Source: Bacteroidia bacterium (GTDB lineage Bacteria > Bacteroidota > Bacteroidia > Palsa-965). From it: DNA of 64,000 nt. The position numbers and the translations under genes were made by a program. Positions 1 to 64,000 of this stretch are shown in pieces (position 1 is the stretch's first letter; every line of letters starts with the position of its first letter). Location: contig JALONL010000006.1 in assembly GCA_025454955.1 (NCBI GenBank), positions 284,198 through 348,197 on the forward strand, written 5' to 3'. Below the pieces are notes generated by a model. That model made no database searches and was not told the DNA's origin. It saw only the letters and a list, made by a program, of their open reading frames with translations.

Positions 1-400
1 CTTCGTCGCTCAATCCCTCGCGCGATTCGATGTGACCGGGATTAAGCAGTATGCGTGTTTCGCTCGTAAGCCGCAAACCCGAGGGCAGCGCGGCAATAAG
101 AATTTCGCCGCGGGTGCAGAGGTAGTAGGCCGACATCCATTCCCAGAGCTCGAGTTGTTTTTCGGTCACTACCGGCTCGGGATCGAGAATATGTTCGATG
201 TATTTGGCGGCGTATTGGGGCGCATTTTCGTGAACTTTCCACACCACAGCCGCATACAGCTTGCTTTTGCCAAACTGCACCACCACACGCATTCCCGGCA
301 CCACGCTGCCGCTCATGCTTTGCGGTATGCGATAGGTGAACAGGTTGGGCAGTGCAAGCGGTAAAACAATATCGGCAAAAAGATCGGTGCGCTCGGCCAT
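1..400 (-). CDS. priA: Primosomal protein N' (PriA), N-terminal part; the gene continues beyond the window edge
   Basis: Minus-strand translation from the ATG at 398-400 reads MAERTDLFADIVLPLALPNLFTYRIPQSMSGSVVPGMRVVVQFGKSKLYAAVVW..., which matches the conserved PriA N-terminal 3'-DNA-binding region. It is absent from the ORF track only because it has no in-window stop. Confidence 0.75.
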   Translation of the reverse strand, partial: MAERTDLFADIVLPLALPNLFTYRIPQSMSGSVVPGMRVVVQFGKSKLYAAVVWKVHENAPQYAAKYIEHILDPEPVVTEKQLELWEWMSAYYLCTRGEILIAALPSGLRLTSETRILLNPGHIESREGLSDE

Positions 401-433
401 TGCACAAAAGTACGAAGCAATCGCTGTAATAAA

Positions 434-2017
434 TTATAATTGATAATCGGGATGATCGGGGAAGGGATACACTATGGCGTTGGGAATATTATGCTGCACA
501 TTGAAGCGCTGAAAAAACAGCGGATGAAATACACAATCGTCGCGGTCGGTGAGAATGAGATTGTCTTCGTTGAAATATTCGAAATCGGCTTCAATTACGC
601 CCGATGCTTCGTTGTAACGGCGCACACGGCCAATAATGCCAAGCTCGGCACAGAGCATACGGAAATTGTAGGGCGAGTATTCTTCGTTTTCCCACTGCGA
701 ACTGGTTACACGGGCCACACGGTCGAGGTCTTTGCCTTTAAACATCATGGGCAGGCCGGTAAGTGCGTTCAGAATTTTATCGGCGTTGTGGTGAATTTTC
801 TTGTACGAGTTAATTACCTCGGTAGCCAGCAACGATTGTACCGAATCGACCGAACTGGCTGCATCGCGCGAAGGGTTATCGGAGTAATAATGGTTATCGC
901 TGATGATGTTAAAAAACTTGTTGCATATAATAACCAGTTGCCGTGGCCGAAGCTGGGTGTGGCGAAGAATGAACACAAATGAATTTTCGCGCACACCTGC
1001 ACCGTTTATCAGTTCCTTGCCGAAGTAAGGTTCCCACACTTTCTTCATTACATCGGCCGGGCGTTCAAAATCAACCGTGTCGCTTTCTTTCCAGCGTGAG
1101 GTTTCCTTGAGGTGCATGTACCAGCGCCAGCACACAAAGCGCAGCAGTTCTTTGGGGCGCCAGTGCATAACCAGCGGATCGCGCACCACTTTAAGCGGGT
1201 TTGGAATAACCGAGGAAAGAAGATGCGGAAACACTTCGGCCGACATGAATACTTTAAGGTGCAGACCGCGGAAGCAATACTCGCCGTTAAACTCCGACGC
1301 AAATTCGATGAGTGCCGAAATGGCCGCCATCATGGCCGAATTGCCGGTAGGATAATCTTCTATGGAATCTATGGCAATAACGGCTTCGTCGGCTTTCGAA
1401 TGCTTGAGCACGGCTTCCTGCGCACGGCGGAATACTTCGGAATTGAGGCGGTCTTCGATGGTGTCGAACACTGCTTCTATGCCGCCAATGCCGGTGAATT
1501 TATTGACTAAACTCTGAATGATGTTGAGTACAATGCGCGATGGTGTGTTCTTCTTTTCATCGCTCACATCCATAAACTCGGCAATGCGTATTTCATCGTC
1601 CTTGCCGGCATACTCGCGGAAAATAAGCGCCCAGATTACGTATTTCCAGATGAGCCTTGTTTTATGCGTAGTATGCAGCGCATTTTCTTCGAGCAGGCGC
1701 GCCACTTTTTCGAGCACCACCTGGTACAATTGTGGTTCGTTTACGTCGATACTGCGGTAATTCTTACCATGCAAATCGGCAAACGAAAAGTATTCGATGA
1801 GCGATGATTTTCCCGAACCTCTGCGGCCTACAATTAAATACGTATTGCGGTCGAGAAGTTTGTTTTCAAAACGACGGTTGCGGAAGTAGTACTTCTCGTA
1901 ATTATTATCCAGCAAACGTTTTTCATCTTCACAACTGTTTTCACCAAATGGCTTAATTAATATGGTCATACAATTCTGTTCGTTTCCGGTTCGGCAGTTG
2001 GGTCCTGCAAACTGCAA
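434..2017 (-). CDS. P-loop NTPase of unknown function (Walker A GRRGSGKSS, Walker-B-like VIAIDSIED); KAP/STAND-like ATP-binding protein
   Basis: A 527-aa ORF. Walker A lies about 60 aa from the N-terminus (LIVGRRGSGKSSLIEYF) with a downstream hhhhD..ED motif. The true start is probably the internal ATG at 1969 (MTILIKPF...). It is co-oriented with, and immediately downstream of, the HTH-TPR gene. Confidence 0.6.
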   Translation of the reverse strand: MQFAGPNCRTGNEQNCMTILIKPFGENSCEDEKRLLDNNYEKYYFRNRRFENKLLDRNTYLIVGRRGSGKSSLIEYFSFADLHGKNYRSIDVNEPQLYQVVLEKVARLLEENALHTTHKTRLIWKYVIWALIFREYAGKDDEIRIAEFMDVSDEKKNTPSRIVLNIIQSLVNKFTGIGGIEAVFDTIEDRLNSEVFRRAQEAVLKHSKADEAVIAIDSIEDYPTGNSAMMAAISALIEFASEFNGEYCFRGLHLKVFMSAEVFPHLLSSVIPNPLKVVRDPLVMHWRPKELLRFVCWRWYMHLKETSRWKESDTVDFERPADVMKKVWEPYFGKELINGAGVRENSFVFILRHTQLRPRQLVIICNKFFNIISDNHYYSDNPSRDAASSVDSVQSLLATEVINSYKKIHHNADKILNALTGLPMMFKGKDLDRVARVTSSQWENEEYSPYNFRMLCAELGIIGRVRRYNEASGVIEADFEYFNEDNLILTDRDDCVFHPLFFQRFNVQHNIPNAIVYPFPDHPDYQL

Positions 2018-2054
2018 TATACAACAATGAAGGGGTAAAAGTCCAGTGTGCGTG

Positions 2055-3515
2055 TTATGCGTTGCAACGCATCAGCCATTTGTCGAAACGGATGAGTTCG
2101 TAACCGGCGGGGTTCCACCAGAAATCGTCTTCGTTGCGCCGCAAAAGTTCTATGCGGTGGGCTTCCTGTATATCAAGCTGTTTGAAGCCGAGATTGGAGC
2201 GGATAAGTTTGTTGAGCAGCAGCATAATGGTGCCCAATCGTTTATCGTTTGGCGTTTTATCTGTCTCTGGCCGACGAACCGAATAACGGAATGCGTTGAG
2301 GCGGTGGGCGGCCACATCCATCATTCCGCGTTCGAGATTGAGTTGCAGGTCGATGAGGAAAAGGCCGGGCATCCAGCCGCGGTGGTCGTTTACCAGATCG
2401 CCGCAGCGGGCAATCTGGTTGGCGCTGGCTTTGTAGGCTTTCTCTTCGAGGGCAATGGCGGCAGTAAGCAGTTCGAGCCGGGCCCTGAGCAGCGGAAACT
2501 GTGCGACCTTGCGGTTGCCAAGCGCCTGCGAAATAACCTGTGTGGCGGCAAGGTGATTGCCGTTTCTGAAATGAGCCAGCGCCAGCATTCGTGCAGCCTG
2601 AAACTGCTGCTCGTACAGGCTGTCGCTCATCTCCAGGGCCTGCTGCGCATACTCGGCAGCCTGTGCATTTTCGCCCTGCGCCAGTGCTATTCCCGAAAGC
2701 TCTATGCTTACTGCCACTACGTTGCTTTCGGTATGCAAAATCGGGCTCGAACGAATGAGCGAAAGCAGGTGGTGGCCGTGTTCGCCAGCTTCGGGAAAAC
2801 TGCGCAGGGTATTGTAAAAATTCATCGCCGAGAGGTGGTAGTAAAAGCTCATGCGGTTTGATGACGACGAGGATATTTTTTTACCCATTTCGTTAAGCCG
2901 CTGCATGCCTTTCGACTGGAAATCGGCCAGGGAAACTGATTGGATAAGCTCGGGAGTTAAGAGTTCGTAGTGCAACTGTCGTGCGCGAAGCACATCGGCC
3001 TGGCAATCGTGCAGTTGCATAATTTCGCGGCTGAGCTGGCGGAACGACTCTGCGTTTTGTTGTATGGCTGGAGTGTTGCGGCGCAAATCATTCAGCAGAA
3101 GTTGTTCGGAAAACAATTCGCTCTTACGGGCCACACGCAGCGTGCGTTCGATAAGTGCATCGGCTTCGTCAAAACAGTTTCTCGACTGAAGCAGATCGGC
3201 CTGGAGCAGCGCACGACGGCAATCGAACTGAGCCTGCAAAAAAGGCATCTCCTCTTCGTTTTCCTGATCGGTAAGCAGCAAGGCTTTCAGTATATCATCC
3301 TGCAAACGCTGGCATAAGTTGATGAACGATGAAATGCGCGAATGGCTGTAACCGATTTCTTTTGCTGCTGCTTCTTCGTCCTTTCCCTCCAGAAGGAGTT
3401 CAAATAACTGATCGCGTTTCAGTCGCTCGCGATTTCCGTTTACCTGAATAATCAGACGCACGATGCGTATTTCGTATTTACTGAGTGACTGGATGAGGTT
3501 AGACAGGCCGGGCAT
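2055..3515 (-). CDS. Transcriptional-regulator-like protein with an N-terminal HTH (sigma-70 region-4/LuxR-like) and a long TPR-like alpha-helical repeat region
   Basis: A 486-aa ORF. The N-terminus (AAAKEIGYSHSRISSFINLCQRL) has an HTH pattern. The remainder consists of repeated Leu/Ala-rich ~34-aa helical-hairpin units (LALAHFRNGNHLAATQVISQAL, AAEYAQQALEMSDSLYEQ...). Confidence 0.5.
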   Translation of the reverse strand: MPGLSNLIQSLSKYEIRIVRLIIQVNGNRERLKRDQLFELLLEGKDEEAAAKEIGYSHSRISSFINLCQRLQDDILKALLLTDQENEEEMPFLQAQFDCRRALLQADLLQSRNCFDEADALIERTLRVARKSELFSEQLLLNDLRRNTPAIQQNAESFRQLSREIMQLHDCQADVLRARQLHYELLTPELIQSVSLADFQSKGMQRLNEMGKKISSSSSNRMSFYYHLSAMNFYNTLRSFPEAGEHGHHLLSLIRSSPILHTESNVVAVSIELSGIALAQGENAQAAEYAQQALEMSDSLYEQQFQAARMLALAHFRNGNHLAATQVISQALGNRKVAQFPLLRARLELLTAAIALEEKAYKASANQIARCGDLVNDHRGWMPGLFLIDLQLNLERGMMDVAAHRLNAFRYSVRRPETDKTPNDKRLGTIMLLLNKLIRSNLGFKQLDIQEAHRIELLRRNEDDFWWNPAGYELIRFDKWLMRCNA

Positions 3516-3851
3516 GAAGTATATAGACTTAGGGGATATGCACGTTTCAGATGAACCTGTATATTTTACAGATTCAAATAGTTTTCAAATAAAGCGTGAG
3601 CAGTTGCGGGGCAACAGAAAGTACGTGAATACTTCAGGGTTATGTTACTGAGGAAGAATGCAGGGAATCGAGGTTAGTTTTGAATTATTACAGAGGTTTA
3701 GGTTGTTGAATCTTTTTGTAATCTTCTGCAAAGTACAGGTATGAAGAACCAAAAGCAAACTTTTTTACATCTTTTATCATATTATTTTTTTATCAGGAAG
3801 ATTAGATTTATTTAACCGATTTAGACGGTAGTTGACACAATTTTAATTATA

Positions 3852-5429
3852 TTACCACGTTACATAAATCACTTTTTCGCTCCACGGATAGCGTATAATT
3901 GAAATCGGCCAGGGCACTTTATCAATGAGCACATCAAACGAATCGCGTTCAATGAGCAGTTCCCAGCCATCGTGCCCGGGCTGTAAACGCCCTTTATGTT
4001 GGAGAAACATTTTCCGGAATGAAGGTACGGTAGATCGTTTCAGCAATTCCCAGGTTTGAATGGCGTGTTGCACGGCTTTATCGGCTTCGGCCACAAATTC
4101 CATAAAGCGGCTATGTTCAAACTGATGCCATGCAGGCAGCGGTGTTTCGGGAGAAAGCCCTACTAAGATTTTATTAAGCAATAGCTGATGCTCGTCGAAC
4201 GGATGCGGGGCTTCTTCTTCCTGTTCGCTGAGGTTTATTTCTTCGGGGTTGCCCCAGACAAGAAGTTGCAGCAGCACGGCTGCCTCGGCCTGCGCCTGTT
4301 CACTCACAAATTTTTTATTTTCAATATGCCCGGTGCGCGCCAGAAATGTGCTGATGAATGGATAAAGCAGTACTAATCCTGCGTTTTCAATTACATAACC
4401 GTCTTCATCGGGAATGAGTGGTGTTTCGGTTTCGGGCTTTACCGGTTTATAGGGTTCATCGGTTTGCTGCGCGTCAGGCCGTTTGGCCTGTAATTCCGCA
4501 TCAGTTTGCCGGATGAGTTGAATAAGCTCCTGCCATTGTGCAGCAGATAACTGAGCCGGGGAAACACCGTTTTCTTTTGCAGCGGCTGCAGTAATTTCAT
4601 TTTCAGAAAACCCATGTGCAGCCGCAATTTCAAGAAGCCGCGCAAAGGGTTTCGAATACGAAGGCGCGGGGATGGTTTCAATTTCCCTGCGCAGTATGTA
4701 AAGCACACCTGCCGGTGAAATTTCCGGCTCACGGCTTTTTACAAAAAGCACGGTGGCTGCAAACTCTGCCGCAGCATAAGCACTGCCTTCGCTGCGGAGG
4801 TAACTGCCAAGCAGTTTCACGAAATGGCGAAGGCCGCTATCGGTAAACAGTTGCAGAAAAAACTCCTCTTTGAGTTGCAAAGCCAGCCTGAGAAATCCGT
4901 TGTATTGCTTTTGTACGGCAAGTTCACGCAGCAATTGGGTCATGGCTTCCTTACCAGCCAGTTGACTCACAAGTTCCTGCAAACTCTGTTTCACGGCCGA
5001 GCGCCAGGGCAGCAAACCGCTCACCAGCAAATGCCATATTATTTCCTGTGTGCTGTAAATCCTGCTTTTGAGATGTACGGCAATTTCAATACTGTTGCCT
5101 TGTTCATCGGTATCATAAAGAACCACTTCCCTGCCCGCCTCTTCGCGCGCCTGCTGTACAAGTCGCTCCAACTGGCTTGCAAGAACAGTTTTAAACTGTG
5201 TGGCAAAAGTTTCGCTGAAATTCGATACTGTAAAACGCCCGGCATCAATCACTAACCTGTCGATGGTAAGAAACTCATCAGGCCCCACAAATTCATCGAG
5301 TACAGCCGAAACAGACCGGATAATTTCGTCCTTTCTATCCCGCAGCACTTCATCCTGAATAGTAATTCCCTGTTGCTGGTCGGGCACCTGCAACTCGATT
5401 TCAAAACGACGAATAATGTGATTGTTCAT
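3852..5429 (-). CDS. Hypothetical protein (525 aa) with no recognisable domain and an acidic central linker
   Basis: A long ORF with coding-like composition and no convincing overlapping alternative. An AT-rich putative promoter region lies upstream at 5430-5690. Confidence 0.5.
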   Translation of the reverse strand: MNNHIIRRFEIELQVPDQQQGITIQDEVLRDRKDEIIRSVSAVLDEFVGPDEFLTIDRLVIDAGRFTVSNFSETFATQFKTVLASQLERLVQQAREEAGREVVLYDTDEQGNSIEIAVHLKSRIYSTQEIIWHLLVSGLLPWRSAVKQSLQELVSQLAGKEAMTQLLRELAVQKQYNGFLRLALQLKEEFFLQLFTDSGLRHFVKLLGSYLRSEGSAYAAAEFAATVLFVKSREPEISPAGVLYILRREIETIPAPSYSKPFARLLEIAAAHGFSENEITAAAAKENGVSPAQLSAAQWQELIQLIRQTDAELQAKRPDAQQTDEPYKPVKPETETPLIPDEDGYVIENAGLVLLYPFISTFLARTGHIENKKFVSEQAQAEAAVLLQLLVWGNPEEINLSEQEEEAPHPFDEHQLLLNKILVGLSPETPLPAWHQFEHSRFMEFVAEADKAVQHAIQTWELLKRSTVPSFRKMFLQHKGRLQPGHDGWELLIERDSFDVLIDKVPWPISIIRYPWSEKVIYVTW

Positions 5430-5629
5430 ACGGGGTTAATGTGGCATAAAGATACAACGGCCGGGAGCCGATGTCAAGCCAAAAAATGTAATAATTTAAC
5501 TTTATCATGCTGATTTTCAAATCATTTAATTTCAGAAAAATGTAACCCGAAATCACTCATTTAAAGCAATTCATTCAATGTATCAAACACCTGTTTCATC
5601 TTATAATTTCGAGGTGCCGGGAAATGGTA

Positions 5630-5675
5630 AAATAAAGAGCCGGACATTCGGCCCGGCTCTTTGTATAAAAGCAAT
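5630..5675 (-). terminator. Putative Rho-independent terminator downstream of the HIT gene
   Basis: Minus-strand read: AAAGAGCCGGGC-CGAATGT-CCGGCTCTTT followed by ATTTTA. The hairpin sits directly after the HIT stop. Confidence 0.45.
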
Positions 5676-5689
5676 CTTGTATTAAGTGT

Positions 5690-6091
5690 TTACCCGGCCA
5701 GAAAGGCTTCGCTTATTTTACGTGCGGTTTCGGCAAGTTCTTCGGGCGAAGGTTTGAGTTTTTCGCGGGTAAAATTGATGTCGTTTATTTCGTTGAGCGG
5801 CACTAAGTGAATGTGTGCGTGCGGCACTTCGAGACCGATTACGGCCATTCCCACCTTGCGGCAGGGAATTACTTTTTTCACCGCTTTTGCTACCTCGCGG
5901 GCAAAGAGATGCAGTTCGGAATACAACTCAGTGTCGAGATCAAAAATCAGGTCGGTTTCCTGTTTGGGAATAACCAGCACATGACCCTGAGCCAGCGGAA
6001 ACACATCGAGAAACGCCAGGCAGTTGGCCGTTTCGGCTACTTTGTGCGAGGGAATTTCGCCGTTTACAATGCGGGTGAAAATGGAAGCCAT
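5690..6091 (-). CDS. HIT-family (histidine triad) nucleotide hydrolase
   Basis: A 133-aa ORF containing the HIT motif HAHIHLVP and the conserved GQ.V.H.HVH.IPK-like N-terminal region (AQGHVLVIPK). Confidence 0.85.
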   Translation of the reverse strand: MASIFTRIVNGEIPSHKVAETANCLAFLDVFPLAQGHVLVIPKQETDLIFDLDTELYSELHLFAREVAKAVKKVIPCRKVGMAVIGLEVPHAHIHLVPLNEINDINFTREKLKPSPEELAETARKISEAFLAG

Positions 6092-6564
6092 CAGCGCGAA
6101 ATATCTACCACTTCAAACTGCATCATGCCCGAAGGAACTGTTACATCGCACACATCGCCCACCTTGCGGCCAAGAAGTCCTTTGGCAATGGGCGAGTTGA
6201 TGGATATTTTGCCCGATTTAAGATCGGCTTCGTTTTCGGGCACCAGCGTGTAGCTCATCCTGGCGCCATTCTTGGTGTTTTTAACCGTCACTTTACAAAG
6301 TATCAGCACTTTGGAAGTGTCGAGCTGGCTTTCATCCACAATGCGGGCATTGCTTACCAGTTCTTCCAGTTTAGAAATTTTGAGCTCCAGCATTCCCTGG
6401 GCATCCTTGGCTGCATCGTATTCGGCGTTTTCAGATAAATCGCCTTTATCGCGGGCTTCAGCAATCTGACGGGAAATGCTCGAACGCTCTTTGGTTTTCA
6501 GAAAATGCAATTCGTCTTTCAGCTTGCGCAGACCCTCTTCGGTAACATAAGTAATTTGTGACAT
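6091..6564 (-). CDS. greA: Transcription elongation factor GreA
   Basis: A 157-aa ORF. MSQITYVTEEGLRKLKDEL...GDLSENAEYDAAKD... is the canonical GreA coiled-coil plus FKBP-like C-domain. Its start overlaps the HIT stop. Confidence 0.9.
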   Translation of the reverse strand: MSQITYVTEEGLRKLKDELHFLKTKERSSISRQIAEARDKGDLSENAEYDAAKDAQGMLELKISKLEELVSNARIVDESQLDTSKVLILCKVTVKNTKNGARMSYTLVPENEADLKSGKISINSPIAKGLLGRKVGDVCDVTVPSGMMQFEVVDISR

Positions 6565-6754
6565 ACGATTTAAGTGTATGTGAGTAACTCAATGGAAAGC
6601 AGAAAGAGAATCCCGGTGTTTTTACACACCGGGACTCTCTTCTTGATTTACAAATATACACATTCAGGTAAAAAAGTCAAGTCCTTAATGTGTCAAAATT
6701 AACATCGGGGAATATTTAATCTATTGAATAACAAATACATACAAACTACCCGGA

Positions 6755-9700
6755 TTAATACGCATCCAGATCAAGCGGACGCATTACCCCAAACCATTTC
6801 AGTATCTTCTCTCCCACCCCGGGAACTTCCACATGAATAATATATAAACCGCTGGCCAACGGTATACCGGCCTGATTTTTCAAATCCCAGTCGAGCGAGG
6901 TAATCTGCGAATCGTCTTTGGTGTAGGTTCTTACCAGCGTGCCGCTTACGGTGTAAATCCTTATTCTGCACTTATCGGGCAGGTTGGTGATTTTTACGCG
7001 GTTGTCGAGCTGGTTTTTCTCGTAGCCCGAATAGGCGTAGTAAGGATTGGGCACCACGTTAATCAGGTCGAGCGCATTAACGGCGGCGTTTTGGTTTTGG
7101 GTAGCCACTTTCAGGTTTCGGGTATTGAAAGTGTACATCGGGTTGTTTCTGTTTTGAACGGGGGTGGCGGTGCCGGCGCTGTCGGTGGCCATTATCACGT
7201 TTCCGCCTGCGGGATTCATGCCGTTGTAAAAACGCTTGTAGGGCTTGGCCACACGCAGGCGCACACGGGCATCGCAGGGCAGCGGCGAACCGTTGTAATT
7301 CCAGTTGTGTGCAGCATAATCGCGGTCGAGCATCGGAATGCTTACCCACATGGCATCGGCCCAGATTTCGCGGCGGTACGTATTGGCCAGCGGCGATTGC
7401 ATGATGTCTATCATCGTTTTGCCCATGTCGTAAGCCGGAATGTCTCTCAGCCTGCCGTCGAGCGAGGGATCGATGCCGCTGAACACCGCGTTTCCGTTGT
7501 GGCCGAATACGTAGAGATAATGCATTCCGCCCCAGAGCACATTGTTAAACTGCGTCATTTCGTTGGCGCTCGGATTCCAGAGCATATCGCGGCCGTTTTC
7601 GGCAGCAAGGCCGGTGTTTTCGGAAAAGGCCATGTTGAGCCGCTCACCGGTTTCCACGTTTATGGCATAGCCCGGAAACCAGCCCATGCCCGTGCTGCTG
7701 ATGAGGTTGGCTTCTGCCGCATTGTTCTGCGTGCCCTGCTTGTCAACCGAAGGCGAATTGCGCAGCGTAAATGCTTCGCGCTGGCCCAGATTCATCTGCT
7801 TCACCGGGCCCGACTCAAACACAGGCACCCGCGTCCATTTCGATTTATCGTTCGTGAAAACGATGTCCACGCTGGCAATGTTCTCCAACTTGTTTGCCGA
7901 AAGCGATACCGCATTGTTCAGCGCAGGCCCGGCCGGATTGCAAATAGTGGTGGCCGAGGGCGAAGGATTAAGCGCACACATGCGATACGGTGCCCAGGTG
8001 CCGTCAATCAGTTTTTCAAATTCCTGCTGCTCGTCGAACCACGTTCCGCCGTACTGAAACTGCCGTTCATCGTCCCAGAAAATCCGGCAGGGATCAGTAG
8101 TATCGCCCCGCACCGTGCCCGAACGAATCCAGTTGCCAGGCTGTTGCCCGTCGCGGTCTTTCACGCCACTCAGCCAGCGTTTGGTTTCATCGCTGAATGT
8201 GATGTTGGCTTCCAGCACACCGTTTTTATCGGGGTTAAACTGCCAGCCCGGATTCTGTACCTGGCTCACGGTTATGGATAAACCAAGATCAGGAATCAAC
8301 TGCTCGTTGGCAAAAATGCTGGCCATGGAAATGGCACGGTCTGATACGGCCACCACACGGTTTACCGGAGTGGTTTGACGAAGTTCCCATCGTGCAGTAT
8401 CGGTTACAGTATATTTTGAATACGGGTTATTAATCAGTCGCAATTCAAAATCGCCCTCGGGCACGTTAAGCGGGTCAATCACTTTTATATTCACCGGCCC
8501 GCGTCCTGCCGCATAGGTAATCATATCGGCCCTGCTGGTGCCGCCATTGTTTACGGTGGCTGCATTTAAAATGGCAAGTTCCGATGCCGGGGTGAGATCA
8601 ATAACCTGATTGCCGTTTCCGCAACCTTCCACCCGCGTAATTTCAGGCCCTGAGCCATACTGCGAGCTTTGGAATGTGCCACCCAGTTCGGGCGAAGGAA
8701 TGTGCGGAATGGCAGTATATTTTACAATGTTTCCGCGACCGGCCAGATATGGCTTTTTCTGCCCGATGTTCGACGGTTTGTTCGGATTAAGCGTATCGAA
8801 CGATTCTTCGAGGTATTTTAAATATTCATTCTGTGCATAAGCGCGCACAGTGTAGTAATACGTTTTATGATTCACCAAACGCCGGTCGCCGCTGGCAAAA
8901 GCATCTTCACGAATGCTGAACGAATGTTGTATGCCTTTATCGTCGGCCTGCAAGGTCATATCCATTGGCACTTCCATTCCAAGCGACGCGTCGAGAGTGC
9001 GGTTTACCAGTTGGGCAATTCCGTTGCGCACATCGCACTGGGCCACTAAGCGGGCTTTGTCGGCATCATACACATCCGTTGGGCTTACCGTTTCGTCTTT
9101 CAGTTGAAAAATCTGATAGCCTTCAAAGTTGTAGGTGGTATCAAGTCCTGCTCCGCCGTAGCGTGTAACCAGATTGTGATAGGCCACAATATTCGCATCG
9201 GTGGTGCTGAAATTTCCGAGGTAATTATTGCTTGAAGGCGAATTCTTGAGGTAAATCACAATTTCTTTATCGAGTTCCTGAATATCCATATCAGGCGCAC
9301 GCGGGCCTTCGAGTGTGCGGAAACAGGAATTGAAAAGTGTTTGTGCCTTATCGTCGGTTACACGCAGCAGTTCAACCGATGCCAGCGGCCCGCCCGAGGC
9401 GGCACGGGCCCATACGGCACCTACGGTGATATAATTTACTTCACCCGGCTCCAATGTAAATGGGCCGGCCGAGGTGAGCATACGGCGGTCGTCGGGCGTA
9501 TTACCGGCCGTTACTTCTGTCCAGGGAGTAGTGCTGAATTGCGGATCGGTAGAACCCGGAAACATGAAATTGGCCGGTTGCGATCCACCATAGCCATTGC
9601 CTCCATACGTAATGGGTGTGCCGTCTTTCCAAAAGCCGCTCAGGTAGTTGTAATAATGCGTGGCATTTTGCGGCTCGCCAATTACCGACTCGTTATTGTT

Positions 9701-10837
9701 ATAATACACATATTTCGACATAATGATCTGCTCGCCCGTTTCGTCAGTCATTCCATCGCGGTCATTGTCCTCCCCATCAATCGCATCGGCCAGCGGCCCT
9801 TCGAAAAAGTCGAGACCAAATGCCGGAGGATTGGCGCCATAAGTGCCCAGCGAGGGTTGCGGGTTTCCTCCGTCGTTCGACACGCCGTTGTAAGTATAGC
9901 CCAAACCACGCTGTACATCGCAACCCACGTAATCGTCGAGGTAAAATCCCAGATCAGAATCCACCCATTGTCCGAAATACGTTTCTTCCAGTCTTACTGT
10001 ACTCCGGTTAATGATCTGATAGGTGTAAAAAGTCATGTTATTAATTTCATCGTTTGTGCCAAATGCAAAAGCCTGCGCACGTATTTCGAGGCCAATGGCT
10101 TCGCCGCCGGTTTGCGTGTGTATATTGCCACGATCGTTAAATACCCACCATAAATTCTGATCGCCAAACAACTGGTTTTTCGAGCAGTTGGCCTGGCCGG
10201 TTAAGTTAAATGCGGGATACTCGCATTGCTCCCACTCGTAAACGCCGTTGTTATTGTGGTCGGCAAACGGAGCCAGAAACTGCAACTGACCTAAAGCCAC
10301 ATTACCGTTGCCCGGCCAGTTGATAATATTGTTTGGCACAGTGTAGCCGATATAAAGATTTGGGTTTTCGCACCAGGCGGCAAAATCTTCCACCTCCTTT
10401 CTCGAGATTTCATAAATTTTATTGAACTGATTGCAGATGTCTGCATCTGTAGAAGCATTGTTATCGAGCGGGCCTGGAAAGAAATCGTTTCCTGCCTGAC
10501 GATACGTTTGTGCAGCCACTTTCAGTTGTCCGCCCGCATCCAATCCGCCGATCCACAGCGACGATGCAAACGAAGAGTGGGCACGGCTGCCTTTGGGAAT
10601 TTCGTAACGCGGCGAGTTGGTAAGATCCCACCACATATCACCACCATTGTAAATGGTAGTGCGCACGTTGTTTATGTCGAGATCGGTTTGTGCCGAAGCC
10701 GGTGTGCAGGACGAGGCCACTCTCAGGTCGGAAGCCGGTTGCGCCATCATACGGTTTCTTCCGGCGCCGCCCTCACGGGCGTGTGCAGCAAAACCCATCA
10801 GGGCAAAGGCAATAATTGTTGGGAAATAATTCTTCAT
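6755..10837 (-). CDS. Large secreted surface protein (1360 aa) with signal peptide and C-terminal T9SS type-A sorting domain; paralog of 12290..16393
   Basis: The N-terminal signal (MKNYFPTIIAFALMGFAAHA) and a C-terminal ~90 aa (VVPNPYYAYSGYE...IRIYTVSGTLVRTY...LASGLYIIHVEVPGVGEKILKWFGV) match the Por_Secre_tail pattern (PNP..., SGLYfv). The protein aligns along its whole length with the second giant ORF. Confidence 0.7.
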   Translation of the reverse strand: MKNYFPTIIAFALMGFAAHAREGGAGRNRMMAQPASDLRVASSCTPASAQTDLDINNVRTTIYNGGDMWWDLTNSPRYEIPKGSRAHSSFASSLWIGGLDAGGQLKVAAQTYRQAGNDFFPGPLDNNASTDADICNQFNKIYEISRKEVEDFAAWCENPNLYIGYTVPNNIINWPGNGNVALGQLQFLAPFADHNNNGVYEWEQCEYPAFNLTGQANCSKNQLFGDQNLWWVFNDRGNIHTQTGGEAIGLEIRAQAFAFGTNDEINNMTFYTYQIINRSTVRLEETYFGQWVDSDLGFYLDDYVGCDVQRGLGYTYNGVSNDGGNPQPSLGTYGANPPAFGLDFFEGPLADAIDGEDNDRDGMTDETGEQIIMSKYVYYNNNESVIGEPQNATHYYNYLSGFWKDGTPITYGGNGYGGSQPANFMFPGSTDPQFSTTPWTEVTAGNTPDDRRMLTSAGPFTLEPGEVNYITVGAVWARAASGGPLASVELLRVTDDKAQTLFNSCFRTLEGPRAPDMDIQELDKEIVIYLKNSPSSNNYLGNFSTTDANIVAYHNLVTRYGGAGLDTTYNFEGYQIFQLKDETVSPTDVYDADKARLVAQCDVRNGIAQLVNRTLDASLGMEVPMDMTLQADDKGIQHSFSIREDAFASGDRRLVNHKTYYYTVRAYAQNEYLKYLEESFDTLNPNKPSNIGQKKPYLAGRGNIVKYTAIPHIPSPELGGTFQSSQYGSGPEITRVEGCGNGNQVIDLTPASELAILNAATVNNGGTSRADMITYAAGRGPVNIKVIDPLNVPEGDFELRLINNPYSKYTVTDTARWELRQTTPVNRVVAVSDRAISMASIFANEQLIPDLGLSITVSQVQNPGWQFNPDKNGVLEANITFSDETKRWLSGVKDRDGQQPGNWIRSGTVRGDTTDPCRIFWDDERQFQYGGTWFDEQQEFEKLIDGTWAPYRMCALNPSPSATTICNPAGPALNNAVSLSANKLENIASVDIVFTNDKSKWTRVPVFESGPVKQMNLGQREAFTLRNSPSVDKQGTQNNAAEANLISSTGMGWFPGYAINVETGERLNMAFSENTGLAAENGRDMLWNPSANEMTQFNNVLWGGMHYLYVFGHNGNAVFSGIDPSLDGRLRDIPAYDMGKTMIDIMQSPLANTYRREIWADAMWVSIPMLDRDYAAHNWNYNGSPLPCDARVRLRVAKPYKRFYNGMNPAGGNVIMATDSAGTATPVQNRNNPMYTFNTRNLKVATQNQNAAVNALDLINVVPNPYYAYSGYEKNQLDNRVKITNLPDKCRIRIYTVSGTLVRTYTKDDSQITSLDWDLKNQAGIPLASGLYIIHVEVPGVGEKILKWFGVMRPLDLDAY

Positions 10838-11107
10838 ACGCTCAAAAAATTAATGAGTGATACAATAGCGTATTGATCAAATGGTCTGTTTCAAAGACAC
10901 ATTTAATGAATAAAAAGGGGGGATGAAAAACGGTTCATTAAAGAACCTGCGGGGATTAGCCGGCCGGGGATGGCCGCTGCAAAAAACAATAATAACCGGG
11001 GATACTTATTATCTTCTTAATAAACGATGATACAAATAAAACATGCCTCACTTCAACAATCAACCGCATTCACACATCCGGCAGGAAGTGCTTCACAAGT
11101 GGGTAAA

Positions 11108-11146
11108 AAAAAGGCATCCCTGAAAAATTCAGGGATGCCATTGTAC
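11108..11146 (-). terminator. Rho-independent terminator after the PorV-like gene
   Basis: Minus-strand read: GGCATCCCTGA-ATTTT-TCAGGGATGCC followed by TTTTTT. It lies immediately 3' of the stop at 11164. Confidence 0.6.
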
Positions 11147-11163
11147 TTTTTATTGTGTTGTGC

Positions 11164-12246
11164 TTACAGATTTATCCTTGCACCGAAACTATGAACCCCG
11201 TTAAACGGATTGGTAGCACGGTAAGAATAATCGATAGCGAAGGTTGAACCACGCTTGGAGAACGGAAGTTCGAGTGTAATACCGGCAGAGGGGCCGGTGA
11301 AAGCGGTGGTACGGGTTTCTTCGTCCAGAATACCTGCTTCGTAATCGTAACCGGCACGAATCATAAGCATGGAGCGCCATGCATATTCAACGCCCAAACG
11401 GTAGTTGTCTTTCTGGAAAGAGTTCGACACGAAGTTACCCGCCACAGTAATGCGGTTATTCTTCATCGAGGTGCTGTCTTTCGAGAAGTAGAAATCGTAA
11501 GAACCACCGATGTTGATGAGTGTGGGCAATTCGAAATCTGATGAACGCTGCTCAATGGTCATTGAATAGGTTCCCGACGGAGCCACACCGCGGAACGAAA
11601 GACCGTCGCCGCTGAAGCGCATACGGGGCCCTACGTTGCGAAGCGCAATACCGAATTTCAACTGCTCATACTTACCGGTTACGTACTGAATACCGGCATC
11701 AATGGCCACACCGCGTGCAGCCACATCGGCTGTTGACTGGGAAATGGCACGGAGTACGATACCACCGTAGATATTTTCGGAGAAGCCTTTGGCGTAAGAG
11801 AGGCCGATGTTGGTAAAGTTCGGACGGAAAGTACCGATACCGCCTTCGGGAAGGTCGGTGGTGGTGATCGGAATATCACCGAAATCCATCGACATTACAC
11901 CGAGACCAATAGCACCGGTTTCGCCCACACGCTGGGTAAAGCCGAATGAATTGATGTTGATTCCGGCACCTGAGAGCCAGTTGGTACGGCAAAACATAAG
12001 CTCAGTGCGCTTTGTAAATGCAGTACCGGCCACGTTAAAGTACATAGCTTCCAGGCCACGGATACCGGATGTATTGGCTCCGGCCCAACCTGATGAACGC
12101 GCCCAGGGATTTATCAGCAGTTCGCTGGCACCGGCCTGTCCGGCTCGGTCTTCGTTACCTGCCTGCAGGTTGCCGGCCGAACCGGCCAGCAACGCTGCTG
12201 CAAGAATAGAGGCAAGGACTTTATGCTGTTTCATGATCTTGTGCAA
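11164..12246 (-). CDS. porV: T9SS outer-membrane beta-barrel protein, PorV/PorQ (LptO) family, FadL-like
   Basis: A 360-aa ORF with a signal peptide. The N-terminal motif ELLINPWARSSGWAGANTSG resembles the PorV hallmark (FLLIsPDARsgGMGDaGvA). It has an alternating beta-strand pattern and is sandwiched between two T9SS-cargo genes. Confidence 0.6.
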   Translation of the reverse strand: MHKIMKQHKVLASILAAALLAGSAGNLQAGNEDRAGQAGASELLINPWARSSGWAGANTSGIRGLEAMYFNVAGTAFTKRTELMFCRTNWLSGAGININSFGFTQRVGETGAIGLGVMSMDFGDIPITTTDLPEGGIGTFRPNFTNIGLSYAKGFSENIYGGIVLRAISQSTADVAARGVAIDAGIQYVTGKYEQLKFGIALRNVGPRMRFSGDGLSFRGVAPSGTYSMTIEQRSSDFELPTLINIGGSYDFYFSKDSTSMKNNRITVAGNFVSNSFQKDNYRLGVEYAWRSMLMIRAGYDYEAGILDEETRTTAFTGPSAGITLELPFSKRGSTFAIDYSYRATNPFNGVHSFGARINL

Positions 12247-12289
12247 TAGAATGTTCTAAAATGGTCTGTCTGTTTCTGTTCCCTGCTTC

Positions 12290-15200
12290 TTAATAAGCAT
12301 CGAGGTCAAGCGGACGCATTACGCCAAACCATTTCAGGATTTTTTCACCCACACCGGGCACCTCTACGTGGATAATGTAAAGACCGCTGGCCACAGGAAT
12401 ATTGGCCTGGTTCTTCAGATCCCAGTCGAGTGATGTAATCGGTGAGTCTTTGGTGAATGTACGTATCAGTGTACCGCTTACCGTGTAAATGCGAATTGTA
12501 CACTTATCGGGCAGGTTGGTAATCTTGATACGGTTGTCGAGCTGGTTGGTCTCGTAACCCGAGTACGCATAGTACGGGTTGGGCACCACGTTAATCAGAT
12601 CAAGTGCATTCTTGGCAACCGTCTGATCTGATTTGGATGTTTTCAGATCGCGGGTGGTGAATGCATACATCGGGTTGTTAGCGTTCTGAATAGCAGGCTG
12701 TCCGGGGCCACCGGCCGTGTCGGCAGCATTAATAATGTTGCCGCTCAGGTTATTGATACCTGTGTAGAAACGACGGTAGGGCTTGGCTACACGCAGACGT
12801 ACTTTTACGTCGCAGGGCAGCGGTGAGCCGGCATAGTTAAAGGTGTAGCTTGCGTAGTCGTTATCCAGCACCGGAATGTTTACCCACATAGCATCAACGA
12901 AAATTTCGCGGCGCTCGGTGTTCACATTGGTAGAGGTGAGGATACGCTGCATGGTCACACCACGGTCGTAGGCCGGAATATCGCTGAGCTGACCATTCAG
13001 GTTCGGGTCAGAGTTACCCGAGTATCTGCGGTTGCCATTGTGGCCAAACACGTAGATATGGTGGAAACCACCCCAGAGAAGATCGCCAAAGGTTGTGCTA
13101 ACGTTTGCGGTGGGATTCCAGAGCATGTCGCGGCCGTTTTCGGCACCGAGTGCTGTGTTTTCACCAAAAGCCATATTGAGGCGCTCGCCTGTTTCTACGT
13201 TAATGGCGTAGCCGGGGAACCAGCTCATACCCGTTGCGGCTGTAAGATCGCCGGTAGCGTTGTCATAGCCCGGATCACCGGCTTTACGACCCCACTGATC
13301 TACTGAGGGAGAGTTGCGAATGGTAAACGCTTCGCGCTGACCCAGGTTAAGCTGACGAACAGGTCCAACCTCAATTACCGGCACACGGGTCCACTTCGAG
13401 CGGTCGTTGGTAAATACAACGTCCACGTTGGAAAGGAAACTCATACGTGTCTGGGTGAGGAGAGCCGCAGTAGTCGGGAATGCCGGACCGGCATCGTAGC
13501 AAATAGTTGTTTGATTGGGTGTCGGGTTGGTGGCGGCAAGGCGATAAGGAGCCCAGGTACCGTCAACCACACCTTCATATACACCATCTCTGTCTATAGG
13601 TACGTTTGCCTGTTCTTCGTCGTCAAGCTGAGCCTGACAGGGTCCCTGAGGTCCGGGGTTTGTACCCGCACGAATCCAGTTGAAAGCGTTCTGTCCGTCG
13701 GTATCCACAATACCCGAGAGCCAGCGGCGTGTTGTCTCACTGAAAGTCATGCTTGACTCAAGGTAGCCGTTGCGGTCGGGGTTGTTTTGCGAACCCGGAT
13801 CCTGCACCTGCGAAATGGTAATTGACATACCCAGATCAGGCAGAAGCTGTTCGTTGGCAAAAACACTTACCATGTTAATGGCACGCTCAGAGGTGGCAAT
13901 TACCGTGGGCGATGAAGCATTGGTTACATCAATCAGTTGCCAGTTGGCAGTGGTAGCCACAGAGAAATTACTGTACGGGTTGTTGATGAATTTCACCTGA
14001 TAATCACCTTCGGGTACGTTCAGCGGGTCGATCACTTTTACGTTAATCGGGCCACGGCCGTTTTCGTAGGTAATTTCGTTTAAGCGGCTGGTACCACCCT
14101 GATCTACTGAGGTCTGAGCCATAATGGCATCAATAGAGGCCTGGGTAAGATCAAGTACGTTGTTACCGTTACCACAACCTTCAATACGGGTAATTTTCGG
14201 ACCTGAACCATAAGATGAATTCAGACCGGTTCCGCCAAGTTCGGGTGAAGGAATGTGGGGAATTACCGAATACACACGCACGTTCTTACGACCTGCAAGG
14301 TAAGGCTTCTTCTGGCCAATGTTTGAGGGCGAAAGCGGGTTGAAAGGATCGTAGGTTACATCGTCGTAAGTAAGGTAACGGTTGTAAGAATACGACAACG
14401 CCATGAAGTAGTACGTCTTGTGGTTTACCAAACGACGGTCGCCAGCAGCAAACGCATCTTCGGTAATGCTGAACGACTTCACGATGCCACCATCTTCAGC
14501 AATCAGGGTCATGTCCTGCGGAACATCAGCGTTAAGTGCTTCGTTACGGTTCAGGTTCACAAGCTGGGTAACGCCGTTACGAATATCGCACTGGGCCACC
14601 AAACGGGCACGGTCGGGATCGTAAAGGTCGGCGGTGGTTACAGACTGATCTTTCAACTGGAAGATCTGATAACCTTCGAAGTTGAAGGTGGTATCGAGCG
14701 GTGAACCCACGAGGGCGCTGTAGGTAATTGAAGGGTCAGTAGCTTCGTAAGACTCAAGGTAGTTGTTGCTGGTGGGCTTGTTGCTCAGGTAAAGCACTAC
14801 CTGACGGTCGAGTTCCTGGAAGTCCATATCCGGAGCATCAGGGCCATCGAGTGTACGGAAGCAGGCATTGAACAGGCTCTGGGCTTTGTCGTCGGTAACG
14901 CGGAGCAGTTCTACAGAAGCTGCAGGACCACCGCTACCGGCACGGGCCCAAACCGCACCTACAGTTACATAGTTTACCGCACCGGGCTGGAGGGTGAAGG
15001 GTCCGGCCGACTGGATGAAGCGACGGTCGGCAGGAGTATTGTTCTCGGTAATTTCAGACCATACCACCGGGTTGTTGGGATCGGTATCGCCGGGGAACAT
15101 GAAGTTGTAGGGCTGCGCGCCACCATAACCGTTTCCGCCATAAGTTACAGGAGTACCGTCTTTCCAGAAACCGGTAAGGTAGTTGTAAATGTGAGTACCG

Positions 15201-16393
15201 TTTTCAGGGTTACCGGTAACCGAGAAGTCGTTGTTGTAGTAAATAAACTTAGCCATGATGATCTGCTCACCGGCTTCGTCGGTCACACCGTCACGGTCAT
15301 TGTCCACTCCGTCAAACGGATCGGCGGCAGGTCCTTCGAAGAAGTCCATACCAAACGCAGGCGGGTTGGCACCGTAAGTACCCAGGCTGGGCTGCGGGCT
15401 GCCACCGTCGTTTTGTGTACCGTTATAGGTATAACCCAAACCACGTACTACGTCGCAACCAACATAGTCATCGTTGTAAAGACCAAGGTCAGAATCCACC
15501 CACTTACCGAAATAAGTATTGTTGAGTGTAATTGACGAACGGTTAATTACCTGATAGGCGTAGAAGGTCATGTTGTTGATCTCGTCGTTGGTGGCAAAGG
15601 CAAAAGCCTGAGCGTGAATTTCGAGACCAATCGGGTTGGCACCTGTTTCAGAGTGTACGTTACCTTTATCGTTGAATACCCACCAGAGAGTCTGGTCGCC
15701 ATAAAGCTGGAATTTTGTACATCCCAGGCTGTTGGTAAGGTCGTAACCCGGATATTCACCGGCTGCCCATTCATACACACCGTTCTGGTTAATATCGGCA
15801 AACGGAGCCAGATAACGGCCCTGATTCAGCGATACATCACCGTTACCCGGCCAGTTCTGGATGGTAAGCGGCACGGTATAACCCGGAAATGCAGAAGGAT
15901 CGGCATACCATGCGGCATAGTCTTCTACTTCCTTACGGGTAATTTTCCAGTGACGATCGTAAGCCACGCACTGATCGGCTTCGATAGATGCCGTAGTGGT
16001 ATCGAGCGGACCGGGCCAGAAGTCGTTACCTGTCTGGCGATAGGTCATAGCAGCCACTTTAAGCTGGCCACCCGCATCAAGACCACCAATCCAGAGCGAT
16101 GCAGCGAATGAGGAGTGAGCACGGCCGCCTTTGGGAATTTCGTATTTGGCGTTGCTCAGATCCCACCACATATCGCCGCCACCAAGGATGGTTGTGCGTA
16201 CGTTGTTGATGTCAAGGTCTGTTTGTGAAGTAGCCGGTGTGCAGGACGACGCAAGTTGTTGCGACGAGTTGCCACGGTTTCCTGAATATCCCTGGCGGTT
16301 GCCAGAAGCACCGTTTTCACGGGCTCCGGCGGTAACCGCAAATGCCATCGCAGCTGCAACAGGGAGAATGTAGTATGGACGCTTGGTATTCAT
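12290..16393 (-). CDS. Large secreted surface protein (1367 aa) with C-terminal T9SS type-A sorting domain; paralog of 6755..10837 (PorU-like role possible but unproven)
   Basis: It has a signal peptide, the same internal motifs as the first giant (SSCTPA.SQTDLDINNVRTTI, WIGGLDAGGQLKVAA, DxDxDG-like Ca-binding stretch DGVDNDRDGVTDE) and a near-identical C-terminal sorting domain. It lies directly upstream of the PorV-like gene, as in porU-porV arrangements. Confidence 0.7.
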   Translation of the reverse strand: MNTKRPYYILPVAAAMAFAVTAGARENGASGNRQGYSGNRGNSSQQLASSCTPATSQTDLDINNVRTTILGGGDMWWDLSNAKYEIPKGGRAHSSFAASLWIGGLDAGGQLKVAAMTYRQTGNDFWPGPLDTTTASIEADQCVAYDRHWKITRKEVEDYAAWYADPSAFPGYTVPLTIQNWPGNGDVSLNQGRYLAPFADINQNGVYEWAAGEYPGYDLTNSLGCTKFQLYGDQTLWWVFNDKGNVHSETGANPIGLEIHAQAFAFATNDEINNMTFYAYQVINRSSITLNNTYFGKWVDSDLGLYNDDYVGCDVVRGLGYTYNGTQNDGGSPQPSLGTYGANPPAFGMDFFEGPAADPFDGVDNDRDGVTDEAGEQIIMAKFIYYNNDFSVTGNPENGTHIYNYLTGFWKDGTPVTYGGNGYGGAQPYNFMFPGDTDPNNPVVWSEITENNTPADRRFIQSAGPFTLQPGAVNYVTVGAVWARAGSGGPAASVELLRVTDDKAQSLFNACFRTLDGPDAPDMDFQELDRQVVLYLSNKPTSNNYLESYEATDPSITYSALVGSPLDTTFNFEGYQIFQLKDQSVTTADLYDPDRARLVAQCDIRNGVTQLVNLNRNEALNADVPQDMTLIAEDGGIVKSFSITEDAFAAGDRRLVNHKTYYFMALSYSYNRYLTYDDVTYDPFNPLSPSNIGQKKPYLAGRKNVRVYSVIPHIPSPELGGTGLNSSYGSGPKITRIEGCGNGNNVLDLTQASIDAIMAQTSVDQGGTSRLNEITYENGRGPINVKVIDPLNVPEGDYQVKFINNPYSNFSVATTANWQLIDVTNASSPTVIATSERAINMVSVFANEQLLPDLGMSITISQVQDPGSQNNPDRNGYLESSMTFSETTRRWLSGIVDTDGQNAFNWIRAGTNPGPQGPCQAQLDDEEQANVPIDRDGVYEGVVDGTWAPYRLAATNPTPNQTTICYDAGPAFPTTAALLTQTRMSFLSNVDVVFTNDRSKWTRVPVIEVGPVRQLNLGQREAFTIRNSPSVDQWGRKAGDPGYDNATGDLTAATGMSWFPGYAINVETGERLNMAFGENTALGAENGRDMLWNPTANVSTTFGDLLWGGFHHIYVFGHNGNRRYSGNSDPNLNGQLSDIPAYDRGVTMQRILTSTNVNTERREIFVDAMWVNIPVLDNDYASYTFNYAGSPLPCDVKVRLRVAKPYRRFYTGINNLSGNIINAADTAGGPGQPAIQNANNPMYAFTTRDLKTSKSDQTVAKNALDLINVVPNPYYAYSGYETNQLDNRIKITNLPDKCTIRIYTVSGTLIRTFTKDSPITSLDWDLKNQANIPVASGLYIIHVEVPGVGEKILKWFGVMRPLDLDAY

Positions 16394-16458
16394 TTTCGCT
16401 TCCTTTATTTAATTCGTTCGCTTCTTGTGTTTTGTGTATTGATCTATACAAACCGGGA

Positions 16459-19400
16459 TCAGAAGTCAAGCATGATGCCCAGACGAATACGGCGGGGGAT
16501 GCTGTAGAATGTCGGATCAGCCATTTTCACAGAATACAGATCGCGGAACGATTGGGGATCGTTTTGCGCAGCGATGAGCGCCTGAGTGCTGGCATCAGAC
16601 AGGTAGCCATCGTCGTTAGCGTTACCGGTGTAGCGGTAAACGTTAAGTACGTTTTGAGTGTTGAGGATGTTGAGCACCTGGAGGTAGATGTTCAGGGCAG
16701 CCACTTTCTGGTTGTCGCCTGAGCCCCAGGTAAGATCTACGTTCTTGTCGATACGAAGGTCGGCACGAACCTGCCAGGGCAGACGTGAACCGTTAATCAG
16801 ACCATCGAGCAGCGGACGGGCAGCCACACCGAACTGAGCTTCGGGAGTAGCGTTCGACTGGCGGGTGTAGGGTGTACCAGAACCGGCACGCAGTACCAGG
16901 TTGGCACCTACGTTGTCGAACACACGCACTTCGCGTTTGTTTTTGCCCATGGTCCACACGGGGCCACGGTAGTTGGCACCCGAACCAAAACGGTAGTCGA
17001 TGTTGGTAACGATGGCATGACGCTGGTCGAAGCTGAGCGGCAGGGTGGTGCGCAGGTTGGGCTGGCCGGCTGCTACGAGGTTCTGAGCTTCGGTGGCACC
17101 TGAACCGGTACCATCGGCAAACTGCAGGGTATAGCTGGCGGTAAGCTGTACGCCACCGGTACGACGGAGGTCATAAGCCACGGTGAAACCTTTTACTGTA
17201 CCGAAGTCGATGTTACCATAAGTAAGGTAGTTCGACGGGTAAGCAAACTGAACAGCCACTACCTGAATCATGTTTCGGAGTTCGCGGTAGAAACCAGAGA
17301 TGGTGATGGCTGAGTTCTTACGCTCGTTCAGGGTTTGTGTAAAACCAAGCTCGTAGTCGGTGGTGCGCTGCGGCTGGAGGTTCGGGTTGTTGTTAAACAA
17401 ACCTACACGGTTCTGAATGTAGAGGTACTGAATCGGGTCGAGACGGAAACCGTCGGTGGGACGCTGGGTAAGTACATCGTAGTGAGCAAAGAAGTTGGCT
17501 TCTTCCGAAATCGGGAACGCAAAAGCAATACGCGGCATAATGTTGAGCTGGGGCTCATAGTCGCGGAATGATTTGGCATTTACCACAGTCTGGCTGGGAT
17601 CAACCAGGTAAGGAGTAATACGGCCGGTTGAGGTAGCCTGGGCAATAAGAGAAACGTCAGAGATTTCGTTACCCTGAGCATTGTACCAGGTGTTCTCATC
17701 GCGGTAACCTACTACTGCGGTGGGGTTGTTCAGGTCGTTTACATATACTACGTAATCGCTGCCCATGTTGGTGGGGTGAGAGAAGTTTGTGGCTTCCGAC
17801 ACAGTTTTGGTTTCGTAGAATACATAAGGATCGCGGAGTACCTGCTGGTTGGCATCGAAACGGTCGATACGAACACCCACGTTGAACTTAATGTCTTTGA
17901 AGTCGAATTTATCCTGAATATAACCGGCCATGTAAATGGGGCGGAAAGAACCGATGGTGCGGCTCAGGTTACCATTGGCATCGGTGCCGGTGAGGAAATC
18001 ATCGAACGAAGGATTGCCTTTGATTTTTTTGCCGGTATGATCGTAACCGTAATAAGAAACGATGTTGCTGCCGTCGAGCAGAAGGTCTTCGGCGCTGAAC
18101 ATGTTCAGATTAAAGAAGGTCGGATCCATGTTGTCGATATCGATCCACTCGGTACCGGTGGCACTCAGGCCCATTGCTTCGCGCACAGAGCGGTCGAAAT
18201 AACGCTGCTGGCTGCCATCGTAAAGACGCTCGTAGAGGTAAGCGTTGTAGGTTCCGTAGTTTACTTCGAGGGGGTTGGCCAGATCAAGCTGTGTAAGGTG
18301 GAAGTTGGCCAACTGACGCATACGTGTCCAGAGGTCGATGGCGCTCAGACTGAATTCACTTTCGTCGCGCTGCTCGAACTCGAAACCAACCTGAATGGCG
18401 TGGTTCTTAATATCGGCAGAGAAGCTGGTGAATACGCGGAACTGACGACGATCCTGCTTGAGGTAACCCGGGAACTGACGGCCGGTATTCCACCAGAGCG
18501 AGTAAACGCTGGGGGCGCGTGAGCCGTTAAGCAAACCGAGAAGAGCCGGTACCTGATCGTAATTCTGAATCTGGCCGGTGAAATTATCGAATACGTAATC
18601 GGTGTAGTTGGTACCGAGCGGGTTCGAAGAGTTTGAACCGTCGAAAACAAGTGCCGAATCAGCGAAAGCCTGCTGTACAAAACCGCTTACCACATCGCCA
18701 TTGGGCAGGGTAACGGTTCCGGGCTGGAAGAAACGGGTTTTGTACTGGGTGAATTTACCCACATGTCCATAACGGAAATAATCGTCGCGGTGGGTATCAT
18801 CTTCGCGGGTAAAGGTGTAACGTGTGTAACCTACCTGCAGGGTATAGAACGCGTTCTTGATATTGGAAGCTGATTCCTGGTTGGTATTCCCGAAACGCTG
18901 CGTAAGACGGGCATATACACGCCAGGTGTTCTGGGTAACCTGCGGGTTGTTTACCGGGTTGAAAAGTGCATATTCATAGGTAAACGAGTGTTCGCGGCTG
19001 TAGTCGATAGAACCACCGAAGGTAATATTCAGGTTGGCGGTGGGTTTGAAGTCGATTTTGGCATTCAGACGCAGTGCACGTTCGGCCACGTTCTGGCGGG
19101 CCGCAATTTTTTCGAGATCATTCATACGAACGAATTCCGAGTTACGTACAAAGCCGGTGCCCAGAGGAGCCGGACGAAGCGGATTGGCTTCGAGGTTACG
19201 AAGCACATCGTCTTTTACCTTATATACACCAATAGCCGAAGGGTTGGCATCGCGCTCAGACACACCTTCACCGGAAAGAATAAAGCCAAGCACAGGCGAT
19301 TTGTTGCCTGCCGAGTCTTTACGCATCCAGATGGGGCCGCCCACGCTGAAACCTACGAAGTTGTAGCCAAAATCGTCGAGTACTTCGGAAGTGATTAATT

Positions 19401-20106
19401 CCACACCACCGAAATACTGGCTTTGCGGACCGCGTGTGGTAATGTTAATCACACCGCCGGCAGCATCGCCAAACTGGGCAGGAACACCACCGGTAATAAC
19501 GCTCACCTGTTCGATTGCCTGCTGCGGCATATTGGCAGAACCAATAACGCGCTGACCGTCGATAAAGTAAGCAGTACCGCCCGAACGTGTACCGCGCATG
19601 TTGATAGCTCTTCCTTCGTCGGCCTGATATACACCGGCTGTGGTAGAAGCTACTGAGTTAATGTTTTTGGAGGGCATGGCAAGGAACTCCTCGCGGGTTA
19701 CCGTACCACCCGATTTGGTATCGGGGTCGATAAGCGGTTCCTTATACTCCACAATTTCCACCTGCGTAAGCTGGGTGGCTGTGGCGTTCATTTCGATGGT
19801 GATATAGGTTGTTTTCAATTCTGAAACAACAATATCACGCATTTCGGTTGTCTGATAACCGGTGTACTGGGCTTTCACCGTGTACTTACCGGCATCAATC
19901 GGTTTAAGGGTAAAGTCACCGTTAATGTCGGTAACAGCCCCTGTGACATTTACACCATTGAGAGAAGCGGTAATGACAGCAAAGGGAATACCTTCCCTTG
20001 TGGCTTTGTCAATTGCTTTCCCTTTAATGGCACCGCCACTCTGGGCCCAGGAAACGCCCGTGCCTGCAATGAGCAGAACAAGTGCAACGTAGAGTTTTCG
20101 CAGCAT
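16459..20106 (-). CDS. TonB-dependent-receptor-like outer membrane protein (1215 aa) with N-terminal CarboxypepD_reg domain, plug domain and C-terminal beta-barrel
   Basis: It has a signal peptide. The stretch GAIKGKAIDKATREGIPFAVI...DINGDF..KPIDAGKYTVKAQYTGY is CarboxypepD_reg-like. A TonB plug follows (AINMRGTRSGG...IDGQRV...IEQVSVITGGVPAQFGDAAGGVINITT), and the protein ends in a C-terminal Phe (…GIMLDF). Confidence 0.8.
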   Translation of the reverse strand: MLRKLYVALVLLIAGTGVSWAQSGGAIKGKAIDKATREGIPFAVITASLNGVNVTGAVTDINGDFTLKPIDAGKYTVKAQYTGYQTTEMRDIVVSELKTTYITIEMNATATQLTQVEIVEYKEPLIDPDTKSGGTVTREEFLAMPSKNINSVASTTAGVYQADEGRAINMRGTRSGGTAYFIDGQRVIGSANMPQQAIEQVSVITGGVPAQFGDAAGGVINITTRGPQSQYFGGVELITSEVLDDFGYNFVGFSVGGPIWMRKDSAGNKSPVLGFILSGEGVSERDANPSAIGVYKVKDDVLRNLEANPLRPAPLGTGFVRNSEFVRMNDLEKIAARQNVAERALRLNAKIDFKPTANLNITFGGSIDYSREHSFTYEYALFNPVNNPQVTQNTWRVYARLTQRFGNTNQESASNIKNAFYTLQVGYTRYTFTREDDTHRDDYFRYGHVGKFTQYKTRFFQPGTVTLPNGDVVSGFVQQAFADSALVFDGSNSSNPLGTNYTDYVFDNFTGQIQNYDQVPALLGLLNGSRAPSVYSLWWNTGRQFPGYLKQDRRQFRVFTSFSADIKNHAIQVGFEFEQRDESEFSLSAIDLWTRMRQLANFHLTQLDLANPLEVNYGTYNAYLYERLYDGSQQRYFDRSVREAMGLSATGTEWIDIDNMDPTFFNLNMFSAEDLLLDGSNIVSYYGYDHTGKKIKGNPSFDDFLTGTDANGNLSRTIGSFRPIYMAGYIQDKFDFKDIKFNVGVRIDRFDANQQVLRDPYVFYETKTVSEATNFSHPTNMGSDYVVYVNDLNNPTAVVGYRDENTWYNAQGNEISDVSLIAQATSTGRITPYLVDPSQTVVNAKSFRDYEPQLNIMPRIAFAFPISEEANFFAHYDVLTQRPTDGFRLDPIQYLYIQNRVGLFNNNPNLQPQRTTDYELGFTQTLNERKNSAITISGFYRELRNMIQVVAVQFAYPSNYLTYGNIDFGTVKGFTVAYDLRRTGGVQLTASYTLQFADGTGSGATEAQNLVAAGQPNLRTTLPLSFDQRHAIVTNIDYRFGSGANYRGPVWTMGKNKREVRVFDNVGANLVLRAGSGTPYTRQSNATPEAQFGVAARPLLDGLINGSRLPWQVRADLRIDKNVDLTWGSGDNQKVAALNIYLQVLNILNTQNVLNVYRYTGNANDDGYLSDASTQALIAAQNDPQSFRDLYSVKMADPTFYSIPRRIRLGIMLDF

Positions 20107-20242
20107 AGTTTAATTCTGTTTCGTTGTACCTTTTAGATATAGGTCGTGCAAATTGAAGTCGGTAAATATAGAAAGTTTTGTTTTTGACCTGCAAAAGAAG
20201 TTTTAACAAATCTTTGCAGAATCTAAAACGAAGCACGAAAAC

Positions 20243-20704
20243 CTATTGCAGGCCTTTGGGCTTACCAAGTAACTCACTCATTATTACCGCATTCTGCCAG
20301 TCGGGAGAATCTGCTGCGGGGAGGGATGTGGAACTGTTTGCAGCAAAATTTAATCCGGCCGGGGTATTAGGGGGGGATGTATTCCGGTGTTCGAACTCGT
20401 AAAGTTCGGATTCGATGCTTAACTCGCCGTCACTTGCCATTTCATCAACCACTTCTTCCTGGCTGTATGACGCATACGTAGGATTTGGTGTTTGATAAGA
20501 AGCTTGTGGAGGCTGAGCCTGCACCTGATTTGAAAGAACGACTTGCCGCAGCCATTGATCAACCTGTTGCTGTGATGCCTGACGCTGCTGCGGCACCTGG
20601 GATGAACCCGTTGATTGTTTCTGCGCTTTAACCGCATTCCGGTACATGCGGTATATTAAAACAAAGATAATAATAGCTATGTAGAAATAATATCCCGGAG
20701 ACAT
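20243..20704 (-). CDS. Hypothetical membrane-anchored Q-rich protein (153 aa)
   Basis: An N-terminal TM helix (YYFYIAIIIFVLIY) is followed by a Gln/Pro-rich low-complexity region. Confidence 0.4.
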   Translation of the reverse strand: MSPGYYFYIAIIIFVLIYRMYRNAVKAQKQSTGSSQVPQQRQASQQQVDQWLRQVVLSNQVQAQPPQASYQTPNPTYASYSQEEVVDEMASDGELSIESELYEFEHRNTSPPNTPAGLNFAANSSTSLPAADSPDWQNAVIMSELLGKPKGLQ

Positions 20705-20774
20705 GATTCTTTTGTTTGGTTTATCTTACACCGTAATCGGACGTTTGGGCGGCATAAGTGGTATGCAGTTTAGG

Positions 20775-21131
20775 CTAATTTCTGGAAAACCAGCGAAAAA
20801 GGAAGAATTTCCGCTTGTTTTCGTTGTGTCTTTTCGATTTACGGGCGGTTTTCTTCATTTGTTTGCGGGTACGCTTGTCGTTATTGTACTTTTTGCGGTA
20901 CTCCTTGCGCGCCTTTTCGTCGATCATTTTCTTTTTGCGCTCGTCTTTCCACTTCTGCTTGGCTTTCTGGCGTTCGAGTTTGCTGCTGGGGGCTTTTTGT
21001 TCGGTTCCCGAACTGCCCGAATTTCCCGAACCTCCGCCCTCGCCGCCTGCGGTTTGGGCCGTGGCGAGAAGCGGCAATAAAAACAGGCTCAGCCACACAA
21101 CCCGTTTCAGGTATTTACGTCTGTAACTCAT
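20775..21131 (-). CDS. Hypothetical secreted lysine-rich basic protein (118 aa)
   Basis: A signal peptide (VVWLSLFLLPLLATAQ) is followed by a Gly/Ser-rich spacer, then an extremely K/R-rich tail (KQKWKDERKKKMIDEKARKEYRKKYNNDKRTRKQMKKTARKSKRHNENKRK). Confidence 0.45.
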   Translation of the reverse strand: MSYRRKYLKRVVWLSLFLLPLLATAQTAGGEGGGSGNSGSSGTEQKAPSSKLERQKAKQKWKDERKKKMIDEKARKEYRKKYNNDKRTRKQMKKTARKSKRHNENKRKFFLFRWFSRN

Positions 21132-21162
21132 TACTTACAAATTTAAGTTTTTTATCCACACC

Positions 21163-21615
21163 GTGTTTCACCGGCTTTGGCTTAACTTTATCAGCATGAA
21201 ACGTGCCTGTTTTATCTTTTGTGCAATGTCTTTGCTTTTGTTTTCCACCTGCCGCCGCGAGCAGCAGGTGGTGCCCAATGTGGCCGTTAATGTAATTATT
21301 TACCTCAACGACCCGCAAAACATCGCACTTACCACCGTGGGCGGCTGGATGTATGTAAACGGAGGAAACCGCGGCATTGTGGTACACCGCATCAGCCAGA
21401 ACGAGTTTGTGGCGTTCGACCGCACCTGCCCCTACCGGCCCGACGAAGCCGCCTCGCAGGTGAGTGTGGATTCGTCAAACGTAATACTCGAAGACCGCTC
21501 CTGCGGCTCCAAGTTCCTGCTTTCCGACGGCAGCCCCATTCAAACTCCCGCCCTTGTACCGCTCAGACAATACAACACCACGTTCGACGGGAATGCGATA
21601 CGCATTGTGAATTAG
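21163..21615 (+). CDS. Hypothetical lipoprotein/secreted protein (about 140 aa); the start is probably the ATG at 21196
   Basis: MKRACFIFCAMSLLLFSTC is a lipoprotein-type signal. The ORF is convergent with ahcY. Confidence 0.45.
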   Translation: MFHRLWLNFISMKRACFIFCAMSLLLFSTCRREQQVVPNVAVNVIIYLNDPQNIALTTVGGWMYVNGGNRGIVVHRISQNEFVAFDRTCPYRPDEAASQVSVDSSNVILEDRSCGSKFLLSDGSPIQTPALVPLRQYNTTFDGNAIRIVN

Positions 21616-21645
21616 CACTTACTCACCAATCAGTCATAAAACAGG

Positions 21646-21680
21646 AAGGGCTGCGATTTTGTCGCAGCCCTTTCTGTGAA
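21646..21680. terminator. Hairpin between convergent genes (putative bidirectional terminator)
   Basis: AAGGGCTGCGA-TTTTGT-CGCAGCCCTT lies in the 130-bp gap between the ends of 21163..21615(+) and ahcY(-). Confidence 0.4.
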
Positions 21681-21743
21681 ATAAAATGCAATCAGACTAT
21701 GTGCATTTCCGGCAAGCCGGAAGCACACGGCCCTTTTCGCGGC

Positions 21744-23060
<1,317 letters not shown>

Positions 23061-23183
23061 TGTAAAGTTTTGTTTATCCCCTTTTGGGAGTGCAAAGGTA
23101 CGGATTTATCGGCAAAAGCCAAACCGTGAAATACTGCCGGGCAGGGTGTATGAAGTAAAATTAATGTGTTCTTTTTCAGCCGT

Positions 23184-25313
23184 TTACTTCTCGCTCAGTA
23201 TTGTACTTCCGCCCACCTCGCCCGTGCGGCCCGATTCGAGTATGCCGCGGCAGCGCTGCAGGTACATTTCCACCACCTTATCGCCGGGCTTTAACGCTTC
23301 GCATTTCTCAAACTCCGCGTAAGCGTCTTTGATGCGCAAATCGAGATAAGCCTCCATTGCCTTTTCGTAAGCAGACACGAACGCTGTTTCCAGCGGAGCC
23401 AGCCTGTTTTTCCAGCCAATAATTTCCCAGATTTCGTGCGCCTCCTTTTTTCCTTTGGCCACTACCCGATCGACAAAGCGGAAAAGCAGTTCGTCTTTGC
23501 GTTCGAGGCGTTCCATGGTTTGGGAAGTGGCCAGCAGTTCCACGCCGTACATTTTGGTCATGCTCTCAATGCGCGAAGCAAGATTTACGGCATCGCCAAT
23601 GGCGGTTGAGTCCATGCGTTCGTTTCCGCCCAGTGTGCCCATAATTACAAAGCCCGAATGGATTCCGATGCCCATTTTCAGTTCGGGTGTTCCGGCTTTG
23701 GTGCGCTGGGTATTGAGTAAGGCAAGTGTTTGCTGCATTTCGAGGGCGGCGGTAACGGCGTTGGTGGCATCGGAGTGCAGGGCATTGCTTTCAAATAATG
23801 CCATAATTCCGTCGCCCATGTATTTATCTACAAATCCGTTTCCTGCGCGAATGGGCGGCTCCACAAACGAGAGGTACTGGTTGAGCATCACAAACACTTC
23901 CTCGGGAGTCATTTTCTCGGCGAGGGAAGTAAATGAGCGGATGTCGCTGAAAAGCACGCTGGCCTGCACTTTTTCGGCATTGCCGGGCTTTATCGATTCG
24001 ATGCCTTCTTTGGCAATACGATCGAGAAACTGCACCGGCACAAATTTGCGGAAAGTATCGGCATACAACTCGGTTTTGCGGAATGCACCTGCGTAGCGCG
24101 ACGAAAGCACATAAGCCTGAGCCATTGTAACCAGCAACAATCCAAAGGTGAGGTAAAGACCGGTGTAAATAAGTTCGAGCTGATTGAGTGTGTCGTTTAC
24201 AATGGTGAGCAGAAATAAAATGGAGGTGGCCAGAAAAACAATGGCGCCTTCTTTTTTCCGTCGTGCGGCTTTAATGAATACATAAATGGTGTAAAGACTG
24301 GTGAGCCAGGCATAACCTATAAACACGTAGGAAGTATTGGTATAAATAACCGAAGGTGTAAAAAGCACAAAAAGAATAAGCAGCACACCAAAGCCGGTAA
24401 TGATGCGGTACACCCATTTGTTCCATTCTTCGCGGTAAAGCATCCACACAAAAGTGACATACACCGGCGCACTGCAAAACGTGAGTATGTATTCGATTTT
24501 GCGGGCCACATACCAGTTGAGTTCGGGGAAAGCGAGGTGAATAAGATTTTCGCCGGTAAACATGCTTCGGATGCTGATTACCGCGCACATAATGCCGAAG
24601 TAAAGTGTGGAAGGATCTTTACGCCGCAGCCAGTAAAGGCTGAAATGATACAGCGCCATGATAAACAGCGAACCGAAGAGAAACATTTCGAGCAGCAAAC
24701 GTTTTTCGCGTTCCAGTTGCACCACGGGCGCATCGGCCAGTTCGATGGGCAGCCAGAAACCGCCTTTGCAATGCGCGAAATTGGATACCTGCAAAATGAT
24801 TCGCAGCTGGCGTGAATTTTCGTGAAAGAATACCACCTGCGGTTTATAGCCGGGTTCGCTTTCGCTGGCCGTGGTTCCGGTTTTTCCGCATCGGGCCACG
24901 GGCCTATCGTTTATCCAGAGGTTGAATGCGTTGCTTACGGTGAGTATGTTGAGTGCGGGCAGTGTAAGTGTATCGGCAAGTTGTATGTTGAGCACGTAGG
25001 TGGCGAAGCCGTGTGCGGGCATGGGACCGTTTGCGGTGGGCTGCGCATTCCAGATGCCGGGGACTTTTATATAGCCGTCGGGGGGCGGAGTGGTGCTGTC
25101 GAAATCGGCGGGAGTGAGGAATTTGTTGGCGTAAAAGGCCCATTCGCCATTAAGCGGCAGAGGCGCATCGGAGAAATGTGTCCATTGCCTGAGGTCTAAG
25201 TTGCCTTGCTGTGCTTTGGGTTTGGCGGCACGGGCCGTCTGGTTAAGCAGCACGTAAACAGCCACCAGCAGGGGCAGCAGCAAAAGCAGGGTGGTGCGTA
25301 TTTTATGGGTCAC
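23184..25313 (-). CDS. Class III adenylate/guanylate cyclase with 7TMR-DISM-type extracellular and 7-TM N-terminal region
   Basis: A 709-aa ORF with a signal peptide and a ~190-aa periplasmic domain, followed by 7 hydrophobic helices. The cyclase homology domain follows (FSDIRSFTSLAEKM...KYMGDGIMALF...GIGIHSGFVIMGTLG). Confidence 0.8.
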   Translation of the reverse strand: MTHKIRTTLLLLLPLLVAVYVLLNQTARAAKPKAQQGNLDLRQWTHFSDAPLPLNGEWAFYANKFLTPADFDSTTPPPDGYIKVPGIWNAQPTANGPMPAHGFATYVLNIQLADTLTLPALNILTVSNAFNLWINDRPVARCGKTGTTASESEPGYKPQVVFFHENSRQLRIILQVSNFAHCKGGFWLPIELADAPVVQLEREKRLLLEMFLFGSLFIMALYHFSLYWLRRKDPSTLYFGIMCAVISIRSMFTGENLIHLAFPELNWYVARKIEYILTFCSAPVYVTFVWMLYREEWNKWVYRIITGFGVLLILFVLFTPSVIYTNTSYVFIGYAWLTSLYTIYVFIKAARRKKEGAIVFLATSILFLLTIVNDTLNQLELIYTGLYLTFGLLLVTMAQAYVLSSRYAGAFRKTELYADTFRKFVPVQFLDRIAKEGIESIKPGNAEKVQASVLFSDIRSFTSLAEKMTPEEVFVMLNQYLSFVEPPIRAGNGFVDKYMGDGIMALFESNALHSDATNAVTAALEMQQTLALLNTQRTKAGTPELKMGIGIHSGFVIMGTLGGNERMDSTAIGDAVNLASRIESMTKMYGVELLATSQTMERLERKDELLFRFVDRVVAKGKKEAHEIWEIIGWKNRLAPLETAFVSAYEKAMEAYLDLRIKDAYAEFEKCEALKPGDKVVEMYLQRCRGILESGRTGEVGGSTILSEK

Positions 25314-25387
25314 AGTGTGCGGGTAAAATTATCCGGTAAAAACAGGCGAAGGTTTTGGCAATGGGTCACGGGAAAGCAAACGCAGAA

Positions 25388-26890
25388 TTATTGCACAAAG
25401 TACATTTCAATGCGGCCTTTGTTTTTGGCTTCAATTTTTCCGCGATACAGGCAGTTGTATTGATTACCGATAAGCTGAAAGGTATTGCCGGAAATATTGA
25501 TTTGTCCCGATTCAGAATTTTGTTCCATGCGTGCAGCCACGTTCACGGTATCGCCCCAGATATCGTACTGGAATTTATGGTTGCCCACCACGCCGGCAAT
25601 GAGCGGGCCGGTGTTTATGCCAATTCTGATATGAAATGCGGAAGGGTTTTGCTGCAGCCTTTCGTTGGCAAATTCCATCATTTCGCGGGCTGCTTTTACC
25701 ACATCGGTGGCGTGAGACTGATTGGCCACGGGCAATCCGCCCACGGCCATGTAGGCATCGCCAATGGTTTTAATTTTTTCAATGTTATTGCGGCGGATAA
25801 TCTGGTCGAATGCCTGGAAGTACACGTCGATTTCCTTTACCAGTTCTTCGGGCTTCATTTTTTCGGCCATGCCGGTAAAGTTTACGAAGTCTGAAAAAAG
25901 TACGGTGGCCGAATCGTAGTAGCGGGTGGTGGCCTTGCCCTGATTCATGAGCTCGTTGGCTGTTTCTTCGGGCAGGATGTTAAGCAGCAGGCGGCGCGAT
26001 TTGTTTCTTTCTTCTTCAATAACCTGCTTTTGTTCGAGAATTTCGTCGTAGCTTTTTTTCAGTTCAATATTGCGCAGGCGGAAAATTTCGTTGTCTCTTT
26101 CGCGAAGCGTTAGTTCGTGTTTAATTTTTTCCTGTTCGGCTTTCTGTTCGGCCAGGGCGAGTTCTTTTGTTTGCCTGGCCAGGATAATTTCGGCCCGGGT
26201 AATGGCAATATTGAGGTAATAGGCCCATATTCCGATAAAGCAGAACGAGAGAATAATATTCGACACATTAAACCAGCCCAAAGCTTCGGCACCGATGGCG
26301 TAAAGTGGAGAAATTTGCACCAGAAACAACTGTATGTAGAGGAATCCGGCCGTACAAAGCAGCAGCAGTGAGGTTTTCCAGATTACACTGCCGCCGGGCA
26401 TGAGAAACGGAAAAATGGCCACTACCGGAATGAAATACTGAAACCCTGCATCCACCCCAAGAAACATTACCGCCACAATCTGATGCAATACAATTTCGGA
26501 AAGCGAAATAGTCATGCTCACCATGTGATAGGCAAACCGGTTAAACACAATAGCCGCCACATAACAGGCCACACTGAAAAGCTGAACCCAGGCCAGCGGC
26601 TCCACATCGAGATAAAGCAGCACAAAAAACCAGCCGAGGTGTGCCATCCAGGCACCTGTTTGCGCTACGTTGGCCACCACATAAAACCTTGAGTTTTGTA
26701 TGGCCACACGACGCGGAAGAGTATCAAAATGCAGGTATAGTTTTACAAGCAGGCTCCACAGCCATCTCAAAGGTTGCATGATGAAAATTGGTTTGGCTCC
26801 GTGAAGATCGGGTTTTGTGATAATAATCATCGAATAAAAAACTCCCGGCATCAAAACATTTTTCAGATTTTTACGTTTTTGCAAGTACAT
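25388..26890 (-). CDS. Class III adenylate/guanylate cyclase with multi-TM N-terminal sensor region and coiled-coil linker
   Basis: A 500-aa ORF with ~6 TM helices and a coiled coil (LALAEQKAEQEKIKHELTLRERDNEIFRLRNIELKK). The cyclase homology domain follows (VLFSDFVNFTGMAEKM...IGDAYMAVGGLP...IGINTGPLIAGVVG..KFQYDIWGDTVNVAARME). Confidence 0.85.
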   Translation of the reverse strand: MYLQKRKNLKNVLMPGVFYSMIIITKPDLHGAKPIFIMQPLRWLWSLLVKLYLHFDTLPRRVAIQNSRFYVVANVAQTGAWMAHLGWFFVLLYLDVEPLAWVQLFSVACYVAAIVFNRFAYHMVSMTISLSEIVLHQIVAVMFLGVDAGFQYFIPVVAIFPFLMPGGSVIWKTSLLLLCTAGFLYIQLFLVQISPLYAIGAEALGWFNVSNIILSFCFIGIWAYYLNIAITRAEIILARQTKELALAEQKAEQEKIKHELTLRERDNEIFRLRNIELKKSYDEILEQKQVIEEERNKSRRLLLNILPEETANELMNQGKATTRYYDSATVLFSDFVNFTGMAEKMKPEELVKEIDVYFQAFDQIIRRNNIEKIKTIGDAYMAVGGLPVANQSHATDVVKAAREMMEFANERLQQNPSAFHIRIGINTGPLIAGVVGNHKFQYDIWGDTVNVAARMEQNSESGQINISGNTFQLIGNQYNCLYRGKIEAKNKGRIEMYFVQ

Positions 26891-26898
26891 TTCAACCC

Positions 26899-27495
26899 AT
26901 GAATCAACCCGATTACCACGCCGCAGCCTCGTATATGCTGCAAAAGCTTGATATGAGCCTGCCGGCGAATTATCATTACCACAATACCGCCCATACGGTT
27001 CAGGTACTTGATTCGGTGGAGATCATTGCACGCGGCGAAAATATTGCGGAGGATAAATTATTGCTGCTTAAAACTGCTGCGGTGTATCACGATTGCGGTT
27101 TTATGGAACAGTATCAGACTAATGAACCCGTAGCCGCCCGTATTGCAGGAGAAGTATTGCCTCAATTCAATTATTCGGCCGATGAGATTGAATTTGTGAA
27201 GCGGCTCATTCTGGTTACCGCAATTGGTGCCGAACCTGCTGATATTTTCGAAGAAATTATGAAGGATGCCGATTTCGATTATCTCGGTACCGAAAATTAT
27301 GCGCCGGTTTCGTTGCTGCTTAAAAAAGAATGGGAAACCCAGGGTATGACCTACTCCACTGCCGACTGGTTTTTGTTGCAACAAAAATTCCTTACCAATC
27401 ATCGCTATTACACAGCTACTGCGCAGCAACTACGCAACGCAGGCAAGCAAAAAAACCTCGCCGATATTGAACAGCAACTCATGGCCTTGCATTAG
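26899..27495 (+). CDS. HD-domain metal-dependent phosphohydrolase (candidate cNMP phosphodiesterase)
   Basis: A 198-aa ORF with H..H...D and the AAVYHDCGF HD motif. It is divergent from the two cyclase genes. Confidence 0.6.
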   Translation: MNQPDYHAAASYMLQKLDMSLPANYHYHNTAHTVQVLDSVEIIARGENIAEDKLLLLKTAAVYHDCGFMEQYQTNEPVAARIAGEVLPQFNYSADEIEFVKRLILVTAIGAEPADIFEEIMKDADFDYLGTENYAPVSLLLKKEWETQGMTYSTADWFLLQQKFLTNHRYYTATAQQLRNAGKQKNLADIEQQLMALH

Positions 27496-27510
27496 TTGAA
27501 TACCACTACG

Positions 27511-27551
27511 AAAAAAGAGGCTGTCTCAAAAGGTCGAGACAGCCTTTTTTT
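27511..27551 (+). terminator. Rho-independent terminator of the HD gene (the hairpin is built partly from the left IS inverted repeat)
   Basis: AGGCTGTCTC-AAAAGGTC-GAGACAGCCT followed by TTTTTTT, 16 nt after the HD stop. Confidence 0.6.
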
Positions 27552-27610
27552 GTTTGTACTCGTTTTTGCCACAGAGTTGGCAATCTTTTCTAAAAAAAGA
27601 GTTTCCCCTT

Positions 27611-29167
27611 TCAGTTTTTCGCACTTCGTGCGGCTTTTTTAGCCAGATTGTGTGCAATAGCGATTAATCCGGTCTCGATCTGTACTTTTTCCAAGCCACG
27701 TAGCATAAATCGTTTAAAACCTTTGTTGTGTTTGATCTGAGCAAACACAGGTTCAATCTCCACCGGTCGTTTCTTGCGGCGGATTATCCCTTTTTCACTG
27801 GTAAGTCGTTGTGCCGCTTGTTGCTTATATAATCGTAACTGATGATTGATCTGCACTTCCCTGTCGTGTTTACTCTGATGGCACTTTTCTCTCAAGACAC
27901 ATCCCTCACAAGATAAAGCACGATAATGCGTAATTACTTGTTCATATCCACTGTCATTCTTACACTTTCTTGTCCCCACATTATATAGTGTTTGTTGGGC
28001 CGGACAAGTGAGTGTATCAGTCTGTTCGTCGTAATGAAGCTGATTGACTGCAAACGGATTCTGCTTGTGTGGGCTGCGTTGCTCGCGGTCAAAGTGATTG
28101 TACTTTACAAAGTTCTCTACTTTTTCTTTTTCCAGATAAGCGTAATTCTGTTCCGATCCATAACCCGCATCGGCTGTTACTGCGGCAGGTGTTTGTTGAT
28201 AAAGCGTGCGATAGTGTTCAAGATGCTTGATTAATGCTTGCGTGTCGGTGGTTAACTGGTGGATGGTATAATTTACAATGTACTGGTTGTTACTGCTCAC
28301 TTGTAAATTGTAAGCGGGCTTGAGTTGCCCGTTGCGCATGTGATCTTCTTTCATGCGCATAAAGGTGGCATCGGTATCGGTTTTACTAAAGCTGCTGCGC
28401 TTTTCCCCTGCATTAATAAGACTTTCCTGATGCTGGTATTTACGAAGATTATCGGGCCAGTGTTTACGGGCGTAATTCAGTTTCTGTCGCACCTTGGGAT
28501 CCGTCGGCTTTTCGGCCAAGGTCTGATCAATGCGGGCGATGGCCTGTGCCACCTGTTCAGGATCGGCAGGATCAAATTCAAGCGGTGCCGTATCGGCCTC
28601 TTCTTCTTTAGCTACTTGTTGTGCATACGCCCAAAGACTGTCTATTTGCTCTTTAATACGTTCACGCCCCCGACTAATGTTTTTGCCCCATACAAAAGTG
28701 TAACGGTTGGCGTTGGCCTCTAACTTGGTGCCATCAGTATAAAGGTCGCGGATGTCTAACAAGCCCTCTGCACTTAATAGCTGAACAATTTGTACAAAGA
28801 TTTCTTTTAGTGGTGCTGCCAGGCGTTTTGACCGAAAGCGATTGATCGAGTTGTGATCGGGACGAGCCATGCCCGAGAGCCACATAAAATGAATGTTTTC
28901 TTTTAGCGCAGCTTCCAGTTTGCGGCTGCTGTAAATATTGCTCAGGTAACCATAAATCAGCACCTTGAGCATCATCTTCGGATGGTAGCTGGGCGCTCCG
29001 CCTCCTTGATAGGCCTCTTGTAAGGGACGGATGCTTATCGAGTCAATTACTTGATTAACAACCAATACAGGGTGGTTCGGCTCGATAAGTTCTTCCAGAC
29101 TCGGAGGAAGTAACTGCGCCTGCTGCGGAATGTAATCTTTAAAGATTACTTTTGTCGTTGATAGCAC
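27611..29167 (-). CDS. IS1182-family (IS5-like, DUF772 N-terminal domain) DDE transposase
   Basis: A 518-aa ORF with the N-terminal signature ...HPKMMLKVLIYGYLSNIYSSRKLEAALKENIHFMWLSGMARPDHNSINRFR characteristic of IS1182/ISL3-like DUF772 transposases. A C-terminal DDE region follows (LYTDGTKLEANANRYTFVW...ADAGYGSEQNY). Confidence 0.85.
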   Translation of the reverse strand: MLSTTKVIFKDYIPQQAQLLPPSLEELIEPNHPVLVVNQVIDSISIRPLQEAYQGGGAPSYHPKMMLKVLIYGYLSNIYSSRKLEAALKENIHFMWLSGMARPDHNSINRFRSKRLAAPLKEIFVQIVQLLSAEGLLDIRDLYTDGTKLEANANRYTFVWGKNISRGRERIKEQIDSLWAYAQQVAKEEEADTAPLEFDPADPEQVAQAIARIDQTLAEKPTDPKVRQKLNYARKHWPDNLRKYQHQESLINAGEKRSSFSKTDTDATFMRMKEDHMRNGQLKPAYNLQVSSNNQYIVNYTIHQLTTDTQALIKHLEHYRTLYQQTPAAVTADAGYGSEQNYAYLEKEKVENFVKYNHFDREQRSPHKQNPFAVNQLHYDEQTDTLTCPAQQTLYNVGTRKCKNDSGYEQVITHYRALSCEGCVLREKCHQSKHDREVQINHQLRLYKQQAAQRLTSEKGIIRRKKRPVEIEPVFAQIKHNKGFKRFMLRGLEKVQIETGLIAIAHNLAKKAARSAKN

Positions 29168-29291
29168 AACGCAAGACTAATCAACTTGCAAAGAATGGGA
29201 GCTTCGGCTCCTTTCTTTTTTTCAACACGTTTTAAATAAAAAGAGGCTGCCCCTTTTGAGACAGCCTCTTTTTTATGGGCGTTTCATTGGT

Positions 29292-30128
29292 TTACTGACC
29301 GGCAATGAAGTAGGCTATTTTGGAATTGGTAATGTTTAACGGGTTTACAATCATTACCGGTATTTCGGCTTCGTTGGTAATGGCTTCGCGTTCGGCGGTG
29401 CCGCTGAGCAGTTCGTGAACGCCGCGCTCCTGTGTGTTTACCACGGCAATAAGATCTGCATCTACAGAGGTGGCAAACTGAAGCATTTGTTTTACAAAGT
29501 TTCCGCTTTCGGTGGCGGCGTGTACTTCGCAGTCTATTTTATTCTTTTTGAGTTCGGCGTGTGCGTAGTTTGTATTGCGTTCGATGGCATTTTTCACAAA
29601 CTGATCGGATTCGTGCTGTGAGAAAATGTACACTTTGGAGCCGAAGTACTGGGCCATTTTGATGGTCAGGTTGAGGTTATGTTTCGACTCTTTGGTAAGG
29701 TCCATGGGGAGTACAATTTTTCCATAGCCGTTTCGCGGGGCGCGTTCCTGCACCACCACAAATGGGGTGTTGGAGTTGGTAATTACTTTCACGGCATAGC
29801 TTCCCAGTATGTGCTGCACGCCTTTTACGCCGTGTGTGCCCATGAAAATAAGTTTGGCGCCAAGCGTTTCGGCCACACCGCCGATATCGTCGAAAATATT
29901 TCCTTCGCGGGTTACCGTGGTTACGGCAATTCCGGTGCGTTCGGTTGCTTTCTTTGCCAGAATATCTAATTTCTCCTGCGCTTTTGCACGGTCTTTTTCT
30001 TTGAGAATAACATGGAGCAGCACTACCGAGCCGTTTACGGTTTTTGCCACCGAAAGGGCATGTTCAAGCGCACAGTCTGCAACGGGAGTAAAATCGGTGG
30101 GTACCAGAAAGATATTGGAAGAAGACAT
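29292..30128 (-). CDS. Universal stress protein, tandem UspA domains
   Basis: A 278-aa ORF with two USP modules (…VVLLHVI…, …GTHGVKGVQHILGSYAVKVI…, …LIAVVNTQERGVHELLSGTAEREAI…). Confidence 0.8.
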   Translation of the reverse strand: MSSSNIFLVPTDFTPVADCALEHALSVAKTVNGSVVLLHVILKEKDRAKAQEKLDILAKKATERTGIAVTTVTREGNIFDDIGGVAETLGAKLIFMGTHGVKGVQHILGSYAVKVITNSNTPFVVVQERAPRNGYGKIVLPMDLTKESKHNLNLTIKMAQYFGSKVYIFSQHESDQFVKNAIERNTNYAHAELKKNKIDCEVHAATESGNFVKQMLQFATSVDADLIAVVNTQERGVHELLSGTAEREAITNEAEIPVMIVNPLNITNSKIAYFIAGQ

Positions 30129-30217
30129 AAAGTGTGGTGTTTGGACGTGTACAAAAATAGAATTTTCGGCGAATCGGTTGCCGTTATACTATCAAATCAC
30201 TTACTGCGGCCATATTC

Positions 30218-31486
30218 CTAAATACTCCGGTTACCGGCAAGTATGGTTTCCTTGTAGGTTTTGATAAACGATTTTATGCTGCCAATATCCCACTCTGTAT
30301 TAAGATCAAACCCAACCTGATCGAGTGTATCCACATAAGTTAAAAGCGTATTACGCGGCGTGTTCATTTCATCGAAAAGTGCATCGTCTGATGCTTTTTG
30401 AAGTTTCAGAAGCGATTTTAAAGCGGTATCAAGGCATAAAGCGAGTGCTGATTTTTTGATGGTCACAAATGTTTCGGGGCGGATATTTCCCAAAATGCTG
30501 TTTTCAATTTTCCATCCGAGCAGGTGTGCATCTTTTTCTATTTCCAAACTGCGGTAAGCGGAAACAATTCCTTCCATAATTTCAAATGGCTTGTATATTT
30601 TTTTCGGATTCAGCGCATCGGTACAGGTTTTAATTGAATCATCAGCATCCTTCATGGTTTTTGATGCCCCTGCGGTAGAGTTTAATTTTGTTTTCAGATC
30701 TTTGGCAAGCGCCCGTAAGTGTTTGGAGATGGGATCGAGTGAGGCAATGAGCATCTTTTCGGCTTCGGCGGCTATCATACCTAATTTTACTACATCTTTC
30801 TGAGCCGCATCACCTTTGTGCCTGCTGTCGTACCATTTACAAGCCTGCTGATCGTTGCCCGAATCGGCTGTTACTCCGGCTTTGACTTCGAGAAATAATG
30901 CATCCGGTATTCCCAAATCATGTGTAATGCTGGCTTGTGATTTATTTTTTGCCACAGCCCACCTTACCGAACGCACCAACTGTTCGGCATGACGCAATTC
31001 GTGAAAAACAGCGCCCATAATCAGAGCCGAGTTTTCGCTGTTTACGCTTTCGGTTGGTGTAGAGGCACCTACAATAAGCTCCCAGGTACTCCAATCGAGT
31101 GCCCCGTCGCCGGCAACAATTTCGGGATCGATGGCTATTTTTGGGGGCGTTACTTTTAATTGTTGAAAAAACGTCCCCGCAAAATCTATTACTGCTTTAG
31201 TGGCAATTTCCGCATAGACGGGGCAAAGCAAAAGGTTGGCTCCAATTTTCCCGGCCATTTTTACATAAGGTGTAAACACATCTGGATTATCAAGGCTTAC
31301 CGCACGCTGCACAACTCGCTGTGCACCTGGCATTGCAGATGGCGTGAGCCGGTTTTCGGGTTGCCCGGATAGCATGATGGCACCCGACACCAGCACCGGT
31401 GCCGGAAAAGACAACGCCTGCTTACCTGATTCACCGGCGGCAGGTTGTGACTGATTTACCCTGTTGGCTTGCTCATGCATCGGCAT
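30218..31486 (-). CDS. Hypothetical protein (422 aa) with HExxH zincin-like motif (FHELRHAEQ) and a disordered N-terminus; no signal peptide
   Basis: Long ORF. A single HELRH..Q motif sits at about residue 165. The first ~60 aa are low-complexity and proline-rich (MPMHEQANRVNQSQPAAGESGKQALSFPAP...). Confidence 0.45.
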   Translation of the reverse strand: MPMHEQANRVNQSQPAAGESGKQALSFPAPVLVSGAIMLSGQPENRLTPSAMPGAQRVVQRAVSLDNPDVFTPYVKMAGKIGANLLLCPVYAEIATKAVIDFAGTFFQQLKVTPPKIAIDPEIVAGDGALDWSTWELIVGASTPTESVNSENSALIMGAVFHELRHAEQLVRSVRWAVAKNKSQASITHDLGIPDALFLEVKAGVTADSGNDQQACKWYDSRHKGDAAQKDVVKLGMIAAEAEKMLIASLDPISKHLRALAKDLKTKLNSTAGASKTMKDADDSIKTCTDALNPKKIYKPFEIMEGIVSAYRSLEIEKDAHLLGWKIENSILGNIRPETFVTIKKSALALCLDTALKSLLKLQKASDDALFDEMNTPRNTLLTYVDTLDQVGFDLNTEWDIGSIKSFIKTYKETILAGNRSI

Positions 31487-31633
31487 TCGGTTAAAACTTC
31501 GATTACTGATCTTCGGGTTATCAGGTATATCAAATATAGGAATGTATCAGTGAAACGAGTAAGACATCGTATAATCAGGTAATATTACTCACAGGCGTAT
31601 ATACGCTACACGTAAAAACCTTTTCTTTGTGCC

Positions 31634-32284
31634 ATGCCATTACTTCTGCACAAACACTTAGGCATACAACAATTAGGAATCTGGGAAACAAAAGAGCCGG
31701 AATCGGAATTGCTGGAACAATGGCCTGACATTGAAGCAGGAAAAATCATTCCCGATACCCTCACCCATCCTCATCGCCGCGCACAGTGGCTGGCTTCGCG
31801 TGTGTTGCTTCATCATATTCATCCCAACGAAAAGGTAATTTATGATGCCCACGGCAAACCCTGGCTGTCGGTGACCGGAAGGCATATTTCGTTTTCGCAT
31901 ACGGGCAATTTCATTGCCCTGCTCAGCAGCCCCGAAGCCTGCGGCGTGGATATTGAAATGATAAGTCCGAAAATAGAACGCATTGCCCGCAAGTTTCTCA
32001 AACCAGCCGAACTGGATGCCGCACTGGCCGGCGTAAACCCCGAAACGCTGTATGTGTATTGGTGCGCCAAAGAGGCGTTGTACAAAGTACACGGACAAAA
32101 AGGCGTTTCGCTGAAAGACAATATTACCGTTTCGCCTTTTACGTATCTCGAAAACGGCGGCACACTGACGGCCGTTTTGAGCCACGAAAACATTACTTTT
32201 GAAAAAACAATCCGGTATATACGTCATAATACGTATATGATGGCCTACACCATGCCCGCCGCTGAATGCGACACGAACTCCTGA
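31634..32284 (+). CDS. 4'-phosphopantetheinyl transferase (Sfp/EntD type)
   Basis: A 216-aa ORF with GKPWL...ISFSHTGNF (the 'GKP' and 'FN.SHS' motifs), GVDIE and W.AKEALYK motifs. Confidence 0.8.
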   Translation: MPLLLHKHLGIQQLGIWETKEPESELLEQWPDIEAGKIIPDTLTHPHRRAQWLASRVLLHHIHPNEKVIYDAHGKPWLSVTGRHISFSHTGNFIALLSSPEACGVDIEMISPKIERIARKFLKPAELDAALAGVNPETLYVYWCAKEALYKVHGQKGVSLKDNITVSPFTYLENGGTLTAVLSHENITFEKTIRYIRHNTYMMAYTMPAAECDTNS

Positions 32285-33012
32285 ACCTGCTTCACGCCCG
32301 CAAGGCTGCCGGAAAGAAAAGTCTGGCCGTGTTGATTGACCCCGACAAAACCCGCGCCCTGCCCGAATTGCTTGCCCAGGCCACAGAAGCTGAGGTGGAT
32401 TTGTTTCTGGTAGGCGGCAGTCTTTTGCATACTTCGGCGGTGGATGAGTGCATTGCCACCATAAAAGCGGCAAGCCATGTTCCGGTAGTGCTGTTTCCCG
32501 GCAATGCCCTTCAGCTAAGCACACGGGCCGATGCCCTGCTGCTGCTCTCGGTTATTTCGGGGCGCAATGCCGAACTGCTCATTGGCAAGCATGTGGCGGC
32601 GGCTCCGCAAATAAAAAGCAGCGGACTCGAAATACTTTCTACCGGCTACATGCTGGTAGAAACCGGCCGCCCTACCACGGTGCATTACATGAGCCAGACC
32701 ATTCCGCTGCCCGCCCACAAGCCCGACATAGCAGCCTGCACGGCACTGGCCGGCGAACAGCTTGGCCTCTCGCTGCTTTACCTCGAAGCCGGAAGCGGTG
32801 CCGATGCTCCCGTGCCTGCCGAAATGATTAAAGCCGTGCGCGCAGTTACCACAATTCCGCTGCTGGCCGGGGGCGGAATAAAAACACCCGAACAGGCCGC
32901 CACCGCCTGCGCAGCCGGTGCCGACGTAATTGTGGTGGGAAATATTCTCGAAGATTCACCATTTTTACTGCAATCCATTTCAGCATCCGTTCATGCCTCT
33001 CCCTGCACATGA
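32266..33012 (+). CDS. Geranylgeranylglyceryl/heptaprenylglyceryl phosphate synthase family (PcrB/GGGPS-like TIM barrel)
   Basis: A 248-aa ORF with ...VDLFLVGGS..., ...LLYLEAGSGA..., ...IPLLAGGGIKTPEQAA..., ...GADVIVVGN.... It overlaps the upstream gene by 19 nt. Confidence 0.7.
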   Translation: MRHELLNLLHARKAAGKKSLAVLIDPDKTRALPELLAQATEAEVDLFLVGGSLLHTSAVDECIATIKAASHVPVVLFPGNALQLSTRADALLLLSVISGRNAELLIGKHVAAAPQIKSSGLEILSTGYMLVETGRPTTVHYMSQTIPLPAHKPDIAACTALAGEQLGLSLLYLEAGSGADAPVPAEMIKAVRAVTTIPLLAGGGIKTPEQAATACAAGADVIVVGNILEDSPFLLQSISASVHASPCT

Positions 33013-33638
33013 ATCTGATTCTTATTACCAATCCTGAAAACATCAGTCAGGAACCACAGGTGGTGACTGCACTTTTCGAGCACGGGCTCGAACGGCTGCA
33101 CCTGCGCAAACCCGGCATGAGCACGGTAGAAATGCGCAAGTACTTAGATGCCATTCCAAAACATTTTCACAAGCACATAATCATTCACAGCCATCACCGG
33201 CTGGCACTTTCATACGGCGTGGGCGGCATCCATTTAACCCGCGTACACCGCCGCCGCAAACTCAGCAACTGGATACGCCTGCGCTGGATCAAATCGCGCC
33301 GGAGCCAGCTTATTGTTACGGCAAGCTATCATAAACTCAATCATATTTACACCGATAAAGGCCGCTACAATTACGTACTGCTTGGGCCGATATTTGAGCG
33401 GCAGGCCGGTAAGTTTGGCAACGGTTTCAATGCCGTGAGTTTGCAAACCGCGCTCAAAAAAAATGCCGTAAAAGTGGTTGCCCGCGGCGGAGTTTCGCCC
33501 GAAAATATGTCGCAGATATTACAGCTTGGCTTTGCGGGTATGGCTTTTCAGCATCTTATCTGGAAAGCTGCCGACCCTGTGAAAGAATTTCTGCATCTTG
33601 CAGAACTGCTTCGCCAGTGTGAAGCAGAAAACCAATGA
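33009..33638 (+). CDS. Thiamine-phosphate synthase-like (ThiE/TenI family) protein
   Basis: A 209-aa ORF with a TMP-TENI-like pattern (…LHLRKPG…, …GIHLT…, …YVLLGPIFE…, …VVARGGVSPENM…). Whether it is catalytic ThiE or a TenI-like protein cannot be decided by eye. Confidence 0.5.
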   Translation: MNLILITNPENISQEPQVVTALFEHGLERLHLRKPGMSTVEMRKYLDAIPKHFHKHIIIHSHHRLALSYGVGGIHLTRVHRRRKLSNWIRLRWIKSRRSQLIVTASYHKLNHIYTDKGRYNYVLLGPIFERQAGKFGNGFNAVSLQTALKKNAVKVVARGGVSPENMSQILQLGFAGMAFQHLIWKAADPVKEFLHLAELLRQCEAENQ

Positions 33639-34258
33639 ACAGCAGCGCCAGCGAGTTTCTTACGGAATTACTGCACGCCCTCAAAGCCACCGGCCTCATC
33701 GAATGGCTGGCGGTGATAAGCGGTACGGTGTACGTTATTCTGGCGGCGCTGCAAAATCCATTGTGCTGGCCTGCGGGCATTATCAGTTCGGCGTTGTATG
33801 TGGGTATTAATTTTCACATTGGCTTAAACCTCGATGCATTGCTGCAAGTGTATTACTGCGGCGTGGGTGTGTATGGCTGGTGGCTGTGGATGCAGAAAAG
33901 CAGCGATAAGCAGCAAACGCTACACATAAGCCGGATGCCCGGAAAATACTGGCGCCTGCTGGCCGCCTTGTGCATTCCGGCGGCGGTGCTGTTTGGGTAT
34001 TTGCAGCATCGTTTTACCTCCTCGCCTGCCCCGTATGCCGATGCCGCATTAACCGTGGTTAGTTTTGCGGCCACCTGGATGACCGCCCGTAAATTTCTCG
34101 AAAACTGGCTCATCTGGATTGCGGCCGACTGCTGTTACATTATTTTATATGCACAGCGGGGCTATCCGCTTACTTCGGTATTGTATCTGATTTTTACCTT
34201 TACGGCTGTAACCGGCTTTCTTTTATGGCGCAAACAAATCCACACATCAAACGCGTAG
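33635..34258 (+). CDS. pnuC: PnuC-family nicotinamide riboside (or thiamine, PnuT) transporter
   Basis: A 207-aa multi-TM ORF with WL.V.SG..YV.LAA..N..CWP.GII and YYCGVGVYGWWLW motifs typical of PnuC. Confidence 0.7.
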   Translation: MNSSASEFLTELLHALKATGLIEWLAVISGTVYVILAALQNPLCWPAGIISSALYVGINFHIGLNLDALLQVYYCGVGVYGWWLWMQKSSDKQQTLHISRMPGKYWRLLAALCIPAAVLFGYLQHRFTSSPAPYADAALTVVSFAATWMTARKFLENWLIWIAADCCYIILYAQRGYPLTSVLYLIFTFTAVTGFLLWRKQIHTSNA

Positions 34259-34767
34259 CCCTGCTGGGTGCCGAAAGCACGGGGAAAACCACGCTTGCGC
34301 GGGCACTTGCGCTGCGTTTTAATACGGTATGGGTGCCCGAATACGCACGCGAGTATATGTCGCTGCATCCCGGCGAATATACGGCCGACGATGTGGAAGA
34401 CATTGCCCGCGAACAGTTACGCAACGAAGATGAACTGGCTGTGAGGGCACGCGGACTGCTCATTACCGATACCGAATTTATTACCTCGGCCGTGTGGTGC
34501 GAAGATGTGTTTGGCTATTGCCCGAAATGGATTTCAGAAAAAATTACCGAACACCGCTACGACCTCTATCTGCTTACGAGCAACGACCTTGCGTGGGTGC
34601 CCGATCCGGTGCGTGTAAACTCGCAGCGCCGCGATTACTTTTACAACTGGTACAAACGCCTGCTGGAGCAAAACAATCTTCCACACGAAATAATAAAAGG
34701 CCGTTACGAGGCACGTTTGATGTGTGCCATTACCGCTATCCGCAAACATTTCGGGCCGCTTATTTAG
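34225..34767 (+). CDS. NadR-type AAA-domain ATPase (ribosylnicotinamide kinase-like)
   Basis: A 180-aa ORF with Walker A GAESTGKTTLARALA and the following VPEYAREY motif typical of the NadR C-terminal kinase domain. It overlaps the pnuC stop. Confidence 0.65.
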   Translation: MAQTNPHIKRVALLGAESTGKTTLARALALRFNTVWVPEYAREYMSLHPGEYTADDVEDIAREQLRNEDELAVRARGLLITDTEFITSAVWCEDVFGYCPKWISEKITEHRYDLYLLTSNDLAWVPDPVRVNSQRRDYFYNWYKRLLEQNNLPHEIIKGRYEARLMCAITAIRKHFGPLI

Positions 34768-35365
34768 TCAGCAGCAATTGTAAGTGACTGCGCACACGGC
34801 TGTGCCATTCCTCTTTAAGAATACTCAGCACAATACTGTCGCGCCGGGGGCCTTCGGGCATGGGAAGATTGCTTCGGAGAATGCCTTCGACTGTGCAGCC
34901 GATTTTTTTCATGGCCTCAATGCTTCGCTCGTTTCGTGCATCGGCCCTGAATTCCACACGTTCAAAACCACATTGTTCAAACGCAAATTGAAGCAGCAGA
35001 AATTTACAGTGGCGGTTTAAACCGGTTTGCTGAAAGGCTTTACCGTACCAGGTGTAACCCAACTGCAACGTAGCATACGAAAGCTGTATATCATAAAAAC
35101 GTGTGCTGCCCGCATACTGCCCGTTTCGTTTGTCGAAGACCACAAACGGATATTCCTTTTGCAGTTCGCGTGCCTGTAGGGTTTGTGAAACATACTCCTG
35201 CAAATCGTCGGCCGAGACAATGCGCATGAGCGAGTATTTCCAGATGTCGGGATCCTGTGCGGGAAAATGCCGGAGATGTGCCACATCAGTAAGTTGAAGC
35301 GGGCGAAGTAATGCTACTTCATCTTCAAGCACATAATTTTCGGTGGTCGAAAAATTCACCTGCAT
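34760..35365 (-). CDS. GNAT-family N-acetyltransferase (RimJ/RimL-like)
   Basis: A 201-aa ORF with an acetyl-CoA-binding-like segment (…ARNERSIEAMKKIGCTVEGILR…). Confidence 0.65.
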   Translation of the reverse strand: MQVNFSTTENYVLEDEVALLRPLQLTDVAHLRHFPAQDPDIWKYSLMRIVSADDLQEYVSQTLQARELQKEYPFVVFDKRNGQYAGSTRFYDIQLSYATLQLGYTWYGKAFQQTGLNRHCKFLLLQFAFEQCGFERVEFRADARNERSIEAMKKIGCTVEGILRSNLPMPEGPRRDSIVLSILKEEWHSRVRSHLQLLLTK

Positions 35366-35449
35366 AAAATTTGTATCAGAATGCGCAGCGAAGATAGAAA
35401 GAATGAGCCGCCTGAATTCTTAAACAACTTCAATGCACGTTAAGAAATG

Positions 35450-36325
35450 TTACAAATCGCTTACCCGCCTCACGGTGCTTATTTTACGGTAAATGCGCGC
35501 CGAGGCATTTACCGGTTCGAAAAGCAGTTTAAACGCTTCGGGAGTAATATCGTAGTAACCGATAATCAGGTAACCGCCATCGCGAAGCGCGCTGTGAAAT
35601 TTCTTAATCACTTTCATCTTCAGATTTTCATCAAAATAAATCATCACATTCCGGCAAAAGATGATATCACAAGGACCGATAGGTTCTTCGTGAACAAGGT
35701 TGTGACGTAAAAAAGTAATTCGCTTTTTCAATGCATCGGTAATGGTGAAATGCTTTTCTTCGCGCACAAAGAAATTGGGCATTTGCACGGCCGCCATCGG
35801 ATCGTATTTCAGAAAGTTGATCCTGTAACGCTCCCAAAGCATATTGTTGTACACTGCTTCTTTGGCTTCTACAAGTGCCTGCGACGATAAATCGGTGGCA
35901 ATAAGCGAGGTTTTATCCTGCATATTTTTCTGGCGCAGCACAATGGCCATCGAATATACTTCTTCGCCGGTAGAGCAGCCTGCGTGCCAGATTTTGAGCG
36001 ATTCTTTTTTTTCAAACACCGGCAGCACTTCATTTCTCACCGCCTGCCAGGCATCGGGATTTCTGAAAAGCTCGGTGAGGTTTACCATCAGTTCATCCAC
36101 ATACTTAATAATCACCGATCGATCCTGAAGCATTTTGGCCCACACTTCCATGAGGTTGCCAAAGCCATACCGGGTCATTAAACGACCCAGTCCGCGCCGC
36201 AGCGATTTGCGTTCGTAATCGGTAAAGTCGAGTCCGAAGCGCGCGTTTACGGCCGTTACAAAGGCATTCAGCTCTTCGTCGGTAAAATCAACCTGCCTGT
36301 CTGTGTCTCCGGAAATCAGCATCAT
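35450..36325 (-). CDS. cheR: Chemotaxis protein methyltransferase CheR
   Basis: A 291-aa ORF. TELFRNPDAW...LKIWHAGCSTGEEVYSMAIVL... is the CheR SAM-binding signature. Confidence 0.85.
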   Translation of the reverse strand: MMLISGDTDRQVDFTDEELNAFVTAVNARFGLDFTDYERKSLRRGLGRLMTRYGFGNLMEVWAKMLQDRSVIIKYVDELMVNLTELFRNPDAWQAVRNEVLPVFEKKESLKIWHAGCSTGEEVYSMAIVLRQKNMQDKTSLIATDLSSQALVEAKEAVYNNMLWERYRINFLKYDPMAAVQMPNFFVREEKHFTITDALKKRITFLRHNLVHEEPIGPCDIIFCRNVMIYFDENLKMKVIKKFHSALRDGGYLIIGYYDITPEAFKLLFEPVNASARIYRKISTVRRVSDL

Positions 36326-36927
36326 CCGGCAGTTTGAACGGTTTGATTGACATTGCGGATGAGTTCCACAAACTGCTGATCGAAGAACCAGATGAATTCG
36401 GGAGTAAAATTCATCTCCTGGGTGATGAAGCTTGATTTAAAATTAATGGCGAATGTGTCGCGGTAAATCTGATTTCGTAAAAACCCGCGCAGTGCTTCCC
36501 CGCTCATTCGCTGCAACTGAGGCACATCGCCATAAATTTTCACATTCATGCGGTTGGCAAATTCGGTAACCACCGAAGCCGAAATGATATTATCCATTTC
36601 AAGCAGAATGGCATCCTGCATTTCGGCATTTCCGGCCAGGGCTGCGGGCAGGGCGGTCTGGTACAAATGCCCGGCTTCAGAATATGAGAAAACAAGGCAG
36701 CAGGTGCCCGGCAACTCGCCTTTTACGTGCGTAATAAGCAGGCAGACATCTTCCTTGTCATTCACCGGAAAATCGTCGAGTTCGGAAGCCTGTCGTAAAC
36801 GAAAATCCGACTCATCCACACGAATTTCCTTCTTCATGATTGCACTCATCGACACGGCAGCGCGGCCAAGACCGGCACGCGCCATCTGCATGGCGAAAAG
36901 AAATTCGGGAGTAGAAAACGACATCAT
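36322..36927 (-). CDS. CheC/CheX-like chemotaxis phosphatase-domain protein (tentative)
   Basis: A 201-aa ORF inside the che operon, with a weak CheC-like E..N segment (LLEMDNIISASVVTEF). The assignment rests mainly on context. Confidence 0.4.
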   Translation of the reverse strand: MMSFSTPEFLFAMQMARAGLGRAAVSMSAIMKKEIRVDESDFRLRQASELDDFPVNDKEDVCLLITHVKGELPGTCCLVFSYSEAGHLYQTALPAALAGNAEMQDAILLEMDNIISASVVTEFANRMNVKIYGDVPQLQRMSGEALRGFLRNQIYRDTFAINFKSSFITQEMNFTPEFIWFFDQQFVELIRNVNQTVQTAG

Positions 36928-36939
36928 ATTCAGAGGCGA

Positions 36940-38652
36940 TTAATAGTGCAGTGATTCGATAAATCTTTCTTTCCACAATCCCGATAAAATTCCGGGAACA
37001 TTTAGCACAAGGCATACATCGCCCGTACCCAATATGGTGGCTCCGCTGAAAAGCGGATGATGGTTCAGCGGTTCGCTTAGCGTTTTCTCCACAATTTCTT
37101 TTTGCTGAAGCAAACGATCCACCACAAAACCCACGGTGCTGGTTGAGGAGGATACAATGATTACATCGAACTCAGTTTCTGACGAGGTTTCGAATGTATC
37201 GGCTCCCGAAGCAATTTGCCCGTTTTGTTTGCCGTAAAAAATATCCGACAAAAAGAAAAGGGCAATGGTTTTTCCGAGATAATCGGCAATGAGTCCGCTG
37301 GTAGTGCGGTGAATTTGCTGTCGGTTATATGAAATAACGGCTTCGGTATTGCTTAGTGCAATGGCAAAGGGCTGGTTGCGCACTTCAAAAATCATGGCAC
37401 CTTTTACGGCCATTGTCGAAGGCAGGATGAGTTCGAAAGTGGTGCCGCTGCCGGGCAGTGTGCGCAGGTTTATTTTTCCGCCAACCGACTCGGCAGCACG
37501 TTTTACCACGTCCATTCCCACACCGCGTCCGGCAATGGAGTTAATGGAATCGGCACTCGAAAAGCCCGGTTCGAAGATGAGGTAAATTATATCCTCGTCG
37601 CTGAGCAGTGCGGCACGTTCGGCGGTGAGCAGTCCTTTTTCAATGGCTTTGCTTCTTATTACGGGTGCGTGAATTCCTTTGCCGTCGTCGGTAACTTCAA
37701 TAATTACATTTTCTTTTTCCGAACGTGCCGCAAGTTTTACGGTTCCGGTTTCGGGTTTCAGGGCGGCCAGTCTTTCGGCGGGTGTTTCTATGCCGTGTGC
37801 GGCGGCGTTGCGGATAAGATGCACAAGCGAATCGCTGAGTATGCGCAAAATGCTGCGGTCTATTTCTATTTCGGTGCCTTCGGTAATGAGTTCGGCTTTT
37901 TTCTGTTCCACACTGGCCGCATCGCGCAGCACGCGGTGAAACTTGCTGAACAAAAATCCGATCTGCACCAGGCGCACATCCATAACTGCATACTGAAGAT
38001 CGGAAGTGATGCGCTGCAACCGTACCATTTCGCTTTGCGCATTGCCTTTGGCGGTGTTGCGGGCAATGAGCGTATCGCGCTCAATAATGAGTTCGCCGAT
38101 GATGTTGAGCAGATTATCCAGTTTGCGCACCGGCACCTGCACCATGTCTGATACCGACAACTCGTGGTTCAGCTCTTCCTCTTCACCGGCATCGGTTTGC
38201 AGCAATTCATCGGCGGTGTGTTCAGTAGCCACAGCGTTATCGTTGCCGGCTGTTTCGTTTTCGCTTTGCTGCAAGGCATTGCGCAGGGCCACTTCTAGTT
38301 TTGTTTTGATGCCTTTGTAGCGCACGGTTTCGCCTGTTCGCAGCGAAGCGATAAGCTGGCACAGTGTATCGTTGGCCCGGTACAGTGCATCAAAGAAGGC
38401 GGTATCAATGGAAATGCGTTTTTGCTTGAGCGCATTAAACACATCTTCCATTACATGGCTCAGTGCCGCAATATCGTCGAAGCCCAGCCCCATTGCATTG
38501 CCTTTGAGCGTATGCGTGATGCGGAAAATGGCATCAATGGACTGTGCATTGTTCACGTCTTTTTCGAGAAGGGTAAACAGGCGGTTCAGTTCACTGCACT
38601 GCTCTTCAGCTTCGGCCAGAAAAAGTTCGCGGTATTCGTCGTTGCGGCTCAT
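36940..38652 (-). CDS. cheA: Chemotaxis histidine kinase CheA
   Basis: A 570-aa ORF with an Hpt domain (ITHTLKGNAMGLGF), an HATPase_c domain (…HLIRNAAAHGIE…, …DDGKGI…, …GRGVGMDVV…) and a C-terminal CheW-like domain. Confidence 0.9.
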   Translation of the reverse strand: MSRNDEYRELFLAEAEEQCSELNRLFTLLEKDVNNAQSIDAIFRITHTLKGNAMGLGFDDIAALSHVMEDVFNALKQKRISIDTAFFDALYRANDTLCQLIASLRTGETVRYKGIKTKLEVALRNALQQSENETAGNDNAVATEHTADELLQTDAGEEEELNHELSVSDMVQVPVRKLDNLLNIIGELIIERDTLIARNTAKGNAQSEMVRLQRITSDLQYAVMDVRLVQIGFLFSKFHRVLRDAASVEQKKAELITEGTEIEIDRSILRILSDSLVHLIRNAAAHGIETPAERLAALKPETGTVKLAARSEKENVIIEVTDDGKGIHAPVIRSKAIEKGLLTAERAALLSDEDIIYLIFEPGFSSADSINSIAGRGVGMDVVKRAAESVGGKINLRTLPGSGTTFELILPSTMAVKGAMIFEVRNQPFAIALSNTEAVISYNRQQIHRTTSGLIADYLGKTIALFFLSDIFYGKQNGQIASGADTFETSSETEFDVIIVSSSTSTVGFVVDRLLQQKEIVEKTLSEPLNHHPLFSGATILGTGDVCLVLNVPGILSGLWKERFIESLHY

Positions 38653-38669
38653 GAAAATTTATTGACCTG

Positions 38670-39047
38670 TTAAGCCGGCAAGGCATTCATTACTTTGTTT
38701 ACGGCAGCAGTGAGGCTTTCGGAAGTAAACGGCTTCACAATGTAATCGGCCGCACCCAGCGTCATTCCTTCGCTGATTACCGACTCCTGCCCTACTGCAC
38801 TGATCATAATTATCTGCGCCCTGATATTTTCTTCCTGCTTGAGTACTTTCAGAATATCAGTACCAATCATATCGGGCAGAATATTATCGAGCGTAATCAG
38901 ATCGGGATCAAGTTCAATGGCCAGATCAATAGCCGATTCGCCATTGGCCGCCTGCCCGGTTACTGTATATCCGGCAGCGATAAGTGCTTCGCTTATCATG
39001 GTTCGCATGTACAGCGAATCGTCAACAATAAGAACAGATTTCGACAT
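38670..39047 (-). CDS. cheY: Chemotaxis response regulator CheY
   Basis: A 125-aa ORF with VLIVDDS...DLITLD...DYIVKPF receiver-domain motifs. Confidence 0.9.
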   Translation of the reverse strand: MSKSVLIVDDSLYMRTMISEALIAAGYTVTGQAANGESAIDLAIELDPDLITLDNILPDMIGTDILKVLKQEENIRAQIIMISAVGQESVISEGMTLGAADYIVKPFTSESLTAAVNKVMNALPA

Positions 39048-39058
39048 CGTGTATGGGT

Positions 39059-39619
39059 TTAATCGTTTTGCATATTGAGTTTGTCCTGTATATCGGCTTC
39101 GGTGCGTACGAGGTGATTGAGGTGAAGCAACATAATTAACCGCGTACCGTCTTTCACCACGCCCGAAATAGCAGCCATGTCGAGCGACGAGTATTGCACA
39201 AAACCTGCCGCATCTTCAATCTGTTCTTCGTACACGTTAATGGTATCGGGCACTTCGTTTACAATTATGCCGGCTTTCACCGTTTCGTGTTCGAGCACCA
39301 GGGCATAGCGTTCCTGCAATTGCGTAGTTTTTTCGATTCCGAATTTTATTTCCGGATCGATTATGGCCAATATGTTGCCGCGAATATTTACCACGCCCAG
39401 AAAATAATCGGGCATTTGCGGTACGTGTGCAATTTTGGGGGCAGGCACAATTTCTTTGATCTTGTCGATAGACAGTGCGTACTCTTCGCGGCCAATTTTA
39501 AACACTACCAGCTGAATGCGGCGGCCGTTGGTTTCTTTTTCCTGAACTTCGGCGGCGGCTTCGCGCTTCACATCGTCGAGCGTGTAATGGCCGGGAGTAA
39601 TGGAGTTCGATGTATCCAT
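39059..39619 (-). CDS. cheW: Chemotaxis coupling protein CheW
   Basis: A 186-aa ORF with CheW-like domain features (…LVVFKIGREEYALSIDKIKEIV…, …GVVNIRGNILAIID…). Confidence 0.8.
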   Translation of the reverse strand: MDTSNSITPGHYTLDDVKREAAAEVQEKETNGRRIQLVVFKIGREEYALSIDKIKEIVPAPKIAHVPQMPDYFLGVVNIRGNILAIIDPEIKFGIEKTTQLQERYALVLEHETVKAGIIVNEVPDTINVYEEQIEDAAGFVQYSSLDMAAISGVVKDGTRLIMLLHLNHLVRTEADIQDKLNMQND

Positions 39620-39626
39620 GTCCGGC

Positions 39627-41582
39627 TCAGAGTTTAAATTTGCTTACACCGTCGAGCAGTTGCGTGGCTACATCGGCCAGGTCGCGGCTTGTGGCGGTCA
39701 CTTCGTTCATGCCAAGACTGAGTTCTTTCGACGAGGAGGCAATTTGTTCGGTGCCCGAAGCGGTTTCTTCGGCCACCACCACAATTTTCTCGATGTTTTT
39801 TACGGTCGATTGTATGGCCTGTTTCTGCGAGTTGGTGGCATCCACAATGCTGCGCGAGAGTGCGAGGGTTTCGCTGCTCATTTTCTCGATTTGCTGAAAC
39901 ACGGTTTCGGCATCTTTAGAAGCAGAGTTGCCGTTTATTACCGAACGTTCCATGGCATCAATGGCTTTGGAGGCCGAAATAATGTCTTTCTGCACTTCAC
40001 GGATTACCTTTTCAATTTCCACCGCCGAGCGGCGCGAGTCTTCGGCCAGTTTGCGTATTTCGTCGGCCACCACCGAAAAGCCGCGTCCTGCCTCGCCTGC
40101 GCGGGCAGCTTCAATGGCGGCGTTGAGGGCAAGCAGGTTGGTTTGCGAAGCAATGCCGGTAATAACGGTAAGTGCGCGTGTAATTTCTTCCGAGCGTTCG
40201 GTGAGCACGTTAATGGAAGCCGAAGACGAATGGGCCGAGCTTTGAATCTGCTGCATACTTTCCACCACCTTGCGCACAGTGCCTAAGCCTTCAGACGCAT
40301 TGGTCTTGCCCGTTTCGGCGGCCGACTGAATCAGTTCGGCCTTGGTGTTTACCTCATTCGATTCGCCGAGCACGGCATCAATAAGGCGGCTCGACTCGTC
40401 GGTTTGCTGAGCCTGTTGCTGTGTGCCTTCGGCCATTTGCTGTGTGGCTGAGGCCACTTCGCGGGTGGTGTTGCGCATTTGTTCGCCCTTGGTGAGCATT
40501 TCTTCGGCCGAAGAGGCTACCAGATTGGCCATTTTGGAAATGCGGTTGAGCAGTTGTCCCACATTATCGAGCGCATTATTGAGACCATCGCCCATGCGCT
40601 GCAATTCTTCATTATCGGTAATGCGCAGCGAAAAACGTTCGCGCAAATCGCCTTCGGCCATTTTATTTATCACGCGGCGTACTTCGTCGTTGGCTTTGTT
40701 GCGTTTTTCCACTTCCTCGTCTTTGGCCTTCAAACTCTTGCGCATCAGCCCCAGCGAGTTGTTGAGTTCAAGCATTTCGCCCGAAGTTTTGATCTTTACT
40801 TCTTCATCGAGATTGCCGCGGGCCACTTCATTTACCACCCGGTTTACTTCATGAATGGGTCTGATAATGGAACGCATAAGAATAAGTCCGAACACCACCG
40901 AAATGCCGAGCACCAAAAAAATGGCAATGGCCGTAAACGTGATGGTTTGTGCAAATGCTTCGGAAGATTCATCGCGAAGTATTTCCGATTTTTTCATAAT
41001 GGTTTCGCTCAGTGCTTCCATTTCCACGGCCAGCTTGTCGTAGGTAATTTCATATTCAGGCAAACGTGCTTTTACCATAAACTCCGCCATCGAATCGCCC
41101 GAAAAGGCAATTTTTACCAGTTCGTTGCTTACATCGGTATAAGATTGAAGCGCGGGCCTTACCGTGGCTAACTTGTCTTTTATTTCGGGCCCCAGGTCAA
41201 AAGCCGAAAGCCTGTCAATGGCCGACATGAAAGAACCCGTATGCAGGTTGAGACTTTCCCTGGTGTCTTTTACCTCATCGGCATTGGTTTCATCGGCCAC
41301 CACGGCACTAAGCACATCGGCCTTAATGGCATCGTGCGCCATGTCGGCTGTCATTTGCTGATAAATGGCACCGGATACATCCACGATACCATTTTTTGTT
41401 TTTTCTATCCGGCTCAAAGAGAAATAGGCATACACGCCCAGCGCAATAAAGAACAAGGCGTTTATTGCAATGATGAGTCCGACTTTTGTAATGATTTTCA
41501 TGGGGGGGAGTCTGTTGTTATTGGTGTGAAGTGTAGCGTGTAGTGTGTATATGCTTTTATTTTCTAGAAAGAAACTATACAT
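39627..41582 (-). CDS. Methyl-accepting chemotaxis protein (N-terminal TM sensor, HAMP, MCP signalling domain)
   Basis: A 651-aa ORF with two TM helices, a HAMP domain (…[21 protein letters not shown]…) and the highly conserved MCP tip (…[40 protein letters not shown]…). Confidence 0.9.
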
Positions 41583-42859
41583 CGTACAGTTCCCACGCAG
41601 GCGTTTTTGTTGGCCGGATTGAGTCCGGGATTGATGATGTATTGAAAATCGGGTTGCACAAAAAAGTGTTCGCCGAGCGGTTCTTTCCAGGTAATTTCAA
41701 TTACACTTTCAAATGTATCGGCAGGAGCGCCGGGCATACTGCGCCAGGCATTGCTTATGCGTGAGTGTGCGTAGGCAATTCCCAACTGGTCGTTTCTTCC
41801 GTGCCATACTCCGCGGTAATTAAAACCAAAGCCCACATAAAAATCGGTCATGTTGCTTTGCGTGGGTGCGTATGCAATTTGTCCGAAAATGCCTGGGCCT
41901 TTTCCTTCGTCGCCATCAAAATGAAAAAGCTGCTGATCGAAGTGCAGGTAAAGTCCCCAGTTTCCGGCGGCAGTGTATGCACCTGTATCGGTATATCGTT
42001 CGAAATCGGCGGTGTGATAGTAGCCGCCTAATTTCCAGGTGCCGGTTACTTCATCGCCACTCACAAAATGATAGTGCAGTTCGCCAATGCCCAATGCGCC
42101 TTCTTCTTTCGACATGCGCATACTGAGTCCATAAGGATCGGTATCAAAACTTTCGGGATCGCCGTCATATACTGCAGCCCTGAAACCCCAGCGGGCATTG
42201 AAATCGGCACTCACCAGCAGGGCCAGACTGGTGCGCGGATAAATGGCCAGCGGCACATTTAACGAGCCCGACGACATTACACCGAAAGCACTGTTTACAT
42301 ACAGCAAACCATAATCGGTAACCATGAATACAGAATTAAGGTCGTGCTTACCGGCAAGTAATGATACATTTCCGAAGGTTTGCTGATACCAAAGCTGATA
42401 GAGATAAGTAGCAGGCGTACTTTCGATATTGGAAAACACCTGCACATCGCCCACATAATCGCCGGTAACGGCCGCTCCGTGCGAGTGTTCGGCGTGCAGC
42501 ATAAACTCGCCGCCTTTAAACCATCCTGCCGAATCGGTGCTGAATCGTGCCGCAAGATCAATAAGCCCCATCTGCCCGTGCCCGGTTTGGCCGCCTCCCG
42601 AAAAATTGCGCGAAAAATCGCTGATATACTGAGCCGAAAATTCTACCGGCTCAGGGCGACTTGCCTCAGCCTGCGAACTGTTTGTGGTGGAGGAAACCGT
42701 GACATACCCTGCCGAATCGCCACGAAGGGCGGCAAGTTCTGAGGGCGTAAAAAACGCTTTCAGCTTTGCGCTGTCTGCCTGTGCCTGCAAAATGCCTGGC
42801 AAAAGGCAAAGCAAAATCAGTACCCAAAGCCGTGGGCCTGGGGGCGAGGGGTAATGCAT
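41564..42859 (-). CDS. Putative outer-membrane beta-barrel porin
   Basis: A 431-aa ORF with a signal peptide ([18 protein letters not shown]), alternating amphipathic strands and a C-terminal Phe (…VSF). Confidence 0.45.
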
Positions 42860-43414
42860 TGAGGTTGAGTTTTGGGCCTTTGATTTACAATAGGTCTGAG
42901 GGTAAACTTATTGCAAACTGATGCTTATACATCTATTAATCATGAATGGTTACCGTTGCGGGATTAAAAACAATTATTTCCATCCTTTTTCCTAAAATTG
43001 AAAAAATACATCCATGTAAACCGGTACAAAAATAGCTCAGTCAACATTTATTGTTGCACCATCATTCCGTACACTACACGTTTCCCTTAGCTTGAAAGTA
43101 CTGTAAAAACAACTCATTTGCATTAGCGCATCAATAATCATTGACACTTTATTTCATTTGTAAATAAAAACCATGGGAGAAATGTGTACAGTTTTCAAAT
43201 GAAATCTTCCTTTCAAAGCCGAGCTAAAAATGCAAGAAAAAAATCATTCATAAATTGATTTAATTCTATTGTATTATTAAAATATATTTAAAAGGAAATT
43301 TCAGCCCCCGGGGTTAACACCATGCATTTCCGGCCGGAAAGAGCAGAACCTTATTTTTTTATAGAATAATACCTGCGTTTTGTAAACAGAAAAAAATATA
43401 CCTTTGTCGAAGAT

Positions 43415-43580
43415 CAAAAGGGGTGCTGAGGGGCAAATTGCCGCGAGGCTGAGATCATACCCGGTGTAATACATTTTCTCAAAAAATGTGTACACGCACC
43501 TGAACAAGGTAATTCTTGCGTAGGGACAGGATCCGGTGAAAGAAGCGTTTCCCTTTAACGAAGAATTCACCGGGTCGCAA
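43415..43580 (+). ncRNA. TPP (thiamine pyrophosphate) riboswitch with downstream expression-platform hairpin
   Basis: GGGGUGC...CUGAGA..UACCC...ACCUGAACAAGGUAAUUCUUGCGUAGGGA matches the THI-element conserved cores (CUGAGA, ACCUGA.C, GGAUAAU-like GGUAAUU, GCGUAGGGA). It is followed by the hairpin CCGGTGAA...TTCACCGG 15 nt before the ATG of the TonB-dependent transporter. Confidence 0.8.
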
Positions 43581-43591
43581 CGAATCATTAA

Positions 43592-45991
43592 ATGAAAAAC
43601 ACATTATTCAGCCTCGCGGTACTGTGGATACCGCTGTGCGCAACGGCCCAGCTCAGACTGAGTGGAACCGTATCAGACCCAAACGGGCAACCAGTAAGTT
43701 TTGCCGCCGTGCAGATTTCGGGCACGTTCAGCGGGGCAATTACCAATGCCGCCGGGCAGTATCAGCTTCTCAATTTAAGCCGCGGCACGTATTCCATAAA
43801 GGCAAGCTGCCTCGGCTACACGCCCGAAATCAAAACCATTACGCTGAACAGCGACACCGTAGTTAATTTCCAACTCACTGCCGCCGCGTATCTCCAGCAG
43901 GAAGTGGTGGTGCAATCGACCAGGGCCAATGCCAACTCGGCCATGGCAAGCACCGAAGTAAGCAAAGACGATCTGGCGCAGGTAAATTACGGGCAGGATT
44001 TGCCCATACTGCTCAACCTGCTACCCTCGGTAGTGACCACTTCCGATGCCGGTGCGGGCGTGGGTTACACGGGCATACGCATACGCGGCACCGATGCCTC
44101 GCGCATTAATGTGACCATTAACGGCATTCCGGTAAACGATGCCGAATCGCAGGGTGTGTTTTGGGTGAATATGCCCGACTTTGCCTCGTCGGTGCAAAGC
44201 ATTCAGGTGCAGCGCGGCGTGGGCACGTCAACCAACGGAGCCGGTGCGTTTGGCGGTTCGGTAAATATGCAGACTGATGATTTGCGCGACTCGGCCTATA
44301 CCGATTTGGTGGTGTCGGCAGGCTCGTTCAATACGCGGCGCGTGTCGTTTAAAACAGGCACAGGGCTAATCAAAAAACACTGGGCTTTCGACGGCCGCCT
44401 TTCGCGTATCAGCAGCGACGGGTTTATAGACCGGGCATCGTCTGAACTGCAATCGTGGTACGGCAGCGGAGGCTGGTATGGCGATCGTTTTTTTGTGAAA
44501 GCCGTGGTATTTTCGGGCAACGAAAAAACGTATCAGGCATGGTACGGTGTGCCCGAAGATTCGGTGCGTGCCGGAAATTATACCTACAATCCTGCCGGAG
44601 AAATTTACACGCCACAGGGCAATGTAATATACTACGACAACGAAACCGACAATTACCGACAAACGCATTACCAGCTCATCAGCGCCTATACCCTCTCGCC
44701 CGAGTGGACGCTCAACACTGCGCTGCACGCCACACGCGGACTGGGCTACTACGAGCAATACAGGGCTGGCGAAACTTTTGCCGAATATAATTTGCCCGAT
44801 TACATTTCGGGTAACGACACCATTTCCACCACCGATCTTGTGCGCCGTCTCTGGCTCGACAATTGGTTTTACGGCCTCACCTTTTCGCTCAACGGCCGCA
44901 TAAACAACCGCTGGCAAATTGTGGCAGGCGGTGCAGCCAATCAGTACAACGGCGATCACTACGGCACAGTGGAATGGACGCAGGCCCCGCTCGTGCAGCC
45001 GCGCGATTTTAAATACTACTTCAACAACGGTCTCAAAAACGATATTACCGTTTACCTGAAATCGAACTGGCAGGCCACCAAAACAATCAACCTTTTTGGC
45101 GATGTGCAGGCGCGTTACGTAAGCTACACGTTTGAAGGATTCGACCGCAATGCCAACAACGTGACGCAGGAAGTGAGTTACTTTTTCCTGAATCCCAAAG
45201 CCGGTGTGACTTTTACGCCCAATGATGCACACTCGTTTTACGCCTCGGTGAGTGTGGGCAACAAAGAACCCAACCGCGACGATCTCACCGAATCGTCGCC
45301 CGAAAGCCGACCGAAACACGAAACACTTTACGACGGCGAGGCAGGCTGGAAATACACCCGGCGCAAACTCCGCGCAGGAGTCAATTTGTATTACATGTAT
45401 TACATCAATCAGCTTGTGGTAACCGGCAAACTGAATGATGTGGGCGCATACACGCGGCAGAATGTAGATCGCAGCTACCGCGCCGGTGTGGAACTGGAAG
45501 CCGCCTGGCAGCCGTTTAAAAAATTGGGCGTGGCCGGAAACCTTACACTGAGCCAAAACCGCATTCTCGATTTCGAAGAGTTTGTGGATGATTTTGATAA
45601 TGGCGGACAGGTGATAAACAAATTTGCCGAAACCGATATTGCGCTTTCGCCCGCCGTGGTGGCTGCCGCGCAGCTCAACTGGATGCCTGCGAAACCGCTG
45701 CTGTTTACGCTTACTGCAAAACATGTGGGAAGACAATACTTAGACAACACCACTAATACAAACCGCAGCATTGATCCGTTTACGGTAAGTGATTTCAGGG
45801 CGCAGTGGAAATTTCCGGTAAAGGAAATGCGCGAACTTACGCTGGGCGTACAGGTAAACAACCTGCTTAATTTGCGGTACAGCAACAATGGCTACACCTT
45901 CGGCTTCATTGCCGGCGGGCCACAGCAGTTCAATTATTTTTTCCCGCAGGCGGGGCGTAATTTTATGATTATGCTTACTGCAAGATTTTAA
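43592..45991 (+). CDS. TonB-dependent outer-membrane transporter (CarboxypepD_reg + plug + barrel), riboswitch-controlled; likely thiamine/thiamine-precursor uptake
   Basis: A 799-aa ORF with a signal peptide, a CarboxypepD_reg-like N-terminus (LSGTVSDPNGQPVSFAAVQISG…GQYQL) and a plug (…GIRIRGTDASRINVTINGIPVND…). It ends in a terminal Phe. Confidence 0.85.
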   Translation: MKNTLFSLAVLWIPLCATAQLRLSGTVSDPNGQPVSFAAVQISGTFSGAITNAAGQYQLLNLSRGTYSIKASCLGYTPEIKTITLNSDTVVNFQLTAAAYLQQEVVVQSTRANANSAMASTEVSKDDLAQVNYGQDLPILLNLLPSVVTTSDAGAGVGYTGIRIRGTDASRINVTINGIPVNDAESQGVFWVNMPDFASSVQSIQVQRGVGTSTNGAGAFGGSVNMQTDDLRDSAYTDLVVSAGSFNTRRVSFKTGTGLIKKHWAFDGRLSRISSDGFIDRASSELQSWYGSGGWYGDRFFVKAVVFSGNEKTYQAWYGVPEDSVRAGNYTYNPAGEIYTPQGNVIYYDNETDNYRQTHYQLISAYTLSPEWTLNTALHATRGLGYYEQYRAGETFAEYNLPDYISGNDTISTTDLVRRLWLDNWFYGLTFSLNGRINNRWQIVAGGAANQYNGDHYGTVEWTQAPLVQPRDFKYYFNNGLKNDITVYLKSNWQATKTINLFGDVQARYVSYTFEGFDRNANNVTQEVSYFFLNPKAGVTFTPNDAHSFYASVSVGNKEPNRDDLTESSPESRPKHETLYDGEAGWKYTRRKLRAGVNLYYMYYINQLVVTGKLNDVGAYTRQNVDRSYRAGVELEAAWQPFKKLGVAGNLTLSQNRILDFEEFVDDFDNGGQVINKFAETDIALSPAVVAAAQLNWMPAKPLLFTLTAKHVGRQYLDNTTNTNRSIDPFTVSDFRAQWKFPVKEMRELTLGVQVNNLLNLRYSNNGYTFGFIAGGPQQFNYFFPQAGRNFMIMLTARF

Positions 45992-46006
45992 ACGGAATAT
46001 TTTTCT

Positions 46007-46045
46007 CTCAAAACGCCGCTCTTTTCAGGGCGGCGTTTTTATTAT
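46007..46045 (+). terminator. Rho-independent terminator after the TonB-dependent transporter
   Basis: AAAACGCCGC-TCTTTTCAGG-GCGGCGTTTT followed by TATTAT. Confidence 0.65.
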
Positions 46046-46423
46046 ATTATTTCAATGAATATAAATTGATTTCCCAAAACTGCTCCCACAGGCAGGAAAT
46101 GGCCAAAAAGCCCTTTAACCGACAACAAACGGCTGATTTTGGGGATTATTTATTTTCCATCAACAAATAACTACACCATCAACAAATTTATTGTCTGTAA
46201 ATTTTGGCCCTATTTAAAAACGTTAAAATGCAATAAATCAACTATTTATCAAGTTATCAACATGGCAATCCTATGAAAATTCCGGCGAAAATTTCTCTTG
46301 ACAAGGGCTTTTTGAGGTGTGACCTTGTAAGGGTAAGTACAATGCAATAAGGCAGGTATTGCCTGAATGCGAATTGATAGAAAGTAATTAACCCTGTTCC
46401 TCGATTATAAATTAGATCAGAAG

Positions 46424-47860
46424 ATGTACATCCACAATCATCCTTCAAACAGTCCGTTTCTGTATGAATCGGAAGGAAAATTTACCGCCGGTGCACTTGA
46501 GGCGTACAATGAATTGCTGCGAAACGAAACAGACTGGCTCGTGCGTGTAATGCTGTTGCGTTTCCCGAAATCGTCCAACGGCGGTTACGAATTTGCTTCG
46601 GAAGCAAACTGGGAACAACTGCCTCCGCCCGATTTGCGCGATGGCAAAGGTCCGTATGCCGCGCTGGTAAATGCGCTCGAACTTGGTGCCGAAGAACGTT
46701 TGCTGCTCATCCTCACGCTGGCGCGGCAAATGAGCAAGCACTCGCTCAAGGTGCTTACGGATATTCTGATGACTCAGGCAGAGTATCACGACGAAATTGG
46801 CTGTTACTTCGTTACACCCAACCGTTCGCTGGTGTTTACGCTCAATACGGTGCTTACGCTCATTGCGGGCAATCATGCAGGACGGCGCGGTATGGCGTTT
46901 ACCAAACTGGTGCAGGAAAGTAAATTGGTGCGTGAGCAGATTCTTGAATTTGAAACACCTACCAATTTCAGCATTCAGTTTGGCGAGGGCGAAAAAGCAC
47001 CGGTGCTGGCCAAAGAGTATGTCACATTTCTGCTCAGCGGAAAACCGCCACGTCCTGATTTTGGCGAGAATTTCCCGGCCAAATTGGTAAGCACCAATCT
47101 CGACTGGCATCACCTCGTGGTACAGAAAGCCACGCGCGACGAAATAAACTGGGTGGTGCAATGGATCAGCCACGGCAGGCCGTTTACCGAACGTGTGGGC
47201 AGCAGGGCAATAAGCAGTTTTCCGGTGTTGTTTTTCGGCCCTCCCGGCACGGGCAAAACACTGGCGGCAAAACTCATCGGCAAGCAGTTTGGCAAAATGG
47301 TATTTCGTATCGACCTCTCGATGATGGTGAGCAAATACATCGGCGAAACCGAAAAAAACCTCGCCCGCCTGTTTGACCGCGCACAGGGCAAAGACTGGAT
47401 TCTGTTCTTCGACGAGGCCGATTCGCTCTTCAGCAAACGCACACAGGTAAACGACTCGCACGATAAATGGGCCAACCTCGAAACCAGCTACCTCCTGCAG
47501 CGCATCGAAGAATACGACGGTCTCTGCATCCTCGCCACCAACCTGCGCGACAATATTGATGCCGCCATGCTGCGTCGTTTTCAATACACCATCCATTTCC
47601 CGCGTCCCACAGAGGAACTCCGCGAACAACTCTGGAAAAGCCTGCTGCCAAACGGCTATGAGTTCGACCAGCTCGACTTCCGCAAACTCTGCGTGCAGGA
47701 TTTAACCGGTGCCAACATATCCAACGTACTCAACCACGCCTGCCTCGCCGCCGAAGCCGAGGGGCGAACGGTGTTGAAGAACTCAGAAATTGTACAGTTC
47801 ATGGCACTGGAGCTGATGAAGGAAAGTCGTACACTGAAATCGACCGATCATATTAAGTAA
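46424..47860 (+). CDS. AAA+ ATPase of the eCIS-associated (Afp15/Pvc15-like, CDC48-type) family
   Basis: A 478-aa ORF. The C-terminal AAA domain has Walker A FFGPPGTGKTLAAKLIG, Walker B ILFFDEAD, sensor-1 ILATN and an arginine finger region. …MMVSKYIGETEKNLARLFDRA… is the hallmark stretch of this ATPase family. The N-terminal ~270 aa are of unknown function. Confidence 0.75.
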   Translation: MYIHNHPSNSPFLYESEGKFTAGALEAYNELLRNETDWLVRVMLLRFPKSSNGGYEFASEANWEQLPPPDLRDGKGPYAALVNALELGAEERLLLILTLARQMSKHSLKVLTDILMTQAEYHDEIGCYFVTPNRSLVFTLNTVLTLIAGNHAGRRGMAFTKLVQESKLVREQILEFETPTNFSIQFGEGEKAPVLAKEYVTFLLSGKPPRPDFGENFPAKLVSTNLDWHHLVVQKATRDEINWVVQWISHGRPFTERVGSRAISSFPVLFFGPPGTGKTLAAKLIGKQFGKMVFRIDLSMMVSKYIGETEKNLARLFDRAQGKDWILFFDEADSLFSKRTQVNDSHDKWANLETSYLLQRIEEYDGLCILATNLRDNIDAAMLRRFQYTIHFPRPTEELREQLWKSLLPNGYEFDQLDFRKLCVQDLTGANISNVLNHACLAAEAEGRTVLKNSEIVQFMALELMKESRTLKSTDHIK

Positions 47861-47892
47861 GAAGTTTCCGTTTACATTTTCATTGCACAGTT

Positions 47893-50800
47893 ATGTCGCA
47901 TCGCCGCAATTTATATTCCTATCACGACGACGATTATTTCAAAACCCCGCAGCAACGCGCCTCCGAAGCCGCCAACAAAGCACAGGCCGATGCCGAGATG
48001 GATTTTGAGTATAACACCTGGCCGCGTTTGCAGCAAAAAATGGACGCGGGTCTTACACTCACGAAATATGAGTTGTATGATACGCGCATGTTTGGCGGGC
48101 CGCTGCACCGGACAAAGACTTTTGCCTACGTGCGTGCGCAGCAGAATGCGGAGAAGCTGAGTGTGGCTGCGGCCGATTCGGCTGAGGAGAAACAGGCGGA
48201 TGCGGTGGCCAACGCCGTGGCCACTGGCGGCGAGGTGCAAACCACCTCTACTGCCTCAGGGAAAACCGAAAGTTCGTCGCTTACTGTTTCGCCGGAGTTT
48301 GAGGAAAAACTGCTGGCAGGTAAAGGCCAGGGCGAACCACTCAACAGTGCATTGCGTGGGGAGATGGAAAGCAAAATGAATGGCGATTTCGGTGATGTGC
48401 GTGTGCATACCGGTGCTGATGCAGCGGAGATGAGCGCGGAGATAAATGCGCGGGCGTTTACGCATGGGAAAGATGTGTACCTGGGCAGCGGGGAGAGTGT
48501 GGAGGATAAGGAGTTGATGGCGCATGAGTTGGTGCATACGATCACTCCGGGAAATATCATTAAGCGCAAAGGAATAAACGATCCGTTGAATTACGGACTG
48601 CACCCCGAAGTAAAACCTAATTTCTTAAAAGGCAAAACCCTGTTAATGGATGCCGACGGCGATGGTTATCAGGAATTAGAACTTGTATTATATCTCGATA
48701 AAGACAAGGTTTTACAATTACAGGTGCATCATCTCGATAGCGACGTGTGGACCAACCGGCAGCACTTCCAGTCAGATAAAGAAGCATTGGTGGTATTAAA
48801 CTTTCAGACTCTGGGTGCAGCACATAAAACCTCAAAATTTACGCCCAACGATACCGAACTGAATACAAATTATATCAATCAGTTCAAACTCTATGATGAA
48901 GTCGATCCGGATAAAAAATCATATCAGCTAAATTTTGGTGCCGATGTGAATTTCAGACAGAATGGACAATACCATGCTGCTTTGGGCCCACACAAAATTA
49001 CATTCACTGTTAACCCATCAAAAATAAAGAAGCGCAGTGAAGATATTTCGTTTACCGAAACACGAAAGGCCGAAGCATTATCAGGCCCAATATATACGTT
49101 TCAGGCAGGGCAGCAGGGCGATGAAATAGAACTGCAAATTCAACAGGATTTCGAAGCTGCCATTCCTCAGGAAATGATAGCACAGAACCGAACCTCGGCA
49201 TATTCCATTTATGGATATATGAAAAGGCTAAATGGAAAAATTGTCCGATGGACAGAGCCGGTAATGGTTTATGCCGTAAACAATCAAATGCCGGCTTCAT
49301 TAAATCCGGTATATCAGGATGAAAAACTCATAGAACTGGGCATATCCGGATCATTCCTGCCTGATATAACCATTCATTATTATACGCTCTCCGAAAAAAA
49401 CAAATTCTATCATAATCGAAAAATACAACTTCATTTTTCAGGCCCTGCATTGTTCGGCGGTAAAGACTTCAGATCATTTATCCTCGTTAATAATTTCCCC
49501 GTAGCCAATTCAAACTTCCGTGGGGAAGATGATTACCATTCACTTTTAGATTATGAAGCACCAGCCATGCTGAATAATCAGGGTAAACCGTTGTCGGTGG
49601 AAGAAGATATTGCAAAAACAGAGGCCATACTTCTGCAACTGATGCAGCGACTTGTTCTCGACGGGAGTATGAATGAAATGGTTTTTCTTTCCTGGAAAGA
49701 ATACCTCCTGTCAAGAACTGTTCTTGAGGTAGTAAAGAATGCTAAAGTAAATAGTGAAGAAGAAAAAGCGCAAAGAAATTCCATTATTTTCAACGCAGCC
49801 ATGAAAGCCGACGCGTTTGCGTACCAGCTCATGAGGGAAACGAAAGCTTATGGCTATGTGCTTTCAAACAGTTATCCATCAAAAACAATTATCGTCGGGA
49901 ACTGGTCTAAAGAAGAGAAAGAATTTGAAGAGTTACATGCTTTATTAGATAATTATGTATTGAATATTGCTTCACGGAATACCGGCAATACTCCACCCGA
50001 TTATATTCACGACATTACATCATCGCCATCTGCTCAGCCCTACAGTGTTCAATACCGCTTACCTACCGAAGAAGAATTTACAGCCTACGAAAAGAGCAAA
50101 AAACAAGAAACAGACAGTATAAGAACCAACCTGAGAAACGAAGCAAAGGCCGAAGGATTAAATGAAGCGCAACAGCATGATAAACTTGTGGGGTCATACT
50201 CACATTTTGCCACTTACCGCAACCAGTTAAAAGAAATTGAGAAAAAGCAGTACCTGCAAAAAATAAATGCCGTTTTCTATGGCACTACTCCCGAACATAT
50301 TAACCAGTTTAATACGTCGTCAAGTACAAATGCGGTGGCGGTGCCGCTGCCGATTTGGGTGTATGTGGAAAACAACGAATGGCATATTGTGGATTTAATT
50401 AATCCTCAACAGCCATTCAAAGCTGCAGTACCGTATTATTCAGAAAACGGGAGCAATCCGCCCGAAGCACTTTTCGAGCAGCTAAACCACGAAAAGCATT
50501 TGCCCAAAGGTTATATATACTATCAGATCGGCGACCAAAAGAAAGTGGTAATTACCCAGGGCGAACAAACACAGTGGTATGATATTTTGGGTTATATCGC
50601 ACTGGGATTGGGGTTTGTAGGATTAAGCATAGCTACTTTTGGAGCAGCACTGCCTGCCAAAATTGCCGTACTGGGCACCGTAGTAAGCTACGCCAGCATA
50701 ATTACCGGCGCACTGAGCACCGCCGGCGACATGTGGGACAGTTACAAACACGGGCAGCTTACCGATCAGACACTCATGCTCAATATGCTCGATCTGGCCG

Positions 50801-52770
50801 GAGCATTGCTGCAATTAAAAACATTGTCGATAAGCCTTCTGCTTCGTTCAGAAACTATGGCCGCAAAACTGCCCAAAGCATTGCAGGCAGCCAAATTGGT
50901 TTACATGCCGCTGAAAATTGGCGAATACGCCACCGAAGGCACAAGACTATTTATCATTACTGCCGATGCTGCCGAACAAATTACTCAGATCATAAATGCT
51001 CCGGGCGACGATGAAGCCAAAAAGCGGGCATTGGTTACACTACTCTCGCAAATGGCACTTTCGTTGAGCATGTACGTGCTCGACGTGAAAGACTATGGCG
51101 ATGAAGTAAACTTAGTGCGTAATGCCGGAAAAAAATCAGGAGCAACCACACATTCACCACATACCGAACCTGATATAAATATTAAGATAAATGAACTATC
51201 CGGCAATGAAAATGTGGGCAAATCGGTAGTGGAGGCGGCTGGCGAAACTCAGGAAGAAATTCTCGGCGGTGACTCCGAAACACCAGTCACTACGGCACAA
51301 CAACGTGTGACGTATGGAAAGGACGAAAAGGGTTTTTACCGTACCAATCTCGACCAGCCTCACATACAACAACGTATAACCGAAGCCGAGTTCTACAACG
51401 CACGGGTAAGCATTGCCAATGCGCAGGTCAAAAAAACAGGCAAAATCGAAAACCCCGCCAAGGTTTCGGTCGATGCGTTGTTGCTGCTTGTGGCCTTTGC
51501 CGATCTGCAAATACAAGCCGTGAATTATCCGGCAGGCATTCTCGCCGGTGTGTCCACCGCCACGCTGTTGCTCCGCAAAGGTATGCGGGGCATGATTGGC
51601 AAACTCAAAGCAAAGAACCCCGGCATCAGCGACAAAGAATTATTGGATGAACTTAAAAAGACGATTCACAGCGATGGGGAACTAAACCGTTCGTTGAAGG
51701 AAAAGAATTTTAACTCTATTGATGAGGTGGATTTTGAAATGCCCGATGGCTCGAAGAAAAAGTTTGACGAGATAGCGCAGGAAGAAATTGACCATTCAAA
51801 ATTGCCCGACGAGGAGCGTAAGAAGATTGAGGCCGAACAGGAGGCAGAGCTAAAACCTGAGCAAAAGGAAAAGATCACCACGGAGGACGAAACGGTAAAG
51901 CCGAAAGAGGAAACACCTGAGATAAAACCGGAAATTACGTCTAAGAAAAAGATTGAGTACTGGGCAGAGGATCAGCTAACGCATGTACCCGGCAACCCGG
52001 AGTACCTGAAAATTATGCTTAATGGCGATCCGAAGCAGATTATTACGCTCAAGCGGGAGAAGGATAAGGATTGGATTGTACAGAGAGGAACGAAAGAAGC
52101 GAACGATAATAATAAGTTGACGAATGAAGAGATTTTGGAGAGAGTGCCGGAGAAGTATCGTAAAAAAAGTGAGACAATAAATCCGAATGAGGATGTAACA
52201 CAGAATACCTCCAATGAGGTTGAGAATAAAAAATCTGAAATACAAAAAGACAATTCAGAAAAATTAACATCTAAAAAGGCTGAGACCGGTGAACCTCCTT
52301 TTGCAAAGAGGAAAACAATATTGAAAGTTGGAGAGCCAATACTTAATGGTAAAATAAACCGGGTGCGTGCTGGCGATGAGAAGAAAATTGTTATTATCGG
52401 ATTAGATATGAACGGGCATGTAATTCCAATTGCCAAAGAATTACAAAGTCAGGGATTTGACGTGGAAATTTTAGAGGATAATTTTCTAAATGGTCGTACA
52501 TTTGAAATTGATGGTAAACAATGGACAGTTACCGAGGCTTTTAATGATATGGTTGAAAATGATAAATACGATGGCATGAGAGGGTTAGATAATAAAATTT
52601 TGCCAGAGTTTTTAGATCAAATACCAATGTATAAGCTAAACGAACAATGGATAACAGAACATAAAACGTCTGGAAAAACGATTCTTGATGTTGGAGGGCC
52701 TGCTAACTCAAATAAAACAAGCACCTTCTATAATATGGAAATTAACTCAATAAATTGGAACACGCAATGA
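47893..52770 (+). CDS. Giant polymorphic-toxin-like protein (1625 aa): N-terminal DUF4157 zincin-like domain, long central region with TM helices, K/E-rich disordered linker, variable C-terminal (toxin) domain
   Basis: Residues ~150-215 (coordinates ~48340-48540) read RGEMESKMNGDFGDVRVHTGADAAEMSAEINARAFTHGKDVYLGSGESVEDKELMAHELVHTI. This matches the DUF4157 consensus (fG.DFs.VRvH.d..A...a..l.ArAfT.G.diyf........LlAHEL.Hv). Hydrophobic helices lie at ~50580-50740 (ILGYIALGLGFVGLSIATFGAALPAKIAVLGTVVSYASIITGAL). A ~147-aa charged linker, repeated twice more downstream, precedes a unique C-terminal ~190 aa. Confidence 0.8.
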   Translation: MSHRRNLYSYHDDDYFKTPQQRASEAANKAQADAEMDFEYNTWPRLQQKMDAGLTLTKYELYDTRMFGGPLHRTKTFAYVRAQQNAEKLSVAAADSAEEKQADAVANAVATGGEVQTTSTASGKTESSSLTVSPEFEEKLLAGKGQGEPLNSALRGEMESKMNGDFGDVRVHTGADAAEMSAEINARAFTHGKDVYLGSGESVEDKELMAHELVHTITPGNIIKRKGINDPLNYGLHPEVKPNFLKGKTLLMDADGDGYQELELVLYLDKDKVLQLQVHHLDSDVWTNRQHFQSDKEALVVLNFQTLGAAHKTSKFTPNDTELNTNYINQFKLYDEVDPDKKSYQLNFGADVNFRQNGQYHAALGPHKITFTVNPSKIKKRSEDISFTETRKAEALSGPIYTFQAGQQGDEIELQIQQDFEAAIPQEMIAQNRTSAYSIYGYMKRLNGKIVRWTEPVMVYAVNNQMPASLNPVYQDEKLIELGISGSFLPDITIHYYTLSEKNKFYHNRKIQLHFSGPALFGGKDFRSFILVNNFPVANSNFRGEDDYHSLLDYEAPAMLNNQGKPLSVEEDIAKTEAILLQLMQRLVLDGSMNEMVFLSWKEYLLSRTVLEVVKNAKVNSEEEKAQRNSIIFNAAMKADAFAYQLMRETKAYGYVLSNSYPSKTIIVGNWSKEEKEFEELHALLDNYVLNIASRNTGNTPPDYIHDITSSPSAQPYSVQYRLPTEEEFTAYEKSKKQETDSIRTNLRNEAKAEGLNEAQQHDKLVGSYSHFATYRNQLKEIEKKQYLQKINAVFYGTTPEHINQFNTSSSTNAVAVPLPIWVYVENNEWHIVDLINPQQPFKAAVPYYSENGSNPPEALFEQLNHEKHLPKGYIYYQIGDQKKVVITQGEQTQWYDILGYIALGLGFVGLSIATFGAALPAKIAVLGTVVSYASIITGALSTAGDMWDSYKHGQLTDQTLMLNMLDLAGALLQLKTLSISLLLRSETMAAKLPKALQAAKLVYMPLKIGEYATEGTRLFIITADAAEQITQIINAPGDDEAKKRALVTLLSQMALSLSMYVLDVKDYGDEVNLVRNAGKKSGATTHSPHTEPDINIKINELSGNENVGKSVVEAAGETQEEILGGDSETPVTTAQQRVTYGKDEKGFYRTNLDQPHIQQRITEAEFYNARVSIANAQVKKTGKIENPAKVSVDALLLLVAFADLQIQAVNYPAGILAGVSTATLLLRKGMRGMIGKLKAKNPGISDKELLDELKKTIHSDGELNRSLKEKNFNSIDEVDFEMPDGSKKKFDEIAQEEIDHSKLPDEERKKIEAEQEAELKPEQKEKITTEDETVKPKEETPEIKPEITSKKKIEYWAEDQLTHVPGNPEYLKIMLNGDPKQIITLKREKDKDWIVQRGTKEANDNNKLTNEEILERVPEKYRKKSETINPNEDVTQNTSNEVENKKSEIQKDNSEKLTSKKAETGEPPFAKRKTILKVGEPILNGKINRVRAGDEKKIVIIGLDMNGHVIPIAKELQSQGFDVEILEDNFLNGRTFEIDGKQWTVTEAFNDMVENDKYDGMRGLDNKILPEFLDQIPMYKLNEQWITEHKTSGKTILDVGGPANSNKTSTFYNMEINSINWNTQ
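51717..52157 (+). repeat. Copy 1 of a ~440-bp direct repeat (encodes the K/E-rich pre-toxin linker) inside the giant gene
   Basis: TCTATTGATGAGGTGGATTTTGAAATGCCCGATGGCTCGAAGAAAAAGTTTGACGAGATAGCGCAGGAAGAAATTGACC... is near-identical to 53377-53820 and 54648-55095. Confidence 0.85.
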
Positions 52771-53270
52771 ATTCAGAAATCGTAAATTTAGCAAATAGAA
52801 TACAGATAAAAGTATTAAATCATTTCTCGTCAGTAATTGCAAATTTTGCTATAGAGATTGATGTTAAATACAGTGAGGAAAAAAACCTTCACATAATTAA
52901 CGATTCATTTAGACAAAGTAACTTTAGAATGGATATCTTCTTTCGAAGACCAAGTGCCAATAAAGTACTTCTCTTTACTTTTTATGATGGATATAATGGG
53001 AATAAGGAATTATCATATAAAATTGATTTTAAAATCTCGTCGCCGGGCAATAAACGTAACATCTATTCAGCAAAAGTACTATTTAAGCATTTGAATATTC
53101 CATACAGTTTCAATAATTTTTTTCTCCAACAAGGGGTAGATAATTTGTTTCTTCAAACTGATATTTTCTTAAAAAATATTGACGAATTGCTTGCTCTGCC
53201 AGAAATACAAACAATACTTTACACTGATGCTTGGATAGATATTCCGATAGATATGAGTGAGTACAAATAA
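52755..53270 (+). CDS. Putative cognate immunity protein of the resident C-terminal toxin domain (171 aa)
   Basis: Its start ATG overlaps the stop of the giant gene (CGCAATGAATTC, ATGA overlap). It is AT-rich, has no signal peptide and sits in the typical position of an immunity gene. Confidence 0.5.
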   Translation: MEHAMNSEIVNLANRIQIKVLNHFSSVIANFAIEIDVKYSEEKNLHIINDSFRQSNFRMDIFFRRPSANKVLLFTFYDGYNGNKELSYKIDFKISSPGNKRNIYSAKVLFKHLNIPYSFNNFFLQQGVDNLFLQTDIFLKNIDELLALPEIQTILYTDAWIDIPIDMSEYK

Positions 53271-53337
53271 TGGATAGGAATTTACATGTGAAGTCTCCCC
53301 GGAAACAGATAAATCTGAAAAATCAATTCACGATGAT

Positions 53338-54342
53338 GTGGAGTTAACCAAATCACTGCAAGAAAAAGGATTGACTTCTATTGACGATGTAGAGTTTGAA
53401 ATGCCCGATGGCTCGAAGAAAAAGTTTGACGAGATAGCGCAGGAAGAAATTGACCATTCAAAATTGCCCGACGAGGAGCGCAGGAAGATTGAAGCAGAAC
53501 AGGAGGAAGAGCTAAAACCAGAGCAAAACGAAAAGGCCACCACGGAGGACGAAACGGTAAAGCCGAAAGAGGAAACACCTGAGATAAAACCGGAAATTAC
53601 GTCTGAGAAAAGGATTGAGTACTGGGCAGAGGATCAGCTAACGCATGAACCCGGTAACCCGGAGTACCTGAAAATTATGCTTAATGGTGATCCGAAACAG
53701 ATTATTACGCTCAAGCGGGAGAAGGATAAGGATTGGATTGTACAGAGAGGAACGAAAGAAGCGAACGATAATAATAAGTTGACGAATGAGGAGATTTTGG
53801 AAAGGGTGCCGGAGAGGTATAGGAATAAATATCAGCCTAATGAAGTTAAATATAAAGATGGATGGACAAAGGAAAGAGTTCTTTCAAAGCCCAAAGGAGA
53901 GAGAGAGGTCCCTGAAATTTATTTATCAAATGATTACATTGAGAACCACTTGAGTATTTTTGAAAAAGAAGGCATTGTTTCTAGGATTGTTCTAAAGACA
54001 GCATATGATAAATATGGAATTGGTAAGCCGGATAAAGGGAAAACAGAGTTTGTCAGCTTGAAATCAGATATAGATAAACTCATTTCGGATTCAAATGGTG
54101 ACATCGAAATCTTATCAAGTGTACTTGGTGTCAGTAAAGAACAATTATCGGGTGGATTAGTACGTGTAGATTTTTATTTAAATTCACAGAATAAAGTTCA
54201 CATGCCATCAGGCAACGAGTTTGGTACAAATAGCCAATGGATTCCCGGTGGGAAATTGCCAACTGGGCAGCTTGAAGCAATCATTAAAACTGAAGGACTG
54301 ATTGTGAACGTAGATTACATTGTAAAAGACATAACATGGTAA
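53338..54342 (+). CDS. Orphan toxin cassette 2: linker repeat copy 2 fused to a different C-terminal domain (~175 aa); lacks the DUF4157/TM N-terminal part
   Basis: Residues ~14-160 are about 95% identical to the linker of the giant protein (SIDDVEFEMPDGSKKKFDEIAQEEIDHSKLPDEER...ILERVPERYR). The sequence then diverges completely (NKYQPNEVKYKDGW...IVNVDYIVKDITW). Confidence 0.6.
   Translation: MELTKSLQEKGLTSIDDVEFEMPDGSKKKFDEIAQEEIDHSKLPDEERRKIEAEQEEELKPEQNEKATTEDETVKPKEETPEIKPEITSEKRIEYWAEDQLTHEPGNPEYLKIMLNGDPKQIITLKREKDKDWIVQRGTKEANDNNKLTNEEILERVPERYRNKYQPNEVKYKDGWTKERVLSKPKGEREVPEIYLSNDYIENHLSIFEKEGIVSRIVLKTAYDKYGIGKPDKGKTEFVSLKSDIDKLISDSNGDIEILSSVLGVSKEQLSGGLVRVDFYLNSQNKVHMPSGNEFGTNSQWIPGGKLPTGQLEAIIKTEGLIVNVDYIVKDITW
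53377..53820 (+). repeat. Copy 2 of the ~440-bp direct repeat
   Basis: Near-identical nucleotide sequence to 51717-52157. Confidence 0.85.
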
Positions 54343-54569
54343 CAGAAATTTATTGTAAACCCTGGGATTTTACCTTATACCAAGTAAATAATGACTTGGT
54401 AATTAGTGTGGTTTTTTTTGGCTTAGTGGACTATCATAGAAGTTTTAGGATTGAAACTGGTACAGTTGATACCAGTAACTATGAATCCTTAGGAATTCTA
54501 TCTGAAAAAATTCGAAGAGCACCTGATGAGTACTCTGAGTCAGAAGTTAAACCAGCTATATTTTTTTAA
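54336..54569 (+). CDS. Small putative immunity protein for cassette 2 (77 aa)
   Basis: Its start overlaps the cassette-2 stop (CATGGTAA). It has a hydrophobic segment (LVISVVFFGLV). Confidence 0.35.
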   Translation: MVTEIYCKPWDFTLYQVNNDLVISVVFFGLVDYHRSFRIETGTVDTSNYESLGILSEKIRRAPDEYSESEVKPAIFF

Positions 54570-54639
54570 TGATTTTCGATTAATTGAAAAGAAATTTGAT
54601 TAATCGGATTTTTGATTCTATTTTCCTTTAATGAAAGGG

Positions 54640-55531
54640 CTCCACTTCTATTGACGATGTAGAGTTTGAAATGCCCGATGGTTCAAAGAAAAAGTTTGAC
54701 GAGATAGCGCAGGAAGAAATTGACCATTCAAAATTGCCCGACGAGGAACGTAAGAAGATTGAGGCTGAACAGGAAGCAGCGCTAAAACCTGAGCAAAAGT
54801 AAAAGACCACCACGGAGGACGAAACGGTAAAGCCGAAAGAGGAAACACCTGAGATAAAACCGGAAATTACGTCTGAGAAAAAGATTGAGTACTGGGCAGA
54901 GGATCAGCTTACGTATGAACCCGGCAACCCGGAGTACTTGAAAATTATGCTCAATGGTGATCCGAAACAGATTATTACGCTCAAGCGGGAAAAGGATAAG
55001 GATTGGATTGTAGAGTCAGGAACGAAAGAAGCGAACGATAATAATAAGTTGAAGGATGATGAGATTTTGGAGAAGGTGCCGGAGAAGTATAAAAGTAAAA
55101 AAAATGGGAATGAGTGGAAAAGCGTCCAGAAAATCAAGAATAAATACCCAGATGAAAAAATGCCTTCTGATGGTGTACTATATGGAATAGCTGAAATTAA
55201 AGACGGGCTAATCCAGTCTATTGGAAATAAGGGTAATAATTTTAATGAAATTGATTTTGTCGTAACAACAAAAGGCGAACTCATAATTGGGAAAAAACAT
55301 CATTTCCTAGGGAATGCCTTGGAAGTAGAAGCCGCTGGAACACTAAAAATTGTAAATGGGAAAGTCAAAAAAATAACAAACGCTTCAGGACATTATTTAC
55401 CATCTGTTGAAGAAACTCTTAACTTTGAAGCTGTATTCAAAAACTTAGGAATCAATACCACTAATACAGCATTAGAGATATATTATATCGACGGAAACAA
55501 ATTAAAATCAACTACAAAATTTTTGAAGTAA
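54640..55531 (+). pseudogene. Orphan toxin cassette 3: linker repeat copy 3 with an in-frame nonsense codon (TAA at 54799-54801, GAA in copies 1/2) fused to a third distinct C-terminal domain
   Basis: In GAGCAAAAG TAA AAGACCACCACGGAGGAC the third codon is GAA in the other copies (EQKEKITTED becomes EQK*KTTTED). The distal ORF 54938..55531 encodes the remainder plus a unique C-terminal domain (…GKKHHFLGNALEVEAAGTLKIVNGKVKKITNASGHYLP…). Confidence 0.6.
54648..55095 (+). repeat. Copy 3 of the ~440-bp direct repeat (slightly more diverged)
   Basis: It shares the TCTATTGACGATGTAGAGTTTGAAATGCCCGATGG... start and aligns to copies 1 and 2 throughout. Confidence 0.8.
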
Positions 55532-56046
55532 TGGAATACACAGAGTTAATTAATACTATTCATAAAGCAGATTTCAATATCAACAAGCATAATCTTTCAG
55601 CAATTGATATTGATAAAATTTGTGCTGTGCCTGATAAATTTGACTTTATGAAATCTCTTTTTGAAAATTTCGACTCCCGATTTTGCGAAGGATTACTGTT
55701 AACCTGTCCTTGTTTATGGACAAATTTCACTCTTAAAGATTGGGAAAAAATTATAGTTTCTATATCTCCAAGGGTTAAATTAAATGACAACATTACTTTT
55801 CATATAAATAATAATTCAGGATACGCAGATGTGATATTCATAAGACGATACTTCAATATAGACATCGAAAATTTAATTGAGAAATTACCTCAAATGCTTA
55901 GCGATGATAAGAAAAAAATAAGAGACTTTATTTCATTTTATGATGAAAAAATTTGCAAAAATAAAAATGAGATTACCGAAGACCTCAATGACTTCTACAA
56001 TATTTCGTTTGAGGAGTTAAGTGACTATGTAGCTCACATGAAATAA
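55531..56046 (+). CDS. Putative immunity protein for cassette 3 (171 aa)
   Basis: Its start overlaps the cassette-3 stop (GAAGTAATGG, TAATG overlap). It is cysteine-containing and AT-rich, with no signal peptide. Confidence 0.45.
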   Translation: MEYTELINTIHKADFNINKHNLSAIDIDKICAVPDKFDFMKSLFENFDSRFCEGLLLTCPCLWTNFTLKDWEKIIVSISPRVKLNDNITFHINNNSGYADVIFIRRYFNIDIENLIEKLPQMLSDDKKKIRDFISFYDEKICKNKNEITEDLNDFYNISFEELSDYVAHMK

Positions 56047-56070
56047 GATTTTAATTTATAATTCGACTTC

Positions 56071-56307
56071 ATGAATATTTCATTTGAAATAATATCGAAA
56101 GGCAGTTTGTTAGTTCATTACCATAACAAAACTGCTCTTATCAGCGGAGAACTTGTTTTTTCCCCGCCAGTATTTTATGCCGATCTATCTTCTTTAATTT
56201 ATTGGCAGCCTCCATATGAAATGGATGCAATATCTCAAAGCGAAAAAAGCGATATAATTTCGTTTTTAATAAGTCAAAATACAGGAACAAAAATTGTGTT
56301 TGATTAA
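56071..56307 (+). CDS. Small hypothetical protein (78 aa), candidate orphan immunity gene
   Basis: ORF in the AT-rich immunity island; no recognisable domain. Confidence 0.3.
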   Translation: MNISFEIISKGSLLVHYHNKTALISGELVFSPPVFYADLSSLIYWQPPYEMDAISQSEKSDIISFLISQNTGTKIVFD

Positions 56308-56401
56308 TAGTAATTGAGAAATTTTGATCGGAAAGTCTGGGGGTGAGTTGTAAATTTTCCTATAGTATCAGTTCGGTGAAAGTTAGTAGTTTTGAGCGTA
56401 G

Positions 56402-56935
56402 TTGTTTTTTGAAAGATTTCAATCTGATGCTCAAACAAAGATAAATATGCAAAACATAGACATAAAAGTAAATGAATGTCAATCAACACTAACCTCAGTT
56501 TTTACTAAAAACGAGGATAATTTTTCACATCATTGGAACATAAAAATTGAGGCTGGTCCCCATTCATTTTACTTAGAATTTTTGCAATTAGAAAACTCGC
56601 AGTCTATTTTTGATCTTTCGAATAAGTCATTTAGAATTAGCGATACAGATTTATTACAGTTGCAGTCCTGTTTCATCAATGATTCGGGGATTAAGATTGC
56701 GAATCAAATTCAAATTTCATTTGATGAATTTGATAGTGAAATAAGAAAAATCCATTCAAAAGTAAAGCTGAATTTTAATTCATATATCGTGAGTGTAGAA
56801 ACAGATATGTTATTTGCTGGATATAATTTTTATGAGGTTCCCGAAATCAATATAGAAAGGATTATTATCGAAAAAAAATTAGGTGAAATTAGAGTTCAAG
56901 ATATTGGCATTAATAATAGGCTATATAATTACTAA
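56402..56935 (+). CDS. Hypothetical protein (about 165 aa; likely start MQNIDIK at 56447), candidate orphan immunity gene
   Basis: ORF in the AT-rich island; no recognisable domain. Confidence 0.35.
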   Translation: MFFERFQSDAQTKINMQNIDIKVNECQSTLTSVFTKNEDNFSHHWNIKIEAGPHSFYLEFLQLENSQSIFDLSNKSFRISDTDLLQLQSCFINDSGIKIANQIQISFDEFDSEIRKIHSKVKLNFNSYIVSVETDMLFAGYNFYEVPEINIERIIIEKKLGEIRVQDIGINNRLYNY

Positions 56936-57042
56936 AATCCCCAACATTTCCTCAATGCTTTTCCTCACTTAAAATATTTATAATTCGACAACTATTGAAT
57001 AGATGAAGCCCAAAACAATCATTACATTTTATACTCAATAAT

Positions 57043-57489
57043 ATGAAATGTTTAACAATACTAAACAATCAAGAATCCAAGGTACAGCCAAGTGATATTG
57101 ACTACTTTGAAGAAAGGTATAAGATCAAAATTCCCGAAAAACTGAAAGACTTTTTTTTGTTATTTGGGGGCTCTAGAATCAAAGAGATGTATTATCATAG
57201 AGGTGAATCTTTGGATCAAGTTTGTGATATACTTTTAGTTAAGTCAATACAAGGAAAACCATCATGTGAGTCGATATATCAGGGACACCTATCTTATGGA
57301 GATATTGGCTTTATTCCATTTGCAATTGACTCCGGCGGCTGGGATTACAACGTATCTATAAACCCTGACACCTACGGCCAAGTTTGGGTTGATAAATTCG
57401 ACAGCGGCGAAGAAACCCCTTTTGAGTTTGTATGTAATTCCTTTGAAGAATTTATTGATGGGCTTACTGAGCAAGAAAAGGACTTTTAA
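57043..57489 (+). CDS. SMI1/KNR4 (SUKH-1 superfamily) immunity protein
   Basis: A 148-aa ORF. IDYFEERYKIKIPEKLKDFF...GG, IPFAIDSGGWDYNV and the C-terminal FVCNSFEEFIDGL fit the SUKH fold pattern. That pattern has an N-terminal ligand-binding helix, a central GG and [ILV]PFA.D..G..[FY] strands, and a C-terminal F..FL motif. Confidence 0.7.
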   Translation: MKCLTILNNQESKVQPSDIDYFEERYKIKIPEKLKDFFLLFGGSRIKEMYYHRGESLDQVCDILLVKSIQGKPSCESIYQGHLSYGDIGFIPFAIDSGGWDYNVSINPDTYGQVWVDKFDSGEETPFEFVCNSFEEFIDGLTEQEKDF

Positions 57490-57533
57490 CTCACTCGAAT
57501 TAGCAATTGGGATTTGAATTTTGAGAAAAAAAA

Positions 57534-58028
57534 TCAATACGGAAACAACGTCATAAACGCATCCATATCCTTCTCTAACTTCGTATCCACCGTAAAATGA
57601 TACAACCCCCGCGTCCACCCGAAAAACGCACTTTGCTCGTCCACAATTTTCACATAGCTCGGGTCGCGGCCGGTTACCAGTATGCGGGGTTTTACCCGTC
57701 CGTTGCTGGTAGCACCCGACACGATGAGGCGGAAACTGGTTTGCACTTCTTCCTGCGAAAGCGAGCGGCCAAACTGCATATAAATTTTTGTGGCGCCGTT
57801 CTGATAAATCACTGATCCGTCTTCGCCGCCCTTGGGGGGCATTACCGTGCCGCGTTTAAACGGGCCAACGCTTACGGGTAAGAGTTTGTTGAAATCGACA
57901 CCGCGGGGTTTGGGGCGTTTTTCTATGCCGTAGGGAGCCGGACCGCTTTGCTGCTGGGTTGAATACATGTTCAGCCCGGCCGCAACCAGCAACATAAAAA
58001 GCGTAAAAACAAACCTGGGTCTGAGCAC
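57534..58028 (-). CDS. Hypothetical secreted protein (about 155-165 aa)
   Basis: A signal-peptide-like N-terminus (…RPRFVFTLFMLLVAAGL). The probable start is the ATG at 57995 or the GTG at 58028. The 341-aa version in the ORF track overlaps ribF by about 500 bp and is rejected. Confidence 0.4.
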   Translation of the reverse strand: MLRPRFVFTLFMLLVAAGLNMYSTQQQSGPAPYGIEKRPKPRGVDFNKLLPVSVGPFKRGTVMPPKGGEDGSVIYQNGATKIYMQFGRSLSQEEVQTSFRLIVSGATSNGRVKPRILVTGRDPSYVKIVDEQSAFFGWTRGLYHFTVDTKLEKDMDAFMTLFPY

Positions 58029-58052
58029 GGGCCGTGTATTCCTGTTGAGCAA

Positions 58053-59093
58053 ATGCGGCTGTTGGGTGCAAGGGGGGGCAACGAGCGGCACACAAAAATG
58101 GTTATTTTTGGCGAAATACAAACACTTGATCGTTATACTGTTTATTTTGTGAAGATATACTCCCAAATCGCCGATTTTGTTCCCCCTCGTTTTCCTGTAG
58201 TTACCACCGGCACTTTCGACGGGGTACACCACGGGCACCGGCAAATTATTGACCGGCTCCGGGAAACGGCCCGCAAAAACGGCGGCGAAACCGTGCTGCT
58301 TACCTTTTTTCCCCACCCCCGCATGGTACTTTTTCCCGATCAGCAGCAGCTTTTGCTCAATACGCCCGAGGAAAAAAAGCAGCTTCTCGAAAAAGCCGGT
58401 ATCGACCACCTTGTTGTTCATCCGTTTACCCGTGAGTTTTCGATGCTTTCCTCCAAAGAATTCATCGAACAAATACTGGTAAACAAATTCAATACCAAAA
58501 AGCTGGTTATCGGCTACGACCACCATTTTGGCCGCAACCGCGAGGGCAGTTTCGATCATTTGCGCGAGTTTGGCCCGGTTTATGGCTTTGAAGTGGAAGA
58601 AATACCGGCCCAGGAAGTGGACAACGAAAAAGTAAGCTCAACCCGCATACGCAACGCCCTGCAAACCGGCGATGTACGCACCGCCGCCGCCTGGCTCGGA
58701 TACCGCTACCCCCTGAGCGGCACCGTGGTAAAGGGAAGACAGCTCGGACGCACCATCGGATTCCCCACGGCCAACCTTGTGCCCGACAATACGTATAAAA
58801 TAATTCCTGCCGATGGCGTGTATGCCGTTTTTGTGCAGCGCGGAAACGATACACTGCCCGGCATGATGAATATAGGTATGCGCCCCACCATTGACCAGGG
58901 CCTGAGCCGTACCATAGAAGTACACCTGCCCGGTTTCAGCGGCGATTTGTATGGCGAAACCCTGAAAGTGCTGTTTGTGGAACGCCTGCGCGACGAACAA
59001 AAGTTCGGTTCGATTGACTTATTAAAGGAACAACTTCATACCGACCGCCTCCGGGCCACGACCCTGCTGAGTAATGAAAAAACTGATCTTTAA
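58053..59093 (+). CDS. ribF: Bifunctional riboflavin kinase / FMN adenylyltransferase
   Basis: VVTTGTFDGVHHGHRQII (nucleotidyltransferase HxGH motif) and the C-terminal riboflavin kinase region (GTVVKGRQLGRTIGFPTANL…, …MRPT…). The true start is probably ~58100-58150. Confidence 0.9.
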   Translation: MRLLGARGGNERHTKMVIFGEIQTLDRYTVYFVKIYSQIADFVPPRFPVVTTGTFDGVHHGHRQIIDRLRETARKNGGETVLLTFFPHPRMVLFPDQQQLLLNTPEEKKQLLEKAGIDHLVVHPFTREFSMLSSKEFIEQILVNKFNTKKLVIGYDHHFGRNREGSFDHLREFGPVYGFEVEEIPAQEVDNEKVSSTRIRNALQTGDVRTAAAWLGYRYPLSGTVVKGRQLGRTIGFPTANLVPDNTYKIIPADGVYAVFVQRGNDTLPGMMNIGMRPTIDQGLSRTIEVHLPGFSGDLYGETLKVLFVERLRDEQKFGSIDLLKEQLHTDRLRATTLLSNEKTDL

Positions 59094-59691
59094 CATATTG
59101 CTCGCCCTGCTGCTGCCCTTAGCCGCAGGCGCACAGCAAACCGCCCCCGCCCTGCTCGACTCGCTCACGCTCGACACCATGCCCGCGTTTACGAGTCTGG
59201 CCGAAGCCCTCAAACAGCCCGATAAAGTGGTAAAACTCGTGCTGCGCAAACAAAAGCTCGACAGCTTCCCCCAAGCCATTTTCCAGTTTAAAAACCTCCA
59301 GTACCTCGACCTGAGCCGAAACAATATCCACGAAATTCCCGACTCCATCGGTACACTCAAAAACCTGCAGGTGCTGCAGCTTTCGCGTAATAAAATAGAA
59401 TACATACCCCGCACCATTGGCGATTTAAGCCAGCTGCGCATATTAAACATCAACCAGAACGAACTTTATGTGATTCCGCCCCAGATCGGGAAACTGAAAA
59501 AGCTTGAAGTGCTCGATTTATGGAGCAACAATATCACGGTTTTCCCCGACGAGCTTAAAGACATCAGCGGAAACCTCAAAGTGCTCGACCTCCGCACCAT
59601 TCTCATCAACCGCGAAACACAGGACCGGGTAAAGGCCATGCTGCCCCATACGAAGGTATATTTTTCGCCTCCTTGCAAGTGCAATGGCTGA
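59074..59691 (+). CDS. Secreted leucine-rich-repeat (LRR) protein
   Basis: A signal peptide followed by ~6 tandem 23-aa LRRs (LQYLDLSRNNIHEIPDSIGTLKNLQVLQLSRNKIEYIPRTIGDLSQLRILNINQNEL…). Confidence 0.8.
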   Translation: MKKLIFNILLALLLPLAAGAQQTAPALLDSLTLDTMPAFTSLAEALKQPDKVVKLVLRKQKLDSFPQAIFQFKNLQYLDLSRNNIHEIPDSIGTLKNLQVLQLSRNKIEYIPRTIGDLSQLRILNINQNELYVIPPQIGKLKKLEVLDLWSNNITVFPDELKDISGNLKVLDLRTILINRETQDRVKAMLPHTKVYFSPPCKCNG

Positions 59692-59834
59692 TATTTAATT
59701 GACTATATTTCAACGAATTACCCATTACCCGGGATAATCTGACGAGAATCAGACCGAGTTATGGAGCAATTATTAACATTGCCGCTGTTTATCCGAATAA
59801 AAGTTGCTACTTTTGCGCCGAATTTCAGACATAA

Positions 59835-61346
<1,512 letters not shown>

Positions 61347-61367
61347 TAAGCATAGAAATAAATAAAG

Positions 61368-61604
61368 ATGAAACTCGACATCATTACACCCGATAAAAAG
61401 CTGTACAGCGGCGAAGTGAAATCGGTAGTACTGCCCGGCAGCGAAGGTTCGTTCGGCATTTTGAACAACCATGCCGCCATGATTTCGACGCTCATCAAAG
61501 GCCGCATCAAGGTAACGGACGCCAACCAGTCCACACAAACTTTCGAAATTAACGGAGGTGTGGTGGAAGTGTTTCGCAACACCATTACCGTGCTGGCCGA
61601 ATAA
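61368..61604 (+). CDS. atpC: F0F1 ATP synthase subunit epsilon
   Basis: A 78-aa ORF directly after atpD. MKLDIITPDKKLYSGEVKSVVLPGSEGSFGIL.NHA is typical of the epsilon N-terminal beta-sandwich. Confidence 0.85.
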   Translation: MKLDIITPDKKLYSGEVKSVVLPGSEGSFGILNNHAAMISTLIKGRIKVTDANQSTQTFEINGGVVEVFRNTITVLAE

Positions 61605-61634
61605 GCGAAGGTGATTCCTTCATTTGTTGTTGTC

Positions 61635-62345
61635 AAAACACAAACCGCTCCCTCCTTCGACAGGCTCAGGGAGCGGTTTTTGTTTTGTGATAAGCATTGA
61701 AAGTAAATACAAACCGTTCCCTTCGACAAGCTCAGGGAGCGGTTTGCATTTTACCCGCGGAGCGGTTTGTTTTAGTGTGAAAGAAGTGTACGAATATATT
61801 TTTCCGGAAATTCCAAAACCACATTTCAAACAATAATGCCAAAACCCGTTCCCTGAGCTTGTCGAAGGGCGGGTTTTGTTTTTGATTGTGATAATACAAA
61901 CCGTTCCCTTCGACAAGCTCAGGGAGCGGTTTGCATTTTACCCGCGGAGCGGTTTGTATTCTGAACAGTTTGCATTTTACTCAGGGAACAGTTTGCTTTC
62001 GTATGAATACCGTGAGTAAAATTTTTATCCCAAAAATCACAACGAGGTTACAAAACCCGGCCCCTGAGCTTGTCGAAGGGCCGGGTTGCATTTTACACAG
62101 TGAACAGTTTGCATTTATGTGAAAACAGTGAGTAAAATTTTCATCCAAGAAAAACGAGATTACAAAACCCGGCCCCTGAGCTTGTCGAAGGGCCGGGATT
62201 TGTATTCGTATAAATACAGTAAGTAAAATTTAATCCAAGAAATCACAACAAGGTTATAAAACCCGCCCCCTAAGCCTGTCGAAGGGGCCAAATAATAACA
62301 ATAATCCTTCACGAAAAAATCCCCGTCCCCCTGAGCGGAGCCGAA
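61635..62345. repeat. Array of at least 9 short hairpin/palindromic repeats (REP/BIME-like) in both orientations, with a ~100-bp higher-order unit repeated 3 times
   Basis: The core CCGTTCCCTTCGACAAGCTCAGGGAGCGG (or its complement CCGGCCCCTGAGCTTGTCGAAGGGCCGG) recurs at about 61645, 61716, 61845, 61895, 62058, 62160 and 62262, plus degenerate copies at 61753, 61935 and 62312. The unit GTGAGTAAAATTTT.ATCC.AG.AA.ACA.GGTTACAAAACCCGGCCCCTGAGCTTGTCGAAGGGCCGG recurs at about 62012, 62128 and 62218. Confidence 0.8.
61638..61690 (+). terminator. Rho-independent terminator after atpC (first element of the hairpin-repeat array)
   Basis: AAACCGCTCCCT-CCTTCGACAGGCTC-AGGGAGCGGTTT followed by TTGTTTTG. 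Confidence 0.6.
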
Positions 62346-62372
62346 GGGGGGGGGGACGTAACTACAAAAGAA

Positions 62373-64000
62373 TTATTCCACCGCAAAACGATGCGTTTCA
62401 TTAATTCCATTTCCGGAAATACTCAGCAGATATACTCCCGAAGTAATTTCGGAGGGCAACTGTATCTGTTGCAATGATTCGCCTGAAGCAAGCATGAGTT
62501 GCTGGTTAAGCACTTCGCGGCCGAGCATATCGGTAATGCGGATTTCGATCTGCTGTTCGGCGGGCGAGTTGAGTTTTAACTGCAGCACGGGCGAACTGAG
62601 CGACACCGGATTGGGATAAAGCGAGGTGTTTACCGATGTTTCGGCATCGTTGCCGGTACTGGCCTGGCGGGCGTTGCTGCCACCGAATACCGTTTGCGCA
62701 AAGCAAAGCTGTGTCATAAATGCCTGCTGCGGTGTGCTGAGTGCCAGTGAAGTACTTGATACACTTCCGATGGCCACATACGTCGGAAACTTCTGCGAAA
62801 CCTGATAACGCTGGGTAACAGGCGTATCCTTGTTTACGTTGCAGGCGGTAACTCCGTTGTAATAGGCTTTCACGAAATACTCATCGCCGAGGTCGAAACC
62901 GAAACTGTAATTGCGGTTACCAAATACGGTAAATCCATCGGCATTGGTATTGCTGAAACTCGACAACTCGGCTGAATATTCGAGATCGGATGTGCCATAC
63001 GTCCATTCGGTAAGTCCGTTGCCAAGATCATCGAGCCATGTAACCACCATATCCTGATTGCCGAAGAAACCGGCATCGGGAGTGGATGAAAGGTAGTAGG
63101 TCCAGCGTCCGCTGGTGGTTTGACGCTGAATAATGTCGGAGGCAATGCTTTCGTTGCCACCCGAATATTTATAATTGTTTGCCCAGCGAACAACCGTTCC
63201 GGTAGGATCAATTTTCATGGCAAAGGGCTGGCGCGAGCCATACGCCACGTTATGTCCGGCAAGTACAAAACCGTTTCCGCCTCCGCTGGTGCCTGTGGCC
63301 ACGGTTACGGCTACGCAGTTATCTTCCTTGCCGCTGTCGTAAAGGTTTACGGTGCCTACGGGATTGCCATTCACCGTATTCAGACGATAGCTGAACACGA
63401 AGTTATCGCCCATATCGTCGTAAAGATCACCAACTACCATTACTTCATTCACCAAAGCGGGCTGGTAGGGAGAAGCAACCACATCGGTGGGAAGGAATTT
63501 GTAGGCAGTGGAGAATACGGGAGGATTGAAATCGTAGATGCGTCCCCAGATCAGCGCATTGGTGCTTCCGTTTATGGCCATGGTAAGTGCACGCGCGCCG
63601 TTGTTGAGTGTGGTGGCATCGGAAAAGCCGCTGATGTAAATGATGTTGCTGGTAACGGGCAGCGCATTGCAGGCCGAGGTAGCCCACATCACGCTGCTTA
63701 CCGCTGGTGTTACCGTTTGCCAGCCCACCACATTGATAATGGCACCACCCGGATTGAGCACCGCCGTAAAAATACCCGAAGGCACATTGGCCACTGAGGA
63801 GTAGTAATTGCCTACCACGCAGATACGGCCGTTGGGAATCTGCAATATTTTTACCGGTACGGCATTTAGCACTACGTTGGCGGTGGTTGACAGGCGATAT
63901 ACCTGGTTAAATGAGTTGAGCCCGACAATGTTTCCATTTACATCGGTGCGGGTAAGGAGCAGATCATTGTTACCGAGCACGGTGGTGCTGCCGGCAATTA
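62373..64000 (-). CDS. Secreted protein with C-terminal T9SS type-A sorting domain (partial; probably extends beyond the window)
   Basis: The C-terminal ~80 aa (SLYPNPVSLSSPVLQLKLNSPAEQQIEIRITDMLGREVLNQQL...ITSGVYLLSISGNGINETHRFAVE) fit the Por_Secre_tail consensus (LYPNP..., G.Y.L, K). The upstream repeat-rich beta-like sequence runs to the window end. Confidence 0.7.
   Translation of the reverse strand, partial: IAGSTTVLGNNDLLLTRTDVNGNIVGLNSFNQVYRLSTTANVVLNAVPVKILQIPNGRICVVGNYYSSVANVPSGIFTAVLNPGGAIINVVGWQTVTPAVSSVMWATSACNALPVTSNIIYISGFSDATTLNNGARALTMAINGSTNALIWGRIYDFNPPVFSTAYKFLPTDVVASPYQPALVNEVMVVGDLYDDMGDNFVFSYRLNTVNGNPVGTVNLYDSGKEDNCVAVTVATGTSGGGNGFVLAGHNVAYGSRQPFAMKIDPTGTVVRWANNYKYSGGNESIASDIIQRQTTSGRWTYYLSSTPDAGFFGNQDMVVTWLDDLGNGLTEWTYGTSDLEYSAELSSFSNTNADGFTVFGNRNYSFGFDLGDEYFVKAYYNGVTACNVNKDTPVTQRYQVSQKFPTYVAIGSVSSTSLALSTPQQAFMTQLCFAQTVFGGSNARQASTGNDAETSVNTSLYPNPVSLSSPVLQLKLNSPAEQQIEIRITDMLGREVLNQQLMLASGESLQQIQLPSEITSGVYLLSISGNGINETHRFAVE

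Follow-up and report, generated by a model that had tools for sequence, protein, structure and literature searches.

A probable REP/BIME-like cluster of terminator-form hairpins between atpC and a convergent T9SS-tail gene in a Bacteroidia bacterium, and the recurrence of its core across phyla

In the window, by which we mean the whole 64-kb stretch of Bacteroidia DNA analysed here, atpD and atpC lie on the forward strand and a convergent gene with a Por_Secre_tail domain lies on the reverse strand (assignments by Pfam), and the 768-bp spacer between atpC and this T9SS-tail gene (61605-62372) contains an array of eight hairpins. To define its extent, we searched the 64-kb window with the core query CCTGAGCTTGTCGAAGG, allowing up to three mismatches and taking the expectation from 100 shuffles, and obtained seven matches, all within 61654-62285, against 0.11 expected, with none of the 100 shuffles reaching seven. 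The eighth hairpin, H8, lies outside these core matches and carries the variant loop GAGCGGAGCCGAA. Six hairpins are canonical, with the core CCTGAGC(T/C)TGTCGAAGG, and H7 and H8 are degenerate. The forward strand reads TTCGAC(A/G)(A/G)GCTCA in H1, H2 and H4 and the reverse complement in H3 and H5-H8 (three versus five), which gives the order A A B A B B B B along the array. H3 and H4 form an inverted doublet, 10 nt apart (40-nt arms, 83%), and four orphan 3'-arm fragments are interspersed among the hairpins. A first-pass annotation of this DNA had reported at least nine palindromes in both orientations with degenerate variants; the array, its two orientations and its variants are real, and the count resolves into eight hairpins plus the four orphan fragments. 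All coordinates are collected in Table 1.

Table 1. Genes, hairpins and duplicated segments in and around the atpC spacer (window numbering; paired energies in kcal/mol)
Feature	Position	Strand	Sequence or core	Other details
atpC (ATP synthase epsilon, 78 aa)	61368-61604	+		Pfam ATP-synt_DE_N, E=1e-25; upstream of the array
H1	61634-61687		TTCGACAGGCTCA on +; core 61654-61670, 1 mismatch	20-nt arms, 95% complementary
68-nt segment (H2 + orphan arm)	61706-61773	+		duplicated at 61893-61960, 99% identity, spacing 187
H2	61711-61745		AAACCGTTCCC-TTCGACAAGCTCA-GGGAGCGGTTT; exact core on -, 61720-61736	-20.7 / -18.8 kcal/mol
Orphan 3'-arm fragment	61754-61769	+	CCCGCGGAGCGGTTTG	second copy 61941-61956
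H3	61841-61877		exact core on +, 61852-61868	-18.1 / -16.0 kcal/mol; 7/10 T on +
H4	61898-61932		exact core on -, 61907-61923	duplicate of H2
Tandem composite unit	61970-62197	+	spacer TTTGCATT..GTGAGTAAAATTTT.ATCC..ACAA.GGTTACAAA plus hairpin	
Related orphan 3'-arm fragments	about 61980-61996 and 62097-62112			from repeat search
H5	62054-62087		AACCCGGCCCC-TGAGCTTGTCGAA-GGGCCGGGTT; exact core on +, 62063-62079	-22.2 / -23.4 kcal/mol
H6	62166-62198		exact core on +, 62175-62191	copy of H5; -19.6 / -21.4 kcal/mol
H7	62260-62289		CCTAAGCCTGTCGAAGG, 2 mismatches	decayed copy, right arm lost; -8.5 / -11.5 kcal/mol; z = -0.8
H8	62321-62358		variant hairpin CGTCCCCC-TGAGCGGAGCCGAA-G10-ACG	-19.4 kcal/mol on -; 7/10 T after stem
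T9SS C-terminal sorting-domain protein gene	62373-64000, past window end	-		Pfam Por_Secre_tail; 588 aa in source contig

The wider neighbourhood was annotated alongside. After the array, three tandem paralogues of about 580-600 aa with Por_Secre_tail domains follow one another (source contig segment 11006-16925, starting at window position 62373), and their number ranges from one to three across congeners. Directly upstream of atpD lies a 205-aa leucine-rich-repeat ORF (59074-59691) whose start precedes the end of ribF (FAD synthetase/riboflavin kinase) by about 20 nt, an arrangement of ribF, leucine-rich-repeat ORF and atpD that is kept in all congeners. Farther upstream of ribF and atpDC, at about 51368-57489, the end of a 1,625-aa eCIS_core-domain protein is followed by several small ORFs with no Pfam match and then by an SMI1_KNR4/SUKH_6 immunity-like ORF (57043-57489). 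This region looks like a polymorphic toxin and immunity cassette, and the equivalent region of one congener holds an Imm74 ORF.

Folding each unit as RNA, as the first-pass annotation had suggested, gave predicted energies of -16 to -24 kcal/mol on both strands for seven of the hairpins, which are 30-54 nt long, the exception being the decayed H7. H1 folded at -22.0 kcal/mol on the forward and -23.6 kcal/mol on the reverse strand, with a 12-bp stem and seven T among the ten nucleotides downstream on the forward strand. The hairpins are flanked by A-rich sequence on the 5' side and T-rich sequence on the 3' side, on both strands, because of which the units look like intrinsic terminators from both directions. 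H1 on the forward and H8 on the reverse strand are the hairpins nearest the two stop codons, and each is followed by seven T in ten after the stem, so that both have, in form, the G+C stem and U-tract directly after a gene that mark an intrinsic terminator; some inner hairpins have a weak T-tail on one strand (three or four T of ten). The array hairpins were not picked up by a consensus terminator scan, because their loops exceed its 8-nt limit. We consider it most likely that H1 is the terminator of atpC, bidirectional in form, that H8 is the terminator of the convergent gene and that the inner copies are redundant duplicates. The view that the first copy acts as the atpC terminator thus holds in form, given a 12-bp stem within a 20-nt, 95% palindrome and seven T in ten. 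The 3' arm of H8 is a G10 homopolymer (62346-62355), met soon after the stop codon of the T9SS-tail gene, and the 5' arm opposite has just five C in a row; this slippage-prone tract inside the putative H8 terminator could modulate read-through.

We then compared the units with one another. Tandem Repeats Finder reported a 116-nt unit in 2.0 copies at 61970-62197 (score 349, 87% matches), and alignment resolved four "spacer + hairpin" units, of which the first is diverged (61746-61877) and the last truncated (62199-62289), so that the tandem unit is about 95-140 nt long and present roughly four times. An earlier estimate of a unit of about 100 bp repeated three times was therefore close in length and short in number. 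In-place growth of the array by segmental and tandem duplication is shown by its sequence and by the congener loci described below, and template switching between inverted copies probably contributed as well. The window and the adjoining 7.6 kb (72 kb in all) yielded no further copy of the core, even at five mismatches, so that this stretch gives no support to the genome-wide repeat family suggested in the first-pass annotation.

For comparison, nine syntenic congener contigs were found via AtpC homologues, with atpDC at 87-91% nucleotide identity to the window and the order ribF, leucine-rich-repeat ORF, atpD, atpC followed by convergent T9SS-tail genes. Five of the nine contigs have a spacer of 83-84 bp with one plain terminator, and two have a spacer of about 160 bp, again with one plain terminator. 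In another, the 165-bp spacer holds two hairpins that resemble palindromised halves of the motif, and its first terminator has the stem of H1 with a different loop. The hairpins in these spacers of 83-165 bp all lack the core. In the remaining spacer, of 382 bp, a plain terminator precedes an array in which the same hairpins are put together differently: six (three of them degenerate) point the way of H1 and H2, and one points the other way. The window's 116-nt unit spacer is absent from all nine contigs, and the congeners' 8-kb loci hold no core outside the atpC spacer. Because the congener spacers differ in length and build and lack the 116-nt spacer, the atpC cluster is, by this comparison, young, lineage-specific and hypervariable, and the large differences in array length and build fit the suggestion, made in the first-pass annotation, of a recombination hotspot. 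In GCA_020402865.1, the two hairpins after atpC (locus 4260-4360) are the perfect palindromes CCCTTCA-ACC-TGAAGGG and CCCTGA-AATAAGC-TCAGGG, each corresponding to one motif half, and the outer stem of the first is that of H1; their form suggests an origin by template switching between inverted motif copies.

The window belongs to a 365-kb JGI metagenome contig (3300037462, Ga0392395_0000017). A contig of 4868 bp from a second sample is identical to the window until its assembly breaks inside the repeats, and in other samples the assemblies of short contigs with AtpC homologues stop inside or beside the array. The locus is an assembly breakpoint, and array lengths taken from short-read MAGs may be unreliable.

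The core recurs far beyond this genus. We found the exact 17-mer core in at least 120 IMG/VR stretches, some of these matches being short coding coincidences, compared with three and one for the reversed and block-permuted controls. The 33-nt consensus was present in 71 plasmids or chromids of alpha-, beta- and gammaproteobacteria, and one 1-Mb Sphingobium replicon alone carried up to 22 consensus sites, nearly all in unannotated DNA. A version with 22 specified bases, CCGNNCCCTGAGCTTGTCGAAGGG, matched at least 120 stretches of species-representative genomes from at least 13 phyla, as assigned from the record titles: Actinomycetota, Chloroflexota, Bacteroidota, Acidobacteriota, Desulfobacterota, Latescibacterota, Binatota, Planctomycetota, Gemmatimonadota, Calditrichota, Spirochaetota, Pseudomonadota and Campylobacterota. 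The A-flanked, Bacteroidota-style version was found in at least 120 metagenome stretches, the matches listed coming from unrelated organisms. The core was absent from 5,426 complete E. coli genomes, and isolate phages yielded nothing beyond short coding coincidences. Family members occur as single hairpins, as inverted doublets that form long hairpins of about 80 nt (for example downstream of htpG in Sphingobium) and as tandem arrays with lineage-specific periods, which in Plantibacter are 45, 83 and about 120-140 nt. We also observed micro-arrays of half-motifs, CCGGTCCCTGAGC with a period of about 18-20 in Microbacteriaceae and GAGCTTGTCGAAGG with a period of 15; the arrays and micro-arrays come from four Plantibacter, four Microbacteriaceae and three other loci, and some are found 25-40 nt ahead of start codons. 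Within phage-like head modules, different contigs have the motif at different intergenic positions, which suggests insertion.

Across 638 distinct instances, the positions 2-7 (CTGAGC) and 10-16 (GTCGAAG) are near-invariant, with T or C at position 8. At the two closing positions, 97.5-98.9% of instances are paired, and the pairs covary (CG 583, GC 33 and AT 14 for the closing pair; CG 508, TA 65, TG 32 and GC 14 for the next), and farther out, pairing in strict register falls to 40-56%. An unpaired CC is conserved 5-6 nt upstream, giving the flank consensus CC-NNNN-CCTGAGC. The family can therefore be written as C-CTGAGC(T/C)TGTCGAAG-G, in which the stems vary and covary and a centre of about 13-17 nt is fixed. 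With respect to genes, motif sites lie between convergent genes in 64 cases versus 29 between divergent ones, and no orientation bias relative to transcription was detected in homology-supported operons (32:32) or between co-directional ORFs (64:48). A convergent excess without orientation bias fits a strand-symmetric role at gene ends. Outside A/T-flanked, Bacteroidota-like genomes, copies usually have no T-run, and because most of these copies lack one, termination is not the defining function of the family; nor does termination explain the invariant centre of about 15 nt.

The two strands of the motif differ in a further respect. On the CCTGAGC..CGAAGG strand, both facing GA steps stand in a 5'-pyrimidine-GA-purine-3' context, and the complementary strand would have pyrimidine-pyrimidine mismatches at these positions. 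A pyrimidine-GA-purine context favours tandem sheared G.A pairs, which would give a strand-specific shape. In the viral set (IMG/VR), the CCTGAGC..CGAAGG strand was on the C-rich strand in 78 of 111 loci (78:33, p = 2e-5), a skew that may reflect contig redundancy; the genome and metagenome sets showed no such bias of this strand.

Our main reading, to which we assign a probability of roughly 0.6, is that the atpC spacer carries bidirectional terminator hairpins that were amplified locally into a REP/BIME-like cluster between two convergent genes. Each unit would consist of an A-tract, a G+C stem, the invariant centre and a T-tract, and would thereby take the form of a bidirectional intrinsic terminator. 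H1 would end the atpDC transcript and H8 that of the convergent gene, and the inner copies may serve as back-up terminators and 3'-end protectors that separate the two transcription units. Its growth in place is evident from the tandem duplication of the "spacer + hairpin" unit of about 116 nt, from a segmental duplication at a 187-nt offset and from the orphan half-arms, with template switching between inverted copies as a probable further contributor. The likeness to BIME/REP elements proposed in the first-pass annotation is borne out by the layout of the cluster and by inverted doublets such as H3-H4. Locally, the feature is ordinary: a hypervariable group of repeats and terminators that follows an operon both essential and highly expressed. 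It can serve as a strain marker, and it causes assembly breaks.

Other accounts of the array were weighed against this reading. An active, non-autonomous REPIN- or MITE-like element could be moved in trans by a RAYT-like HUH/Y1 transposase, with the array as an insertion hotspot, and such an element would be in keeping with inverted doublets both here (H3-H4) and in many genomes, with the variable intergenic spots of the motif inside conserved portal-protease-capsid modules, with its patchy presence among congeners and with many copies in Plantibacter and Sphingobium and none in E. coli. However, all-against-all clustering of the ORFs within 3 kb of 240 motif loci revealed no recurrent neighbouring enzyme, and a crude HUH...Y regex over the six frames of the window detected no Y1 transposase signature. 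The clusters that did emerge, which we rejected as partner-gene candidates, comprised only phage head-module genes, response regulators and GFO/IDH/MocA oxidoreductases. In addition, the GTAG and CGTC tags are absent, no other copy lies within 72 kb, and the sharing of spacers among units speaks for whole-segment duplication rather than separate insertions, which makes mobilisation of this kind unlikely at the locus. That an ordinary terminator was merely duplicated in tandem at this locus, and belongs to no wider family, agrees with that same isolation within 72 kb and with the clear segmental duplications, but we judge it highly improbable: the 17-22-nt core turns up in unrelated genomes, plasmids and viral contigs by the hundred, greatly exceeding the controls, and one congener has built an array of this core independently and on a different plan. 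Duplication of a terminator at this one locus, which the first-pass annotation had named as what would undo its wider view, accordingly describes the array, which is a local duplication, and fails for the core, which is a cross-phylum motif.

A cluster of small RNA genes, in which each unit of about 116 nt would be an independent transcript ending at its hairpin, is very unlikely in our estimation, even though every unit does end in a terminator-like hairpin and the nearest Rfam model, RF02901, is an experimentally detected sRNA. No Rfam gathering score was reached anywhere in the window or in 18 motif-rich loci; a permissive scan returned RF02901 at 52.4 and 42.1 bits, well below the 97 bits needed for membership, the rest being miRNA or long-hairpin noise, and a Sphingobium copy scored 37 bits against the same threshold. 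The RF02901 match arises because of the shared hairpin doublet only. A sigma-70 promoter scan is not applicable to Bacteroidota; of the promoter of this phylum (-7 TAnnTTTG, -33 TTTG), no -7 motif was found on either strand of 61600-62380, compared with 44 in the window, so that the array shows no promoter of its own for an sRNA gene. With the -7 motif missing, the unit spacer absent from the congeners and no Rfam family assigned, the first-pass suggestion of a regulatory RNA cluster was not upheld. The five ORFs in the array (50-98 aa) have no Pfam match. It is also conceivable, but quite unlikely, that the hairpins are sites for a DNA- or RNA-binding factor that reads the 15-nt centre, so that the cluster would shape supercoiling or RNA decay at an operon with high expression, by analogy with the binding of gyrase or IHF at BIMEs. 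The near-invariant centre with variable stems, the conserved unpaired CC upstream, the half-motif micro-arrays of Microbacteriaceae with their period of about 18-20 nt and the strand-specific shape that the GA steps could give would all suit such a factor. Against it, the genes directly downstream of the motif belong to no common family and share no regulon, and the absence of the motif from E. coli means that the partner cannot be a universal housekeeping protein; we know of no candidate factor that binds the hairpin centre.

The preferred reading of a locally amplified terminator cluster leaves the fixed centre to be accounted for. A fixed centre with varying stems implies a widely distributed, sequence-specific partner or a mobilisation mechanism. 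Candidates are a protein that binds nucleic acid and a mobilising enzyme whose substrate would be a strand-specific single-stranded DNA hairpin containing tandem G.A pairs. We tentatively consider it possible, though on balance somewhat improbable, that C-CTGAGC(T/C)TGTCGAAG-G defines a family of short structured repeats that spans phyla, is under functional constraint and has so far gone undescribed, in which case the atpC array would be one locally amplified instance. Searches of the running text of 8 million papers returned nothing relevant on the core, its variants or the encoded peptides, and the motif is likewise absent from the main text of the REP surveys consulted. A centre that is fixed across Actinomycetota, Bacteroidota and Pseudomonadota is unlike lineage-specific REPs that co-evolve with their own transposase, and it suggests a conserved recognition event, as yet unnamed. 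If real, the family would offer a direct handle on the spread and function of short palindromic repeats, and it might account for many spurious "hypothetical proteins", a large class, that are in fact translations of these repeats, among whose peptides are presumably PELVEG, LSLSKG and FDKLR.

Among known systems, CRISPR can be set aside, as the first-pass annotation had already held: the repeats occur in both orientations, the "spacers" are themselves repeated, and the best score of CRISPR direct-repeat models was 21 bits against a threshold of 37. The consensus of RF02901 (AaHKsRNA41, Aggregatibacter sRNA 41) includes GCUGAgCUUGcCGAAGC as an inverted pair; this sequence is the array's core with its outer pair changed by covariation, but no other part of the 187-nt model can be aligned to the array, and the model describes an sRNA of a single genus, not the hairpin family. 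MITEs with terminator-like hairpins, such as Correia/NEMIS in Neisseria and RPE in Rickettsia, are similar as small, structured, co-transcribable repeats at gene ends; they differ in that no element-bounding terminal inverted repeats or target-site duplications were recognised in the array, whose units were duplicated together with their flanks. REPINs (RAYT/TnpA_REP) share with the family the inverted hairpin doublets, of which H3-H4 is one of many, and the patchy copy number and taxonomy, but the 5' GT[AG]G guide is lacking and no RAYT-like gene was seen within 3 kb of the 240 loci or, with the HUH...Y regex, in the window. Each RAYT pairs with its own REP sequence of the GTAG type (PMC6006769), whereas here one hairpin sequence spans many phyla.

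The array resembles in layout the REP/BIME elements (PU-BIME) of Enterobacteria, in which short, imperfect palindromes likewise face either way and form clusters whose inter-repeat segments are conserved. Its eight hairpins, of 30-54 nt, are imperfect stem-loop palindromes of the kind that defines REPs (20-40 bp), and their alternating orientation and repeated spacers reproduce the BIME architecture. REPs lie mostly between convergent or co-directional genes and have been proposed to act in termination and in protection of mRNA 3' ends (PMC3733652). Known REPs are species- or genus-specific and have an unpaired GTAG (GT[AG]G) or CGTC tag and loops of 2-20 or 4-5 nt (PMC3733652), and the authors of the REP survey note that untagged REP families exist and are unclassified. 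The stem feet in our array read AAACCG.. or AACCCG.. and carry neither tag, the CGTC of H8 lying within its stem; the hairpin family thus differs from known REPs in having no tag, in its near-invariant centre (13 nt, compared with REP loops) and in being common to at least 13 phyla. Ordinary bidirectional intrinsic terminators between convergent genes have the same succession of A-tract, G+C stem and T-tract directly after both stop codons, from which the array is set apart by eight copies where one suffices and by an atypical, sequence-constrained loop of 11-13 nt.
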